Of a DNA stretch of 64,000 nucleotides, positions 1 to 64,000 are shown piece by piece. The stretch covers positions 1 through 64,000 of the forward strand of contig JBDLIE010000004.1 of NCBI GenBank assembly GCA_039715015.1, in the 5' to 3' direction. Every line of letters begins with the position of its first letter. Within the stretch, counting starts at the first letter, position 1. The translations under genes were made by a program, and so were the position numbers. A model generated the notes under the pieces. That model saw only the letters and a list, made by a program, of their open reading frames with translations. It had not been told where the DNA came from and did no database searches. This DNA comes from Thermodesulfobacteriota bacterium. GTDB taxonomy: Bacteria; Desulfobacterota; Desulfobulbia; Desulfobulbales; SURF-16.

Positions 1-1
1 A

Positions 2-1069
2 GATATTTTTGAAAATATCGCGCTCTTTCAACCAAAGGTTACCGGTAAAGATGTGGTTATCTTCACCAGGCAGCTCTCAACCATGATCGACGCTGGCCTC
101 CCCCTGGTGCAGAGTCTTGAGATTCTTGGCAACCAACAGGAAAATCCCACCTTTAAAAAGATGCTCAATGAGGTGAGGATGGACGTGGAGACAGGGACCA
201 CTTTTGCCGATGCCATGAAAAAACATGAAGAGGCCTTTGATAATCTTTACTGTAACATGGTGGATGCTGGTGAGGTTGGTGGTATTTTGGATACTATTTT
301 GCGTCGTCTCGCCACTTTTATGGAAAAAAATATGACGTTGAAAAAGAAGGTCAAGGGCGCCATGACCTATCCTGTCATCTGTTTGGCCATCTCTTTTATT
401 ATTACCGCTGTTATTCTTATCTTTGTGGTGCCTGTTTTCTCAAAGATGTTTGCCGATTTTGGGGAGGCATTACCCCCGCTCACGCAATTTGTTGTGGACT
501 TGAGTGCGTTAGCACAAAGTAAGTGGTACGTCGTCGTCGGTATCATGTTTGCGATAAGTATTGTATTTAAAAAAATTTATGCCACGGAAAAGGGGCATTT
601 TGCCATTGATCGTATGTTACTCAATGCCCCAATTCTCGGCACCCTTTTGCGCCGGATTGCGGTGGCCAAATTTACCCGTACCCTGGGCACCATGATCCAG
701 AGTGGTGTGCCGATCCTGGAGTCGCTTACAGTCGTGGGCCGAACAGCGGGCAATAAAGTTATTGAACAGGCGGTTTTTAGGGTTGCTGATAGCATTACGG
801 AAGGGCGGACCATTGCTGAGCCCCTCGAAGAAACTGGGGTTTTCCCCAGTATGGTGGTGCAGATGATTAATGTTGGTGAATCCACCGGTGCCTTGGATAT
901 CATGCTGGAAAAGATTGCTGATTTTTATGATGAAGAGGTGGATCAGGCCGTGGAGAATCTGACCAGTGCAATTGAGCCAGTAATGATGGTTTTTCTTGGT
1001 GGTCTCATTGGTGGACTTGTTATTGCCATGTATCTGCCAATTTTCAAGATGGCTAGTGTCGTTGGGTAA
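2..1069 (+). CDS. pilC: Type IV pilus assembly platform protein PilC (T2SS F family), 5'-truncated by window edge
   Basis: Frame is open from the window start; motifs FTRQLSTMIDAGLPL, GEVGGILD, AMTYP, GESTGALD, MYLPIF. Confidence 0.93.
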   Translation, partial: DIFENIALFQPKVTGKDVVIFTRQLSTMIDAGLPLVQSLEILGNQQENPTFKKMLNEVRMDVETGTTFADAMKKHEEAFDNLYCNMVDAGEVGGILDTILRRLATFMEKNMTLKKKVKGAMTYPVICLAISFIITAVILIFVVPVFSKMFADFGEALPPLTQFVVDLSALAQSKWYVVVGIMFAISIVFKKIYATEKGHFAIDRMLLNAPILGTLLRRIAVAKFTRTLGTMIQSGVPILESLTVVGRTAGNKVIEQAVFRVADSITEGRTIAEPLEETGVFPSMVVQMINVGESTGALDIMLEKIADFYDEEVDQAVENLTSAIEPVMMVFLGGLIGGLVIAMYLPIFKMASVVG

Positions 1070-1197
1070 GGTTGACGCTAAAGGCTAATGTTTTTATTGG
1101 TTTTACTGGACAGAGTAAACGAGAATAGATACTCTTTTTTATAGATTAATTTACAAACTCATACCCAAGGGGCTTACCTAGATATAGGGAGGGAAAA

Positions 1198-1485
1198 ATG
1201 ACTTTGACAAAGGCAGATCTTGTTCAGAAGGTGTATCAGACCCATAATTTGACAAAGGCTGAGGCAGCAGAAACGGTTGAGGCCTTTTTGAAGGTAACCA
1301 AAGGTTGTTTGGCCAATGGTGAAAATTTGCTGATCAGCGGTTTTGGCAAATTCAATGTCAAAGAGAAAAATTCCAGACGTGGCAGAAACCCTCAGACTGG
1401 TAAAGAGCTTATTCTTGAGGCTAGGCGAGTTGTCACTTTCAAGCCATCAGGGATTTTACGAGACCGTATTAATTCCAGTAACTGA
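1198..1485 (+). CDS. ihfA: Integration host factor subunit (alpha-like)
   Basis: MTLTKADL start and ISGFGKF...RRGRNPQTG...ARRVVTFKPS; GGGAGG RBS upstream. Confidence 0.85.
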   Translation: MTLTKADLVQKVYQTHNLTKAEAAETVEAFLKVTKGCLANGENLLISGFGKFNVKEKNSRRGRNPQTGKELILEARRVVTFKPSGILRDRINSSN

Positions 1486-1508
1486 TTACAGTTCTACCTA
1501 AGACAGTA

Positions 1509-1552
1509 AAGAGGCTGAATCTCTCAATTGAGAGGTTCAGCCTCTTTTTTTG
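1509..1552 (+). terminator. Rho-independent terminator after ihf
   Basis: GAGGCTGAAtCTCTC-aatt-GAGAGgTTCAGCCTC followed by a T run. Confidence 0.75.
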
Positions 1553-1577
1553 AGCAGAAAACCGGAGTAGAGAAACG

Positions 1578-2621
1578 ATGGATAAGAAATTAAGTGTGCA
1601 AGAACTGGCTATGCTTGTTGGGGGTGAGATCGTTGGTGATGGACTGTTTGCAGTAGCAGGTGTTGCCGACCTTGAGGCTGCCACCGAACATGATATTAGT
1701 TTTTTACTCAAAACCAGTCAGGCTTCTCTGTTAGCTGAAACCAGGGCTGGGGCCTTGGTGGTTCCGCTCGATGTGGAACCAGATCTGCCGGCCATTAAGG
1801 TGGAGAACCCAGCCTTAGCCATCACCCTCATTCATCGTAAATTTTTAGAAAAAGATTTTCTGCCCACAGGGATTCATGACTCTACGGAGATTGGAAAAGG
1901 GGGGCAGATCTCTGAGTCAGTCTCCATCGGACCACAGGTGGTGCTGGCCGATAATGTTAAAATCGGAGAACGGGTGGCCATTGAGGCCGGGGTCGTCATC
2001 GGTGATGATGTCGTCATTGGAGATGATGTGACGATTATGGCCAATGTGGTGATTCGTGCCGGGTGCAAAATCGGTAATCGGGTCATTATTCATAGTGGGT
2101 CTGTAATTGGAAGCGATGGGTATGGCTATGTTCAGGATGAACAGGGGCGTCATCTCAAACGCCCCCATGTTGGTATCGTTATTCTTGAGGATGATGTGGA
2201 GATTGGTGCCAATTCCTGCGTGGATCGGGCAACCTTCGGGGCAACAGTCATTAAGCAGGGGGCCAAGATCGATAACCTTGTCCAGGTCGCCCATAATGTT
2301 ACTGTTGGTGAAGGATGTTTGCTTGTTGCCCAAAGCGGTGTTGCCGGCAGTACGAGTCTTGGTCGTGGTGTTGTGCTTGGCGGTCAGGCGGGTGTTGCGG
2401 ATCATATCACAGTGGGTGATGGTGTTATGGCTGCCGCTCAGGCTGGTATTGCCGGCAGTGTTAAGAGGGGAAGCGTTGTTGGAGGCTCCCCTGCCATTGA
2501 CCACCGAACCTGGCTTAGAGCAAGTTCGGTCTTTTCAAAACTGCCGCAACTTGTTAAAGACGTACGTAACCTAGCCAAGAAAATTGCTAACCTGGAAGAG
2601 AAACAAGACAACGAAAGTTAA
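1578..2621 (+). CDS. lpxD: UDP-3-O-acylglucosamine N-acyltransferase
   Basis: Hexapeptide repeats; IGSDGYGY, EIGANSCVDR, KIDNLVQVAHNV. Confidence 0.96.
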   Translation: MDKKLSVQELAMLVGGEIVGDGLFAVAGVADLEAATEHDISFLLKTSQASLLAETRAGALVVPLDVEPDLPAIKVENPALAITLIHRKFLEKDFLPTGIHDSTEIGKGGQISESVSIGPQVVLADNVKIGERVAIEAGVVIGDDVVIGDDVTIMANVVIRAGCKIGNRVIIHSGSVIGSDGYGYVQDEQGRHLKRPHVGIVILEDDVEIGANSCVDRATFGATVIKQGAKIDNLVQVAHNVTVGEGCLLVAQSGVAGSTSLGRGVVLGGQAGVADHITVGDGVMAAAQAGIAGSVKRGSVVGGSPAIDHRTWLRASSVFSKLPQLVKDVRNLAKKIANLEEKQDNES

Positions 2622-2659
2622 GGTAAATTTTCTCATAAAATAGTGGAGTAAATAAAATA

Positions 2660-3106
2660 ATGAGTGAACCAACACCCCCTCTTGATATTCAGGAAATATT
2701 ACGTCTTCTGCCCCATCGTTACCCATTTCTCCTTGTAGATCGAGTGCTTGATTATACCGTCGGAGAAAAGATTACCTGTATTAAAAATGTCACCATTAAT
2801 GAGCCCTTTTTTCAGGGCCATTTCCCTGTGGAACCGGTGATGCCTGGCGTTCTTATTATTGAGGGCATGGCTCAGGCCGGGGTTGTCTTGGCATTTTTGA
2901 CTGATAAAGAAAAAGTGGGAGAAAGCTTGGTTTACTTTGCAGGTATTGACAAGGCTCGCTTTCGCCGCAAGGTGGTCCCTGGTGATCAGATTGTTTATGA
3001 ACTCTCTCTTGTTCGTCGAAAGGGTAAGATAATCAAAATGGAGAGTAAGGCATTTGTTGATGGGGCGGTGGTAGCAGAGGCCCTTCTTACGGCGACCTTT
3101 TCGTAA
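2660..3106 (+). CDS. fabZ: 3-hydroxyacyl-ACP dehydratase
   Basis: [31 protein letters not shown]. Confidence 0.97.
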
Positions 3107-3131
3107 ATAATATTTCTGGGAAAATAGAAGA

Positions 3132-3929
3132 ATGTCCATCCATCCTACAGCTGTTATTGATGCCAAAGCTGAATTAGACTCTTCCGTCGAGGTAGGGCCT
3201 TATGCGGTTATTGACGCCGGAGTAAAGATCAATGCAAACAGCGTTGTTAGTTCTCACGCCCATATCTCCGGCCAGACTACCATTGGCAAGAATAATACCA
3301 TCGGCAGTTTTACCTGTATTGGTTTTCCTCCCCAGGATTTAAAGTATCATGGTGAAGAAACCAAGCTTGTTATCGGCGACGACAACCACATCCGGGAGTT
3401 TTCTTCAATGCACCGCGGCACTCCGGGAGGCCACGGAGTAACGACCATCGGAAACAATAATCTTTTCATGGCCTATAGCCACGTTGCCCATGATTGTGTT
3501 ATCGGCGACCATGTCGTTATGGTGAATAACGCCACCATGGGGGGGCATGTCGAGGTGGGGGATTGGGCTATCATTGGCGGCATGACAGCTATTCATCAGT
3601 TTATCCGTATTGGCGAGCATGCTTATATAGGTGGGATGAGCGGTATAAGCCTTGATATCCCGCCCTATGTCATGGTCGCAGGTATCCGTAATGAGTTGCA
3701 GATTCGTTCTATAAATCGTATTGGTTTGAAAAGGGCAGGTTTCAAAAGTGAGGATATCCGCAACCTCAATAAGGCTTTTATGGTTATTTTCAAAACAGAA
3801 GACCTTCTTCTCCAAGACGCCTTGTCCCAGGTAGTGAAAGATTTTGGTGACTGTCCGCCGGTGGCGCGGATGGTTAATTTTTTCAAGGTCTCAAACCGTA
3901 ATGTTGCCCGTTTAAGCAGTGATGAGTAA
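3132..3929 (+). CDS. lpxA: UDP-N-acetylglucosamine acyltransferase
   Basis: IHPTAVID, PQDLKY, HVAHDC, HQF motifs. Confidence 0.97.
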   Translation: MSIHPTAVIDAKAELDSSVEVGPYAVIDAGVKINANSVVSSHAHISGQTTIGKNNTIGSFTCIGFPPQDLKYHGEETKLVIGDDNHIREFSSMHRGTPGGHGVTTIGNNNLFMAYSHVAHDCVIGDHVVMVNNATMGGHVEVGDWAIIGGMTAIHQFIRIGEHAYIGGMSGISLDIPPYVMVAGIRNELQIRSINRIGLKRAGFKSEDIRNLNKAFMVIFKTEDLLLQDALSQVVKDFGDCPPVARMVNFFKVSNRNVARLSSDE

Positions 3930-4755
3930 AAAAATCGGTATTCTCGCCGGCGCGGGCCAATTTCCCCATCTTTTTTGTAAGGCTGCTCAGAAAGATGGAC
4001 GTCAAGTCTATATTGCCGGTCATAAAGGTGAAACTTCACCTGACTTGGAAGATTTGGCCGATGGTTTTTGCTGGGTAAAGCTCGGTCAGTTAGGAAAAAT
4101 TCTCAAATTTTTCAAGAGAGAAGGCGTCACTGAAACGGTATTTTTGGGGGCCATCACCAAGACCAAGATTTTCCGTGATATTTTCCCTGACCTGCGGGGG
4201 CTTACCCTTTGGAATAAGATTGATATTAAACAGGACGACGCCATTTTACGTGCCATTGCCGGTGAGATTGAGAAAGATGGCATCAAGGTTCTGGAGTCAA
4301 CCTGTTATCTTCAGGATCTTTTATTCCCGCAAGGGGTGTTAACCAAGAAAAAGCCGGATGCCAGCCAGCAGGATGATATCCGTTTTGGTTTTCGGATGGC
4401 TAAAGCCATCGGCGACCTCGATATAGGTCAATGTGTTGTGGTTCGTGACCAGAGTGTTTTGGCAGTTGAAGCCATTGAGGGCACTGATGCCGCCATTCGC
4501 CGGGGTGGTGCTTTGGGCCACGAGAGCGCAGTGGTTGTCAAGGTGCGTAAACCGGAGCAGGATTTTCGTTTTGACCTGCCCGCCACTGGCCTGCAAACCA
4601 TTGAGTCGATGATTGAGGTTAAGGCCAAGGTTTTGGCGGTAGAAAGGGGGCAGTCTTTGCTCTTTGATGCGGAACGGGTGATTGAGGCGGCCGATAAGGC
4701 TGGGATCATTGTGGTCGGGGTCTCACAGGATGCTGCCGGTACTCTTTCCTTCTGA
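3922..4755 (+). CDS. lpxI: UDP-2,3-diacylglucosamine diphosphatase LpxI
   Basis: IGILAGAGQFP, DIGQCVVV, AVEAIEGTD, QDFRFDLP; overlaps lpxA stop. Confidence 0.92.
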   Translation: MSKKIGILAGAGQFPHLFCKAAQKDGRQVYIAGHKGETSPDLEDLADGFCWVKLGQLGKILKFFKREGVTETVFLGAITKTKIFRDIFPDLRGLTLWNKIDIKQDDAILRAIAGEIEKDGIKVLESTCYLQDLLFPQGVLTKKKPDASQQDDIRFGFRMAKAIGDLDIGQCVVVRDQSVLAVEAIEGTDAAIRRGGALGHESAVVVKVRKPEQDFRFDLPATGLQTIESMIEVKAKVLAVERGQSLLFDAERVIEAADKAGIIVVGVSQDAAGTLSF

Positions 4756-4779
4756 TTATCGTTACTCTGGGTATATTCT

Positions 4780-5646
4780 ATGAAAGCTATGGTTCTTGCT
4801 GCCGGGCTTGGCACCCGTCTGCAGCCCTATACCCATCAGCGCCCCAAACCTCTTTTTCCTGTTCTTAATACCCCCCTTCTTCTCCAAACTCTGTCTGCCT
4901 TACAAAATGCTGGTTTTCAAGAGATTGCCGTTAACTGCTATCATCTCGGCGAACAGATCGAAAAGAACTTAGCCGGAATGAGCGGCGTGACAGTTTTTAG
5001 TGAACAGAAGGTCCTTGGTACAGGCGGCGGCTTACGTAATGCCATGGCATGGCTTGGCAAGGACCCTGTCTTGGTGGTCAACGGCGATATCTATCACACT
5101 ATCGACTATAGAATGGTCTATGATAGCCACCTTAAGGCTAACCAAGCTGCCACCTTGGTGTTGCATGATTTCCCTCGATTCAATAAGGTGAGCATCGACG
5201 AGCAGGGCGCTGTCATCGACTTTAATCCCTGTGACAAAGCAGCTGAAATTAAGGCATTCACCGGTATCCATGTCCTTGACCCGCAACTCCTGCAGGTCAT
5301 TCCCGAGGACTCTTTTTATGATATCATTACCTGCTATAGGCATTGGATGGGTGAAGGCAGGCTGATACAAGGGCTTCTGGTTCAGGGTCATTTTTGGAGT
5401 GATATGGGCACCCCGGCTGATTATCTCGATCTCCATGGTCGCCTGCTGACTGATCAATATTTTGGCGCAGCCTCTCCCTTTTGCCTGGATGATGACCTTC
5501 ATCTGCCCGGGGTTGAGCTTCATGAGTGGGCAGCTATCGGTAAAGGGACAAAGATCGGCGAGGGTGTCTCGCTGACCCGGGTTGTGGTGTGGGATGGAGC
5601 TGTGATAGCCCCGGGAAGTCAGCTCATGGATACTATAGTGGTATGA
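4780..5646 (+). CDS. Nucleotidyltransferase (MurU / sugar-1-phosphate NTase family)
   Basis: MKAMVLAAGLGTRLQP...PKPL, LGTGGGL; adjacent to an AmgK-like kinase. Confidence 0.85.
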   Translation: MKAMVLAAGLGTRLQPYTHQRPKPLFPVLNTPLLLQTLSALQNAGFQEIAVNCYHLGEQIEKNLAGMSGVTVFSEQKVLGTGGGLRNAMAWLGKDPVLVVNGDIYHTIDYRMVYDSHLKANQAATLVLHDFPRFNKVSIDEQGAVIDFNPCDKAAEIKAFTGIHVLDPQLLQVIPEDSFYDIITCYRHWMGEGRLIQGLLVQGHFWSDMGTPADYLDLHGRLLTDQYFGAASPFCLDDDLHLPGVELHEWAAIGKGTKIGEGVSLTRVVVWDGAVIAPGSQLMDTIVV

Positions 5647-6743
5647 TCTTCTCGAAACCAACCAAGAAAAAGAGCCGGACTGGACCTGGGGGAGACTTGA
5701 ATCTTATTCACGCTCTCCTGTCTGAGATGTCTTGCCCGGTAAATGCCGACCAGATTGTGCCTTTGGCCGGAGATGGATCGGACCGGATATTTTACCGGGT
5801 TGGCGGCGATTGTCCCTGTGTGGCAGTGCTTCCTTCCCTCTCGCACCCTCAGGCAATGGCCGAGGCCCAGGCCTGCTACACCATTGCCTGCCATCTTGGC
5901 GATCTGAGTGTGCCAGTGCCCAAGGTGCTTGGCCATGACCGCAAAAATCGTCTTATTCTCTTTGAGGATGTGGGGGATGTTCATCTCCACTCTTTGGTTG
6001 AGGGGCGGCAGAATTTTAGCGATGTCCAGCCCCTTTATGAGCAGGCTGTCGATGGCCTTCTAAAACTCCAGATCAACGGGGTGAAGGGTTTTGATAGGCG
6101 TTGCTGTTGGGATACGCCTCAGTATGATATGGATTTGATGATCAAACGTGAATCCGGCTACTTCCTGCAAGCATTTTGTAAGGAATATCTTGGCAAGATT
6201 GTTGATGAGCACGCTCTTAATCAAGAATTTATTCAACTGGCCAGACGCGCTGCCCGGGAAGGAGCTGGTTTTTTGCTGCACAGAGATTATCAATCCCGCA
6301 ACCTCATGGTCCATGAAGGGAAGGTGCGGATCATCGATTTTCAAGGGGCCCGGCTTGGACCCCTGGCATACGATCTTGCCTCCCTGCTCATTGATCCCTA
6401 TGCCTCCCTGAGTCTGGAGGAGCAAGAGATAGTCTTTGATTATTACGTTGAGCAGGCAGCCCGGATGCTTGAGGATTTCAATCCTGATCAGTTCCGTCAG
6501 GGCTATATCTTTTTAGCCTTGCAGAGAAATCTGCAGATTCTGGGCGCCTTTGCTTTTTTATCTCAGCAGAAGGGTAAGAGGTTTTTTGAACAATATATTA
6601 TGCCGGCTGCATTCAGTCTGCATCAAAGTCTGCAGAATGTGGCTGATCGTTTCCCAAACCTTACTGAACTTGTTGACGAGATCCAAGGCGACCTGCACGA
6701 AGCATCAGCCTTTGCCAAGGTAAGTGATTCCCTGGCGGAATAG
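5643..6743 (+). CDS. AmgK-like sugar kinase (aminoglycoside phosphotransferase family)
   Basis: LAGDGSDRIFYR, HRDYQSRNLM, IIDFQGA, YDLASLL; ATG overlaps the upstream stop. Confidence 0.85.
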   Translation: MIFSKPTKKKSRTGPGGDLNLIHALLSEMSCPVNADQIVPLAGDGSDRIFYRVGGDCPCVAVLPSLSHPQAMAEAQACYTIACHLGDLSVPVPKVLGHDRKNRLILFEDVGDVHLHSLVEGRQNFSDVQPLYEQAVDGLLKLQINGVKGFDRRCCWDTPQYDMDLMIKRESGYFLQAFCKEYLGKIVDEHALNQEFIQLARRAAREGAGFLLHRDYQSRNLMVHEGKVRIIDFQGARLGPLAYDLASLLIDPYASLSLEEQEIVFDYYVEQAARMLEDFNPDQFRQGYIFLALQRNLQILGAFAFLSQQKGKRFFEQYIMPAAFSLHQSLQNVADRFPNLTELVDEIQGDLHEASAFAKVSDSLAE

Positions 6744-6749
6744 AAAAAT

Positions 6750-8114
6750 ATGAAAGAAAAAATAGATCAAGATCGCGGCCAGGACACCCTTCTCGTTGCC
6801 CTCGTGGGACGGCCTAATGTTGGCAAGTCGACCATTTTCAATCGACTGACAAAATCCAATAAGGCCATTGTCGATCCCACCCCCGGGGTGACCAGGGACC
6901 GCCACTATGGGCCGGTGGTCTGGAACGAACGACGGATTATCCTGGTGGATACCGGCGGCATTGAACTCGGACCAGACGATATTATCTCCGGCCAAATTCA
7001 GGACCAGACCTGGGCAGCCATTGAGGAGGCTGATATTATCCTCCATGTTATGGACGGTGTGGGCGGTGTTTTGGCGGAAGATTACGAGGTGGTGAATCGC
7101 CTGCGCCGGGCCGGCAAGCCGGTCTATCATCTGGTTAACAAGGTGGATGGCCCAGAGAAGGAGGGTGAGATCCTCAGCCAGTTTTACGAATTGGGAATTG
7201 ATGAGTTGTGGGCGGTCTCTTCTGCCCATGGCTTTGGCATGAAGACCTTTTTTGATTTCTTTTTTGATAGTCTCCCCACAGCTAAAGAGCGTGACGATAT
7301 CCCCGAAGAGGCCATTCGTATTGCCTGTATTGGTCGGCCCAATGTCGGTAAGTCATCGCTGATTAATAAACTGTTAGGTCAAGACCGGATGGTGGTTTCC
7401 GATATCCCCGGCACCACCCGTGATTCGGTGGATAGTCTTCTGGAAAAAAACGGGAAGCAGTATCTTCTTATTGATACAGCCGGAATTCGTCGTAAGGGTA
7501 AGGTTCACGAGAAGATAGAGAAATTCAGTGTCATGAGGGCCCTTTCTTCACTGGAACGCTGTGACCTGGCCCTGTTGCTTGTGGATGCTGATGAGGGGAT
7601 CACCGAGCAGGATACCAAGGTGATCGGCTACGCCCTGGAACGGGGGAGGGCCTGTCTTATTTTGGTTAATAAATGGGATTTGGTTCGGGGCGAGAAGAAG
7701 CGGGAAAAATGGATTATGGATGAGGTGGCCATGGCCACTAAATTTATGCCCTATGCGCCCACCATCAAAATCTCTGCTTTGACCGGCATGTCGCTTAAGA
7801 AAATTCTGGCCACGGTGGATACGGTCTATCGTCAGTATACGGCTACTTTCTCCACCAATGCTCTCAATCAGGTACTCAAGAAGGCCACGGAGACCCATAC
7901 GCCGCCTTTGCATAAGGGGCGGCGTCTCAAACTCTACTACACCACCCAGGTTGCGAGCTCGCCGCCTACTTTTGTTCTCTTTGTCAATTATCCAAAGGGA
8001 ATTCATTTTTCATATTATCGCTTTCTGGTGAATCAGTTCCGGGAGGAGTTGGGGTTGGTTAACTCGCCCATTAAGCTTCTGCTCCGGGAGCGGAAGAGAA
8101 AGAAGTATGGCTGA
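6750..8114 (+). CDS. der: Ribosome biogenesis GTPase Der (EngA)
   Basis: Two GRPNVGKS P-loops; DTGG/DTAG and NKVD/NKWD motifs. Confidence 0.97.
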   Translation: MKEKIDQDRGQDTLLVALVGRPNVGKSTIFNRLTKSNKAIVDPTPGVTRDRHYGPVVWNERRIILVDTGGIELGPDDIISGQIQDQTWAAIEEADIILHVMDGVGGVLAEDYEVVNRLRRAGKPVYHLVNKVDGPEKEGEILSQFYELGIDELWAVSSAHGFGMKTFFDFFFDSLPTAKERDDIPEEAIRIACIGRPNVGKSSLINKLLGQDRMVVSDIPGTTRDSVDSLLEKNGKQYLLIDTAGIRRKGKVHEKIEKFSVMRALSSLERCDLALLLVDADEGITEQDTKVIGYALERGRACLILVNKWDLVRGEKKREKWIMDEVAMATKFMPYAPTIKISALTGMSLKKILATVDTVYRQYTATFSTNALNQVLKKATETHTPPLHKGRRLKLYYTTQVASSPPTFVLFVNYPKGIHFSYYRFLVNQFREELGLVNSPIKLLLRERKRKKYG

Positions 8115-8330
8115 GTTCTTGGCAGAAAAAGCTTTGGTTTTGATAGAGAGAGCGGCTTTTTTATTGTTTTCTCGATAGTTGTTGCAGTAGTTCCTTGTTC
8201 CTTTTCGTCCGTTCCGCTGGCTGCTTGCAAAAAGGGCACCTGTAACAATCCCTGGCCTTTGGCGCCACTCGTCTTCCGCCCGAAAAGGGGCACCCTGCTC
8301 GTTTGGGTCTGGATGGGGAAAAGATGAATA

Positions 8331-8382
8331 ACCAATAAAAAAGCGGCGTGACCTAGAATGGTCACGCCGCTTTTTTATTGGT
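8331..8382. terminator. Bidirectional terminator between convergent der and dapL
   Basis: ACCAATAAAAAAGCGGCGTGACC-tagaat-GGTCACGCCGCTTTTTTATTGGT, a perfect inverted repeat. Confidence 0.85.
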
Positions 8383-8399
8383 AGATGGAGAGAAAATGT

Positions 8400-9626
8400 C
8401 TATTTCACTTCAGCGCTGATTCTCTCCATGGCTGTGACCACGTTCTCGTAGGAGTTGAAGGCGGAGAGGCGGATGTAGCCTTGGCCGCATTTGCCGAATC
8501 CTGCGCCTGGGGTGCAGACAACTCCGGCATTATTGAGGAGCAGATCAAAAAATTCCCAGGAATCGCGGCCTTGGCCGTCGATCCAGATGTAGGGGGAATT
8601 GTCGCCGCCGACAGAGTCGAAACCGAGCTTGGTGATTTCGGCCTTGATATGGGCGGCGTTACGCAGGTAATAATCGGTAAGTTCCCTGGTCTGGGCTTTG
8701 CCTTCAGGGCTGTAGACGGCTTCGGCGGCCTTTTGGATGGGGTAGGAGACACCGTTGAATTTGGTGCAATGGCGGCGGTTCCACAGGGGCTGAAGGGGTT
8801 GCTTGTCGCCATAGCTGTCGAAGGCCATGCATTCTTTAGGAACCACGGTGTAGGCGCAACGGGTGCCTGTAAAACCGGCGTTTTTCGAAAAGCTGCGAAA
8901 CTCAATGGCTACTTCTTTGGCGCCATCTATCTCAAAGATTGATTTAGGGAGAGATTCATCGCGGATAAAGGCCTCATAAGCTGCATCAAAGAGGATGAGG
9001 GCCTTGTTCTTATGAGCATAATCAACCCAGGTTTTCAGCTCTTCCTTGCTAGCGGTGCTGCCGGTTGGGTTGTTGGGAAAACAGAGATAGATAAGGTCAA
9101 CCGGCTCCTTGGGGAGATCCGGTACGAAGTTGTTTGACTTTAGCGAATCAAGATAGGTGATGCCCTTATAGCGGCCATCGCTAAAGACACCGGTGCGGCC
9201 TGCCATGACATTGGTGTCGAGATAAACCGGATAGACGGGATCCGGGATGGCTATTTTGACATCGGTTGTAAAAAGCTCCTGAATATTGCCGGTGTCACAT
9301 TTAGCACCGTCACTGACAAAAATTTCATCAGCGCAAACATCAGCGCCCTGATCCTGAAAGTCATTTTGGGCAATGGCTTCACGCAGAAAGGCGTAGCCTT
9401 GTTCCGGGCCGTAGCCATGGAAGGAGGCGTCGTTTGCCATCTCGTCAACGGCGGCATGGAGGGCTGTGACACAGGCCTCGGGCAGGGCCCTGGTGACGTC
9501 GCCAATTCCCAGCCGGATGATATCCTTGTCTGGATTATTTTCCTGGAAGGTGTTCACCCTCTTTGCAATGTCAGAGAAAAGGTAGGAAGCCTGCAGTTTC
9601 AGATAATTTTCATTAATGGTAATCAT
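8400..9626 (-). CDS. dapL: LL-diaminopimelate aminotransferase
   Basis: [42 protein letters not shown]. Confidence 0.96.
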
Positions 9627-10012
9627 GGAAGCCTCAACGGGAAATTGTTCAAGATAGTTTTAAAGCATTCAGCTTCTATATAATACAGGTTCTTTTCTGT
9701 CAATTGGGATGGACTTGGTCAGGCCTCACCGCTTCATGCTAAGAGGACTGTTTCGACTACTACTGGAGAGCTTGAATCAGTGATTTTGTGGTACAGGTTG
9801 TCCATGAATCACCCTTTGCGGTGTTTGTCCCTGCTTTTATTGCAAAAGGGCCGTGCCAATGATAGTTTGTTAAAGATCAGGTGTAATCCCCCTTTTTTAG
9901 ATATACCGAAGGAGTAGATTTCCTATCGCCTCCCTGATGTCTTTGCGGTTCAAACATTAATCATCAATCCCCCACCTTTTTTCAGCTTTTCCCTCGAACC
10001 CTTTTGATAACT

Positions 10013-11431
10013 ATGAAAAATCCCAATATTTTTCTCATCGCGCCGGCCATGGACTCGGAAGAGCGGAACAAGGCATTCGGCATCAAACTGCCCCTGTTGG
10101 GGTATCCGGCCATCAGCCTGCCCATGATTGCAGCCCTGACACCGGATGCATTTAATGTGCGCCTGGTTGATTGTGCCAATGAACCGGTCCCCTATGATCA
10201 GTCCTGTGATCTTGCGCTGGTTGTGGGCCAGACCCATCATATGCCTTCGGCATACGATATCTGCGATCAATTATGTGCCCGGGGAACAAAGGTCATTCTT
10301 GGGGGGATGCATGTGACCGCCCTTCCCGAAGAAGGGCTTGAACATGCGGATGCGGTGATTCTCCATGAAGGGGAGTCTGTCTGGCAGGAAATCCTGGAGG
10401 ATTTTACAAAAGGATCATTGAAACAAACCTATGCGGGCGACCCTGTGGACCTGGCAACCCTTCCTCCCATTCGGAGGGATCTTTTTAATAACAGTTTTTA
10501 TCATCCCGGCGAGATCATTGAAACCACGCGGGGATGTCCGGTGGGGTGTCTGTTTTGCGCGGTCAAAGATTTTTTTGGATCAAAATTCCGGGTTCGGCCA
10601 CCTGAGGCCATTCGCCAGGAGCTCATGGAGCTCTTTGGACCCAGGCCGCCTCAGGCAAAATGGAAAAACTGGCTGGCATCACACTGGCATCCGGATATCC
10701 CCTATTTTGTTGAAAGGCGCCTGTTGTATGTGATGGATTCCAATTTCATATCAGAACCTGCTCACGCCCGTGCCGTGCTTGAGGTATTAAAGGATTGCGA
10801 CCTCAGGTGGTACGGTCATGCCAGCTTCAACCTCATGCGGGACGAATCCATGCTTGATCTCATGGCCGAATCAGGCTGTATTGGCGTCAACATCGGCTTT
10901 GAATCCATCAACCAGACCAATATCGATAAAATGGGGAAGTTTTCCAATAAGACCGAGCGGTATGTGGAATGCATCAAAGCCCTTCATGATCGTGGCATCG
11001 GAGTCATGGGGACCTTTATTGTCGGCTTTGATGATGACACGCCCGAGGTGTTTGATCAACTGGCTGACTTTATCCTTGAAAATCAGCTGGAAACGGCTTT
11101 TACCCTTATCATGACACCGCTTCCCGGAACAGGCATATACAAACAGATGGCTGCGGAAAAGCGGATTTTCAGTAAAAACTGGCGGGACTATGATCACGGC
11201 ACGGTTACCTTCTTTCCCCAGAATATGACAGCCGAGCAACTGCACGATGGTATGCGACACGTATGGAAACGGGTCTATTCCTGGAAAGGCATTTGGCAAA
11301 GGATTCTCAAAAAGCCTCGTGTTAGGCCATTTTTCTATCTCCCCGTTAATATGGGATTTAGAAAATGCACGAGAATTTTGAGTTCAGAGAAGGTGTGGCC
11401 TGCCCCGCGCCTAAAGCAGCCTAATGAATAA
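10013..11431 (+). CDS. B12-binding domain radical SAM protein
   Basis: N-terminal cobalamin-binding-like segment (ILGGMHVTALPEE); TRGCPVGCLFC CxxxCxxC motif. Confidence 0.88.
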   Translation: MKNPNIFLIAPAMDSEERNKAFGIKLPLLGYPAISLPMIAALTPDAFNVRLVDCANEPVPYDQSCDLALVVGQTHHMPSAYDICDQLCARGTKVILGGMHVTALPEEGLEHADAVILHEGESVWQEILEDFTKGSLKQTYAGDPVDLATLPPIRRDLFNNSFYHPGEIIETTRGCPVGCLFCAVKDFFGSKFRVRPPEAIRQELMELFGPRPPQAKWKNWLASHWHPDIPYFVERRLLYVMDSNFISEPAHARAVLEVLKDCDLRWYGHASFNLMRDESMLDLMAESGCIGVNIGFESINQTNIDKMGKFSNKTERYVECIKALHDRGIGVMGTFIVGFDDDTPEVFDQLADFILENQLETAFTLIMTPLPGTGIYKQMAAEKRIFSKNWRDYDHGTVTFFPQNMTAEQLHDGMRHVWKRVYSWKGIWQRILKKPRVRPFFYLPVNMGFRKCTRILSSEKVWPAPRLKQPNE

Positions 11432-11763
11432 CCAGAAGACAGGGGGCCTGGTCGGCAGGTACTTGCAATGGAACACCATCTGCCATTATGAAATCAACTA
11501 TCTTTTCCTATGGATATGTAGCTACATCCATTTGTTGGCAGCCGATTCAATTCGGATTAAAAAAATCTAGGAAAATGAGCTTGTTTTCTGCCTATGCCTG
11601 AACAACGCCATCTGAAAAATTTGTCAGCCATTCAATTTTATTTTTCATAAAAGCCCCTTTTGGATTGTCGGTTCAGATAAAAATCAACCGGGAAGCTTTC
11701 GGAGATATCTGCACACTCCTTCACCTTCCCGGCTGTCCTATAGATCTTGTTCCAACGAACCAA

Positions 11764-12120
11764 CTAGCAACACTCCTCCATATGGTAATGTTTTCCGTCC
11801 GCAGCGACAAATTGAATGCCTGAAGGATGCGGTAGACCAGCAATCTTCCAGGCTTTCATCGGATTGATGAATTTCTCACTCACACATTGTCTTGGCTGAT
11901 GAAGATTTTTGCAGACGTAGTTTAAAATCGGGAATGCATGAAATTTCTTGTAATACTCTCTCATGAACCTGACGATTTCCATTTTGTCCGAAGAAAGTAT
12001 TTCAAGGCCTTCCCGTGTTGCAATTTCTCTGGCGATATCTTCATCCCAATCCTCAATGTTTGCCAGAAATCCTTCTGAATCGACGACAATTTTTTTGTTT
12101 TTTACCAGGAGCTCTTTCAT
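11764..12120 (-). CDS. DsrC/TusE-family protein, atypical C-terminus
   Basis: VDSEGFL..IEDWDEDIAREIA...VRFMREYY...KIAGLP; GGAGG RBS. Confidence 0.85.
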   Translation of the reverse strand: MKELLVKNKKIVVDSEGFLANIEDWDEDIAREIATREGLEILSSDKMEIVRFMREYYKKFHAFPILNYVCKNLHQPRQCVSEKFINPMKAWKIAGLPHPSGIQFVAADGKHYHMEECC

Positions 12121-12443
12121 GTCAGCACCTCCTTGCAGTTCACTTGCCAGCCACTATTGGCCTTGTTGAAACGATGCCGAGGCTCAATTGAAGAAAACCA
12201 TTTTCTTCTAAGATTAATTTAATCATCCCAACCCCTGCCCGCAAAGGATAACTATTGCCAGATTGGGATATTTAAGGGAGTACACCCAGCCTAGCACCCC
12301 TCCTCCTGTAACAGTTAACAGGTTATTTTTTTTGAGAAGGAGAACCTCGTCGGCAAACTCTGGAATATTCTGATTTCTCCTGCTATAGTGCCTTCTTTAT
12401 TTTGTAGACTTGACTTTATGTTGAATTGTAGAGGTGAACCTTG

Positions 12444-14033
12444 ATGATCACTCTTCTTGACTACGGAGCCGGCAATGTGCGCAGCGTCCGTAATGCTATT
12501 AGTAAACTTGGTTTTGAGGTCCGGGATGTCAAGAGTCCCGATGATATCAGCAGTGCAGAAAAGCTGGTTTTCCCTGGGGTCGGGAGCTTTGGCCATGCCA
12601 TGGAACGCTTGCGCTCTCTCGGATATATTGAGCCGCTGCTGGCCCATATTCGGGCTGATAAGCCCTTCCTGGGGATTTGCCTTGGCCTGCAGACCCTTTT
12701 TGATGGAAGTGAAGAATGCCTGGGAGTCTCCGGCTTAGGGGTGATCCCGGGCCAGATTAAGCGTTTTAAAGATGGCGAGCTTGCCGTGCCGCAGATTGGC
12801 TGGAACGGTATTCGTATCCACAAAAAGGATACTCCTCTCTTTAAAGGCTTCCAGGATGAAAAACTCTATTTCGTCCACTCCTTTCATGCCCCCTTGCAGG
12901 ATGGCAACAAGGACTGGGTGCTTACCACCACCGATTATGGCGAGAAGTTTATCTCAGCAGTCCAGAAGGGTAATGTCGCTGCCTTCCAGTTCCATCCAGA
13001 AAAAAGTGGGGAGGCAGGGCTGAACCTTTTTAAGAATTTTCTTGAAACTGATAACCTGGAGGCAGCCGGTGCTGCGGATGTCAATCCGGTGAACAGGACC
13101 AAGATTGCCCGGCGGATTATTGCCTGCCTTGACGTGCGCTCCAATGATGCCGGCGACCTGGTCGTCACCAAGGGAGATCAGTATGAAGTGCGGGAGGAGG
13201 GCGAGGTTCGTAATCTCGGCATGCCGGTGGACCTGGCCAAGCGCTATTATGAAGAGGGGGCGGATGAGATCACCTTTTTGAATATCACAGGTTTTCGTGA
13301 TTTCCCCATGCAGGACCAGCCTATGATCGAGGTCCTGCGGCGCACCTCTGAGAATGTTTTTGTGCCCCTTACCATCGGCGGTGGTATTCGCGAGTTTACC
13401 GATTCTGAAGGGAAGTATTACTCGGCCCTTGATGTCGCTGCTGAGTATTTTCGTTCCGGCGCCGATAAGATCTCCATTGGCTCAGATGCGGTCTACACCG
13501 TGGAGGAGTTCCTTGACTCAGGAGAAAAGACAGGAAAAAGCTCCATTGAGCAGATTTCAAACGTCTATGGCGCCCAGGCCGTGGTGATTTCGGTTGATCC
13601 GCGCAGGGTTTATGTAAATGACCCCGCCGCAACCAGCCATCATGTCATTAAGACGACTGTGCCCGGCCCGCAGGGGGAGAAGTATTGCTGGTACCAGTGC
13701 ACAGTGAAGGGGGGCAGGGAGGGCCGTGATATTGATGCGGTGCAGTTGGCCCAGAGCTGCGAGACCTTGGGGGCTGGCGAGCTGCTGTTGAACTGTATTG
13801 ATAAGGATGGCACCAACTCCGGCTTTGACCTGGAGCTTGTTAATATGGTCAAGGGGGCGGTGTCCATTCCGGTTATTGCCTCCAGCGGTGCCGGTTGTCC
13901 TGAGCATTTTTCCGAGGTTTTTAGTAAAACCAAGGCCGAAGCAGCCCTTGCGGCTGGTATTTTTCATCGCCACGAGGTGGAAATAAGCGAGGTCAAGGAT
14001 CATCTGCGTGAAGAGAATATTGAGCCACGTTGA
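12444..14033 (+). CDS. hisHF: Fused imidazole glycerol phosphate synthase HisH-HisF
   Basis: N-terminal GATase (DYGAGN, PGVG, GICLG, FHPE) fused to cyclase (RIIACLDV, GADEITFL, IDKDGT, IASSGAG). Confidence 0.95.
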   Translation: MITLLDYGAGNVRSVRNAISKLGFEVRDVKSPDDISSAEKLVFPGVGSFGHAMERLRSLGYIEPLLAHIRADKPFLGICLGLQTLFDGSEECLGVSGLGVIPGQIKRFKDGELAVPQIGWNGIRIHKKDTPLFKGFQDEKLYFVHSFHAPLQDGNKDWVLTTTDYGEKFISAVQKGNVAAFQFHPEKSGEAGLNLFKNFLETDNLEAAGAADVNPVNRTKIARRIIACLDVRSNDAGDLVVTKGDQYEVREEGEVRNLGMPVDLAKRYYEEGADEITFLNITGFRDFPMQDQPMIEVLRRTSENVFVPLTIGGGIREFTDSEGKYYSALDVAAEYFRSGADKISIGSDAVYTVEEFLDSGEKTGKSSIEQISNVYGAQAVVISVDPRRVYVNDPAATSHHVIKTTVPGPQGEKYCWYQCTVKGGREGRDIDAVQLAQSCETLGAGELLLNCIDKDGTNSGFDLELVNMVKGAVSIPVIASSGAGCPEHFSEVFSKTKAEAALAAGIFHRHEVEISEVKDHLREENIEPR

Positions 14034-14335
14034 TTTCTGGCCTCTGCCCAAGTGACCTATGAAGCGAGTCTGTTTCTACGTAGTTTCTATTGTTTTCTTG
14101 CTGGCTTGCAGTCCTTCGCACAGTTGGGCTGCCAGCCAGGATGATTTAGCCCGACAATGTCCTCAGGCGGATAAATACCGGCTCCAGCGCAGTTTTTATT
14201 TTTCCAACTTGAAAGAGGTTGTCAGGGCCCCTGTGTCCGCCAAGGAGGTTGAGGCCCGTTTTGCCGAACTTGCCTCCACCGAAAAATGGCGGCGACAGGC
14301 AGCTATATCTTCCTTGGCCCTGGCTGGCAACGTCG
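13684..14335 (+). repeat. Left direct repeat (attL side) of the integrative element
   Basis: 13684-14294 reads identical by eye to 21538-22148 (offset 7854); 14295-14335 has 8 mismatches. Confidence 0.95.
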
Positions 14336-14361
14336 TAATGTTAAGCCGCAAAATGATGTGA
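14059..14361 (+). pseudogene. Truncated duplicate of the 5' end of the 877-aa gene at 21913
   Basis: First ~91 aa identical to 21913..24546, then unrelated sequence and a stop. Confidence 0.9.
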
Positions 14362-14365
14362 GCAT

Positions 14366-15013
14366 ATGAATATCAAGAGACTATATAGTTGGTTAAGAGA
14401 AGTATCCTCTTGGGCATTGGAGGCAAAATTACCATTTTGTTGCTTGGCGGTATTATTGGCAGCTTTTTTATTCTGCTTTACATGGCCAAGTGAAACATCC
14501 ATAAGGTCATCCGGCTATGCGCTGCAGATGATTGGAATGCTGTTCGCAATTCGAGGTCTTCTGAATATACGTGCCCATTTTAACCAACCTACACTTAAAA
14601 AATTATCATTCGCTTGGTTTCGAAGATTTCCAAAATGGGGGAAAACTACTGACCTAACTATAGAGGATCTAACTTGCGGAACCAGTATCTCCGATATAAC
14701 ACTGGCTCAAGTCTGGACGCCAGACAATCCTAAAGATTCGCAAGATAAGAGAATCGATGGAATTCTGAAAAATCTAGATCGGATAAAGCAAAAACAGGCA
14801 AAATACGACATAGAAATCCATGATCTGCATGAAAATTTAAAAAACCACCAAAAAGAACAAAAGAAAGAATATGAGAACATTGAAGTGCAATTCAAAATAG
14901 AACTAGAGGCAGTACACACAAATGATATTGTCACCTCACTAGTTGGCCTAGTGTGGCTAACTTTTGGGATAACGCTAAGTACCATGTCCAAAGAACTATT
15001 ATTAATAGTATAA
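14366..15013 (+). CDS. Hypothetical membrane protein (2 TM, coiled coil, 1 TM); putative gene cassette
   Basis: Hydrophobic N- and C-terminal segments with a K/E/Q-rich middle; followed by an attC-like site. Confidence 0.75.
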   Translation: MNIKRLYSWLREVSSWALEAKLPFCCLAVLLAAFLFCFTWPSETSIRSSGYALQMIGMLFAIRGLLNIRAHFNQPTLKKLSFAWFRRFPKWGKTTDLTIEDLTCGTSISDITLAQVWTPDNPKDSQDKRIDGILKNLDRIKQKQAKYDIEIHDLHENLKNHQKEQKKEYENIEVQFKIELEAVHTNDIVTSLVGLVWLTFGITLSTMSKELLLIV

Positions 15014-15017
15014 TTTG

Positions 15018-15124
15018 ACCTAATAATTCGCTTAAGCACGCTATTTTAATCGGCTTCGTCCAACTTATTACAACCCGAACTTACTCAACCTCGGCTAGGC
15101 GCGCGTCTTAGCTTTGCGTTAGGT
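15018..15124 (+). other. attC-like integron cassette recombination site
   Basis: ACCTAAT (R'', last base deviates from RYYYAAC)-aatt-CGCTTAAGC (L'') ... CTTAGC (L')-tttgc-GTTAGGT (R', GTTRRRY); lies between a stop codon and the next ATG. Confidence 0.7.
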
Positions 15125-15127
15125 TTA

Positions 15128-15880
15128 ATGAATATGATTGCACTACCATCTCGGCAAGCTGTCTTAATAGAGATGGCATTTGAAGGCAATACTTTGGCAA
15201 CCGGAACGGGTTTTTTTATTCGTGGTGCAAGTGGATCGGACTACCTGCTAACAAATCGCCACAACGTCACAGGGCGCGATCAAGTCACCGGCGAATGCAT
15301 CTCCAAGAACGGAGGTATACCGAATGAGATAGTTGTTCACTTCCGGCCCACTGATACGTCTGGAGCCCCAACTATACAGAAAAAATGGCCGCTACTGGAC
15401 GGTGATCGTGGCCTTTGGGTGGAGCATCCGATGCTTGGCGATAAAGCTGATTTCGTTGCGTTGCAAATAAAGGTGCCTGAGGAGGCAGAGTTTCACCCCT
15501 TTGATCCTTCTCAGCCAGGTGACGAGATCCTCATAGAGCCAGCCGAACCAGTAAGCGTAGTGGGCTTTCCTTTTGGGCTTATCGCTGGGAAGTCATTTCC
15601 GGTCTGGGCAACAGGATTCATAGCGACTGATCCGGAAATCGACTTCGACGACTTGCCAGTTGTGCTTATCGATTGCAGAACGCGTCAAGGACAATCAGGG
15701 TCACCTGTAGTTGCTTACCGAGCTGGCGGAGCCTTTGCACAAGCCCGCGGAACATTAGCTGTTGCCGACGAATATGCCTGCAAGTTTTTAGGCATTTATA
15801 GCGGCAGAATCAACAGAGAATCTGATTTGGGTAAGGTTTGGAAGGCTGCTGCAATATGTCAGCTTGCGGAAACGTTGTGA
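15128..15880 (+). CDS. Trypsin-like serine protease without signal peptide; putative gene cassette
   Basis: ATGTGFF, LLTNRHNV (His), DFVAL (Asp), GQSGSPV (Ser). Confidence 0.85.
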   Translation: MNMIALPSRQAVLIEMAFEGNTLATGTGFFIRGASGSDYLLTNRHNVTGRDQVTGECISKNGGIPNEIVVHFRPTDTSGAPTIQKKWPLLDGDRGLWVEHPMLGDKADFVALQIKVPEEAEFHPFDPSQPGDEILIEPAEPVSVVGFPFGLIAGKSFPVWATGFIATDPEIDFDDLPVVLIDCRTRQGQSGSPVVAYRAGGAFAQARGTLAVADEYACKFLGIYSGRINRESDLGKVWKAAAICQLAETL

Positions 15881-15881
15881 A

Positions 15882-15920
15882 ACCTAATAATACCCTCAAG
15901 CACGACGCGCAAATTTGCGT
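15882..15920 (+). other. Truncated attC-like half site
   Basis: ACCTAATAATACCCTCAAGCACG matches 15018-15040 at 20/23; no R' end found. Confidence 0.55.
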
Positions 15921-15981
15921 TTTTTGCTGAACCGGCTTTGGCTGTCTTTAACAATGAAAAAGTCATTCATAATAGAAAATA

Positions 15982-16725
15982 ATGGGGGTAAAGGTCATGA
16001 GCAAACTTGAAATAACAAGGGTTGGACGTTGGATTGGCAGCATTTTAAAATATGATGTTATCGTAAACAATATCTGTGTTGGACGAATTGGAAACGGTGA
16101 ATCATCAATTTTTTCAATAGAGCCTGGGGACAATGAAATTTTTCTAAAGTCTTTTGGGTTCCATTCAAACAAATTACAGGTAGCAATAGCCTCTGGGGAC
16201 GTGGCAAAAATAAAATGTATCACAAAAATTGGAATTTCTGGTGCTGGTACCCCATGGATAGAGCATCAAATGAATGTCAAAAACGATATAAACAGTTTGC
16301 CCGATAAAGGAGATGAAATGCACTGTACAAATTGTGGAAATGAAGTAGGAGAAAAAGCTATCGCATGTCCAAAATGTGGTTTGCCCCCACGTTCAGAAAA
16401 TAAGTTTTGTTACAGTTGTGGCGTTGAGGTTAACGAGAAGCAAATTATGTGTGTTAAGTGTGGAGTAGAACTGCAAAAAAAAGGGGTTGCAAATTCTAAG
16501 TCATGGAAAAGGAAAACTACAGCCGGCTTATTAGCAATACTTCTAGGAGGCCTAGGTATTCATAAGTTCTATCATGGTAGTTGGGGTTGGGGTCTGATTT
16601 ATTGTTTATTTGTCTGGACATTTATCCCTGCGATTGTAGGGGGAATTGAAGGTGTTATTTATTTGCTGATGGATGAAGACATTTATGAGGATAGGTATAA
16701 AAATAAACATCCTTTTAAATGGTAG
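15982..16725 (+). CDS. TM2 (NINE)-domain membrane protein with zinc ribbons
   Basis: Four CxxC pairs (CTNC, CPKC, CYSC, CVKC); AGLLAILLGGLGIHKFYHG; possible internal start at 16318 with AAGGAG. Confidence 0.82.
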   Translation: MGVKVMSKLEITRVGRWIGSILKYDVIVNNICVGRIGNGESSIFSIEPGDNEIFLKSFGFHSNKLQVAIASGDVAKIKCITKIGISGAGTPWIEHQMNVKNDINSLPDKGDEMHCTNCGNEVGEKAIACPKCGLPPRSENKFCYSCGVEVNEKQIMCVKCGVELQKKGVANSKSWKRKTTAGLLAILLGGLGIHKFYHGSWGWGLIYCLFVWTFIPAIVGGIEGVIYLLMDEDIYEDRYKNKHPFKW

Positions 16726-16862
16726 TGTTGACTGGTTAGACGCTACATAAACAAACTGTTTACAATGATACTTAAGACAAAGAAGTAGCCCTAAATTTTC
16801 CATTCAAACACCTAAGGTCTCCATAGACCTACCCCCCCCCACACACATATATAAGTAACTAG

Positions 16863-16945
16863 ACCCTGTCTTCTTCACTGAAAACAGGGTTTTTTTTTAT
16901 GCCCCAAGCAAGCCCCTTGGCCATCCCGGTCAAGGGGCTTTTTTT
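16863..16945 (+). terminator. Two tandem terminator-like hairpins
   Basis: ACCCTGT...ACAGGGT plus T run, and AAGCCCCTTG...CAAGGGGCTT plus T run. Confidence 0.6.
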
Positions 16946-16972
16946 ATGTCCAATCAACCAAGGAGGCACACC

Positions 16973-17218
16973 ATGCAGAACCATGAAATTGTCACGAAGC
17001 TGTCCCGTATCTACCCTCAAGAAATCGTCTATCAGATCACAATGGAGCCCGTTATGTCAGCCATCGTGGATAGACTTGGAGAGGAAGCCCTAACACTGTC
17101 GATTACTGACATGGGACTGGCTAGGGACGAAATCAAAACAGCCATTGATCACAACCTAGATGAGAGGGACTACATCGAAATGGGCCTTGATGCCTGGGAG
17201 ATTGTCCGAGGTCTGTGA
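16973..17218 (+). CDS. Small acidic hypothetical protein of the element
   Basis: ORF with AAGGAGG RBS before ATG 16973. Confidence 0.7.
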   Translation: MQNHEIVTKLSRIYPQEIVYQITMEPVMSAIVDRLGEEALTLSITDMGLARDEIKTAIDHNLDERDYIEMGLDAWEIVRGL

Positions 17219-17263
17219 TCTGAGGAGCGGCTTAAATTCCATCTTATTACGAAGGAGAACACT

Positions 17264-17632
17264 ATGAGCGAAATCGTAAAGACAGGTACATGTCCGTCAT
17301 TGTCAGGTCAAAGTACCCTGACCTACACCATTAGCCGTAAAGGCAAGGGGGTATATTTCAGTCTCGTTGAGAATACCCTAAGAGGCCTCTTTTCCAAGGA
17401 GCCAATATCCCTAAAGGAGATGGTGCCGACTAAAGGTCAGTCCATTACTTCTGGTTCCCTAAATAAACTGTTCGCTAAGAAGTCCATCAACAGTGGAGGG
17501 TTTATGTTGGCTGTCCTGAGACATGAAGGGTTGGTTACGAACGTTGAGGGTAAGAGAGGTAGTTATATCACTACCGATCCCTCAGCTTTTGGTGCAGACA
17601 TAACACCTAACAAGAAGGTGGCTAGATCATGA
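17264..17632 (+). CDS. Hypothetical basic protein of the element
   Basis: 122-aa ORF with AAGGAG RBS; CPSLSG...LTY motif. Confidence 0.7.
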   Translation: MSEIVKTGTCPSLSGQSTLTYTISRKGKGVYFSLVENTLRGLFSKEPISLKEMVPTKGQSITSGSLNKLFAKKSINSGGFMLAVLRHEGLVTNVEGKRGSYITTDPSAFGADITPNKKVARS

Positions 17633-17799
17633 TGACCTTAACAACTGCATTGGTGGTGGCCGCTATTCTTTCTATGATGCATCCATCGACAAGAAGCGCA
17701 GGGATAATTTGTATTGTTGTTCTCTGTATACTTCACCCTCTACCCACGACATTTGTTTTACTGGGGATAGGAGGCGTGTACTACTTCACCAAAAAATGA
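17629..17799 (+). CDS. Small hydrophobic membrane protein (56 aa, not in the ORF track)
   Basis: ATGA overlap with the previous stop; MMTLTTALVVAAILSMM...GIICIVVLCIL...FVLLGIGGVYYFTKK. Confidence 0.55.
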   Translation: MMTLTTALVVAAILSMMHPSTRSAGIICIVVLCILHPLPTTFVLLGIGGVYYFTKK

Positions 17800-18277
17800 G
17801 GTGGAATTTGGTGCAATAGCCTAACGAACACATGGAGAGGTTGAGGGGGGGAGGGGCAGCAGAAACCGGGAAATTCTGAAAATTTTGCAGCGAGGGGGAG
17901 ATCGGACACCCCATTTTTCAGGTTTTCAGCATTTTTGCCCCCACCTCCTACCACCTCCAATTTCTGCGATTTGATGTGTCGATTTCCAGTCCCAATAAAA
18001 AAAAAATTCTGCTCCATCAATGCCTAACAAAAACCAACACCTACTAAGGTTTATGTATCTTAAACCTTATTAAATTCAAATTTTGCCTAACAAGGCATGC
18101 CCAAAAAGCAACGTTATAACAATAGGTTGGCGAAATTAATTCTTGCCATTGATGCCGTCGTCAGTTACGGTTTTAGGCACAAAAGGCATAAACGCTGAGC
18201 AAAGGAGATCAGCACGAGGGTGCCACAAAAACATAAGCCTAATACCTCGCCAACTAAAAATTTTAAGAGGAAACACC

Positions 18278-19696
18278 ATGAATAATTTAATTAGCAGAGA
18301 AAACTTATGCACAGCTCAAAAGGAAATAAATATGCCAAGTTTAGAAAGTATCAAAAAAACAACTTCGCTTTCCCCAAAAACAACCTTATCAAAGGATGCA
18401 TTATCGGAAATAACACAAGATTTGACCCCGTATACAGAAAAACTATCAACAGAAAATGTAATCCAGCCGCTGGAGGAGGTGAATTTCCCCAATCAACCTC
18501 GCCCCGGATCAAGCAAACTACCCTCTACCATAGCCAACCTTAAACACCTGCTGAGTAGATATGGTGTAACAGTCAAATATAATGTCATTAAAAAGAAGGT
18601 GGAGGTAATTGTAAAAGGTCATACTGGTTCCATCGATAATATGGATGAGGTGTTAATGATACACATCATTAGCTTGGCTGCATTGAACGGTATGTCTGTA
18701 GGGCAAATTCCAGCCTATCTGGCGGCAATAGCTAATGCGAATCCTTACAACCCTATTGTGGAGTGGATCTTAAGCAAGCCATGGGATGGCCAAGATCGAC
18801 TTCCTGAAATCGCTGCGACAGTTACTGCTCGTGAAGACTATCCTGAACACCTGAAAGTTCTCTTGATCAGAAAGTGGTTATTAAGTGCTGTTGCAGCTGT
18901 CATGATGCCTAGCGGTTTTAGGGCTCGTGGGGTGTTAACATTCCAAGGGCCACAAGGGGTGGGCAAAACCAGTTGGATTATGTCTCTAGTGCCTGATGAG
19001 CTCTTACGAGATCAGACGGTAAAGGTCGATCATCATTTTGATAGCAGTAAGGACTCAATCATTGGTGCAGTAACTCATTGGCTAGTGGAAATCGGTGAAC
19101 TTGATGGCTCTTTCAGGAAAGACATTGCAAAGCTGAAGGGCTTTCTCACGAGCGGTTTTGATAAACTGCGACGTCCATATGCTCGCACTGAATCGGAATA
19201 CCAGAGGCGAACAGTATTCTTTGCTTCTGTCAATAAACCTGACTTCTTGGTCGATGACACAGGTAACTCACGTTGGTGGACTATACCTGTGACTAAGATC
19301 AACTATAAGCATGATGTAGATATGCAGCAGGTGTTTGCCCAACTGGCTGTGGACGTTAACAATGGCAAGGAATGGTGGTTGAACGAGCACGAAGAGGCTC
19401 TACTGAATTTACATAATAATGACCACCGCAGTACCAGTGCTATTCGAGAACGTCTTATGGAAATAGTTGATCCTGAGCTTGTTGGTATGGATGGCAATCC
19501 TGCAATGTCAGCAAGTGAGGTGTTGAGAAAACTTGGCTATGAAAGGTATATGAATCCTCAATGCAAGGAATGTGGTGGCATACTGCGTGAATTGTATGGT
19601 GCCCCAAAAAAGATTAATGGGACATACAAATGGAGGATACCTCTCAGGCGGTCACCAGATCCTTACACATCGATCGATGATGATAACGTGTACTAA
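18278..19696 (+). CDS. VapE/VirE-family P-loop ATPase (phage/satellite replication helicase-like)
   Basis: WDGQDRL, Walker A GPQGVGKT, Walker B LVEIGELD, RRPYAR...RRTVFFASVN, DDTGNSRWW; start at 18278 or 18332. Confidence 0.87.
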   Translation: MNNLISRENLCTAQKEINMPSLESIKKTTSLSPKTTLSKDALSEITQDLTPYTEKLSTENVIQPLEEVNFPNQPRPGSSKLPSTIANLKHLLSRYGVTVKYNVIKKKVEVIVKGHTGSIDNMDEVLMIHIISLAALNGMSVGQIPAYLAAIANANPYNPIVEWILSKPWDGQDRLPEIAATVTAREDYPEHLKVLLIRKWLLSAVAAVMMPSGFRARGVLTFQGPQGVGKTSWIMSLVPDELLRDQTVKVDHHFDSSKDSIIGAVTHWLVEIGELDGSFRKDIAKLKGFLTSGFDKLRRPYARTESEYQRRTVFFASVNKPDFLVDDTGNSRWWTIPVTKINYKHDVDMQQVFAQLAVDVNNGKEWWLNEHEEALLNLHNNDHRSTSAIRERLMEIVDPELVGMDGNPAMSASEVLRKLGYERYMNPQCKECGGILRELYGAPKKINGTYKWRIPLRRSPDPYTSIDDDNVY

Positions 19697-19701
19697 CACT
19701 C

Positions 19702-19732
19702 TTAGGGGAGCGGCAGACAACTGCTCCCCTAA
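19702..19732. terminator. Hairpin after vapE
   Basis: TTAGGGGAGC...GCTCCCCTAA inverted repeat; no T tail, so terminator role uncertain. Confidence 0.5.
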
Positions 19733-20127
19733 GTCCTACCCATGAAACACAGGTAAAAGTCGATAGTTTTCGACTGATTGCTCCAAGGGGGGGGAGGTGG
19801 TAGCAAAAACAGAAAATTTTGGTGTTCCTCAGGATGAGCCCGACCAGATCTCCCCTGGGCCACCGTTCTCAAAGGTTTTCCCAAAACTGCTACCCCTCCT
19901 CCCACCTGCCACCACCTGTTCCCACTCTCTCCCTGCCTTTCCAGCACCAACATCAACCCATAGGGAAGTCCCGAGCGGACGACAGGCTGTCAATCTGGCC
20001 ACCTCTGCCCCAGTCGGCAAAAAACACAAACTCCTCGAACTTCGAGAAAAACCACAAACAATTTGATGGTATTTAAGCAGCACTCTAATGCCCTTAGACC
20101 ATCCCTATGCATAAAGGAGGTACAACC

Positions 20128-21291
20128 ATGCCCAAAGTCAAATTATCAGCAGAATTCGTAAACACCATTACTTGTCCTGAAGCCAAGAAGAAGGAGAATT
20201 ATTATGATACTGCAATTACAGGCTTCATAGTCGAAGTCAGAGCCACAGGTGGAAAGACTTATGCACTTCGTTACAAAGATCCACATGGTCGGCAGTGCCA
20301 GCACAAAATCGGTGACTGGAAATCAATTTCTTTTGATAAGGCCCGTAAAGCTGCACAAGTTCTAAGGTCAAAAGTTGTCCTTGGTGAGAACCCCTCAGAA
20401 GAAAAAAGAGTTAAGCGTACTATTCCAACATTGGAAGAATTCGCCCGTGATCGTTATATGCCTTTCGTAAAAGGGGACAAGCGAAGTTGGAAGTCAGATG
20501 AGAGTTATTTGAGGTGTCATGTTTTACCCCGGTTCGGTAAATACCATCTCAATAAAATAACTCAACAGAATGTAATCGAGTTCCACCATGCTATACGATC
20601 CAATAACTATGCAATGGGAACCGCCAACAGAGCTTTGGTATTGGTTAAGTACATGTTCAATTTAGCTCTGAAGTGGAATATCCCTGGTGTTGAGTCAAAC
20701 CCCGCAGCAGATGTGAAGCTTTTTGAAGCCAACAATGCACGAGAACGCTTTCTTACTTCTGAAGAGACCCAGCGTCTACGTGATGCCATAGAAAAAAGCA
20801 AGAACACCCAGTTGAAGTACATTGTCCCTCTTTTATTACTTCTAGGGTGTCGAAAAAGGGAATTGCTCGACAGCAGATGGCAAGACTTCGATTTGGAACG
20901 CCGTACCTGGCGTATTCCACTAGCAAAGTCGGGTCGGGCGAGACATGTACCGCTTTCATCTGCTGTGTTATCGATACTAGATCAACTGCCACGGTGGGAA
21001 GGTTGTCCTTATGTAATTCCTAACCCTGATACGCTCAAAACCTATGTCAATATTCATCGTTCGTGGAATAATGCGCGGGTGGCAGCAGGGTTACCCGATG
21101 TTCGGATGCATGATCTTCGCCATAGTATGGCGTCTAACATGGTGAATTCAGGACGTTCTTTGTATGAGGTGGCAAAGGTCTTGGGCCACAGTCAGTTGAA
21201 AACTACCCAACGCTACGCACATCTCTCTCAGGAAACACTACTGGCAGCAGTAGACGCGGCTGCAAATGCCACTGGCACAAACTGGGGATAG
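20128..21291 (+). CDS. int: Tyrosine recombinase/integrase with N-terminal arm-binding domain
   Basis: GCRKREL, AKSG, HDLRH, LGHS, TQRY catalytic set; N-terminal YYDTAITGFIVEV...GGKTY; AGGAGG RBS. Confidence 0.95.
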   Translation: MPKVKLSAEFVNTITCPEAKKKENYYDTAITGFIVEVRATGGKTYALRYKDPHGRQCQHKIGDWKSISFDKARKAAQVLRSKVVLGENPSEEKRVKRTIPTLEEFARDRYMPFVKGDKRSWKSDESYLRCHVLPRFGKYHLNKITQQNVIEFHHAIRSNNYAMGTANRALVLVKYMFNLALKWNIPGVESNPAADVKLFEANNARERFLTSEETQRLRDAIEKSKNTQLKYIVPLLLLLGCRKRELLDSRWQDFDLERRTWRIPLAKSGRARHVPLSSAVLSILDQLPRWEGCPYVIPNPDTLKTYVNIHRSWNNARVAAGLPDVRMHDLRHSMASNMVNSGRSLYEVAKVLGHSQLKTTQRYAHLSQETLLAAVDAAANATGTNWG

Positions 21292-21333
21292 GCCCAGACA
21301 TAAAAAGGTGTAACTAGCTGAAATGACACATCG

Positions 21334-21465
21334 TACCACCCAACTTGGCCATATGCTGGGTTGGGTGGTGGGTGGGGGAAAACGGTTGCGCCCATCTAGG
21401 CAAAGAACTATAACTTTGATGATTGTGTTAATACATACCTGGTACAGTTGGGTGGTAGTTGGGTG
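21334..21465. repeat. GTTGGGTG(GT) motif x4, putative integrase arm-type sites
   Basis: Inverted copy at 21334-21345; direct copies at 21360, 21447 and 21458. Confidence 0.55.
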
Positions 21466-21537
21466 AGGGGAGAAAAGAGAGTATGAAATTGCCGTTAGAC
21501 CTTGAAAACACTCAAGTTTTCACTTCACTTTCCAAGA

Positions 21538-22189
21538 ATTGCTGGTACCAGTGCACAGTGAAGGGGGGCAGGGAGGGCCGTGATATTGATGCGGTGCAGT
21601 TGGCCCAGAGCTGCGAGACCTTGGGGGCTGGCGAGCTGCTGTTGAACTGTATTGATAAGGATGGCACCAACTCCGGCTTTGACCTGGAGCTTGTTAATAT
21701 GGTCAAGGGGGCGGTGTCCATTCCGGTTATTGCCTCCAGCGGTGCCGGTTGTCCTGAGCATTTTTCCGAGGTTTTTAGTAAAACCAAGGCCGAAGCAGCC
21801 CTTGCGGCTGGTATTTTTCATCGCCACGAGGTGGAAATAAGCGAGGTCAAGGATCATCTGCGTGAAGAGAATATTGAGCCACGTTGATTTCTGGCCTCTG
21901 CCCAAGTGACCTATGAAGCGAGTCTGTTTCTACGTAGTTTCTATTGTTTTCTTGCTGGCTTGCAGTCCTTCGCACAGTTGGGCTGCCAGCCAGGATGATT
22001 TAGCCCGACAATGTCCTCAGGCGGATAAATACCGGCTCCAGCGCAGTTTTTATTTTTCCAACTTGAAAGAGGTTGTCAGGGCCCCTGTGTCCGCCAAGGA
22101 GGTTGAGGCCCGTTTTGCCGAACTTGCCTCCACCGAAAAATGGCGGCGGCAGGCAGCCATCTCTTCCCTGGCCTTGGCCGGCAATATCG
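21538..22189 (+). repeat. Right direct repeat (attR side), containing an orphan hisF 3' end
   Basis: Copy of 13684-14335; hisF fragment runs 21538-21887. Confidence 0.95.
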
Positions 22190-24546
22190 AGATCTTCCAG
22201 CAGCTCCTTGCCGAAGGGGATGGCAATGGTATGGCGACCTATGGCGCGAATTACCTGCGTGAGGACGGCAACCTTTGTATTGATCCTCAAATAGAAAAAG
22301 CTGTTATTCGTCACTTCCAAGATCCCCGATTCTCCAAGGCTTTTCTCTCCTTTTTTCATAAGAATCTCTACTCAAGCCGCCGGATTTTTGAGACCTTGGC
22401 CACACGGCAATTTGACGCGGCAGATCCGGATCAATATGGTCGCCTGGTTAAGGCCCTTTGTGCCACCCGCCTTGCCGGTCTCGATGACCAGATGCTGGAG
22501 ATTGGCAGGGAGGCCCTCCTTCATGATACGCCTGCCCAGAAACGGGTGATGCCAGGGGTGCATCAGGGCATCATTGGCTATCTGGCCAGTCAGAAGAACC
22601 CTGCTTTTGCATATTACCGGACAGTGCTTGCCGTTGAGCCTCGCAGCGAGAGGGTTGCCTACTTTCAAAATAGCTATGCCCAGACACGACTCGCCATTTA
22701 TCAGGCCCTGGTCCGCTACGAAGATGAAGGGTCATTTTCCATTTTTTTGGAGCAGCTTAATGAGTTGAGCAGGGAGCCATGGGGGCCCTTTTATGTCAAT
22801 GATCTCAACCATCTCATCACCAATCTGAAAGCCCATGGTTATTTTGAAAAAAATAAAGACAAGGTGTCCCCCTTCCTGAGTCAGATTCTGTCCGCACCTT
22901 CACTGCCATGGCAAACTGGCTATACTCCACCCCGTGAAAGGGCAGGGGAACCGGCTTTTTATGACCAGCAGATCAGAAAACAGGTGTACGCCCTGCTGGT
23001 GGAGATTGATAGCAAACGAGCCGCAGCTCTTTTGCTTGATGAGTTAGCAGGCCTGTTTCTTCGCCCGGCAGGTGAGAGACGGCAGATTTTGAGCGCGGCT
23101 TTACTTCAGGGGCTGGCATCTCTGTCTGAAAACACCCCATTAGATGTGGAGCGCCTTGTTGAGCTTGCTGCCAGGCTTGTTGAACAGACTGAAATCTTAA
23201 GGGTTGCTGAGATTCTCGGCCGCCATCACCACCCGGCAGGCTTTCGTTTTGTGACCAACCGTTTTGAGGCTTCGTTTGCAGGGGCGGAAGGGATAGAGAG
23301 TGTTGTTGGCCGTAGCCGTCTTGGCGATATCCTTTTTAATATTCTCTTACAGTTTTCAGACCCCAAATATTTGGTGCAGACGAGGGAGAAGATTGACGCC
23401 CTTTTTCTGGCAGAGAAGCTGGCGGAGGAGAGATACGGCAATATGAGTATTACTTTGGCCAAGCTGCTTGGCGAGGAATCTTCCACCTATATCGCCCTCC
23501 TGCAGGCCAAAAAAGAGGAGGTGAAGGAAAAACGCAGGCAGGAGCTCGTTGCAGCCCAAAACAAGTGGCAACAAGAAGTGGTGGAGGAGTATGCCCGCCA
23601 AAGCTCTGATGAAGGGGTTGCCGCAAACATCAAGGCGTTGAGCCAATTTAACGGCGAGGCCAAAAAGGCCGCCTATTGGCTGATCCGGATTGGTTCGCCA
23701 ATCCTGCCCCAGGCCCATAAAGCGTTGGCAGATTCTGATGCAAACACCGAATCAAAGATGCAGCTCATGGTTGTTTTAGGCGAGATTGGTGATAAGTCCT
23801 CTGCGCCCTTTATTATTGCAGCAGCAAAAACGGAGCCTGGGAATACCATGCTCCTGAAAGACGCCTTTTTGGCCCTGGGCAGGATTCCTCAGACCCCGGA
23901 TGCTATCGCCTTTGCCCAGGAATGTCTTGAGGATGGAGAGAGGAGTAACCGTCATAAAATGAGCGCCTTGGCCTATTTTGCCAGCCATCGTGATAAGCAG
24001 GGCCTTGCGTGGAGCAGAAAGTTTTTAGGTCAGGATGCCGAACCCCCTTTACGGGCCACGGCTCTCTATCTGGCCGCCATGTTGGGTGAGGAGGGGGTTA
24101 AGGGGCAGATCGTATTAATGCTGGAGGATAATCCCGAGAGAGGGATAGCGCATCTTCTATGGCGAAGCCTGGCTGAGATCAGCAGCCATGAGGAGTATCA
24201 AGAAACGGTGGCCAAGCTACAGGCAGACCAGACATGGGAGACCAAGCAAGTTGACCAATACGTTCAATTTCGTACCAGTTCTGGTGAGAAAAAGGTAGAG
24301 CTGGCCGAGAAATTACTGGCAGCAAAGACACCTTTTTACGCGGAGAGCGCTATCAGGTTTCTCCTCGAAATCAAGGAATTTGATGTTCTCGCCAGATATT
24401 TTCGGGAACAGAGGCCAGGCGCCATGTCGCTGGAGATGGTGCTTTATATGTCATCCGTGGCCCAGCGTATTTTTAGTGAAGCCCGTCGGCAGGGATATGT
24501 CATTGAGGAAAAAGAGAGCAAGATAAAGATTTTGCCAGCACAATGA
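21913..24546 (+). CDS. Exported alpha-helical (HEAT-repeat-like) protein
   Basis: N-terminal signal peptide (possible LLAC lipobox); HEAT-like LGEIGDKSSAPFII and ALGRIP segments. Confidence 0.7.
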   Translation: MKRVCFYVVSIVFLLACSPSHSWAASQDDLARQCPQADKYRLQRSFYFSNLKEVVRAPVSAKEVEARFAELASTEKWRRQAAISSLALAGNIEIFQQLLAEGDGNGMATYGANYLREDGNLCIDPQIEKAVIRHFQDPRFSKAFLSFFHKNLYSSRRIFETLATRQFDAADPDQYGRLVKALCATRLAGLDDQMLEIGREALLHDTPAQKRVMPGVHQGIIGYLASQKNPAFAYYRTVLAVEPRSERVAYFQNSYAQTRLAIYQALVRYEDEGSFSIFLEQLNELSREPWGPFYVNDLNHLITNLKAHGYFEKNKDKVSPFLSQILSAPSLPWQTGYTPPRERAGEPAFYDQQIRKQVYALLVEIDSKRAAALLLDELAGLFLRPAGERRQILSAALLQGLASLSENTPLDVERLVELAARLVEQTEILRVAEILGRHHHPAGFRFVTNRFEASFAGAEGIESVVGRSRLGDILFNILLQFSDPKYLVQTREKIDALFLAEKLAEERYGNMSITLAKLLGEESSTYIALLQAKKEEVKEKRRQELVAAQNKWQQEVVEEYARQSSDEGVAANIKALSQFNGEAKKAAYWLIRIGSPILPQAHKALADSDANTESKMQLMVVLGEIGDKSSAPFIIAAAKTEPGNTMLLKDAFLALGRIPQTPDAIAFAQECLEDGERSNRHKMSALAYFASHRDKQGLAWSRKFLGQDAEPPLRATALYLAAMLGEEGVKGQIVLMLEDNPERGIAHLLWRSLAEISSHEEYQETVAKLQADQTWETKQVDQYVQFRTSSGEKKVELAEKLLAAKTPFYAESAIRFLLEIKEFDVLARYFREQRPGAMSLEMVLYMSSVAQRIFSEARRQGYVIEEKESKIKILPAQ

Positions 24547-24580
24547 GATTGGCCAACTTTACTGATATAAAGAGGAGCGT

Positions 24581-24997
24581 ATGAAAAGCTATCATAAGGA
24601 ACTGTGGTTTGAGATCCCCAGCCGGAGGGGACTCGTCAATATTACCCCGGAGGTGGAGGCATGCCTGGCTGAAAGCGGTGTTAAGGAGGGACTCCTGCTT
24701 TGTAACGCCATGCATATAACGGCCTCTGTCTTTATCAATGATGATGAGTCGGGACTCCATCATGATTACGAGGTGTGGCTGGAGAAACTTGCTCCCCATG
24801 CCCCCACCAGCCAGTACCGTCATAACGGCTATGAGGATAATGCCGATGCCCATTTAAAGAGGCAGGTTATGGGCCGGGAAGTTGTCGTTGCCATCACAGA
24901 TGGTAAGCTCCATTTTGGCACCTGGGAGCAAATTTTTTACGGTGAGTTTGATGGCCGCCGGAAAAAAAGGGTGTTGGTGAAAATTATCGGTGAGTAA
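24581..24997 (+). CDS. yjbQ: YjbQ/UPF0047 family protein
   Basis: [33 protein letters not shown]. Confidence 0.92.
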
Positions 24998-25029
24998 GAG
25001 AGTCGCAATCAAAAGTGCTCTATGCGCAT

Positions 25030-25065
25030 AAAAAAACCGCCGCCCTTCGGGGCCTGGCGGTTTTT
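25030..25065. terminator. Bidirectional terminator
   Basis: A run, CCGCC/GGCGG stem with TTCG loop, T run; between convergent genes. Confidence 0.7.
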
Positions 25066-25099
25066 GCGTTGCCACGCACTGATTTTTCCTGCTGCGAAC

Positions 25100-25342
25100 C
25101 TATCCTTTTTGGATAAAGAACCTAAAAAATCCGTTTTCCTCTTTGTCACCAAGGAAGGCATGTCCGGAACGGTCACACCAGTTTGGTAGATCATTTTTGG
25201 AACCTGGGTCTGTCCCCATTACTTCTAGGATTTGTCCTGAACTGAGAGAATTAATCGCCTTTTTTGTTTTGAGTAGCGGCATTGGGCAGCTCAATCCTTT
25301 TGTATCTAGGACTTGATCCGGTGTGATAGTCTCTACATCCAT
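25100..25342 (-). CDS. tusA: TusA-family sulfurtransferase
   Basis: LDTKGLSCPMPLLKTKK, TDPGS. Confidence 0.88.
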   Translation of the reverse strand: MDVETITPDQVLDTKGLSCPMPLLKTKKAINSLSSGQILEVMGTDPGSKNDLPNWCDRSGHAFLGDKEENGFFRFFIQKG

Positions 25343-25678
25343 TCGCAACCTCCCTTTATTTTTATAGGTGTTTGTAGTGTGATACGGCTACTCCTTTTCT
25401 CTTAGCAAGATAACGGCCATAGGTTGAGATGAAGCATTTTTTTCTTCTCTTGTTGGAGATCCAGGAGCAGTCTGCGTCCCAGTTTGAGAATGGATCATGG
25501 GGGACGATGACTCTAACTATTCGGTATGATTGTTGTTTGTCAGCAACCAGGCCAGGCTGTTGTGGGGAGGTGCGGTTTTTTGTAGCACAAGGGATGCAGG
25601 AAGAGAAAACTCAAGGATAGCCCAGATTCTGCACCCCTGCCTGACCAGAATCTGGGCTGGTCGCTCGCATTCTGGTGT

Positions 25679-27373
25679 CTACTTTTTTAGAGGCTGCAAG
25701 GAGATCTTGTCATCATCAACAAGAAGGATTTCGCTATGTTTCATGACACCCTTCTGGATATCAGGCAGAAAACAGATAAGAAGAGGATTGTGGCCTCGAT
25801 AATCAAAGAGGGTGCGGAGGGTGGTTGGTCCAAAAAGAGCAAATTCAGCCCTTTTAAAAAAATGGTTGCGGTTTACGTGGCTGAAATAGGGGGGGAGGTT
25901 TTGAGGGAGTTGTCGGTAGAGCTGCTCCTTGTTCTTTTTAAGGTTCTGGCTGGGAAGATGGGCAGGGAGTTTCCGTCGCCCTGCATAAAGCCAGCTCAGT
26001 TGGAGAACCTCTAGGAAGGTTTCTTTGTCTGGACGCGCCTGGCCCACCTCGGTCAAAATTGAACTCATGAGCTTGTGGGTTGCTGCTTGATTAAAGAAAT
26101 TATGATCGTGGCAGGCGGCCAGCAACAGAGAGAAGAACTGAAAACCGTTTTCTTGCTTGGTACGTAAATAGCTGAAAAGCGGTTTGAAGAAGTGGCAGTT
26201 GTAGAATTTCTCCACACATTCTCCAAACCAGTAGTACTCCTTGAGCTTGTCATGGGGTAACCATTTATTTTCCAGGAGTTCGTAGGGTGGTTGCCTGCTG
26301 GCAACCACTGCGAAATCATGCTGTTGCCGGGCAAGGGGGGTGTCGGGCAGGATTTTGAGAAGCCCCATCTGGATATAATGGGGGGAAAGGATAAAGAGGT
26401 CATTGAATGTCTGCTGGTAGGATTCCTCGGTCTCAAGGGGAAGTCCCAAAATGAGGTCAACATGAAGGTGGATTGTATCAATGGCAACCAGCCTCTTAAT
26501 ATTCCTCAGGGCCTCCTTTATTCGAGTTTTTCGGTTGACCGCAGCTAAAGTAGGCTCATGTGTGGATTGCAGGCCAATTTCGAATTGAAACATCCCTGCT
26601 GGAACCTTTTCCAGGAGCTCGAACATTTCCTCGGTAAAAAGATCGGGTGAAATTTCAAAATGAAAAGCTGTTTTTGTTTTTAGGGAAAGAAGATGGCGCC
26701 ATAGTTCCAGGGTGCGCTGGGGAAGAGCGTTAAATGTCCTATCAATAAAACGGATAATTTGAGGGCGGTGTTGGAGGATGAGGTCAAGCTCCTCTTTAAT
26801 CTGGCTGAGTTCCAGGTGTCGGACCCCCGTCTCCCCGGAAGAAAGACAGTAGGAGCAGGAGTAGGGGCAGCCCCGGGACGATTCGTAATAGATGTGACGG
26901 TTGGCAAGAAGCTCATTAAAGTCTACATCTCTGTACGGTGATGAGAAAGAAGGCTTTGGTTGACATTGATACGTTTCTTTAAGCTGTTTTTTTTTGAGAT
27001 CATTGAAAAAAATGTCGGGCATTCCTTCTGCCTCACCTGTAATAAGGGTAAGGTTGTCAAGGGCGAGATGTTTGGCCAGCTCCTGGGCCTCCGGACCTCC
27101 TATGATAAGAGGAACCATTGGTTTCAAGAGGTTGAGGTCGGCAAGCAAACGGCGGATGAAGGCGTTGTTCCAGATATAAACGGAGAAGAAGTAGCAATCA
27201 ACGGCTGAGTCGGTGATCCGGGCCAGGGTTTCAAAATAAGAATCGTTGATGGTGAATTGCTGGATGGTGATGTTGCTGGCAGCAATGTTCTTTTCAAGCA
27301 CCTGGCGTAAATAAAAGAGGCTCAGGGTGGAATGGGTATAGCGACCGTTACAACCAATGAGTTTGATATGCAT
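25679..27373 (-). CDS. B12-binding radical SAM protein (DUF4080-type)
   Basis: YYESSRGCPYSCSYCLSS, FIDRTFN, HLHVDLILGLP. Confidence 0.85.
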   Translation of the reverse strand: MHIKLIGCNGRYTHSTLSLFYLRQVLEKNIAASNITIQQFTINDSYFETLARITDSAVDCYFFSVYIWNNAFIRRLLADLNLLKPMVPLIIGGPEAQELAKHLALDNLTLITGEAEGMPDIFFNDLKKKQLKETYQCQPKPSFSSPYRDVDFNELLANRHIYYESSRGCPYSCSYCLSSGETGVRHLELSQIKEELDLILQHRPQIIRFIDRTFNALPQRTLELWRHLLSLKTKTAFHFEISPDLFTEEMFELLEKVPAGMFQFEIGLQSTHEPTLAAVNRKTRIKEALRNIKRLVAIDTIHLHVDLILGLPLETEESYQQTFNDLFILSPHYIQMGLLKILPDTPLARQQHDFAVVASRQPPYELLENKWLPHDKLKEYYWFGECVEKFYNCHFFKPLFSYLRTKQENGFQFFSLLLAACHDHNFFNQAATHKLMSSILTEVGQARPDKETFLEVLQLSWLYAGRRKLPAHLPSQNLKKNKEQLYRQLPQNLPPYFSHVNRNHFFKRAEFALFGPTTLRTLFDYRGHNPLLICFLPDIQKGVMKHSEILLVDDDKISLQPLKK

Positions 27374-27656
27374 TACGAACTTTCTATAAAGATTATCGAG
27401 AGATTTGGCAGAGCAGTAGGGCTATTTGCTCGCGTTAGCCTATTTTTTATTTCTACCATATCATGCCTATGTTTCACCCTAAATTGTCAGCTATGGCAGG
27501 GATTGAAACCTTGACAAGATTTCGGGTGACTGAGTAAGTTAGAGTGCTAGCTTTTAGCCTGGATTTTATTTTTAACACCTTGTAATTACTTGTTTTAAAA
27601 GTTTAACTTATTGATTAAAGGCGCCTTTTGTTTAGATGTAGTGAGCTCAAGGCGTT

Positions 27657-28460
27657 ATGGCCATTTTTATGATTGTCCGAACAATAGAGCAGTTGGGAGC
27701 AGGCACAGTTTATCATGTCAAGGATCTTGGCCGCATGGCAACCTTTCTTGGCTATACCCTTGCAGGTTGCTTTAAACGCCCTTTCCGGCTGGCTGAGCTA
27801 GTGCGTCAGGTGCGGCTTATCGGCGTCAACTCTATGCCTCTTATTTTGTTCATCGGTCTCTTTACCGGCATGGTTTTGGGGCTCCAGGGCTATCATACCT
27901 TGCGTAAGGTGGGAATGGAGGGGACTTTGGGGATGCTGGTCTCCCTTAGTCTCATTCGTGAACTTGGTCCGGTGCTGACGGCGCTCATGCTTACTGGTCG
28001 GGCGGGTTCGGCTATGTGTGCCGAGCTCGGTATCATGCGTAATTCAGAGCAATTTGACGCCCTTGAGTGTATGGCCATTGATCCTTTCCGCTATCTTATC
28101 AGTCCCAAGTTTCTGGCCACCCTCATTGCCATGCCCATTCTAACCACCCTCTTTGATCTCATTGGCATCTTTGGCGGCTATCTCTCCGGAGTCATCCTGT
28201 TGGGGGTTAACCCCGGAGCTTATATGAATGGTATTGAGTTAAAGGTGCTTAACGAGGACATCAGCCTCGGTATCTATAAATCCTTTTCTTTTGGACTGCT
28301 CGTGGTCTGGATATGTACGGGCCGGGGCTATTTTGTCCAAAAGATTAAGGATGCAGGTTTCGGTGCCGAAGGGGTCAGCCGGGTCACCACCCAGGCAGTC
28401 GTTTATACCTCCATTGCTGTCTTGTTGTGGAATTATCTGATTACGGCGGTATTTATATGA
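27657..28460 (+). CDS. mlaE: MlaE ABC permease
   Basis: IRELGPVLTALMLTGRAGSAMCAELG, EGVSRVTTQAVV. Confidence 0.93.
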   Translation: MAIFMIVRTIEQLGAGTVYHVKDLGRMATFLGYTLAGCFKRPFRLAELVRQVRLIGVNSMPLILFIGLFTGMVLGLQGYHTLRKVGMEGTLGMLVSLSLIRELGPVLTALMLTGRAGSAMCAELGIMRNSEQFDALECMAIDPFRYLISPKFLATLIAMPILTTLFDLIGIFGGYLSGVILLGVNPGAYMNGIELKVLNEDISLGIYKSFSFGLLVVWICTGRGYFVQKIKDAGFGAEGVSRVTTQAVVYTSIAVLLWNYLITAVFI

Positions 28461-29224
28461 AACCGGTGATTCGTTTTGTAGATGTGGTAAAAAAATTCGG
28501 AGATCAGCTGGTCCTGGATCATGTTAACGTCGAATTTCAGGAGGGCAAAACCACTGTTATTGCTGGCGGTAGTGGCCAGGGAAAAAGTGTCTCTCTCAGG
28601 CTTATCTTGGGGCTTATGGAGCCTGACAGCGGCAAGGTAATGGTTGACGGCGTTGACATGGCCGCTCTGGGAAAAAAAGAGCTTGGTAAGGTACGAGCTA
28701 AGTTCGGCGTCTTGTTTCAGGGCTCGGCATTACTTGACTCTATGACTGTGTGGGAAAATATTGCGCTTCCCCTGCGTGAACGCACGAATGTTGATACGGA
28801 TGAAATGATCCGCAGGGTTGAGGGTGCTCTGGCCCAGTTTGACCTGAGTGGTCATGGCGATAAGTTCCCGGCCCAACTGTCCGGAGGTATGAGGAAGAGG
28901 GTGGGGCTTGCCCGGGCCATTATGCTCAATCCAGACATTGTCCTTTTTGATGAGCCAACAACAGGTCTTGATCCGCAGATTGCCATGGATATTTACCGTC
29001 TTTTCTTCAAGACCCAAAAAGAATTTGGATACACCTCTATTATTGTCAGTCATGATATCCCGAAGGTGTTCAATCTCGCTGACCAGGTGGTGATTTTGAA
29101 TAACGGCAAGATGACGGTATTTGAACAGCCGGAAAATATTCAGTATTCCACTGATCCGCTTATTATGAATTTTGTCGAACAAACCATGGGCGAAGTATAT
29201 ACCAGTTCCCTGGAGCTATCATGA
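28457..29224 (+). CDS. mlaF: MlaF ABC ATPase
   Basis: GGSGQGKS, LSGGMRKRVGLARA, DEPTTGLDP. Confidence 0.92.
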   Translation: MKPVIRFVDVVKKFGDQLVLDHVNVEFQEGKTTVIAGGSGQGKSVSLRLILGLMEPDSGKVMVDGVDMAALGKKELGKVRAKFGVLFQGSALLDSMTVWENIALPLRERTNVDTDEMIRRVEGALAQFDLSGHGDKFPAQLSGGMRKRVGLARAIMLNPDIVLFDEPTTGLDPQIAMDIYRLFFKTQKEFGYTSIIVSHDIPKVFNLADQVVILNNGKMTVFEQPENIQYSTDPLIMNFVEQTMGEVYTSSLELS

Positions 29225-29309
29225 TATTTCCTGGTCCTGTCAAAAGTACTTTAGGAAGCATTTTCTGTTCCCCTGGCTTGAAACGATCCTTAAATGCGAG
29301 TGTTAATTC

Positions 29310-29756
29310 ATGAGAAAATCACGCTTTGATTTCATTGTCGGCCTTTTTTTGCTGATTGGTTTTGGGGCATTTGCCTATATGACCACACAGTTTGGGGAAT
29401 TTTCCCTCTTTGAATCAGGGAAATATTACACGGTGACTGCTGAATTTGAGAATATTGCCGGCTTAAAAATTGGTGCCAATGTCTCCATGGCCGGTGTCGT
29501 TATTGGCAAAGTTTCTGAGATCGAGCTTTCAAAAGATGACATGGCCCATGTTTCCCTCTATCTTGAAAAAAAGGTCAAGATTGCTGATGATGCCATTGCC
29601 TCCATAAAGACGCAGGGAATCATCGGGGATAAATTCATTAAAATCAACCAGGGCGGCTCAGAGGATATTGTCAAGGAGGGAGACCTCCTCTTTGAGACCG
29701 AGTCTGCCATTGACCTCGAAGATCTGATCAGCCAGTTTGTCTTTGGTAAGGTGTAA
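29310..29756 (+). CDS. mlaD: MlaD MCE protein
   Basis: FENIAGLKIGANVSMAGVVIGKV, TQGIIGDKFI. Confidence 0.93.
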   Translation: MRKSRFDFIVGLFLLIGFGAFAYMTTQFGEFSLFESGKYYTVTAEFENIAGLKIGANVSMAGVVIGKVSEIELSKDDMAHVSLYLEKKVKIADDAIASIKTQGIIGDKFIKINQGGSEDIVKEGDLLFETESAIDLEDLISQFVFGKV

Positions 29757-29763
29757 AGTGAAA

Positions 29764-30786
29764 ATGTTGTTTGTTGCTCTCCTTAAAAAGTTTTTTTTGT
29801 TCCTTTTATTTCTCTTGGTTCCCCTTTCGACGGCGCTTTACGCTGCCAATGCAGACCTGGAAGCGTTGCTTGATGATGATTTCGAAGAGGAACAGGAAAT
29901 CGTGGTCTATGACCCCCTGGAACCGGTTAATAGGGTTTTCTTTACAATTAATGACCGCCTTTATTTCTGGCTATTGAAGCCGGTGGGAAAGGTTTATACG
30001 GCTGTGCTGGCTGACGAGGCGGTACGGGGCTGTATCAGCGCTGCCTTTCATAATATTTTGGCGCCAGTCCGGGTGGTGAACAATCTGCTGCAGGGTAAGT
30101 TTAAGCAGTCTGGAACCGAGGTGGCTCGTTTTACCATTAACACTGTTCTGGGTGCTGGTGGCCTAGGAGACCCAGCTGCCGAGGAATTTGGCCTGACCAA
30201 GGCTGATGAGGATTTTGGCCAGACTCTTGGCTTTTATGGGCTAGGCGAAGGAATATATATTTGTTGGCCTTTGTTTGGTCCATCTTCAGCCCGTGATACA
30301 GTAGGTATGGCTGCTGATTATTTTCTTAATCCAATGCAGTATTTGTTTGCCAGCAATCCTGGCACCAATGCCGGCCTTACAGCTTTGAAGATCGAGAATG
30401 CCGCCACGCTTCACGGCAAAGATTATGAGGGGCTTGTAAACGAGGCCTTTGATCCATATGTTGCTTTCCGGGATATTTATTACCAGCATCGGCGCAGTAT
30501 TATCGGTGGTGTGGACTCTCCGGGCCGTCAGGATAAGGTTGCCCAGAAGGATAAGGCCTTTTTCCAAGAGCAATGTCCTGATGATTATGGTAATGCCTCA
30601 TTTCGCAATTTGGCAAAGGCCAGAAAATATCAACAATGTCTGGAAAACACGGGGGCGCATACATCGCTTAGCCGCACACTTAAGCAGGGGCATGCTCTTT
30701 ACCTAGTTGGGCACGATGACCGGAAAGCTAGGGAGCAAGAAGTGGCAATGGTAAAAGGTGTCGTAGGGAAAGATGATTTGGAATAA
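29764..30786 (+). CDS. mlaA: MlaA/VacJ family protein with C-terminal extension
   Basis: DPLEPVNR, RFTINTVLG, DEDFGQTLG, GPSSARD, DPYVAFRDIY. Confidence 0.9.
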   Translation: MLFVALLKKFFLFLLFLLVPLSTALYAANADLEALLDDDFEEEQEIVVYDPLEPVNRVFFTINDRLYFWLLKPVGKVYTAVLADEAVRGCISAAFHNILAPVRVVNNLLQGKFKQSGTEVARFTINTVLGAGGLGDPAAEEFGLTKADEDFGQTLGFYGLGEGIYICWPLFGPSSARDTVGMAADYFLNPMQYLFASNPGTNAGLTALKIENAATLHGKDYEGLVNEAFDPYVAFRDIYYQHRRSIIGGVDSPGRQDKVAQKDKAFFQEQCPDDYGNASFRNLAKARKYQQCLENTGAHTSLSRTLKQGHALYLVGHDDRKAREQEVAMVKGVVGKDDLE

Positions 30787-31420
30787 AAAAATACAAATAG
30801 TCCAGGCTCTCCTGATTGTTGTTCTGCTTTTTTGTCAGGGAACTTTGTCCTGGGCCAATGATCCTCAGAAGGCCATGCAGGATACCGTTGAGAATGTCAT
30901 GGAGATCCTTACCGAGCCGGCTCTGGCAGGTGATGATCACTGGCAGGAACGTCGGGAGATGGTCGCTGAGGAGCTTGTCAAACGTTTTGATTTTGCCGAG
31001 ATGGCAAAGCGTGCCTTGGCCAAGGCCTGGAAAAGACGGACCAGTGTTGAAAGGGAGAAATTCGTTAACCTTTTCAAGGAGCTCTTAAAAGACACCTATG
31101 TTGAAAGGTTAAAAACGTACTCAGATGGCAGCTATAAGGTCGTGTTTGATAGGGTTCTTATCCGTGGCAAGAAGGCAGTGGTTAACTCTCTTGTGACCCA
31201 GAAGGGTCGTGAGATCTCTGCAGCGTATAAGATGTACCAGGATGGCAATGAGTGGTTTGTCTATGATGTCGTTATTGAAGGTGTCAGTCTGGTGAGTAAT
31301 TATCGCAGTCAGTTTGTCAGCGTTATCCGCAAGGATGGCTACGATGAACTTGTCCGTCGTCTTGAGGAAAAAGTGTCAGAATCAAGACACTCGGAAAATT
31401 ACAACAAGGAGTTGAGCTAA
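30773..31420 (+). CDS. mlaC: MlaC phospholipid shuttle
   Basis: FDFAEMAKRAL, YDVVIEGVSLVSNYRSQF. Confidence 0.92.
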   Translation: MIWNKKIQIVQALLIVVLLFCQGTLSWANDPQKAMQDTVENVMEILTEPALAGDDHWQERREMVAEELVKRFDFAEMAKRALAKAWKRRTSVEREKFVNLFKELLKDTYVERLKTYSDGSYKVVFDRVLIRGKKAVVNSLVTQKGREISAAYKMYQDGNEWFVYDVVIEGVSLVSNYRSQFVSVIRKDGYDELVRRLEEKVSESRHSENYNKELS

Positions 31421-31421
31421 T

Positions 31422-31877
31422 ATGGGCTGTCGTCTTGTCTCTGAGGAGGCGCTGGCCAAGAGTTTCCCATATCTTTCGAAGGAGGAATGCAAGGGCCTCT
31501 GTAACTATCTGGAATACCGTAAATGCACCAAGGATGAGGTGTTTATCCATCAGGGCGACCCTGGTGATTTTATGGGTTTTTTGTTGACGGGCAAGATGGC
31601 CATTAAAAAAGAGACAAGTTTTCCAGGGAAGTTTGTCCTGGTGGCCCTCTTGGAGGGTGGTTCCCTGGTTGGTGAGATCTCCGTTGTGGAAGCTAACCTG
31701 CGAACTGCAACGGTGGTTGCCATGGAGGAAAGTGAGGTTCTTATCCTCACCCATGCTAAGTCGGAACAGCTTCTTACCGAAAATCCGCTGCTGGCCATCA
31801 AGTTGCTTAAGAAGATCGTCAGGGTCTTGGGGGCCAGGCTGCAACAATCAAGTTCCAGGTTGGTCCGGCTCCTTTAA
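31422..31877 (+). CDS. Cyclic-nucleotide-binding domain protein
   Basis: FIHQGDPGD, VGEIS, RTATVVA. Confidence 0.85.
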   Translation: MGCRLVSEEALAKSFPYLSKEECKGLCNYLEYRKCTKDEVFIHQGDPGDFMGFLLTGKMAIKKETSFPGKFVLVALLEGGSLVGEISVVEANLRTATVVAMEESEVLILTHAKSEQLLTENPLLAIKLLKKIVRVLGARLQQSSSRLVRLL

Positions 31878-32120
31878 TGCCGTAGATTTTAGAGGCCAAT
31901 TTCTTGTTGTTATAAAAAGCTTGACATGTAGAGGGCTTTTTTTTAATTTGTTGCGCTTTCCATGAGGTGTTGACCTGTAAAGTTTACAGGTAAGCCCCCC
32001 TTATTATGGCAACGGTCACGCAGCCTTGAAATAATACTCGGGCAACAGCCTGACTTTGAAAATAATATAGACTGAGAGTCTATTAAATACGTTAGATTAT
32101 CCCGTTACGGAGAATATACA

Positions 32121-32309
32121 ATGGCCTTACCAAAAAGAAGAAAATCTCACTCAAAGACACGGATGGGACGTTCCCATCATGCCCTCTCTGCCCCTAAAGT
32201 CGGTGTCTGCAGTGAATGTGGCGAGCCTAAGATGCCTCACCGTCTTTGTGGGAGCTGCGGCACCTATAAGGGCCGCGAAGTTATTAAGCTTGGCGAAGAT
32301 TTTGAGTAG
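32121..32309 (+). CDS. rpmF: 50S ribosomal protein L32
   Basis: MALPKRRKS...CSECG..KMPHRLCGSCGTY. Confidence 0.96.
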   Translation: MALPKRRKSHSKTRMGRSHHALSAPKVGVCSECGEPKMPHRLCGSCGTYKGREVIKLGEDFE

Positions 32310-32645
32310 GTCGTTTCCTCGACGCCTGTTTTAATCCCTGAAGATCCTTCTGGTTTTCAGGGATTTTTTCTGCTCTCGATCATTTTAGTCAAGAAAATAT
32401 GGTGTAACCACCTGTTTTGACTTGTGCTACTCTCTATTAAGGGGTACTTTCTGCCCTGCATTATAGTTGATAAAATTTGTCTTTTTCTTAAGGCCATCCT
32501 GCATTTCTTTGTTTCCTTTCTGTGTCGAGGCGAAACATTTACGGCCACTTTAAAAGTTTCCGGAGGCAGTCTACTTCTTTTGTGCTCGTCACAGGGTGTT
32601 CCTGTTTTCGTAGCCTCTAAAAGTTTCTCATGTTGGTGAGTTCAC

Positions 32646-33671
32646 GTGCATATCGCTCTTGATGTCATGGGTAGTGACCGGGGCGCTGACGAGCTTGTCT
32701 CTGGCGCACTTCAGGCACTTCAGGAAAGTTCTATCAAAATCACCTTGGTTGGCGATGAGGAAGCCATTTCTTCTGCCCTTGCAAAACGGCGGCAGGATCC
32801 GGCAATCTCTATCTTGCCAACCAGTCAAGTGGTGACAATGGATGACAGTCCCATTGATGCCATCCGTAAAAAGAAAGACTCCTCAATGGTTCGCGCCTTT
32901 GAGCTTATCAAACAACAAGAGGTGGATGCCGTTGTGAGCGCCGGGAATTCCGGGGCAGTGATGGCCTCGGCCATTAAATTTCTTGGTCGCCTGAAAAATA
33001 TCAACCGTCCAGCGATAGCCTCTGTATTTCCTACCTTGAAAGGTCCCGTTGTAATGGCGGATGTCGGCGCTAATGTCGATTGCCGTCCCAAGCATCTTTA
33101 TCAGTTCGGGGTTATGGCTTCGGCCTTTTCGAAGATTATGTTTGGTATAGATGAACCAAGAGTGGGCCTTCTCAGTATCGGTGAGGAGGGGGGCAAGGGC
33201 AATGCCCTTGTCAAGAAAACCCATGAGCTTCTCTCTGCCAGTAATCTCAATTTTATCGGCAATGTTGAGGGACGTGACACCTTCCAGGGTGATGTTGATG
33301 TTATTGTTTGTGATGGCTTTGTCGGCAATGTCTGCTTGAAGCTAAGCGAGGGGTTGGCCGAGTCGATGCTCACCATGCTTCGCGATGAGATTGCCAAAAC
33401 ATTTAAGGCGAAAATGGGTTACTTTCTGGCCAAAAAGGCTTTTGGTAATTTTAAGAAGCGGGTTGATTATGCCGAGTATGGCGGTGCGCCTCTTCTGGGG
33501 CTTAACGGGACAGGTATTATCTGCCATGGCCGCTCAAATGCCAAGGCAATCAAAAATGCAATCCTGGTCGCTGATGAATTAGCATCTAACCGGGTTAATG
33601 ATCATATTCTGGCCAATCTTGCCTTGGATGAGGCCGGCTTGAAATCTCCTGAAAAGGTGAATGGTCAATGA
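32646..33671 (+). CDS. plsX: Phosphate acyltransferase PlsX
   Basis: IALDVMGSD, SAGNSGA, DVGANVD, CDGFVGN, GGAPLLG, CHGRS. Confidence 0.96.
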   Translation: MHIALDVMGSDRGADELVSGALQALQESSIKITLVGDEEAISSALAKRRQDPAISILPTSQVVTMDDSPIDAIRKKKDSSMVRAFELIKQQEVDAVVSAGNSGAVMASAIKFLGRLKNINRPAIASVFPTLKGPVVMADVGANVDCRPKHLYQFGVMASAFSKIMFGIDEPRVGLLSIGEEGGKGNALVKKTHELLSASNLNFIGNVEGRDTFQGDVDVIVCDGFVGNVCLKLSEGLAESMLTMLRDEIAKTFKAKMGYFLAKKAFGNFKKRVDYAEYGGAPLLGLNGTGIICHGRSNAKAIKNAILVADELASNRVNDHILANLALDEAGLKSPEKVNGQ

Positions 33672-34651
33672 GTCTACGGGCGTCGATACTTGCCACTGGT
33701 TCACATGTGCCAGAAGGGACGCTCTCCAACGTCGATCTTGAGAAGATGGTGGACACCTCGGATGAGTGGATTACCACCCGTACCGGTATTAAGACCCGCC
33801 ATATCTCTGGTGCTGGTGAGTACACATCTGTGTTGGCAAGTAAGGCTGCTGAAAATGCCCTTGCCCATGCAAATCTGAGTGCTGAGGCCATTGACATCAT
33901 AATTGTTGCCACGGTGAGTGCTGAGATAACTATGCCCTCATGCGCCTGTTTGGTCCAGAAAGAAATCGGCGCAAAAAATGCTTTTTCCTTTGATGTCAAT
34001 GCGGCCTGTTCCGGCTTTCTCTATGCCCTTAGTGTGGCTGAAAAACATATTCTTGCCAGTCCGCAGCTTAAGATTTTGGTGATCGGGGCTGAAACCCTTT
34101 CCACCCGGGTAGACTGGCAGGACCGGAATACCTGTGTTCTTTTTGGTGATGCTGCCGGGGCCGTGGTTCTTGGCAGTAGTGATCAGGGTGACGGACTTAT
34201 CACCGAAAAATTATTTTCCGACGGCACTCTTTTTAATCTCTTATATATGGAAGGTGCCCAAAGCTTGAATCCTGCTCTCCGTAATGAAGAGTATCAAGGC
34301 TCTGCTATCAAAATGGTGGGACGGGATGTGTTTAAGTATGCCGTTAGGGCCATGGAAAATGCCGTGCGTGTTGTTCTTGAGCAAGCAGGATTGTCCCTAG
34401 ACGATGTGAGTCTTGTCGTGCCCCATCAGGCAAATATCCGTATCATCAATAAGTTGATGCAAAAGCTCGAAGTTGATTCGGAAAAAGTCTACATTAATGT
34501 TTCTAAATATGGTAATACATCGGCGGCTACCATTCCTCTGGCCTTGGATGAGGCCAATCGCGAGGGACGGTTGCAATCAGGCGATTATGTAATGTTATGT
34601 GCTTTTGGTGGTGGTTTCACCTGGGGTGCCACATTGATAAAATGGCAGTGA
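33668..34651 (+). CDS. fabH: Beta-ketoacyl-ACP synthase III
   Basis: DTSDEWI, AACSGF, PHQAN, GNTSAA, FGGGFTWG. Confidence 0.96.
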   Translation: MSLRASILATGSHVPEGTLSNVDLEKMVDTSDEWITTRTGIKTRHISGAGEYTSVLASKAAENALAHANLSAEAIDIIIVATVSAEITMPSCACLVQKEIGAKNAFSFDVNAACSGFLYALSVAEKHILASPQLKILVIGAETLSTRVDWQDRNTCVLFGDAAGAVVLGSSDQGDGLITEKLFSDGTLFNLLYMEGAQSLNPALRNEEYQGSAIKMVGRDVFKYAVRAMENAVRVVLEQAGLSLDDVSLVVPHQANIRIINKLMQKLEVDSEKVYINVSKYGNTSAATIPLALDEANREGRLQSGDYVMLCAFGGGFTWGATLIKWQ

Positions 34652-34703
34652 GTCTCTTAAGCAAGGGACTTTTTTTATAAATTACGAGAGAAAGGTGGGT
34701 AGA

Positions 34704-35852
34704 GTGGATCATTTCCTGACCGAAGATCAGCAGATGATTGTCGATCTGGCAAAACAGATCACTGACGAGCTGGTTATTCCCAACCGGGCAAGGTATGACG
34801 AAACAGAAGAGTATCCGCTGGATATTGTCGAGACATTGGCAAAATCTGATTTTTTTGCTCTTTTTGTTCCTGAAGAATACGGCGGACTTGGTGGTGGATG
34901 TTATGACTTGGTTTTGGCTTTGGAGCAGATCGGTCGTGGTTGTGTGGGTATCGCCACAGCCTATGCCGCCAGCGCCCTAGGAGCCTATCCTATTATTGTC
35001 GGCGGCAGTCATGAGCTGAAATCAAAATATTTACCCGACATTGCCAGCGGCAAGAAAAGGGCGGCCTTTGCCCTGACAGAATCAAATGCAGGCAGTGATG
35101 CCGGTGGTATTCAGACCACTGCCGTTTTAGATGGTGATGAGTGGGTGTTAAACGGCACCAAACAATGGATCACCAATGGCGGCCAGGCCCATCTCTATAC
35201 GGTGATTGCTATTACCGATCCGTCTAAGGGTGCCCGTGGCGCCTCCATGTTCGTGGTTGAGGCAGATGATCCAGGCTTTTCCTGTGGCCCTAAAGAAAAG
35301 AAAATGGGAATCCGCTGTTCTGCCACCACCGAACTTATCTTTAAAGATTGCCGCATTCCAAAGGATCGGATGATCGGCCGCCAGGGTACCGGTTTTATTA
35401 CCGTTATGAAGACTCTTGACAAGTCACGGCCCGGTATTGCCAGTCTTGGTATAGGCCTGGCCCAGGCCGCCGTTGATGAGTCGGTTAACTACGCTAAGGG
35501 CCGTTATCAGTTCGGTAAACCCATCATCTCATTCCAGGCCGTCCAGCATATGCTGGCTGATATGGCCATTGAAACAGAGGCGGCCCGCGCCTTGGTTTAT
35601 GTCAGCGCCCGCCATATTGACGCCCATCCCAAGGATATGTCCAAGGCCTCAGCCATGTGTAAGGTCAAGGCTACCGATGTGGCCATGAAAGTGGCTACCG
35701 ATGCGGTGCAGGTCCTTGCCGGCTATGGCTACATGCGTGAGTATCCGGTGGAGAAAATGATGCGTGACGCCAAGATTCTTCAGATCTATGAAGGCACAAA
35801 CCAGATCCAGCGTAATGTCGTAGGCCAGGAACTCAACAAAGAGTATAACTAA
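34704..35852 (+). CDS. Acyl-CoA dehydrogenase (butyryl-CoA dehydrogenase-like)
   Basis: FALTESNAGSDA, NGTKQWITNG, KKMGIR, RYQFGKPI, QVLAGYGY, IYEGTNQIQR; GTG start at 34704 (or 34695). Confidence 0.93.
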   Translation: MDHFLTEDQQMIVDLAKQITDELVIPNRARYDETEEYPLDIVETLAKSDFFALFVPEEYGGLGGGCYDLVLALEQIGRGCVGIATAYAASALGAYPIIVGGSHELKSKYLPDIASGKKRAAFALTESNAGSDAGGIQTTAVLDGDEWVLNGTKQWITNGGQAHLYTVIAITDPSKGARGASMFVVEADDPGFSCGPKEKKMGIRCSATTELIFKDCRIPKDRMIGRQGTGFITVMKTLDKSRPGIASLGIGLAQAAVDESVNYAKGRYQFGKPIISFQAVQHMLADMAIETEAARALVYVSARHIDAHPKDMSKASAMCKVKATDVAMKVATDAVQVLAGYGYMREYPVEKMMRDAKILQIYEGTNQIQRNVVGQELNKEYN

Positions 35853-35920
35853 GAAGTCCTGGATACGGATGGGTAGATGTTTGTGCCCCTTAACCTAAAA
35901 GAAATTTCTGACAAATAGCT

Positions 35921-36709
35921 ATGAGAATTGTTGTCTGTATAAAACAGGTTCCAGATGCCAAGGATGTCCGCCTTGACCCAGAGACAAATACCCTGTCTCG
36001 TGAAGGCGTTAAGTCGGTGATTAATCCTTATGACCGTCATGCCATGGAAGAGGGCGTGCGCCTTAAAGAACAGTATGGCGGTACGGTTACCGTGGTCTCC
36101 ATGGGGCCTCCCCAGGCCAAGGCCATTCTGAGCGAAGCCATTTCCTGCGGAGTTGATGACGCCATTTTGGTTTCTGATCGCGCTTTTGCCGGTGCTGATA
36201 CCCTGGCCACCACCTATACGTTGGCCCAGGCCATAAAGAAGACCGGTGATGTTGATCTGGTCCTCTGTGGCAAGCAGGCCACAGATGGAGATACCGCTCA
36301 GGTAGGTCCCGGTCTGGCAGTTAGGCTCGATATGCCGTACGTCACCTGTGTAAAGAAGATTAATGATGTTAAAGACCAGGTCATTACCCTTGAACGGATG
36401 ATGGATGACGGTTTTGATGAGCTTGAGGTTGATCTGCCCGCCCTTGTTACCGTGGTCAAGGAAATCAATGTGCCACGCTTTCCGTCCATCAGAGGTTTAC
36501 GCAAATCTAAGTCTCTTGATATCCCAAGCTATACAGCTGCCGATATCGAAGCGGACCCTGAACAACTCGGCCTGGGTGGCTCTCCCACTCAGGTGGTTAA
36601 GGTTTTCCCTCCCGAACCCAAAGGGGAGCGGACCATGCTTGAGGGAAGCCTGGAAGAAATAGCTGAGAAATTGGCGGAAATTTTATCAGACAGCGCCCAC
36701 GGCGCGTAA
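35921..36709 (+). CDS. etfB: Electron transfer flavoprotein beta subunit
   Basis: VCIKQVPD, DRAFAGADTLAT, GKQATDGDTAQVG. Confidence 0.95.
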   Translation: MRIVVCIKQVPDAKDVRLDPETNTLSREGVKSVINPYDRHAMEEGVRLKEQYGGTVTVVSMGPPQAKAILSEAISCGVDDAILVSDRAFAGADTLATTYTLAQAIKKTGDVDLVLCGKQATDGDTAQVGPGLAVRLDMPYVTCVKKINDVKDQVITLERMMDDGFDELEVDLPALVTVVKEINVPRFPSIRGLRKSKSLDIPSYTAADIEADPEQLGLGGSPTQVVKVFPPEPKGERTMLEGSLEEIAEKLAEILSDSAHGA

Positions 36710-36727
36710 TCTTACGGTTCTTGCAAT

Positions 36728-37912
36728 ATGTTGATTATTGATACTGAAGCCTGTATTGGATGTGGCCTCTGTGAGGATAATTGCCCCTTTGATGCCATTC
36801 ACGTTGAGGATGGCAAGGCAGTGGTTAATGATGCGTGTACCCTGTGCGGTACCTGTGTTGATCATTGTGAGGTAGAGGCTCTCACCATTGAGGTGGAAGA
36901 AAAAGAAGGGGTAGATCTGGCCGGCTGGTCTGGTGTTTGGGTCTATGCCGAGTATCGCAACGGAAAGGTTGCCCAGGTCACCAACGAGCTTCTTGGCGTC
37001 GGAACTGAGCTTGCAGCCCAACGCGGTGTTAAATTAGCGGCTGTCTTGCTTTGTGATAAGGCCGGTGATATTCCCCAGCAACTCATCGCATCCGGTGCTG
37101 ATATGGTCTACACCGTTGAGGATTCAGCCCTGGCTGATTTCACCGATGACGCCTATGGTAATGCTCTGGAAGATCTGGCTAATAAGTATAAGCCTGAAGT
37201 TATTTTGGCGGGCGCCACAGCAATTGGCCGTTCTTTTATTCCCAGAGTGGCTACCTCATTAAAGACAGGTTTAACCGCGGACTGTACCAATCTCGCCATT
37301 GGCGATGATGGTCATCTCCATCAGACCAGACCGGCCTTTGGCGGAAATATCATGGCCACCATCATGTGTCCGAAACACCGGCCCCAGATGGCCACGGTGC
37401 GGCCCATGGTGATGAAGGCAAACTCCCCTGATGAGAGCCGCAAGGGCGAGGTGGTTTCCGAGACTATTGCCCCCAAACGACTGAAGTCACGCTCCAGGGT
37501 CGTCCGGACTGTACTTAGTGAAGGAGAACAGCTCAACCTCAGTGAGGCTGACGTTGTGGTTTCCGGTGGCCGAGGCCTTGACACCCCGGCAGGTTTCAAG
37601 CTCGTTGAAGAACTTGCTACTCTCCTTGACGGTGCAGTGGGTGCCACCCGCGCTGCAGTGGATAGTGGTTGGATTGGTTACCCCCACCAAGTTGGACAGA
37701 CCGGCAAGACCGTGGCCTCAAAGCTCTATGTTGCCTGCGGTATCTCCGGCGCAATCCAGCATGTCATCGGTATGAAATCATCTGAGACCATTGTTGCCAT
37801 CAATCGTGATGCCAAGGCATCAATTTTTGATGTTGCTGATTACGGTGTGGTTGGCGATCTGTTTGAGATTCTACCCAAAGTCATTGAAAAATTAAAAGAG
37901 CGTCGCTCTTAA
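36728..37912 (+). CDS. etfA: Electron transfer flavoprotein alpha subunit with N-terminal 2x[4Fe-4S] ferredoxin domain
   Basis: [12 protein letters not shown] and [40 protein letters not shown]. Confidence 0.95.
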
Positions 37913-37918
37913 ACTGAG

Positions 37919-38674
37919 GTGACGGATATGGATTTATCAGGAAAGGTAGCCGTAGTTACCGGTGGCAGCCGTGGAATCGGCAAGGCCGTCTGTTTGCGTC
38001 TTGGCGGTTTGGGCGCCACTGTGATCATCAATTATGTGAGCCGCCCTGATGCTGCTCAAGAAACAGCTGATGAGGTTGAGAAGGCAGGTGGCAAGGCCGC
38101 AATATACCAGTTCAACGTTGCTGATAGTGCTGCCGTTGATGGAGCCTTTAAAAAGATCCTTGAGGACCATGGCCGCATTGATGTGCTGGTTAACAATGCC
38201 GGCATCACCCGTGATGGTCTCTTTATGAAGATGAAGGAGGAGGATTGGGATCTTGTCCTTGACACCAACCTCAAGGGTGCCTTTAACTGTATCAAGGCCG
38301 TCAACCGGCCCATGATGAAACAGCGTGCTGGCTCCATCATTAATATTACTTCGGTGATTGGTTTCGCCGGTAATGCCGGTCAAGCCAACTACTCGGCAGC
38401 CAAGGCGGGCCTTGTTGGCCTTACCCGCTCCCTGGCTAAAGAGCTCGCCTCCCGCAGTATAACAGTGAATGGCGTGGCACCTGGTTATATTGATACCGAT
38501 ATGACCAAGGATCTTTCTGATTCTGTGAAGGAAATCATTTTAAATGAAATTCCCATGAAGTCCATGGGTTCGGCGGATGATGTGGCAGGGGCTGTCGCCT
38601 TCCTTGCTTCTGATGATGCCCGTTATATTACCGGCCAGTTTATCCATGTGAATGGTGGTATGTTTATGGGCTAG
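37919..38674 (+). CDS. fabG: 3-oxoacyl-ACP reductase
   Basis: TGGSRGIG, NNAGITRD, GNAGQANYSAAK. Confidence 0.95.
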   Translation: MTDMDLSGKVAVVTGGSRGIGKAVCLRLGGLGATVIINYVSRPDAAQETADEVEKAGGKAAIYQFNVADSAAVDGAFKKILEDHGRIDVLVNNAGITRDGLFMKMKEEDWDLVLDTNLKGAFNCIKAVNRPMMKQRAGSIINITSVIGFAGNAGQANYSAAKAGLVGLTRSLAKELASRSITVNGVAPGYIDTDMTKDLSDSVKEIILNEIPMKSMGSADDVAGAVAFLASDDARYITGQFIHVNGGMFMG

Positions 38675-38916
38675 CTGCCTTGCAAAATTGCTATTTTGCC
38701 CCGATTTCTGCCTCACAGCAAAATTAAAAATGCTCACATATGCACGATATGCTGCGCTTTTTAATATCACTGTTCCTTGAACTCGAACGAAATATCTAAT
38801 TTTTCAGGGCACCTGGTGTAAAAAAAAAATCTGGTTATTGTCTGATCTGAAAAATTGAAGTAATATCGGCTCTTTTCCAGTCGATTGAAAAGACATCCAA
38901 TTAAGGAGAACTTATT

Positions 38917-39144
38917 ATGTCTGTTGATGAGAAACTTATTGATATTATTGCAGAACAACTCAGTGTAGATAAGGCTAAGGTTGTACCTTCCGCCTCTTTT
39001 GTTGATGATCTTGGCGCTGACTCCCTGGACCTGGTTGAGCTTATTATGGCCATGGAAGAAGCATTCGACACCGAAATCCCTGATGAGGTCGCCGAAAAGA
39101 TCACCACAGTTCAAGCTGCTATTGAGCATATTCAGAAGTTATAA
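38917..39144 (+). CDS. acpP: Acyl carrier protein
   Basis: [19 protein letters not shown]. Confidence 0.97.
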
Positions 39145-39304
39145 GTGGTTTCCGGCTTTTGCCGGAACTTGATCTCGGTGGATTCATTGTTACGCCTTAT
39201 CCGTGCCATTACGATGGCATGGTAAGGCGTTTTCTGCCATTTTAGCAGGGAAGATTTTTCGATAACCGGCAGAGTTCGGTTTTCGTGATTTAAAGAGGGA
39301 TATT

Positions 39305-40546
39305 ATGACTCGAAGAGTTGTGGTCACCGGTGTTGGCCTGGTTACTCCGGTTGGTACCGGCGTAGAGAAAACCTGGGATGGACTGTGCGCTGGCAAATCG
39401 GGTGTCGGACCAATTACCCGTTTTGATGCAAGTGATTTTCCTGTGCAGATTGCAGCAGAGGTCGATGACTTTAATGTCGAAGACTATATGGAGGCTAAGC
39501 AGGCTAAGCATCTTGAGCTTTTTGTCCAATATGCCCTTGGTGCTGCCCAGATGGCCCTTGATGACTCAGGCTTTGCTGTCACTGAAGAAAATTCCACCCG
39601 GGTTGGTTCCATAGTCGGCTGTGGTCTCGGCGGACTTCCTACCATTGAAAAATATAACAAGGTCTGTTTAGAGCGGGGACCTAAGAGAATTACCCCTTTC
39701 TTTATTCCCATGGTCATTCCTAATATGGGCGCTGGCCAGATTTCTATCTTTCATAAGGCTAAAGGGCCAAACATGTCCACCACTACAGCCTGTGCTGCAG
39801 GTACCCATGCTGTGGGCGAGGCCTATAGGTCCATTGCGGATGGCTATTGCGATGTAGCTTTTACCGGTGGCAGTGAGTCTGTTATCTGTCCCTTGGCTGT
39901 GGGTGGTTTTAATTCCATGAAGGCCTTGTCCAAGCGCAATGATGATCCTGAGCATGCCTCACGGCCCTTTGATAAGGATCGTAACGGGTTTATTATTGCC
40001 GAGGGTGGTGGTATCCTTATTCTCGAGGAATTGGAACATGCCAAGGCTCGCGGCGCCAAGATTTATGCTGAAATGGCAGGATATGGCCTCTCCGGTGATG
40101 GCTATCATATTGCCGCACCGCCTGAAGATGGTAATGGCGCTGTCCGTTGTATGGAAATGGCCTTAAAGAGTGCCAAGATGAACCCTGAAGATGTTGATTA
40201 TATCAATGCCCATGGCACCTCAACTCCCTTAAATGATGTGGTTGAGACCAGAGCTATTAAGGCTGTGTACGGTGATCATGCAGGCAAGCTTGCCATAAGT
40301 TCAACAAAATCAATGACAGGGCATATGCTGGGCGGTGCTGGTGGTATTGAGTCGGTCTTTACCGCGCTTACTTTGCATCACCAGGTTGCGCCCCCCACAG
40401 CCAATCTGGTAAATCCTGATCCAGAATGTGACCTTGATTATATCCCCGGCAGTGCCAGGGAGATGAGTATCCGGGCTGCCATGTCCAACTCCTTTGGGTT
40501 TGGCGGCACCAACGCAGTTATAATCATGAAACGGTATGAGGGCTGA
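39305..40546 (+). CDS. fabF: Beta-ketoacyl-ACP synthase II
   Basis: RRVVVTG, TACAAG, NAHGTST, KSMTGH, NSFGFGG. Confidence 0.97.
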   Translation: MTRRVVVTGVGLVTPVGTGVEKTWDGLCAGKSGVGPITRFDASDFPVQIAAEVDDFNVEDYMEAKQAKHLELFVQYALGAAQMALDDSGFAVTEENSTRVGSIVGCGLGGLPTIEKYNKVCLERGPKRITPFFIPMVIPNMGAGQISIFHKAKGPNMSTTTACAAGTHAVGEAYRSIADGYCDVAFTGGSESVICPLAVGGFNSMKALSKRNDDPEHASRPFDKDRNGFIIAEGGGILILEELEHAKARGAKIYAEMAGYGLSGDGYHIAAPPEDGNGAVRCMEMALKSAKMNPEDVDYINAHGTSTPLNDVVETRAIKAVYGDHAGKLAISSTKSMTGHMLGGAGGIESVFTALTLHHQVAPPTANLVNPDPECDLDYIPGSAREMSIRAAMSNSFGFGGTNAVIIMKRYEG

Positions 40547-40976
40547 TCGGTTGAAAATAGCTATTGGATGTGATCACGGTGGTTTTGAACTTAAAGAGGA
40601 AATTGTCGCCCTCCTGCAGGACATGGGCCATGAAGTGGAGAATTTAGGCACCAACTCTCCGGTTTCTGTTAACTACCCCGATTTTGCCGAGGCTGTCTGT
40701 GCGAAGATAACAGATGGAGGCTGCGAACGTGGCATCCTGATCTGTGGAACAGGAATAGGGATGTCCATGGCCGCTAATAGGCATCGAGAGATCCGGGCTG
40801 CACTCTGTCATGAGCTTTTTACGGCCCGGATGAGTCGTGAGCATAATGATGCCAATGTTCTGTGCTTAGGTGCACGCGTTGTTGGTCCCGGTCTCGCCCT
40901 TGAGATTGTCACCACCTGGGTGAACACCGAGTTTGGCGGCGGCCGCCATCTAAACAGAATTGAGATGTTCTCCTAG
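40536..40976 (+). CDS. rpiB: Ribose-5-phosphate isomerase B
   Basis: GCDHGG, CGTGIGMS, REHNDAN, FGGGRH; true start may be TTG 40551. Confidence 0.95.
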   Translation: MRADRLKIAIGCDHGGFELKEEIVALLQDMGHEVENLGTNSPVSVNYPDFAEAVCAKITDGGCERGILICGTGIGMSMAANRHREIRAALCHELFTARMSREHNDANVLCLGARVVGPGLALEIVTTWVNTEFGGGRHLNRIEMFS

Positions 40977-41112
40977 CGCTATTTTTCCTGCCAGCCGTTA
41001 GGTCTTAAACCTTAAGAATGTAAAAAAAGAGAAAAAGCAGAAAAAGAATTGCTGACAAGTACCACTAGGAATTCTCTGATCATGCCCTCTCATTACCCAT
41101 ACTCGTGCTTCC

Positions 41113-42372
41113 ATGTCTTCATTAAAAAAGAGTGACCCTGAAATTTTTAGAGCTGTCCGCTTTGAGCTTGAACGCCAGACCCATCAGTTAGAGCTAATTG
41201 CCTCGGAAAATATCGTTTCCACTGCTGTTCTTGAGGCTCAGGGTTCAATCTTTACCAATAAGTATGCTGAAGGCTATCCAAAGAAACGGTATTACGGCGG
41301 CTGTGAATACGCGGATGAGGTTGAGGCGCTTGCCATTGCCAGGGCTCGTGAGCTTTTCAATGCCCCTTATGCCAATGTTCAACCCCATTCTGGCAGCCAG
41401 GCCAATATGGCCGTGTATTTCGCCTGCCTCAAGCCTGGTGACAAGGTGCTGGGGATGGATTTGGCCCATGGCGGCCATCTAACCCATGGCGCTTCCGTGA
41501 GCTTTTCCGGTGAGCTTTATGATTTTGTCTCTTACGGCCTTAATAAGGAGACCGAACAGATTGATATGGCCGAGGTGGAACGCTTGGCTGAACAGGAAAG
41601 GCCTAAACTCATTGTTGCCGGAGCTTCTGCCTATCCTCGCGTCATTGATTTCGCTGGTTTTAGGGCCATTGCCGACAAGGTGGGAGCCCTCTTTATGGTA
41701 GATATGGCCCATATCGCTGGTCTTGTTGCCGCCGGTGTCCACCCAACACCTGTGGGCCACGCTCACTTTGTAACCACTACCACCCATAAGACCATGCGTG
41801 GTCCTCGCGGCGGCCTGATTCTGGCCGAGGAAGAGTTCGGCAAAAAACTTAATTCAAAAATTTTCCCTGGTATTCAAGGTGGCCCTCTGGTCCATGTCAT
41901 TGCCGCCAAGGCTGTGGCCTTCAAAGAGGCAATGACTGCTGAATTCAAGACCTACCAGAAACAGGTGGTGGCCAATACAAAGATGTTGGCCGAAAAACTG
42001 CAATCCTATGGATTTCGTCTGGTCTCTGGTGGTTCTGATAATCATCTTGTTTTGGTTGATATGAATAATAAGAATATCACCGGCAAGGATGCTGAAGAGG
42101 CCTTGGAGGCTGCAGGACTCACCGTTAATAAAAATGCCATTCCCTTTGATACCCAGAGCCGTTTTGTCACCGGTGGTATTCGTATTGGCACTCCGGCGGT
42201 CACCACCCGTGGCCTGAAAGAGGCGGAAATGGAAAAGATCGCCGACTGGATCAACCGGGCCATTGAGAATCGCCAGAACAAGGAGGAGCTTGGCCGTATC
42301 AGAGTTGAGGTGCGTATGCTCTGTGAAGAATTTCCTCTCTACCCTGAGCTTGCCCAAGAGTATGACGAATAA
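41113..42372 (+). CDS. glyA: Serine hydroxymethyltransferase
   Basis: [34 protein letters not shown]. Confidence 0.98.
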
Positions 42373-42853
42373 GAAGGTAGAACAAGAGCGGCCCTCCTGG
42401 CACGAATATTTTCTTTCCATCACCGGTCATGTTGCCGAGCGCTCCACCTGCACGCGGCGCAAGGTGGGGGCGATTATTGTCCGGGATAAGAGGATCATCG
42501 CCACAGGTTATAATGGGGTGCCGGCAGGCATCCGGCATTGTGATATGGTGGGATGTCTGCGTGATGAGTTGCAAGTGCCCTCGGGTGAACGCCATGAGCT
42601 TTGCCGGGGGCTCCATGCTGAGCAGAATGCCATTGTTCAGGCCTCTACCCACGGCGTCTCCATTGAAGGATCATCCCTGTACTGTACTAATATGCCCTGT
42701 TCCATCTGCAGCAAAATGCTGATCAACGCTAAGATTAAAACCATTTATTATGCGGAAGGCTACCCGGATGCCCTGGCTGATGAGATGTTGGCTGAGGCTG
42801 GGATAAAAGTGATTAAACTGGATTCGGAACGTGCGAGCAGCGAGGAAAAATAG
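42362..42853 (+). CDS. dCMP deaminase / ComEB family protein
   Basis: [26 protein letters not shown]. Confidence 0.9.
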
Positions 42854-43327
42854 ATGAAATGCCCATACTGCGGTCATCTGGAAAATAAGGTGGTTGATTC
42901 CCGGCTCAACAAAGAATACACCATTACCCGCCGGCGCCGGAAATGTGAGGACTGCGAACGTAGATTTACCACCTATGAGCGTTTGGAAGTCACCATGCCC
43001 ATGCTCATTAAAAAGGATGGTCGCCGGGAGGCATGGGAACGCAGTAAGGTGGTTGACGGACTTAAAAAGGCCTGTGAGAAAAGACCGGTTTCCATGAGCC
43101 AAATCGAAGAATTTGTTGATGCCCTGGAGCGTGATCTCCAGGATATGGGTGAACGGGAAATCCCTGTGAAGCTGGTTGGGGCCAGGATCATGGATGGTCT
43201 ACGCAAACTTGACGAAGTGGCTTACGTACGTTTTGCTTCTGTTTATCGTCAGTTTAAGGACCTTAACGAGTTTATGGATGAGCTGAAAGGTTTGCTCGGG
43301 GCCAAGGAAGATGAGGCCAGCGACTGA
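42854..43327 (+). CDS. nrdR: Transcriptional regulator NrdR
   Basis: MKCPYC, RRRRKC, RFTTYE, ATP cone, [10 protein letters not shown]. Confidence 0.97.
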
Positions 43328-44420
43328 TTTAGATCTGCCTTTTATGAAGCAGGCCCTTAAACTTGCCCGAAAGGCCATGGGCCGCACCTCGCCTAATCCT
43401 CTTGTCGGGGCGGTGGTGGTGAAAAACGGCAAGGTTATCGGCCAGGGCTATCACAGCAAGGCTGGCACTCCCCATGCAGAGGTTCATGCCTTGCAGGCAG
43501 CCGGTAAAAAGGCAAAAGGGGCGACCATTTATGTCACCCTTGAGCCTTGTAACCATACTGGTAAGACACCTCCCTGCACCAAAACTATTGTGGCGTCCGG
43601 TATTGCCAGGGTGGTGGTCGGTATGGTGGACCCAAATCCCTTAGTTGCCGGCAGCGGTTGCCGCTATCTTGAGAGCCAAGGGGTGGAGGTTGCCGGTGAA
43701 TTGCTGGCAGAGGAATGCCGGGCCATTAATCGGCCTTTTATCAAGCATATAACCACGGGGTTGCCCTGGGTTATTATGAAGGCCGGTTGCAGTCTTGATG
43801 GTCGCATTGCTGTGGCTGATGGCCGCTGCGCCTGGATAACAGGCGAGGAATCCCGCCGGGAGGTCCACCGCCTGCGAGATCGGGTTGATGCTATCTTGGT
43901 GGGAGTTGACACTGCCATTAACGATAATCCCTCCCTGACCACCCGCCTTTCTGGTCGGAGGGGGCATGATCCCCTGCGGATTGTTTTAGATAGTGCCTTG
44001 CGCATGTCGCCCCAGGCCGGGATGCTTAAGCAGGATTCAGCAGCGCCAACTTGGATTTTTTGCAGCGCCAAAGCAGATAAAGGCAGACGCCAGGCCTTGC
44101 AGGATGCCGGCGCCCGGGTCATGGAAGTGACTGAAAAGGCAGGCAGGCTTGATTTACATAAGGTCCTAGAAATTTTGGGCAAAAAAGGAGTGAACAGTCT
44201 CCTGGTTGAGGGTGGCAGTGCGGTCCACACTTCTTTTTTGAAAGAAGAATTGGTGGATCAGGTCAGCCTTTTCATGGCGCCACTTTTCCTTGGCAACGAG
44301 TCTATCCCGGTGGTGGGTGACTTGGCCGTATCAGAGGTCGGGGAAGGACGCCGTTTTCAGACCAGCCGGGTGAAACGTTTTGGTGCCGATGTCCTGGTTG
44401 AGGGCTTTTTTAGCCCCTAG
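43311..44420 (+). CDS. ribD: Riboflavin biosynthesis deaminase/reductase
   Basis: [27 protein letters not shown]. Confidence 0.96.
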
Positions 44421-44465
44421 AGATTTGAGAAAGATAGGACGCGACGTCCTGCAGGTAGGAAACGA

Positions 44466-45125
44466 ATGTTTACAGGAATTATTCAAGGCAAGGGTCGTCT
44501 CCTTGAGAAAAGACCCGGTGGTGGCGGCATGATCTTTGTGGTCGAGGCCGATTTTGACTTGCCTGATCCAGAAGAGGGCGAGTCCATTGCCTGTAACGGT
44601 GTTTGTCTTACTGCCAAAGAAATCAAGGGACGCCGCTTTGCAGTTGATGTTTCCCCTGAGAGTCTTTCCCGAACAAATTTAGGAGAAAAATCAACCGGCT
44701 CTTTACTTAACCTGGAACGTGCCTTACGGTTAAGCGATCGTTTGGGGGGACATATGGTCAGCGGCCATGTCGATGGCGTCTCACGTGTCCTTTCCAGAAA
44801 GCCTGAGGGTGACTTTGTCCGCTTTGTGTTTGAGATCCCCAAAGGGTGTGGCCGTTATATCATAGAGAAGGGCTCCATCACCATTGATGGCATCAGTCTG
44901 ACGGTGAATGGCTGTGATGCCTCCACCTTTAATGTTGCTATTATTCCCCACACCCTGGAGGTAACCAGTCTGGGGGCGCTTAATCAGGGGGCAGAGGTCA
45001 ATATCGAGGTTGATCTCATTGGTAAGTATGTTGAAAAATTACTCTCTGCTAAAAGTGAGGAAGGGAGAAGTGCCGGATCCGGCATTAACCCGGCTTTTTT
45101 GGCGGAAAATGGTTTTTTGAAATAA
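44466..45125 (+). CDS. ribE: Riboflavin synthase
   Basis: MFTGII, NGVCLT, GGHMVSGHVD, DGISLT. Confidence 0.96.
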   Translation: MFTGIIQGKGRLLEKRPGGGGMIFVVEADFDLPDPEEGESIACNGVCLTAKEIKGRRFAVDVSPESLSRTNLGEKSTGSLLNLERALRLSDRLGGHMVSGHVDGVSRVLSRKPEGDFVRFVFEIPKGCGRYIIEKGSITIDGISLTVNGCDASTFNVAIIPHTLEVTSLGALNQGAEVNIEVDLIGKYVEKLLSAKSEEGRSAGSGINPAFLAENGFLK

Positions 45126-45174
45126 TAATATGAACACCGGATAACGGTGTCCGCAAAATAAATAGGTAAGTTGT

Positions 45175-46383
45175 ATGGCTGTAAGTTCCATCGAAGAAGC
45201 TATTGAAGATATTAGGGCCGGGAAAATGATCATCCTGGTTGATGATGAAGACCGGGAGAATGAAGGGGACCTTTTTATGGCCGCCCAGATGACCACCCCG
45301 GATGCCGTCAATTTTATGGCAACCCATGGCCGCGGTCTCATCTGCCTGACTCTCACCCCGGAGCATCTGGAGAGTTTACAGATCCCGATGATGGTGCGTG
45401 ATAACACCTCGCCCTTTGAAACGGCTTTTACTGTTTCTATTGAGGCCAGAACAGGCGTAACCACTGGTATTTCCGCCGCAGACCGGGCTCGGACTATCCA
45501 GGTAGCTGTTGCCCAGGATGTTAAACCTTCTGACCTGGTCAGCCCCGGCCATATCTTTCCTCTCCGGGCCCGGCGGGGCGGGGTGCTGGTGCGTACCGGC
45601 CAGACCGAAGGCTCTGTAGATCTCTGCCGCCTGGCTGGACTTACTCCTGCCGGGGTCATCTGTGAGATTATGAAGGAAGACGGTACCATGGCCCGCATGC
45701 CTGATCTTGAGGTCTTTGCCAAGGAGCATGATCTGAAGATTGTCACCATCGCAGATCTTATTGCCTACCGAATGCAGAAGGACACTCTGGTCCATCGCGC
45801 TGCCGAGACCAAGATGCCCACCCGGTTTGGTGGTGAGTTTAAGGCTGTGGTTTATACCAACGACGTTGATAGTTTTGAGCATATTGCCCTTGTTAAGGGT
45901 GATATCTCTGAGGATGAGCCTGTTTTGGTCCGCGTCCATTCCGAGTGCTTGACTGGTGATGCCTTTGGCTCCATGCGCTGTGACTGCGGAAGCCAGCTCC
46001 ATGCTGCCATGCAGATGGTGGGCCGGGAAGGCACGGGTATCATTCTCTATATGCACCAGGAAGGCCGCGGCATTGGTCTTGTCAATAAGATCAAGGCCTA
46101 TGCCCTTCAGGATGACGGCATGGATACGGTGGAGGCCAACCTTGAGCTTGGTTTCAAGGCCGATCTGCGTGATTATGGCATCGGCGCCCAGATCCTCCGT
46201 GACCTCGGGGTGCGCAAGATGAAGATCATGACAAATAATCCCAAAAAGATTGTTGGCCTTGAAGGGTACGGTATCGAGGTTGTTGATCGGGTGGCTATCG
46301 AGTCTGATCCCGTTCCCGAGAATTTAGGCTATCTGCAGTGTAAACGTGATAAAATGGGACACCTGCTGGAGTTTGACGACTAG
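45175..46383 (+). CDS. ribBA: DHBP synthase / GTP cyclohydrolase II
   Basis: DDEDRENEGD, RVHSECLTGD, CDCG, QEGRGIGL. Confidence 0.97.
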   Translation: MAVSSIEEAIEDIRAGKMIILVDDEDRENEGDLFMAAQMTTPDAVNFMATHGRGLICLTLTPEHLESLQIPMMVRDNTSPFETAFTVSIEARTGVTTGISAADRARTIQVAVAQDVKPSDLVSPGHIFPLRARRGGVLVRTGQTEGSVDLCRLAGLTPAGVICEIMKEDGTMARMPDLEVFAKEHDLKIVTIADLIAYRMQKDTLVHRAAETKMPTRFGGEFKAVVYTNDVDSFEHIALVKGDISEDEPVLVRVHSECLTGDAFGSMRCDCGSQLHAAMQMVGREGTGIILYMHQEGRGIGLVNKIKAYALQDDGMDTVEANLELGFKADLRDYGIGAQILRDLGVRKMKIMTNNPKKIVGLEGYGIEVVDRVAIESDPVPENLGYLQCKRDKMGHLLEFDD

Positions 46384-46578
46384 CTAGCCCCTTGAATTTG
46401 CAATAATCCACCGCCAGCAAATACAGAAGTCTATGAATATAGGCACAGAAGCCACTAAATTAAAACAATCAGAATTCCGTGCCTATAAGAAAAGAGTACG
46501 AGTTCACCAGGCGCTATTTTTTCAGGAAAAGCCCGAACTGTAAGAAATTATTGATTAATCCCTCTCAGGAGAGAAGTA

Positions 46579-47043
46579 ATGGCAAAATATATTGAAGGAA
46601 ATTTAAGCGCTGGCGGAAAAAAGTTCGGCATCATTGTCGCTCGTTTTAATAGTTTTATTGGCGAACGTCTCCTGGAAGGGGCTATGGATTCCCTGGTTCG
46701 CTCCGGTGCCAGTGACGATGATATTGAGGTTCTCCGTGTCCCTGGCGCCTACGAGATCCCCCTTGTTGCCCAGAAGATGGCAAAGTCGGGGCGCTATGAC
46801 GCGGTGATCTGCCTTGGCGCCGTTATCCGCGGGGCAACGCCACATTTTGATTTTGTTGCCAATGAGGCAGCCAAGGGTATCGCCATGGCAAGCATGGAGG
46901 CGGATCTTCCCATCATTTTTGGTATCCTCACCACAGATACCATTGAGCAAGCTATTGAGCGGGCCGGAACCAAGGCTGGTAATAAAGGTGCAGACTGCGC
47001 AATGACGGCCATTGAAATGGTCAACCTCCTTGCCCAGTTTTAA
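46579..47043 (+). CDS. ribH: Lumazine synthase
   Basis: [29 protein letters not shown]. Confidence 0.97.
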
Positions 47044-47127
47044 GATTCTTATTTTAGGGAACATTCGAAGGGCGCGTCGATTTTACGATTGGCGGGTCCT
47101 TTCTGTTTTTTGTGGCCATTGAAAAAT

Positions 47128-47541
47128 ATGAAAGGATTACGTAATAAAGCCCGGGAGCTTGCCCTGCAATGTCTCTACCAGATTGACCAGAGCGGCAATC
47201 CGGATGCCGATATTGAGCTCATCCGCCAAAATTTTCAGGCCACCAAGAAGGCCGTTGATTATGGTAACGAGCTGGTCAGCGGCGTCAAGAGTAACCTTGA
47301 TGAAATTGACGCCCTCATCAAGGTCCATGCCGACAACTGGAAGGTCAGCAGAATGGCGGTTGTCGACCGCAATATTCTGCGGATCGCCTTTTATGAAATG
47401 CTTCATTGCTCAGATGTGCCGGACGCCGTAGCGGTCAATGAGGCAGTTGAAATTGCCAAACGTTTCAGCACCGATGAAGCACCGGCCTTTATTAACGGTA
47501 TCTTGGACGCCTTTTGTAAGACCAGGCCCGGTGATAAATAA
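47128..47541 (+). CDS. nusB: Transcription antitermination factor NusB
   Basis: RNKARELALQCLY, DRNILR, NEAVEIAK, FINGILD. Confidence 0.95.
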   Translation: MKGLRNKARELALQCLYQIDQSGNPDADIELIRQNFQATKKAVDYGNELVSGVKSNLDEIDALIKVHADNWKVSRMAVVDRNILRIAFYEMLHCSDVPDAVAVNEAVEIAKRFSTDEAPAFINGILDAFCKTRPGDK

Positions 47542-47613
47542 GCGGAGTAAAAAGATTCATACTGTCCCCGCCCTGTTTTTTCACCACCCCAAAAAATAAC
47601 AAGAAGAGGATGA

Positions 47614-49788
47614 ATGGCAACTCGCGACGCACAGGAAAATCTTGGTAGTGAATTTCGGCCCCACTTTGGCTTGGAGGTCATTGCTGTCCTCGGCCTTGTT
47701 GTTTCTCTTTTTTTTCTCCTTTCTCTGGTCAGCTTTTCTGTGCCCGGTAGCGCCAATGAAATCGCTAACTGGGGCGGTGCTGTGGGCCAGCTTTTGGCCA
47801 CGGCCCTCATGAGTTTTCTCGGTTTTTCTTCGTTTTGGATACCCTTTCTTCTTATTCTCCTCTCCCTGTCACTCTTTGTACCTGATGCCATAGTTAAACG
47901 GCTCCCCTATATCTGCTTGGGGTGCACAGGTCTCATGGTGGCAAGCTCTACAATGCTTGCGGCCATCGGTCTCCAGGAGATATCGTTGCTTGACCGGGTC
48001 TATCCCCTCGGCGGCTATCTGGGCAATAAGGTCTATGGCCTGACAGCCGCCTATTTCGGCGGGCCGGGCGCGGTGCTTTTTTCCTCTGCTGTTTTTTTTC
48101 TCTCCTTCATGCTGCTTTTGCGTTTTTCTCCCTATCTTGTTTCCAAATGGATTGTTTCGAGCATTAAGGGGATCTGGATCTTTTGGCAGGCCAGGAGAAT
48201 GGATCATGATGTTGAACAAAGCATGCTTGTTGCTGAGGAGAAACCAAAAGCCAAGAAGGCCAGAGCCCGTAAGAAAAAAGAAGTGTCCCCAGATGGGCCT
48301 CGTATCTTGCCTGCTGTGAAAGAACCAATCCGTCTAAGCGTACAGGACGATGATAAGGAATTTGAACCAGTGGTTGTTGAGCCGGGCGAATACCAATTGC
48401 CAACCCTGACTTTACTCGACAAGCCGGTCGTTGACGAAATTGTTGTTGAAAAGGAGCATTACCTCTCGGTGAGCATGCTCCTTGAGGCCAAGCTCGATGA
48501 GTTTGGGGTGCGGGGTAAGGTAACCGGTATTTCCCCTGGGCCGGTGATTACCACCTATGAGTTTGAACCAGCTGCCGGTGTTAAGATAAACAAGGTTGTT
48601 TCCCTGGCCGATGATCTGGCCTTGGTCTTAAAAGCAGAGAGTGTGCGGGTGGTGGGATCCATTCCCGGTAAGGCCGCAATTGGCATTGAAATTCCCAACC
48701 CCAGCCGGCAGATCGTCTTTGTTCGTGACCTCATGGCCACCCCTAAGTTCCAGCAGGCCCACTCCATGCTTACTCTGGGTCTTGGCATGGATGTTGTCGG
48801 GAACCCGGTTACTGCTGATCTTGCCAAGATGCCCCATCTGCTTATCGCTGGTGCCACCGGTGCCGGTAAAAGTGTGGCCATTAACACCATTATCTGTTCC
48901 ATCCTCATGCGGGCCACCCCTGAAGAGGTGCGCCTGCTCATGGTTGACCCAAAGAGGATCGAGCTTTCAACCTATGAAGGTATACCCCACCTCCTTCATC
49001 CTGTGGTGGTGGACCCGAAGATGGCAAGCAGGGCCTTGCAATGGGCTGTTAAAGAGATGGAGCGCCGCTATTCTCTTATGGAGGAGGAGCGGGTCAAAAG
49101 CTTTGTCTCCTATAATGAAAGCGCAGAAGAAAAGCTGCCGCTCATTGTTATCATTATTGATGAGCTGGCTGACCTGATGATGGTCTCCTCCAAAGATGTT
49201 GAGGGCTCTGTGGCGCGTCTGGCTCAAATGGCCAGGGCTGCCGGAATGCATCTCATCCTTGCCACCCAGCGACCCTCTGTTGATGTTCTAACCGGCCTGA
49301 TTAAAGCTAATTTCCCCACCAGGATGTCCTTTAAGGTTTCCTCCAAGATCGATTCCCGCACCATCTTAGATACCTCAGGGGCCGAACATCTCCTCGGTGC
49401 TGGTGATATGCTCTTTCTGCCCCCCGGGACCGCACGCTTGCAGCGCATCCATGGGGCTTACATCTCAGAAAAAGAAACGGAACGTATTGTTGAATTCCTA
49501 AAGAGTCAAGGAACGGTCTCATATGATGAGGAGATCATTAAATCCGTTGAGGATGAGCCCGGTATCGCCGGTCTTGACGGTGAGGAATATGACGAGAAGT
49601 ATGATGAGGCCGTGTCCATAGTCTGCGAGACCGGCCAGGCCTCTATCTCGGCTGTTCAGCGGCGGCTGCGTATCGGCTATAATAGGGCGGCCCGGATCAT
49701 TGAAACCATGGAACGTGAAGGCATTGTCGGTCCGGCCGACGGCGCCAAGCCTCGAGAGGTCCTGGCCCGGCGCAGCTATGACGAGTAG
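47614..49788 (+). CDS. ftsK: DNA translocase FtsK
   Basis: N-terminal TM region, PHLLIAGATGAGKS, DELADLM, ATQRPSVDV, gamma domain QRRLRIGYNRAAR. Confidence 0.97.
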   Translation: MATRDAQENLGSEFRPHFGLEVIAVLGLVVSLFFLLSLVSFSVPGSANEIANWGGAVGQLLATALMSFLGFSSFWIPFLLILLSLSLFVPDAIVKRLPYICLGCTGLMVASSTMLAAIGLQEISLLDRVYPLGGYLGNKVYGLTAAYFGGPGAVLFSSAVFFLSFMLLLRFSPYLVSKWIVSSIKGIWIFWQARRMDHDVEQSMLVAEEKPKAKKARARKKKEVSPDGPRILPAVKEPIRLSVQDDDKEFEPVVVEPGEYQLPTLTLLDKPVVDEIVVEKEHYLSVSMLLEAKLDEFGVRGKVTGISPGPVITTYEFEPAAGVKINKVVSLADDLALVLKAESVRVVGSIPGKAAIGIEIPNPSRQIVFVRDLMATPKFQQAHSMLTLGLGMDVVGNPVTADLAKMPHLLIAGATGAGKSVAINTIICSILMRATPEEVRLLMVDPKRIELSTYEGIPHLLHPVVVDPKMASRALQWAVKEMERRYSLMEEERVKSFVSYNESAEEKLPLIVIIIDELADLMMVSSKDVEGSVARLAQMARAAGMHLILATQRPSVDVLTGLIKANFPTRMSFKVSSKIDSRTILDTSGAEHLLGAGDMLFLPPGTARLQRIHGAYISEKETERIVEFLKSQGTVSYDEEIIKSVEDEPGIAGLDGEEYDEKYDEAVSIVCETGQASISAVQRRLRIGYNRAARIIETMEREGIVGPADGAKPREVLARRSYDE

Positions 49789-49939
49789 CCAGCCCGAATG
49801 TTCGAGTCCAATCGCCTTTAACAAAAAACTTTCTTGAGGCCGTGACAGTTCTGTAATAATTATGCTTTGCTTTTGTTCTGGGAAAATTTGCAAGATTAAG
49901 CTTGTGAACTTTGACTTGCTATCTGCCTTGCCATGATCA

Positions 49940-50405
49940 ATCGCCTCATGCTCCCCTTATAAAAAATTCCAGATGGCCCGCTACTGCTACTATGGCTGGT
50001 ACTCGAACCGCATGCGAGGAGACAGGAATAAAGCGACACTGCTAGCCGAAGCAGACAGAAGAGGGGAGAAGCGGGCTTGAAGTGATTGATGCCTCTGGCT
50101 ACAAACCGCACCGTATCCCATCTCCTAACTGGCGGGAATGTATCAAAAAGATATGGGAGGTGGATCCTCTTGAGTGCCCAGACTGCCAGGCAGAAATGAA
50201 GATTGTCAGCTTTATCACCGACAACAGGGTGATTCGGAAAATTTTGACTTATTTGTACCTATGGCGAGAGCAGCCTTCCCGCAGACCGCCTGCCAGGGCC
50301 GGGCCGGAATGTAACTTTCAGCTATTATTCAAGGAGACAGCGTACAACGAGCTTAATGATGAAGGCTGGCCAGGACATGATGAGCCGTATACCACCTATG
50401 ATTGA
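49940..50405 (+). pseudogene. IS91-family transposase C-terminal remnant (frameshifted)
   Basis: FQMARYCYYGWYSNRMRG from 49967 ends in a stop; another frame continues WRECIKKIWEVDPLECPDCQAEMKIVSFI. Confidence 0.75.
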
Positions 50406-50701
50406 GGCCGGGATAAGGCGGTATGGTGAAGTCTATGCCTGCCTTTCCATGATGAATATACTTTAGAAGCAGCCTGTTGCTCATTGCGGAGTGAAAAGAT
50501 CCAGCCAACAACATGCAGCTAATGGCAGTGTTGCATGATATAGGGTTTAAATACATATACTGTATGAACAGGGTGCACTTGCCAAAGTGAATAAAGAGTC
50601 CCGAAACAGCCAGGGTGGGCGGACGAAGTACTGGTTTTCTCTCCCCCTCCCCCTTGCTTGCCACCCGCTGAAAAGCGATTTCTTATCACCTCACCTATCA
50701 C

Positions 50702-51505
50702 CTATTCACGAACCAGTGATGCGTAGACCCAGCCTTTGGTGCCATCCGAGGTCTTAATCCGATACCAAGCGCCTTTTTTATCCACGATCTTCAGCTTATC
50801 GCCCTGTCTGGCAGTTGCGACAACAGCTGAGCTGGTTGAGTTTGAGGCCCTGATGTTTGCCGTCGGTCGCGCCACTGTGACTGTTTTGGTGCCGATGTTT
50901 GTCAGACCACCCTGCAGGGATGGCGCCAATGCACTCCCCATGACGACGAGAAGTCCTACGATGAGTAGGGAACGATAGAGTTCGACAGTGACGAATCGTT
51001 TTACTCCGACCCTGTTGAGCACCGAATAGGCAACGACACCGCCAGCGATGCTCACCAACCAGAAGAGAAGGGGCGTCCCCATGACACGCAGGGTTATGAC
51101 GGCCACGAAAAAAAGAAACAATGACGGCACGAGAATCTTCATATCTTCCTTCATCTGCGGTTCTGAGAAGAAGGATGTGATACTGGCCCAAAACGATAAA
51201 GCCCCGGACTCATGTGCACGCCGCGCCATGTGCGCCGTGTGCAGTTCATTCAGTTTCTTGTCGATCTCTTGGAGCTGGCTCAACGCCTGCCGGGCCTGTT
51301 CCGTGTGTTCACTGATATCGCTGGTGCAATGGGGGCACTTGTTTGCATTGACGTGCACCAGGGTGGCACAGGCCGGGCAGGGAGTTTTGTCCTGCTTTCT
51401 TATGTTGGCCTTCTTATACGCCAGCAGACGGTTTGCCTCCTCCTGGAGGGCCGCGTACTGATTGTCTGCCTCTTTTTGACCTTGATCTTGATCCAGGGTA
51501 CTCAT
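50702..51505 (-). CDS. Zinc-ribbon / membrane / SH3b-domain protein
   Basis: CPAC..CPHC, coiled coil, ~3 TM segments, C-terminal ANIRAS...GAWYRIK..GTKGWV. Confidence 0.8.
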   Translation of the reverse strand: MSTLDQDQGQKEADNQYAALQEEANRLLAYKKANIRKQDKTPCPACATLVHVNANKCPHCTSDISEHTEQARQALSQLQEIDKKLNELHTAHMARRAHESGALSFWASITSFFSEPQMKEDMKILVPSLFLFFVAVITLRVMGTPLLFWLVSIAGGVVAYSVLNRVGVKRFVTVELYRSLLIVGLLVVMGSALAPSLQGGLTNIGTKTVTVARPTANIRASNSTSSAVVATARQGDKLKIVDKKGAWYRIKTSDGTKGWVYASLVRE

Positions 51506-51763
51506 GGGTTTTCTTCACCTCTGTACTTGGCGGCGCCTATAGCCGCGTATGTGTTGGAAACATCCCTTGCAGGACGGCTGCACCGCTTTTTAACTGATAG
51601 CCAACAAAAGCGTTTGATAGGCAAAGGGTCTGGCTATTTCGTTGATACCTAAGCTATAAATTTTACTAAACTCTAACCTTAAGTTATTTTATTAACATCT
51701 CACAAAAAACAATATCATACATCACATCACCACCGCCTGCTACAAAATTCAAAGGGGTTGTTC

Positions 51764-52693
51764 AAAGGGGTCAGGTCTTGAGATATCACATTTCTTCTGG
51801 TAGAATCACTCCATTATGGCCCGTCCACTTCGTTTAGAATTTGCTGGTGCAATTTATCACATCACCTCTCGTGGTAATGCAAGGGATGACATCTACCTTG
51901 GCGATGCAGACAGGCGTGCTTTTCTCGCAATTCTTGCTCGCACCGTTGACCGCTATAACTGGCTTTGTCATGCCTATTGCTTGATGGATAACCACTATCA
52001 CTTGCTCATCGAAACCCTTGATCCGAACCTTTCTTTAGGGATGCGTCAGTTGAACGGCATCTACACCCAGACATATAACCGCAATCACAAAAGAGTGGGG
52101 CATGTTTTCCAGGGGAGATTTAAATCAATTCTCGTTGAAAAGGGAGAACATCTCCTAGAGCTTTGTCGGTACATTGTTTTGAACCCTGTAAAGGCTGGCA
52201 TGGTTGAAAAGCCTGAACAATATCAGTGGAGTAGCTATAAAGAGACGGTCACCAATGGGAATGATAGTGCAAGTTTTTTGACCACCGAATGGGTGTTGGG
52301 CCAGTTTTCAAGTAATCGTGCAGAGGCACAAAAAAGATATACGGATTTTGTCCATGATGGTCTTACCACGCCAAAAAGTCCTTGGGAGCTTCTCCGGGGC
52401 CAGGTTTTTTTGGGGAGCGCCCAGTTTATAGCCAAAATGCAGGAGAAATTGGGAGAGAAAAAGGAGATAGGAGAAATTCCAAGGGAGCAAAGGTATCCAG
52501 GACGACCTAGCTTGAAATCTCTCTTTGCTGGGACAACCAACAGGCAAGATCGGAACGAAAAAATAAAAACAGCTCACATCGAGTATGGCTATACCCATAA
52601 ACAGATCGCCGATGAACTAGAGCTCCACTACACCACAATTAGCAGAGTAATAAATATGCGCTGAGGTGTTATAATTCAAGACCTGACCCCTTT
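51764..52693 (+). mobile_element. RAYT-type element delimited by 27-bp inverted repeats
   Basis: 51764-51790 versus 52667-52693 inverted, 24/27 match, outer 18 bp perfect. Confidence 0.8.
51816..52664 (+). CDS. Y1 HUH transposase (REP-associated tyrosine transposase-like) with C-terminal HTH
   Basis: MARPLR, YHITSRGN, CLMDNHYHLL (HUH), YIVLNP, YQWSS, YTHKQIADELELHYTTISRVI. Confidence 0.9.
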   Translation: MARPLRLEFAGAIYHITSRGNARDDIYLGDADRRAFLAILARTVDRYNWLCHAYCLMDNHYHLLIETLDPNLSLGMRQLNGIYTQTYNRNHKRVGHVFQGRFKSILVEKGEHLLELCRYIVLNPVKAGMVEKPEQYQWSSYKETVTNGNDSASFLTTEWVLGQFSSNRAEAQKRYTDFVHDGLTTPKSPWELLRGQVFLGSAQFIAKMQEKLGEKKEIGEIPREQRYPGRPSLKSLFAGTTNRQDRNEKIKTAHIEYGYTHKQIADELELHYTTISRVINMR

Positions 52694-52901
52694 CGCAAGT
52701 GGACCCCTTTCAGATCGCCGATGAACTAGAGCTCCACTACACCACAATTAGCAGAGTAATAAATATGCGCTGAGGTGTTATAATTCAAGACCTGACCCCT
52801 TTCCCAATGATAAATATGCGCTGAGGTGTTATAATTCAAGACCTGACCCCTTTCCCAATGAGGTGTTATAATTCAAGACCTGGCCCCTTTCCGACCCTTT
52901 C
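52602..52901 (+). repeat. Nested tandem copies of the RAYT right end
   Basis: Copies of 93, 45 and 33 bp plus two 9-10 bp stubs, all ending in GACCCCTTTC-like sequence. Confidence 0.9.
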
Positions 52902-52903
52902 CC

Positions 52904-53241
52904 TCCATGGGACTTACATCTCAGGAAAAGAAACGGAATGGATCGTCGAGTTCCTCAAAAATCAGGGTAGTGTCACCTATAATGAGGAGATCATTAAGTC
53001 AGTGGAGGATGAGCCCGGTATCGCCGGTCTTGATGGTGAGGAGTATGACGAGAAGTATGATGAGGCCGTGTCCATAGTCTGCGAGACCGGCCAGGCATCT
53101 ATCTCGGCTGTTCAGCGGCGGCTGCGCATCGGCTATAATAGGGCGGCCCGGATCATTGAAACCATGGAGAGAGAAGGCATTGTCGGCCCGGCCGATGGCG
53201 CCAAGCCCAGAGAAATCCTGGCCCGCCGCGAATACTCCTGA
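52904..53241 (+). pseudogene. Diverged duplicate of the ftsK 3' end (motor end plus gamma domain)
   Basis: HGTYISGKETEWIVEFLK... versus HGAYISEKETERIVEFLK...; no credible start of its own. Confidence 0.88.
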
Positions 53242-53248
53242 TTGGCCC

Positions 53249-53355
53249 GTAACTGTTCAGTAGCACCTCATCTTTGCCCATTTTGGACTTCTCACATACC
53301 AAAGTATGCTTCGAAATCCAAAATGAACAAATCTAAGGCACTTCTGAACAGTTAC
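53249..53355. repeat. 107-bp imperfect palindrome (MITE/REP-like)
   Basis: GTAACTGTTCAG...CATTTTGGA..CATAC-caaa-GTATG..TCCAAAATG...CTGAACAGTTAC; extra CTGAATAGTTAC at 53388-53399. Confidence 0.75.
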
Positions 53356-53448
53356 AGTTCGGAGTTGAGGGTAATTTCTAGCCATCACTGAATAGTTACA
53401 TTGTCACGGTGATTTTTCCCTTGCCTAATGGAGGAAAGAGAAATATGA

Positions 53449-53475
53449 GTAATACTCTTTTTTTAAAGGTGCTAC
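53449..53475. promoter_or_regulatory. Putative NikR operator upstream of nikR
   Basis: GTAATAC-N13-GTGCTAC, same geometry as the site at 53963. Confidence 0.65.
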
Positions 53476-53479
53476 GGTC

Positions 53480-53890
53480 ATGCTGAAACGATTTTCCATT
53501 TCCCTGGAGGAGGATCTCCTCGAAGATTTTGACGAGTTCATCAAGCAGCGGAGCTACGAGAACCGTTCTGAGGCCATTCGTGATCTGATTCGCAGCTCTT
53601 TTGTTAAGGACGAATGGGAGGCGGATAAGGATGTTATGGGGGTGATTACCCTGGTCTATGACCATCATCAGCCTAACCTCCAGGAAAAGGTCACGGAACT
53701 GCAGCATGATTATCACCAGCAGATTGTTTCCACCACCCATGTCCATATGGACCACCATAACTGCCTGGAGGTAATCATTGTCCGGGGCAAGGCTGCGGCG
53801 GTAAAAGAGCTGGCCAATAATCTTAGCTCTCTGCGTGGTGTGCGTGACGGCAAGCTGGCCATGAGTTCCACGGGCAAGCATCTCCATTAG
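53480..53890 (+). CDS. nikR: Nickel-responsive regulator NikR
   Basis: RFSISL ribbon-helix-helix, NRSEAIRDLIR, YDHH, HVHMDHHNCLE. Confidence 0.96.
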   Translation: MLKRFSISLEEDLLEDFDEFIKQRSYENRSEAIRDLIRSSFVKDEWEADKDVMGVITLVYDHHQPNLQEKVTELQHDYHQQIVSTTHVHMDHHNCLEVIIVRGKAAAVKELANNLSSLRGVRDGKLAMSSTGKHLH

Positions 53891-53962
53891 GAACTCCGGT
53901 TCCTATTAACAGTTATCTTTTTTAAGCAACGGTTCCTTGGGGGCCTTTTTTTTAATCGTGCG

Positions 53963-53989
53963 GTAATACATAAAGATCTTATGTGTTAC
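53963..53989. promoter_or_regulatory. Putative NikR operator upstream of nikM
   Basis: GTAATAC-N13-GTGTTAC dyad, 18 bp upstream of the ATG. Confidence 0.72.
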
Positions 53990-54007
53990 TCGTGTTTAGG
54001 GTAAATT

Positions 54008-54613
54008 ATGCATCTTGCAGAGGGCATTCTCTCTGGTCCCATACTTCTTGGTGGCGGCGTTCTTGCTGTTGCTGGGACAGCTATTGGTCTTAAGAAGATC
54101 GACCAGGAACGGATCATGACCACAGCGCTGCTCTCTGCTGCTTTTTTTGTGGCATCGCTGGTCCATGTCCCCATCGGCCCGGGCAGTATCCATCTCCTCT
54201 TAAACGGATTAATGGCTCTCCTCCTTGGCTGGGGTTGTTTCCCTGCCATTTTGGTGGCTCTTTTACTCCAGGCCATTTTTTTTCAGTTCGGTGGCTTTAC
54301 TGTTCTTGGGATTAATGTCGTTATTATTGCCGGTTCCGCTTTGGCTGGTTCCCTTTTTTTTCGAAAATGGCTGGCTGCTCCAGCAAAAAGGCAGGTGGCT
54401 GGTTTTCTGGCCGGTTTTTTATCCGTGGCCTTCGCCGCCTTGGCGATGGCCTTGGCCTTAGCAACCAGTGATCAGAATTTTCTGGCCGCAGCCCAGGTGG
54501 TTTTTGTTGCTCACCTGCCGGTAATGGCGGTGGAAGGGGTGATCACCATGATCGTTGTCAGTTTCCTGGCAAGGGTCGAGCCGGAGATCCTGGGAATTGG
54601 CCGTCAAAAATAA
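54008..54613 (+). CDS. nikM: Ni/Co ECF transporter substrate component (NikM/CbiM)
   Basis: MHLAEG N-terminus, SIHLLLNG, QFGG, EGVIT. Confidence 0.9.
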   Translation: MHLAEGILSGPILLGGGVLAVAGTAIGLKKIDQERIMTTALLSAAFFVASLVHVPIGPGSIHLLLNGLMALLLGWGCFPAILVALLLQAIFFQFGGFTVLGINVVIIAGSALAGSLFFRKWLAAPAKRQVAGFLAGFLSVAFAALAMALALATSDQNFLAAAQVVFVAHLPVMAVEGVITMIVVSFLARVEPEILGIGRQK

Positions 54614-54626
54614 ATCCGGAGTAGCT

Positions 54627-55244
54627 ATGAAACGAGATTTGCTGAATATATGCCAGCTGCTGGGGCAAAGAATAGCTGAGGTGACATCTGCCCTTATTCT
54701 CCTTATTCTTGTTGCCTCGCCTGCTTATGCCCACAAGGTGCATATCTTTGCCTATGTTGATGGTGATTTGATAAAGACAGAGAGCCGCTTTAACGGTGGG
54801 CGTCCGGCCCGCAGCTGCGCTATTACTGTTCACACTCTCTCTGGGCAGGATATTGCCGCCAGTGGTACAAGTGATGATAAGGGCCTTTTTCAATTTCCAG
54901 TGGCTGAACTGACTGGCGACCTAGATATCATCATTACCTGCGGTGATGGGCACCGGGGATCATGGCATCTTGAGGAAGATGACTATCTCTTGGCTGGGGC
55001 AGAACCCGTTACCCATGTCCATGCCGAATTGCCAGCAGTTGTTGCCCAGAGTGAGGATACTGATGATGATTTGCTGAGGAAAATTATTGCGGAGGAGGTG
55101 GAGAAGAAACTTGCTCCCCTGCGTCGTGAGCTGACCCGGCTTGCTGAGCGGCGAACAAGCCTGCAAGATATTCTTGGCGGTATCGGCTACCTCTTTGGCC
55201 TAGCCGGTCTTGCTGCCTATATGAAGTATAAGAAATCAACGTAG
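54627..55244 (+). CDS. Auxiliary Ni/Co transport component (periplasmic domain plus C-terminal TM, NikL-like)
   Basis: AYAHKVHIFAY, GDGHRG, DILGGIGYLFGLAGL. Confidence 0.75.
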   Translation: MKRDLLNICQLLGQRIAEVTSALILLILVASPAYAHKVHIFAYVDGDLIKTESRFNGGRPARSCAITVHTLSGQDIAASGTSDDKGLFQFPVAELTGDLDIIITCGDGHRGSWHLEEDDYLLAGAEPVTHVHAELPAVVAQSEDTDDDLLRKIIAEEVEKKLAPLRRELTRLAERRTSLQDILGGIGYLFGLAGLAAYMKYKKST

Positions 55245-55283
55245 TGTTTATTCCTACTCTTTTTTAGACGGTACCATTTTCCC

Positions 55284-56051
55284 ATGAACCTTGAATGTTT
55301 CAGCGCAGGCGCTTCAATCTTACATCGGGTGGACGTACGCCTTAAGTTGATCAGCGCCTTTTTTTTCAGTGTTGTGGTGGCCCTCTGTCACTCCTTGCGG
55401 GCACCCCTGATCGCTTTGCTGGTAGCCGCTGTGTTCGTTTTTGTAGCTCGTCTTCCTATGTTAAAGGTAGTCAGGCGTCTTTTTATGGTGAACCTGTTTA
55501 CCCTCCTTTTCTGGCTGACCTTACCTCTTACTGTTCCGGGTGAACTCCTTATCAAGCTGGGGCCTCTTGTCATCAGCAGGCCGGGGGTCGATCTCGCTGG
55601 ACTTATTACCTTGAAGACGAATGCCATTGTCCTGGCCTTCCTCGCCCTGGTCGCAACTTCGGGTGTAGCTGATATCGGCCATGCTCTTGCCTCTCTGAAG
55701 CTGCCCAATCGTTTCTGCATGCTGCTGCTTTTTACCTATCGATATATCTTTGTACTCCAGCAAGAGTACCAACGCTTGCGACGGGCCGCCCTCTTGCGCG
55801 GATTCAAACCGATGACCTCCATGCATACCTATCAAACCTATGGCAATCTCTTAGGGATGACCTTGGTGAAGAGTTGGCAAAGGGGGATTCGGGTACAGCA
55901 GGCCATGGTGCTTCGCGGTTTCCAGGGGAAATTTTATACCCTCGAGAGTCGGAGCCCTATGGCTGCAGACTGGTCTCTTTTTGCCCTGATTTTCCTTGTT
56001 GCTGTGGGCATTGCTTTAATGGAGTCTCTCAGTACTGCCGGAGGCTGGTGA
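55284..56051 (+). CDS. nikQ: ECF transporter T component (NikQ/CbiQ)
   Basis: LHRVDVRLK, FTYRYI, AALLRGF, AMVLRGF. Confidence 0.9.
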   Translation: MNLECFSAGASILHRVDVRLKLISAFFFSVVVALCHSLRAPLIALLVAAVFVFVARLPMLKVVRRLFMVNLFTLLFWLTLPLTVPGELLIKLGPLVISRPGVDLAGLITLKTNAIVLAFLALVATSGVADIGHALASLKLPNRFCMLLLFTYRYIFVLQQEYQRLRRAALLRGFKPMTSMHTYQTYGNLLGMTLVKSWQRGIRVQQAMVLRGFQGKFYTLESRSPMAADWSLFALIFLVAVGIALMESLSTAGGW

Positions 56052-56767
56052 TGACCACGGTGGTTCTAGATGATATTTCCTTTCGTCATAATGGCGGAAG
56101 CCAGCTTTTCCATCACCTGAACCTTACCATAGGCTCCGAGCGTGTTGGCTTTATTGGCCCCAATGGCAGCGGCAAAACCACACTTTTTCATATCATTATG
56201 GGGTTGCTGAAACCGGATGGCGGCAAGGTTGTTTTGGATGGCAAGGTTGTCGCAGACGCAAAAGCGTGGCGACAACTTCGGCGGCAGGTTGGCTTTCTTT
56301 TTCAGGACGCTGACGATCAGCTTTTTTCTCCCACCGTGCTTGAGGATGTGGCCTTTGGTCCCCTGAATATGGGATCCTCTGGTCCAGAGGCGAGTAAAAA
56401 GGCCATTGCCACCTTGGCCAGTCTGGGGTTAGCTGATTTTGAAAATAGGATTACCCATCAGCTTTCTGGCGGGGAAAAGAAATTAGTGGCCTTGGCAACT
56501 ATACTCGTTATGGCGCCGGACATTCTCCTCCTTGATGAACCGACAAATAACCTTGACCCAGCCACCAGAGAACGTCTGGTGGCCATACTTGATAATCTCA
56601 ACCTGCCCATGGTAATAATCTCCCATGATTTTGACTTCCTCTCCAAGACCACGGATATCATTTATAGTCTAGAGCATGGCCACCTCCACAAGTCAGAGTC
56701 CATCCACCTTCATTCGCATCCACATGCCCATGTCTATGGCGACCATCCCCACGATCATGGTGGTTGA
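56051..56767 (+). CDS. nikO: ECF transporter ATPase (NikO/CbiO) with His-rich tail
   Basis: GPNGSGKT, FQDADDQLF, LSGGEKK, DEPT; HLHSHPHAH tail. Confidence 0.9.
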   Translation: MTTVVLDDISFRHNGGSQLFHHLNLTIGSERVGFIGPNGSGKTTLFHIIMGLLKPDGGKVVLDGKVVADAKAWRQLRRQVGFLFQDADDQLFSPTVLEDVAFGPLNMGSSGPEASKKAIATLASLGLADFENRITHQLSGGEKKLVALATILVMAPDILLLDEPTNNLDPATRERLVAILDNLNLPMVIISHDFDFLSKTTDIIYSLEHGHLHKSESIHLHSHPHAHVYGDHPHDHGG

Positions 56768-56770
56768 ATA

Positions 56771-57553
56771 ATGGTCTTTGCTCTGGATGAAATAGATCTT
56801 AGCTCGGACGGCCATGTGCACACCAAGCTCTGCCATCATGCCGAAGGAGAGATGGAGGAGTATGTCCAAGCAGCCCTGGCCTGCGGCCTTGAAGAGATTA
56901 TTTTTTTGGAGCATTTTGAGGCAGGGATCAACTATATGGAGGCCACCTGGCTTACAGACGATGATTTTCGTTTCTACCACACGGAATGGCAGCGATTGGC
57001 CCAAAAATATGGGGGCCAGATACGTGTTGGTGGGGGGGTAGAAGTCGGACTGAACCCAAAGAGGCTGGCCGAGATAGCGGATTTTATCAATTCATACCAA
57101 TGGGCCAGAGTAGGGCTTTCCTATCATTATTTTGAAAGTGATGGCGAGCACGTTAATATGCTGAGTCGCAAACAGGAAAATATCCAGCGTTTCGACTGCC
57201 TGGGCCATGAGCGCGTTCTCACCCAATACTTTACTGATCTCCTTGCTGCCCTTGAAGAGATCGAGGTGGATGTGGTTTGCCATATTGACGCCGCCCTCCG
57301 CTACTGTCATGGCGTGGAGTTTGTCACGGAGCACTGGTATCTCATTGATGAAATTCTTGCTGAGATGGCCAAGAAAAAGATTGCCCTGGAGGTTAATACC
57401 TCAGGTTTTGCCGTGCGTGGCGAGCCGTTCCCCGGCGCCGCGATAATTGATCGGGCCCGGCGCTTCGGGCTGAAGTTTGTCGCAGGCTCTGATGCCCATC
57501 GTCCCCAAGATGTCGGGCGCTATTTCGATCGCTTGAGAAAAGGGTTGGACTAG
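56771..57553 (+). CDS. PHP-family histidinol-phosphatase (HisJ/HisK-like)
   Basis: DGHVHT..CHHAEG, EVNTSG, GSDAH. Confidence 0.82.
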   Translation: MVFALDEIDLSSDGHVHTKLCHHAEGEMEEYVQAALACGLEEIIFLEHFEAGINYMEATWLTDDDFRFYHTEWQRLAQKYGGQIRVGGGVEVGLNPKRLAEIADFINSYQWARVGLSYHYFESDGEHVNMLSRKQENIQRFDCLGHERVLTQYFTDLLAALEEIEVDVVCHIDAALRYCHGVEFVTEHWYLIDEILAEMAKKKIALEVNTSGFAVRGEPFPGAAIIDRARRFGLKFVAGSDAHRPQDVGRYFDRLRKGLD

Positions 57554-57670
57554 AGGTTCCTGGGGGCGCATAAAAAAGCCAGGTAACAGAATCTGTCACC
57601 TGGCGGTCAGTACTTTGAAAAAATGGTAAAAAGAAGGAGGGTGAGAAGAAGCCCTCCTTCAGGCCTGGAT

Positions 57671-58063
57671 CTAGTTGAGGGTGATCACCAGGGGAATCTG
57701 GTGGAGGCTTTTGGAGGTGGAACGGGTGGAACGCAGGCTCCAAGCCGTGGCCTCATAGTGGTCACCTAAGATTCCGTCCACCTCTTTGACCACTCCGTTG
57801 ATATTGATAATGGGATGGCGGGAAAAGACCTCTGGCAGACCATAGGTCAGGTTGCAAGCCAGGCAGCAGCCAGGCCGTTCAAGAAGGTTGAGCTCAAAAT
57901 GAAGTTCCTTGGCGCTTTGGTCAAAACCGGCAAATTTTAATTCAATATCATAGGATCCTTCACTGGCATCACCAAAGAGGGCATCGAAAAAGGCGTCAGC
58001 CCTATCGGCGGGAAAGATTTTTTTGCATACGTCATCGGTAAAAAGTGTCTGCATGTCTGCCAT
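57671..58063 (-). CDS. Hypothetical protein with a CCLAC motif
   Basis: FFDALFGDASEGSYDI, ERPGCCLACNLTYGLPEVFSRHP; GGAG RBS before ATG 58063. Confidence 0.7.
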   Translation of the reverse strand: MADMQTLFTDDVCKKIFPADRADAFFDALFGDASEGSYDIELKFAGFDQSAKELHFELNLLERPGCCLACNLTYGLPEVFSRHPIININGVVKEVDGILGDHYEATAWSLRSTRSTSKSLHQIPLVITLN

Positions 58064-58276
58064 GGGGTGTTCTCCGTCTATCTCTGTAAATTCCCATAAG
58101 GCGGGAAGGTATTTTTTTGCTGTGGAATGATGGCCGCCGTGAAAGAAGACGACTCCAAACAAGAGAAATTACACTACCCTGCCTGCCCTATGGGGTCAAT
58201 AGAAATCAGGCTCCAGCTCTTGCCGGGATGCATCTCTGTTCTTCAAAAAAAACGAGGCCTATGGTAAGGTGCGGCC

Positions 58277-60460
58277 ATGCGTCAACCATCTCTTTTCCCT
58301 CAGAAAGCCAGTCTCCAGAAAACCGGCAAGTCGACAAGTATGGCCGGCCTCAACCCTTCTCAACTTGAGGCTGTTACCACCACCCAAGGCCCGGTTCTTG
58401 TCATTGCCGGGGCCGGTAGTGGCAAGACCCGCACACTTGTGCACCGTATGGCCTACCTGGTGGAACAGGGGGTGGCTCCTGAGTCCATCTTGCTCCTGAC
58501 TTTTACCCGCAAGGCCGCCCAGGAGATGCTGGGCCGGGCCGCGGTTCTCATGAATGATTCCTGCCAGGGCGTCATGGGCGGTACCTTCCACGGTGTGGCC
58601 AACCTTCTTCTCCGTCGTTACGGGCGCTATATCGGCTACCCAGCCAATTTTACCATTCTGGACCGGGGTGATTCTGAGGGCATTATTAATCTGCTTAAAT
58701 CTTCCTTGGGCCTCAGCGGTGCTGGCCGGCGTTTTCCGTCAAAACGGGTGATCATTAATATGATCAGCGGCGCGGTGAACAAAAATATCGATTTTGACGA
58801 GTACCTGGAGGAGCGCTATTTTCACCTCCTTGAGTTCAGCTCTGATGTCAAGACCATCCGGGAGCATTATCATAATTTTAAGCAGGACCATGCCCTGATG
58901 GATTACGATGACCTGCTTGTCAAATTCCGTGATCTTTTGCGTGACCATCCCGAGGTGCTAGAGGAGGTCGCAAGCCGTTTTCATTATGTGATGGTGGATG
59001 AGTATCAGGACACCAACCGTATCCAGGCAGAGATTGTTTCCCTGATCAGCAGCAGCCATAATAACGTTATGGTGGTGGGTGACGATGCCCAGTCCATCTA
59101 TAGCTTCCGTGGCGCTGATTTTAAGAATATCATGGAGTTTCCTGATCTTTTTCCCGGCACCAAGATTGTCCGCCTGGAGGAAAACTACCGTTCGGCGCAG
59201 CCCATCTTAGAGGCCACTAATGCCATTATTGCCCAGGCCGCTGAGAAGTATGCCAAAACTCTTTTTTCCAATATTCCCGGCACGGAAAAACCTTATCTGT
59301 TTCGTGCCCGGGATGAGCAGGAACAGGCCCGTTATCTTGTTGAGAAGATAGAGAGTTTTCAAAAGGAAGGGGTGTCTCTTAATGAGATGGCCGTTCTGTT
59401 TAGATCTGGTTTCCACTCCTACAAGTTAGAGCTGGAGCTTGCCAACCGCCAAATTCCTTTTGAGAAAAGGGGCGGCATGAAGCTCACCGAATCGGCCCAC
59501 ATCAAGGATGTCCTGGCCTATTTGCGGATTATCTGCAACCCGGCAGATCATCTGTCCTGGAACAGGATTCTCCTGCAGATTGAAAAGGTGGGGCCAAAGA
59601 CTGCCGAGAAGATGCTTGCCGCTGTCCGTGCTGCCGGCAGTCCCCTGCAAGCTCTAGAGATGTATAAGGCCGGTAAGAGCTGGCAGCAGGGCTTGGAGAG
59701 GCTGGTGGATTTCCTCCGCAGTCTCGCCAGGCTGGATCGGCCCGGGGCTCAGCTTGAGCATGTTTTGAGCTATTATCAGCCGATCTTTGAACGTATCTAT
59801 CACGATGATTATCCGAGCCGTAGCCGGGATTTGGATCAGCTCTCCGAGCTGTTGACTGGCTATGAAGCCCTTCAGGATTTTATTGATGATACGGCCCTTG
59901 ATCCTCCTGAAGAATCACGTTTGAAAGATGGCGGCGCTGACCGGCTTGTTCTCTCCACCGTTCATTCTGCCAAAGGTCTGGAGTGGAAAAAGGTCTTTAT
60001 CCTTAATCTGGTGGAGGGGAAATTCCCCTCGGGCCAGGCCCAGCTCCCAGAAGAACGTGAGGAGGAACGTCGCCTGCTCTATGTAGCTGCTACCCGGGCC
60101 CAGGAACATCTCTTTCTTATTGCGCCTCGACTCACTGCCGGGCCTGATCGTATGCCGCAATCAGCCATGGTCAGTGAGTTTGTCTCTGAGTTGCCATCCG
60201 GCCTTTTGGCCGGGCCCGCCATGGGGCAAGCCATGCCATCCTTTTCATCGCCCCCGGTTTTGAGCACGGAAACCGAGAGTGGTCCAGGAAGCGACACCCT
60301 TACCATCGATGAGTTTGCAACGGGCCGGGGGGTCCGCCATAATTTCTTCGGCGAGGGCAAGGTTATAAAGGTATGTCCTCCCAAGACAGTGGAGATTTTC
60401 TTTCCCCGCCATGGTCTGAAAAAATTACATCTTGATTATGCCAAATTGGAAGTTTTATAA
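58277..60460 (+). CDS. UvrD/PcrA/Rep-family SF1 helicase
   Basis: AGAGSGKT, TFTRKAA, VDEYQD, GDDAQSIYSFRGA, TVHSAKGLE, EERRLLYVAATRA. Confidence 0.93.
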   Translation: MRQPSLFPQKASLQKTGKSTSMAGLNPSQLEAVTTTQGPVLVIAGAGSGKTRTLVHRMAYLVEQGVAPESILLLTFTRKAAQEMLGRAAVLMNDSCQGVMGGTFHGVANLLLRRYGRYIGYPANFTILDRGDSEGIINLLKSSLGLSGAGRRFPSKRVIINMISGAVNKNIDFDEYLEERYFHLLEFSSDVKTIREHYHNFKQDHALMDYDDLLVKFRDLLRDHPEVLEEVASRFHYVMVDEYQDTNRIQAEIVSLISSSHNNVMVVGDDAQSIYSFRGADFKNIMEFPDLFPGTKIVRLEENYRSAQPILEATNAIIAQAAEKYAKTLFSNIPGTEKPYLFRARDEQEQARYLVEKIESFQKEGVSLNEMAVLFRSGFHSYKLELELANRQIPFEKRGGMKLTESAHIKDVLAYLRIICNPADHLSWNRILLQIEKVGPKTAEKMLAAVRAAGSPLQALEMYKAGKSWQQGLERLVDFLRSLARLDRPGAQLEHVLSYYQPIFERIYHDDYPSRSRDLDQLSELLTGYEALQDFIDDTALDPPEESRLKDGGADRLVLSTVHSAKGLEWKKVFILNLVEGKFPSGQAQLPEEREEERRLLYVAATRAQEHLFLIAPRLTAGPDRMPQSAMVSEFVSELPSGLLAGPAMGQAMPSFSSPPVLSTETESGPGSDTLTIDEFATGRGVRHNFFGEGKVIKVCPPKTVEIFFPRHGLKKLHLDYAKLEVL

Positions 60461-60495
60461 GGGGCGCCTTTCACATTTTCCTTGGAGGTGCAGTG

Positions 60496-60669
60496 ATGAA
60501 AGAAGAGCGCAAGAATTTTCTGAGCATCCTTACGGTTGTGGCCCTTATCGTGGTGGCTTATATTCTCAGCGGCATTTTTATGAAACCGGAACCAGGTAAG
60601 CCGGGTAATGAGCTGCGGCCGCCAGTGAATCGGATTGAAAAGATTAGAGAAGGATTTGTAGAGAAATAA
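60496..60669 (+). CDS. Small single-TM protein (57 aa, not in the ORF track)
   Basis: GGAGG RBS; MKEERKNFLSILTVVALIVVAYILSGIFMKPEP... Confidence 0.6.
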   Translation: MKEERKNFLSILTVVALIVVAYILSGIFMKPEPGKPGNELRPPVNRIEKIREGFVEK

Positions 60670-60764
60670 GATCTCTGCTTTGATCCTAAACTCCTTAAAA
60701 AAAATCTACTTGAAATGCCCATATTGATGAATTGCATACTTGCCCACGGAGAGGCCCACCCTTG

Positions 60765-62078
60765 ATGGACTATCAACAGGCCTGGGCCTATCTCGACAAT
60801 CTCCAATTTTTTAAGATCAAGCTTGGCCTGGACTCCATGTCTGAGTTCCTAGGGCGGGTGGGTAATCCTCAGGACAAGCTGCAATGTATCCATGTGGGCG
60901 GCACCAATGGCAAAGGTTCGGTCGCCATGAACCTGCTTACCCTGTTAAAGGCAGGGGGCTACAGGGTAGGTCTCTACACCTCTCCTCATCTGAGTTCGGT
61001 TCGGGAACGTTTCCGGATTAATGACGATTATATTTCAGAGGAGGATTTTGCCGCCATTGCCACAGAGATTGCCACTGTTCTTGGCGACAGTCAGATCACC
61101 TATTTTGAATTCACCACAGCCTTGGCCCTTCTGTGGTTTGCCAACCAGAAAGTTGACCTCGTTATTCTTGAGGTGGGGCTTGGTGGCCGTCTTGATGCGA
61201 CGAATGTTGTCAAACCGCTGGTCTCGGTAATTACCAATGTCTCCATGGACCATGAGGCCTATCTGGGCACGACCTTGTCGGAGGTTGCCTTTGAAAAGGC
61301 CGGCATTATTAAGCCCGGAGCATCGGTGGTGAGCGGCGTTGATCAAGATGTCAGTAGGGAGGTTGTTACGGCCCGTTGTGCTGAGATGGGGGCAGAGCTT
61401 TGGATATTCGGCCGGGAATTTAGCCATGAAGATAATGGTGATGGGAGCTGGACCTATCAAGGTGTCAGTAAAAAGATATCCGGCCTCAAATGTGGGATGC
61501 GCGGCGATTACCAGCGCGATAATTCATCCCTGGCCCTGGCTGTGTGTGAGCTTCTTGAGGGCAAAGGCTGGCCCCTTGGCGACAACGTTGTCCGGGCCCA
61601 GCTCAGCAAGGTTTATTGGCCTGGTCGCCTGGAGTATTTTTGTTTGGATGAGGAGGGGCGGCGGCTGAACGAGGAGACGCTGACAGCACGTGGCAGAAAA
61701 TATTTGCTTGATGGCGCCCATAACCCTGCGGGGATGGAGAGTTTGTGCACCAGCCTGCGCAATGAATTTTCCTATAAACGCCTGATTTGTGTCTGGGCTG
61801 CCATGGCGGATAAGGATCTTGGCACCACCCTGGCTGCTATCTCCCCCTTTTGCGACATCATCATCTTTACCCGGCCTGAATCGGAGCGCTCTGCCACTCT
61901 GGAGCAATTACGTGGGGCCTTGGAGGATTTTGACGGCGAGATTTTTGAAGAGCCGCAGGTAGAGGGGGCCTTGCAGAGTGCTCAGGATCTGGCAGAGTGC
62001 GAGGATCTCATCCTGGTTGCCGGTTCCCTTTATCTGGTGGGAGCGGCCCGCAGTCAGCTGCTTGGGGAGATTGTCTGA
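60765..62078 (+). CDS. folC: Folylpolyglutamate / dihydrofolate synthase
   Basis: HVGGTNGKGS, YTSPHL, EVGLGGRLDATN, WPGRLE, LDGAHN. Confidence 0.95.
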   Translation: MDYQQAWAYLDNLQFFKIKLGLDSMSEFLGRVGNPQDKLQCIHVGGTNGKGSVAMNLLTLLKAGGYRVGLYTSPHLSSVRERFRINDDYISEEDFAAIATEIATVLGDSQITYFEFTTALALLWFANQKVDLVILEVGLGGRLDATNVVKPLVSVITNVSMDHEAYLGTTLSEVAFEKAGIIKPGASVVSGVDQDVSREVVTARCAEMGAELWIFGREFSHEDNGDGSWTYQGVSKKISGLKCGMRGDYQRDNSSLALAVCELLEGKGWPLGDNVVRAQLSKVYWPGRLEYFCLDEEGRRLNEETLTARGRKYLLDGAHNPAGMESLCTSLRNEFSYKRLICVWAAMADKDLGTTLAAISPFCDIIIFTRPESERSATLEQLRGALEDFDGEIFEEPQVEGALQSAQDLAECEDLILVAGSLYLVGAARSQLLGEIV

Positions 62079-62389
62079 TGACTCATTTCTATTTTGACGG
62101 GGTGGATGAAACCATTATCCGCCAGGAACGGGACAAGGCCCGTAAACTCCGTAAAAGCGGCTGGTGGCAGAAGAAGATTGCCAGTGGTCTCTGCCATTAC
62201 TGCGGTGGGCAGTTTAAGCCCAAAGAGTTGACCATGGATCATCTCACCCCCGTTGCCAGGGGAGGTGCGAGCAATAAGGGGAATCTGGTTGCCGCCTGCA
62301 AAGAGTGTAATAATAAAAAGAAGAACCTGCTGCCCTATGAATGGGATGAGTACATGGAGACGATCCGGCAGGGCAGCGAAAAAGAGTAG
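62078..62389 (+). CDS. Small HNH endonuclease-domain protein
   Basis: CHYCG, TMDHLTP, NLVAACKECNNKK; TGATG coupling to folC. Confidence 0.88.
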   Translation: MTHFYFDGVDETIIRQERDKARKLRKSGWWQKKIASGLCHYCGGQFKPKELTMDHLTPVARGGASNKGNLVAACKECNNKKKNLLPYEWDEYMETIRQGSEKE

Positions 62390-62490
62390 GCAATTTTGAA
62401 AAAATGCACTGTCAGGCACGCTGGAGGATTGCCCCGCTAGAGTACCTTCCCATTCGGCACATTTCTGGTTGTTGACAAGAAATGAGATGC

Positions 62491-63642
62491 TCAAGTTGTT
62501 TGAGTTTGGCAGGCAAAACCGTTTGCCGACTTCTCAGTGCTCCCCAGTTCACCGACTTCCCCCATGCAGATACCGATCTCCCGGGCGGTTTTTACCCGGT
62601 TACCATCCCGTGGCACCTGTTTCCTGTTTCTTATTGCATCGGCCAAGGGCACGGATGTCATGGCATCACCGGTCAGAGCCACCATGTGGTCAAATTTTCC
62701 TTCTTCAACAAGGCGGACGGCCATGGCCCCGAAACGAAGGGCCAGCAACCTGTCAAAGGTGGTTGGCGATCCACCCCGTTGGAGATGACCCAAGACCAGG
62801 GAACGGGTGTCCTTGCCGGTGCGGATGTTGATCTCTCTGGCAACCCACTCGCCGATACCGCCTAGGACCTTTTCCGCCCTGCCTATCTCACCATTTCCTT
62901 TATGGATAACCTCTTGGTTCTGGGCCCTGGCCCCTTCGGCCACGACAACGATTGCATAGTCCTTGCAATGCAGCTCATTATCATCAAGCTTCTTACAGAC
63001 CTCGTCCATGTTAAAGGGGATCTCTGGAATAAGAATAATATCAGCACCACCGGAAATGCCGGAGTTCATCGCTATCCAGCCGGAATCTCGGCCCATGACC
63101 TCCACCACCATGACCCTGTCGTGCGATTTTGCGGTGGAGTGGAGTTTGTCCAAGGCCTCGGTGGCTGTTGAAACCGCTGTGTCAAAACCAAAGGTGAGCT
63201 GGGTGGCCTCAAGATCATTGTCAATGGTCTTGGGAACTCCGACAACCGGCATGCCTTTTTCCTCAGCAAAACGATGGGCGATTTCCAGGCTGCCATCACC
63301 GCCCACGGCAATATGGCAGCAGAAGCCCATGCGTTTAAAATGTTTCACAACCCGTTCTGAAACATCATGGATCTCAATCTCACCGGCCAGATTCTCGATG
63401 GGCATGGCAAAGGGATTGCCCTTATTGGTCGAGCCAATAATGGTGCCCCCGGTGGAGGTGATGTCTTCAACCATCTCAGGGGTCAAGCGGATCATCTCTT
63501 CAGAATTTAAAAGACCGAGATAGCCGCTGCGGCTGCCGTACACCTCCCAGCCCCGCGCATGGGATGCTTTAACCACAGCATAGATAACGGCATTAAGCCC
63601 TGGTGCATCGCCACCGCCGGTGGAAATCACAATTTTTTTCAT
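62491..63642 (-). CDS. pfkA: 6-phosphofructokinase (PfkA family)
   Basis: TGGGDAPGLN, GGDGS, PKTIDND, EVMGR, LGHLQRGG. Confidence 0.93.
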   Translation of the reverse strand: MKKIVISTGGGDAPGLNAVIYAVVKASHARGWEVYGSRSGYLGLLNSEEMIRLTPEMVEDITSTGGTIIGSTNKGNPFAMPIENLAGEIEIHDVSERVVKHFKRMGFCCHIAVGGDGSLEIAHRFAEEKGMPVVGVPKTIDNDLEATQLTFGFDTAVSTATEALDKLHSTAKSHDRVMVVEVMGRDSGWIAMNSGISGGADIILIPEIPFNMDEVCKKLDDNELHCKDYAIVVVAEGARAQNQEVIHKGNGEIGRAEKVLGGIGEWVAREINIRTGKDTRSLVLGHLQRGGSPTTFDRLLALRFGAMAVRLVEEGKFDHMVALTGDAMTSVPLADAIRNRKQVPRDGNRVKTAREIGICMGEVGELGSTEKSANGFACQTQTT

Positions 63643-64000
63643 AACAATCACCCAGTACGAAATTCTATGCAAAAAAAAGGAATGTATATAAAGGGAAAGG
63701 GTACCCTTACGTAGTTACTTCTTTGCAAAGTATAAAGAATGCTTGCAGGTCAGACAAACCTTAAAAGCAAAAGAAGGCAAAATAATAACTTTTTGTTGTA
63801 GTCAATTGATTGACATCGTTTAAGTTTCCTCTTAAATTGCTATAAATTGATGAATGGGGGGTTGCTTCTGACGAACAATGGATTATTGTATGTCATTATT
63901 AAATGCAACAAATGTGTTGTTGTTGGCAATTCTCTTTGTTTGCTGTAAACGACGAAAATAATATGAACATGCCATGGTTGGCAATTCATAGGAGGATTTT

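Follow-up and report, generated by a model that had tools for sequence, protein, structure and literature searches.

The 64,000-nucleotide stretch of DNA analysed here – the window – carries, at the right end of a one-gene mobile element, a ladder of nested partial copies of the element's own terminus. This ladder is a real, family-wide footprint on a known and little-studied class of elements, probably made by the element's own enzyme. Both the class and its chemistry are already known; the ladder itself has no function assigned to it. The scars predict where the enzyme would cut – on the strand reading GGGGTCA, 7–14 nt outside the repeat and 5' of C or A – and, since this prediction is concrete in strand, position and base, one oligonucleotide assay can test it.

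The element's gene (51816–52664, plus strand) encodes a protein of 282 residues with the HUH triad H60-Y61-H62 in an NHYH motif (59–62), Y119 in a YIVLNP motif (119–124) and a predicted C-terminal helix-turn-helix (243–280). The protein matches PF01797 (Y1 HUH; E 7.9e-10) and reaches 79.5 bits with NF047646, whose cut-off is 80; H60, H62 and Y119, together with N123 and P124, are invariant in 47 of 47 aligned proteins. Its predicted structure (pLDDT 87.5) shows three helices at the C-terminal end (243–280) and is matched best by TnpA-REP, 4er8 (E 1e-7), which a profile search of solved structures also retrieved at E 0.027, while a single-sequence search of solved structures gave no match. HTH_23 is matched in 35 of the 47 members at E ≤0.05 (best 4.8e-6), the 282-residue protein itself reaching only E 0.034. 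The gene is flanked by 27-bp inverted repeats that are 89% complementary and share the core GGGGTCAG: the left one (51764–51790) forms, with its outer flank, the left end of the element (51761–51790, plus strand), and the right one (52667–52693) forms, with its own, the native right end (52667–52701, minus strand). A promoter-like TTGAGA-17-TAGAAT (51778–51806, plus strand), which is a consensus match only, has its –35 box within the left repeat and ends 9 nt before the ATG; three such sites were found where 3.2 are expected by chance.

An HUH-Y1 core, a C-terminal helix-turn-helix and GGGGTCAG-bearing inverted repeats of 27 bp make the element a TIRtron and its enzyme a TIRYT, the class named by Di Nocera et al. 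(2013, PMC3733652), which equals TnpA-Y1 subclass 2.1 of Quentin et al. (2018, PMC6006769) and RAYT group 1 of Bertels et al. (2017, PMC5581495). Its terminal repeats are reported as singles, dimers or clusters (PMC3733652), and subclass 2.1 in 14.9% of species (PMC6006769). The protein has the Y1 HUH core with NH[YF]H and Y[IV]xLNP that marks the class, although the published motif table gives Y[IV]HLNP and YIELNP (PMC6006769), against a V at the third position here; the C-terminal helix-turn-helix is present as predicted helices (243–280) and as HTH_23, and the terminal inverted repeats fit GGGG[AT][CG]A[CG]. With other TIRtrons the element thus has in common its Y1 HUH gene (NHYH, YIVLNP), the C-terminal helix-turn-helix, GGGGWSAS-type repeats, its single copy in the genome and the lack of REP hairpins.

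The preliminary description had taken the element for a REP-associated RAYT, a reading that had to be given up: no GTAG-footed hairpin lies in 50801–53700, and neither end folds better than shuffled sequence (z –0.3 to +1.1). REPtrons are defined by GT[AG]G-footed hairpins beside the gene, of which there are none here, and by a flanking repeat that is abundant in the genome, whereas the motif has only three matches outside the element in 3.0 Mb; REPtron cleavage falls at C|T or C|A; the scars described below have no dinucleotide common to both edges. With the TnpA of IS200/IS605 elements (IS608, ISDra2) the enzyme shares its catalytic fold, but it is not the short, core-only protein with Y---Q of that family, having 282 residues and Y---NP; subterminal hairpins and guide tetranucleotides are used there (PMC8266576), whereas the ends of this element have no hairpins and fold no better than shuffles. 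A classical transposon with terminal inverted repeats and target-site duplication was likewise rejected: flanks share a word of at least 6 nt in 7 of 75 ladder-free loci, against 7.7% of shuffled pairs. Solo copies of the repeat motif, with no gene and no evident ladder, occur at G000:C6:72599–72612, C54:7159–7172 and C3:~116493, and two more, distant Y1 HUH genes are found in the genome, at G000:C46:20517–21059 (38% identity) and C26:37181–37567 (28%).

A base-by-base check bore out every copy in the preliminary description, in coordinates and in matches. The segment 52711–52803 repeats 52602–52694 at 93 of 93 positions and 52810–52854 repeats 52650–52694 at 45 of 45; the copy at 52859–52891 has a single mismatch, at 52883; stubs are found at 52702–52711 (GACCCCTTTC) and 52893–52901 (GACCCTTTC); and, at the left end, TTCAAAGGGGT stands at both 51748 and 51761. 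Allowing up to one mismatch, GACCTGACCCC occurs five times in the window, against 0.97 expected, and none of 100 shuffles reached five. Two points had to be redrawn. The native end and the two long copies each start with a C outside GGGTCA, and what had been called linkers between copies (GCAAGTG, CCAATG) are therefore the outer part of the copies themselves; and the fixed edge, formerly placed at GACCCCTTTC, lies instead 7–14 nt outside the repeat.

Positions are numbered hereafter on the strand showing GGGGTCA, with 0 as the first G of GGGTCA and negative numbers outside the element. On the minus strand, the C that starts the native end is at 52701 (the putative nick position), that of rung 2 at 52809 and that of rung 3 at 52860, which is 12, 11 and 11 nt outside GGGTCA, respectively. 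All five right-hand rungs read on the minus strand. Rung 1 (52702–52710) is a stub of 9–10 nt; rung 2 (52711–52809) is 99 nt long, with its C at –11, and runs 87–88 nt inward, to about +88, 93 nt being identical to the native end; rung 3 (52810–52860) has 49–51 nt, as 2 nt are common with rung 4, and runs from its C at –11 about 40 nt inward, to about +40; rung 4 (52859–52892), of 34 nt, spans –6 to about +28, with a core substitution at 52883 and its outer flank cut back; and rung 5 (52893–52903) is an 11-nt stub that directly abuts a displaced fragment of ftsK. Rung 4 and the two stubs, both of which end at +5, are eroded. The left end has one short rung (51748–51760, plus strand), consisting of TTCAAAGGGGT plus 2 nt, with a spacing of 13. 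Although 93 nt are identical, a substitution and an indel within 12 nt separate the flank of the native end from that of rung 2. Each long rung contains an outward TGTTATAAT, which we take to be of the extended –10 type. At the joint of rungs 3 and 4 an ATG arises that opens a predicted 127-aa frame (52858–53241), fused to the FtsK gamma-domain fragment and with no ribosome-binding site evident.

That the ladder is an artefact of assembly at repeated sequence is unlikely, and we give this explanation next to no weight, even though the assembly is metagenomic and most of the stretch was found in a single sequencing run, X1. Logan unitigs of X1 cross 52665–52740, 52781–52839 and 52832–52950 without other letters; their depths (35.7, 35.7 and 40.9) are below the 52 of the gene, a point in favour of an artefact, but the shared core stands at 88 and 116, a depth of about 2x and 3x. 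X1 may be the assembly's own source, so the agreement is that of a second assembly of probably the same reads rather than of a second sample. This comparison with sequencing data nonetheless favours a real ladder, as do the sequence differences between the rungs and the recurrence of the pattern on megabase contigs and in the complete record of an isolate. Length variants, for which the preliminary description had suggested a search, did not appear: no alternative joint is listed among the X1 unitigs, although contigs drop rare variants, so that this says nothing about their absence. A further run, X2, covers a small share of the stretch in short pieces and was left out of the junction check, and no RNA run is among the runs listed with the stretch. 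Short joined repeat pairs were seen at low depth in X1.

Like ladders occur throughout the family, a point that the preliminary description had proposed to test. Loci were drawn from genome contigs (80) and from metagenomes (80), each the best 80 of about 590 matches, and from the phylum (29), which with the window gave 190 loci – mostly from metagenome-assembled genomes – and 333 ends with a recognisable repeat; 313 were kept, the other 20 being near a contig end, N-containing or identical, while 11 left and 19 right ends with full flanks had no usable repeat. Taking as a rung any exact repeat of at least 10 nt anchored on the end, and leaving the window out, we find anchored duplications in this best-match sample at 84 of 311 ends – 42 of the 162 on the left and 42 of the 149 on the right – and in 71 of 182 loci. 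Shifted anchors gave 1 of 252 and 8 of 259 (9 of 511 in total), random anchors 48 of 2760 and gene-end anchors 2 of 317. Ends of DDE insertion sequences, found automatically in 60 IS256/ISL3 loci, gave a lower rate as well (4 of 67; Fisher p=9e-5). That terminal duplications do occur at some DDE ends counts against the mechanism proposed below; the right ends of L257 and L259, both ISL3 loci of this control set, show them.

Both ends of the elements are affected, across many phyla. Rungs are present at four of the seven loci on contigs longer than 1 Mb, and the complete isolate record (L203) has one running from a C at –9 to +5. Ladders on the two sides of a locus are weakly coupled at most (present on both sides in 13, on the left alone in 17, on the right alone in 24 and on neither in 75; p=0.06). 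Single rungs reach 136–287 nt in some loci, and the longest arrays comprise about ten short, motif-based units (right ends of L005 and L008). These two are the most telomere-like cases among the loci surveyed. For the window, the earlier likening to a telomere found no functional support, and a telomere function was rejected: the array is internal to its contig and its outer rungs are eroded. Among other observations, a gene-less, MITE-like pair of inverted repeats lies directly upstream of the gene at L028:2860–2995, and the elements of L007, L039, L043 and L057 appear to be seated in coding sequence whose flank motifs are presumably of the RHS/YD-repeat type; at L007, part of the target seems to be deleted.

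The geometry of the duplications is polar. An unfiltered scan of 301 ends places 44 tandem starts at –20 to –1, another 5 within the element and 27 at a greater distance outside it. A set of 56 perfect events, to which each end contributed no more than one and which was filtered for starts between –20 and 0 of the motif, has the outer edge at –14 to –7, that is 7–14 nt beyond GGGTCA, in 54 cases. In the 33 of the 56 that are unambiguous, being free of microhomology, the duplication starts with C in 20, against 7.7 expected (a value reached in 0 of 100,000 simulations), and with A in 10. Their inner edges range from –2 to +53 and fall exactly at +6 in 12; overall, the inner edge varies from 7 to about 290 nt. 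The preliminary description had seen a fixed outer end with a variable inner one, and this held: at 21 ends with several rungs, the window's included, the median range is 7 nt for the outer and 17 nt for the inner edge, the outer varying less at 16, equally at 2 and more at 3 (p=0.005). Dispersed second copies (L034, L044, L020) have the flank in common to about –7 and then diverge, and over –8 to –1 the flanks on the two sides of an element resemble each other slightly more than expected by chance (0.378 against 0.300). Over the 313 ends, positions –9 to –3 are A-rich (0.38–0.44) and mostly T-poor on the GGGGTCA strand, which may reflect either a target preference or the outcome of repeated rewriting.

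On the GGGGTCA strand, these data are a joint of a fixed 5' end with an arbitrary 3' end. HUH enzymes leave a 5'-phosphotyrosine and a 3'-OH, which can prime synthesis or attack another phosphotyrosine, and in vitro the 3'-OH of an added oligonucleotide resolves the phosphotyrosine of TnpA-REP (PMC8266576). The reading we favour, and hold to be somewhat more likely than not, is that the ladder consists of one-sided duplications arising in repeated rounds, in each of which a nick would be made outside the repeat, extended by a polymerase of the host and re-ligated to the tyrosine-bound 5' end. The helix-turn-helix would bind the repeat and set the distance to the cut; the HUH enzyme would nick 7–14 nt outside the inverted repeat on the GGGGTCA strand, Y119 keeping the 5' end of that strand; and the 3'-OH of the flank would prime displacement synthesis a short way into the element, which would mostly come to a halt at the motif (between –1 and +7, with the mode at +6), probably on running into bound protein. 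The new 3'-OH would then resolve the phosphotyrosine, placing the new copy on the flank side and leaving the inner repeat intact; because the inner repeat would survive, rounds could accumulate. On this view the ladder would record rolling-circle initiation that was aborted, and would not be a functional array.

We infer the cut strand, the base and the dependence on the enzyme from the scars, and several features count against the proposal: 13 of the 33 unambiguous events start with a base other than C, the outer edge is a 9-nt zone and not a single position, the sharp mode at +6 could also be explained by a second nick, and 10 of 30 long copies differ within 7 nt beside the motif, so that joints are not always clean. 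Filler bases and altered bases next to the outer edge, including the native flank compared with rung 2, are outside its reach and stay unexplained. An origin in HUH nicking and rejoining, as the preliminary description had suggested, is nevertheless the best explanation that we can infer.

Ordinary replication slippage, or unequal recombination at the G-run without the enzyme, could amplify an existing rung, and the runs of similar short units in L005 and L008 are in keeping with it; for the first rungs, it is rejected on microhomology and polarity. Joints with 0, 1 and 2 nt of microhomology make up 59, 23 and 9%, against 54, 26 and 12% for random joining, which agrees with the earlier dismissal of simple slippage, and the polarity is strong; with the narrow outer-edge zone, its C bias and the far lower counts at control positions, this largely refutes slippage, which we regard as highly unlikely to account for the ladders. 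The same numbers bear on an enzyme that nicks the other strand (3' of TGACCCC), or merely blocks the fork, and leaves the copying to host repair or template switching. What is a C preference on one strand can be read on the other as a preference for G 5' of a nick, and the fillers and altered flanks point to processing by the host. A 3' end that re-primes further upstream, however, normally does so through microhomology, no excess of which is seen, and only the GGGGTCA strand provides the fixed 5' end that HUH chemistry requires at the joint, leaving this route rather improbable.

Somewhat less improbable, though still doubtful, is that each rung records two enzyme cuts, the outer nick and a second one near +6. 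The second could fall on the new strand, following the BIME model, whose legend (PMC3333891, Fig. 7B) includes a second cleavage, or on the opposite strand, where filling in and rejoining of the staggered break would resemble the making of a target-site duplication. The 12 of 33 unambiguous events with an inner edge exactly at +6 speak for it, as does the opposite strand, which at +6 reads C|T in the consensus, the dinucleotide of TnpA-REP (PMC8266576). The events compatible with +6, however, have G in 12 and A in 2, matching the background ratio of 272:34, so that C|T is not required there; long rungs end at unrelated dinucleotides; and a common dinucleotide on one strand predicts microhomology of at least 2 nt, which 10 of the 56 events have, as by chance. 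Microhomology thereby also rejects a two-site exchange at C|T or C|A.

Repeated nicking and rejoining, our preferred reading, has a close precedent in the model of Ton-Hoang et al. for BIME amplification by E. coli TnpA-REP – nick, extension, second cleavage and joining (PMC3333891, Fig. 7B) – with which it shares the nick, the extension of the 3'-OH by host polymerase, the attack on the first phosphotyrosine and the gain of one tandem unit. The BIME model has needs of its own, namely a GTAG-footed hairpin, C|T cleavage and a second cleavage, and yields similar units (PMC3333891). No description of such a product was found in our literature search, but nick-extend-rejoin had already been proposed for tandem units with TnpA-REP (PMC3333891, Fig. 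7B). The accessible parts of the TIRtron literature (PMC3733652, PMC6006769) describe neither one-sided nested duplications nor the cut site, and no mapped cut site for subclass 2.1 was found in these parts; our literature search found no nested duplications at TIRtron ends, and subscription journals and supplements could contain one. The element described here differs from the BIME system in having no hairpin, an outer edge whose distance from a linear repeat is set and which lies 5' of C or A, and nested lengths from 7 to about 290 nt. Its scars offer genomic evidence for the nick-extend-rejoin step proposed for REP/BIME amplification.

A further parallel is with IS91 and ISCR elements, in which an HUH nick at a defined end is followed by displacement synthesis into the element, with variable termination and capture of adjacent DNA. 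IS91 has a larger, different transposase, one origin end and one terminator, whereas the two ends of a TIRtron are inverted copies, both of which stutter (on the left in 42 of 162 cases and on the right in 42 of 149). We raise, tentatively and as a possibility that we would not put on a par with nicking and rejoining itself, that a TIRYT may be a distance-measuring nickase-ligase: its helix-turn-helix would sit on a linear double-stranded repeat, the cut would fall at C or A one helical turn outside, and the 5' end would be joined to any 3'-OH, short read-through giving nested arrays and long read-through moving the element together with kilobases of adjacent chromosome, without target duplication, as in the ftsK island described below, where the 3' end of ftsK would have been exchanged for that of another lineage. 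If true, this would be a two-origin, hairpin-free form of rolling-circle gene capture, in a subclass reported from about 15% of species.

The island in question, of 3.45 kb (49448–52903), begins with the 3' end of an incoming ftsK (49448–49788, plus strand), which completes a functional gene, and continues with a C-terminal remnant resembling an ISCR/IS91-type transposase (50082–50405, plus strand; NF052416, E 1.3e-4, far below the cut-off), a second element of HUH type beside the TIRtron, and with a gene (50702–51505, minus strand) whose product is a membrane protein carrying an SH3 domain at its C-terminus. Its right junction is the outer edge of the TIRtron, where the outermost stub abuts the displaced 3' end of the ancestral ftsK (52904–53241, plus strand; 90% identical to 49448–49773), itself followed by a nikR-like gene. 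Between the two ftsK tails, 23 codons differ synonymously and 9 non-synonymously. Identity to congeners (79–83% against 78–83%) does not tell which is native; gene order and C-terminal residues do. A nikR-like gene stands close behind ftsK in seven of seven congeners, and the C-terminus is REYS, RDYS or RDY in the six in which it was examined; the fragment ends in REYS ahead of the nikR-like gene, but the C-terminus of the full gene is RRSYDE. The fragment also departs from residues that are conserved in the relatives shown, with T in place of A, G of E, W of R and N of D. Gene order, C-termini and these substitutions together indicate that the island – foreign ftsK tail, ISCR-like remnant, SH3 gene and TIRtron – displaced the native tail.

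To judge by the decay of the fragment, set against the perfect 93-nt copy, rung 2 seems to postdate the island. The island junction, a single case, may be the work of the enzyme; if it does share the origin of the ladder, 'domesticated' enzymes of this kind would have a part in carrying chromosomal DNA from one lineage to another as well. The spacer separating the ftsK fragment from the nikR-like gene contains an inverted repeat with 43-nt arms (53249–53355), which is not in the congener spacers shown, has relatives on at least five other contigs and many variants in runs X1 and X2, and probably belongs to a MITE/REP-like family.
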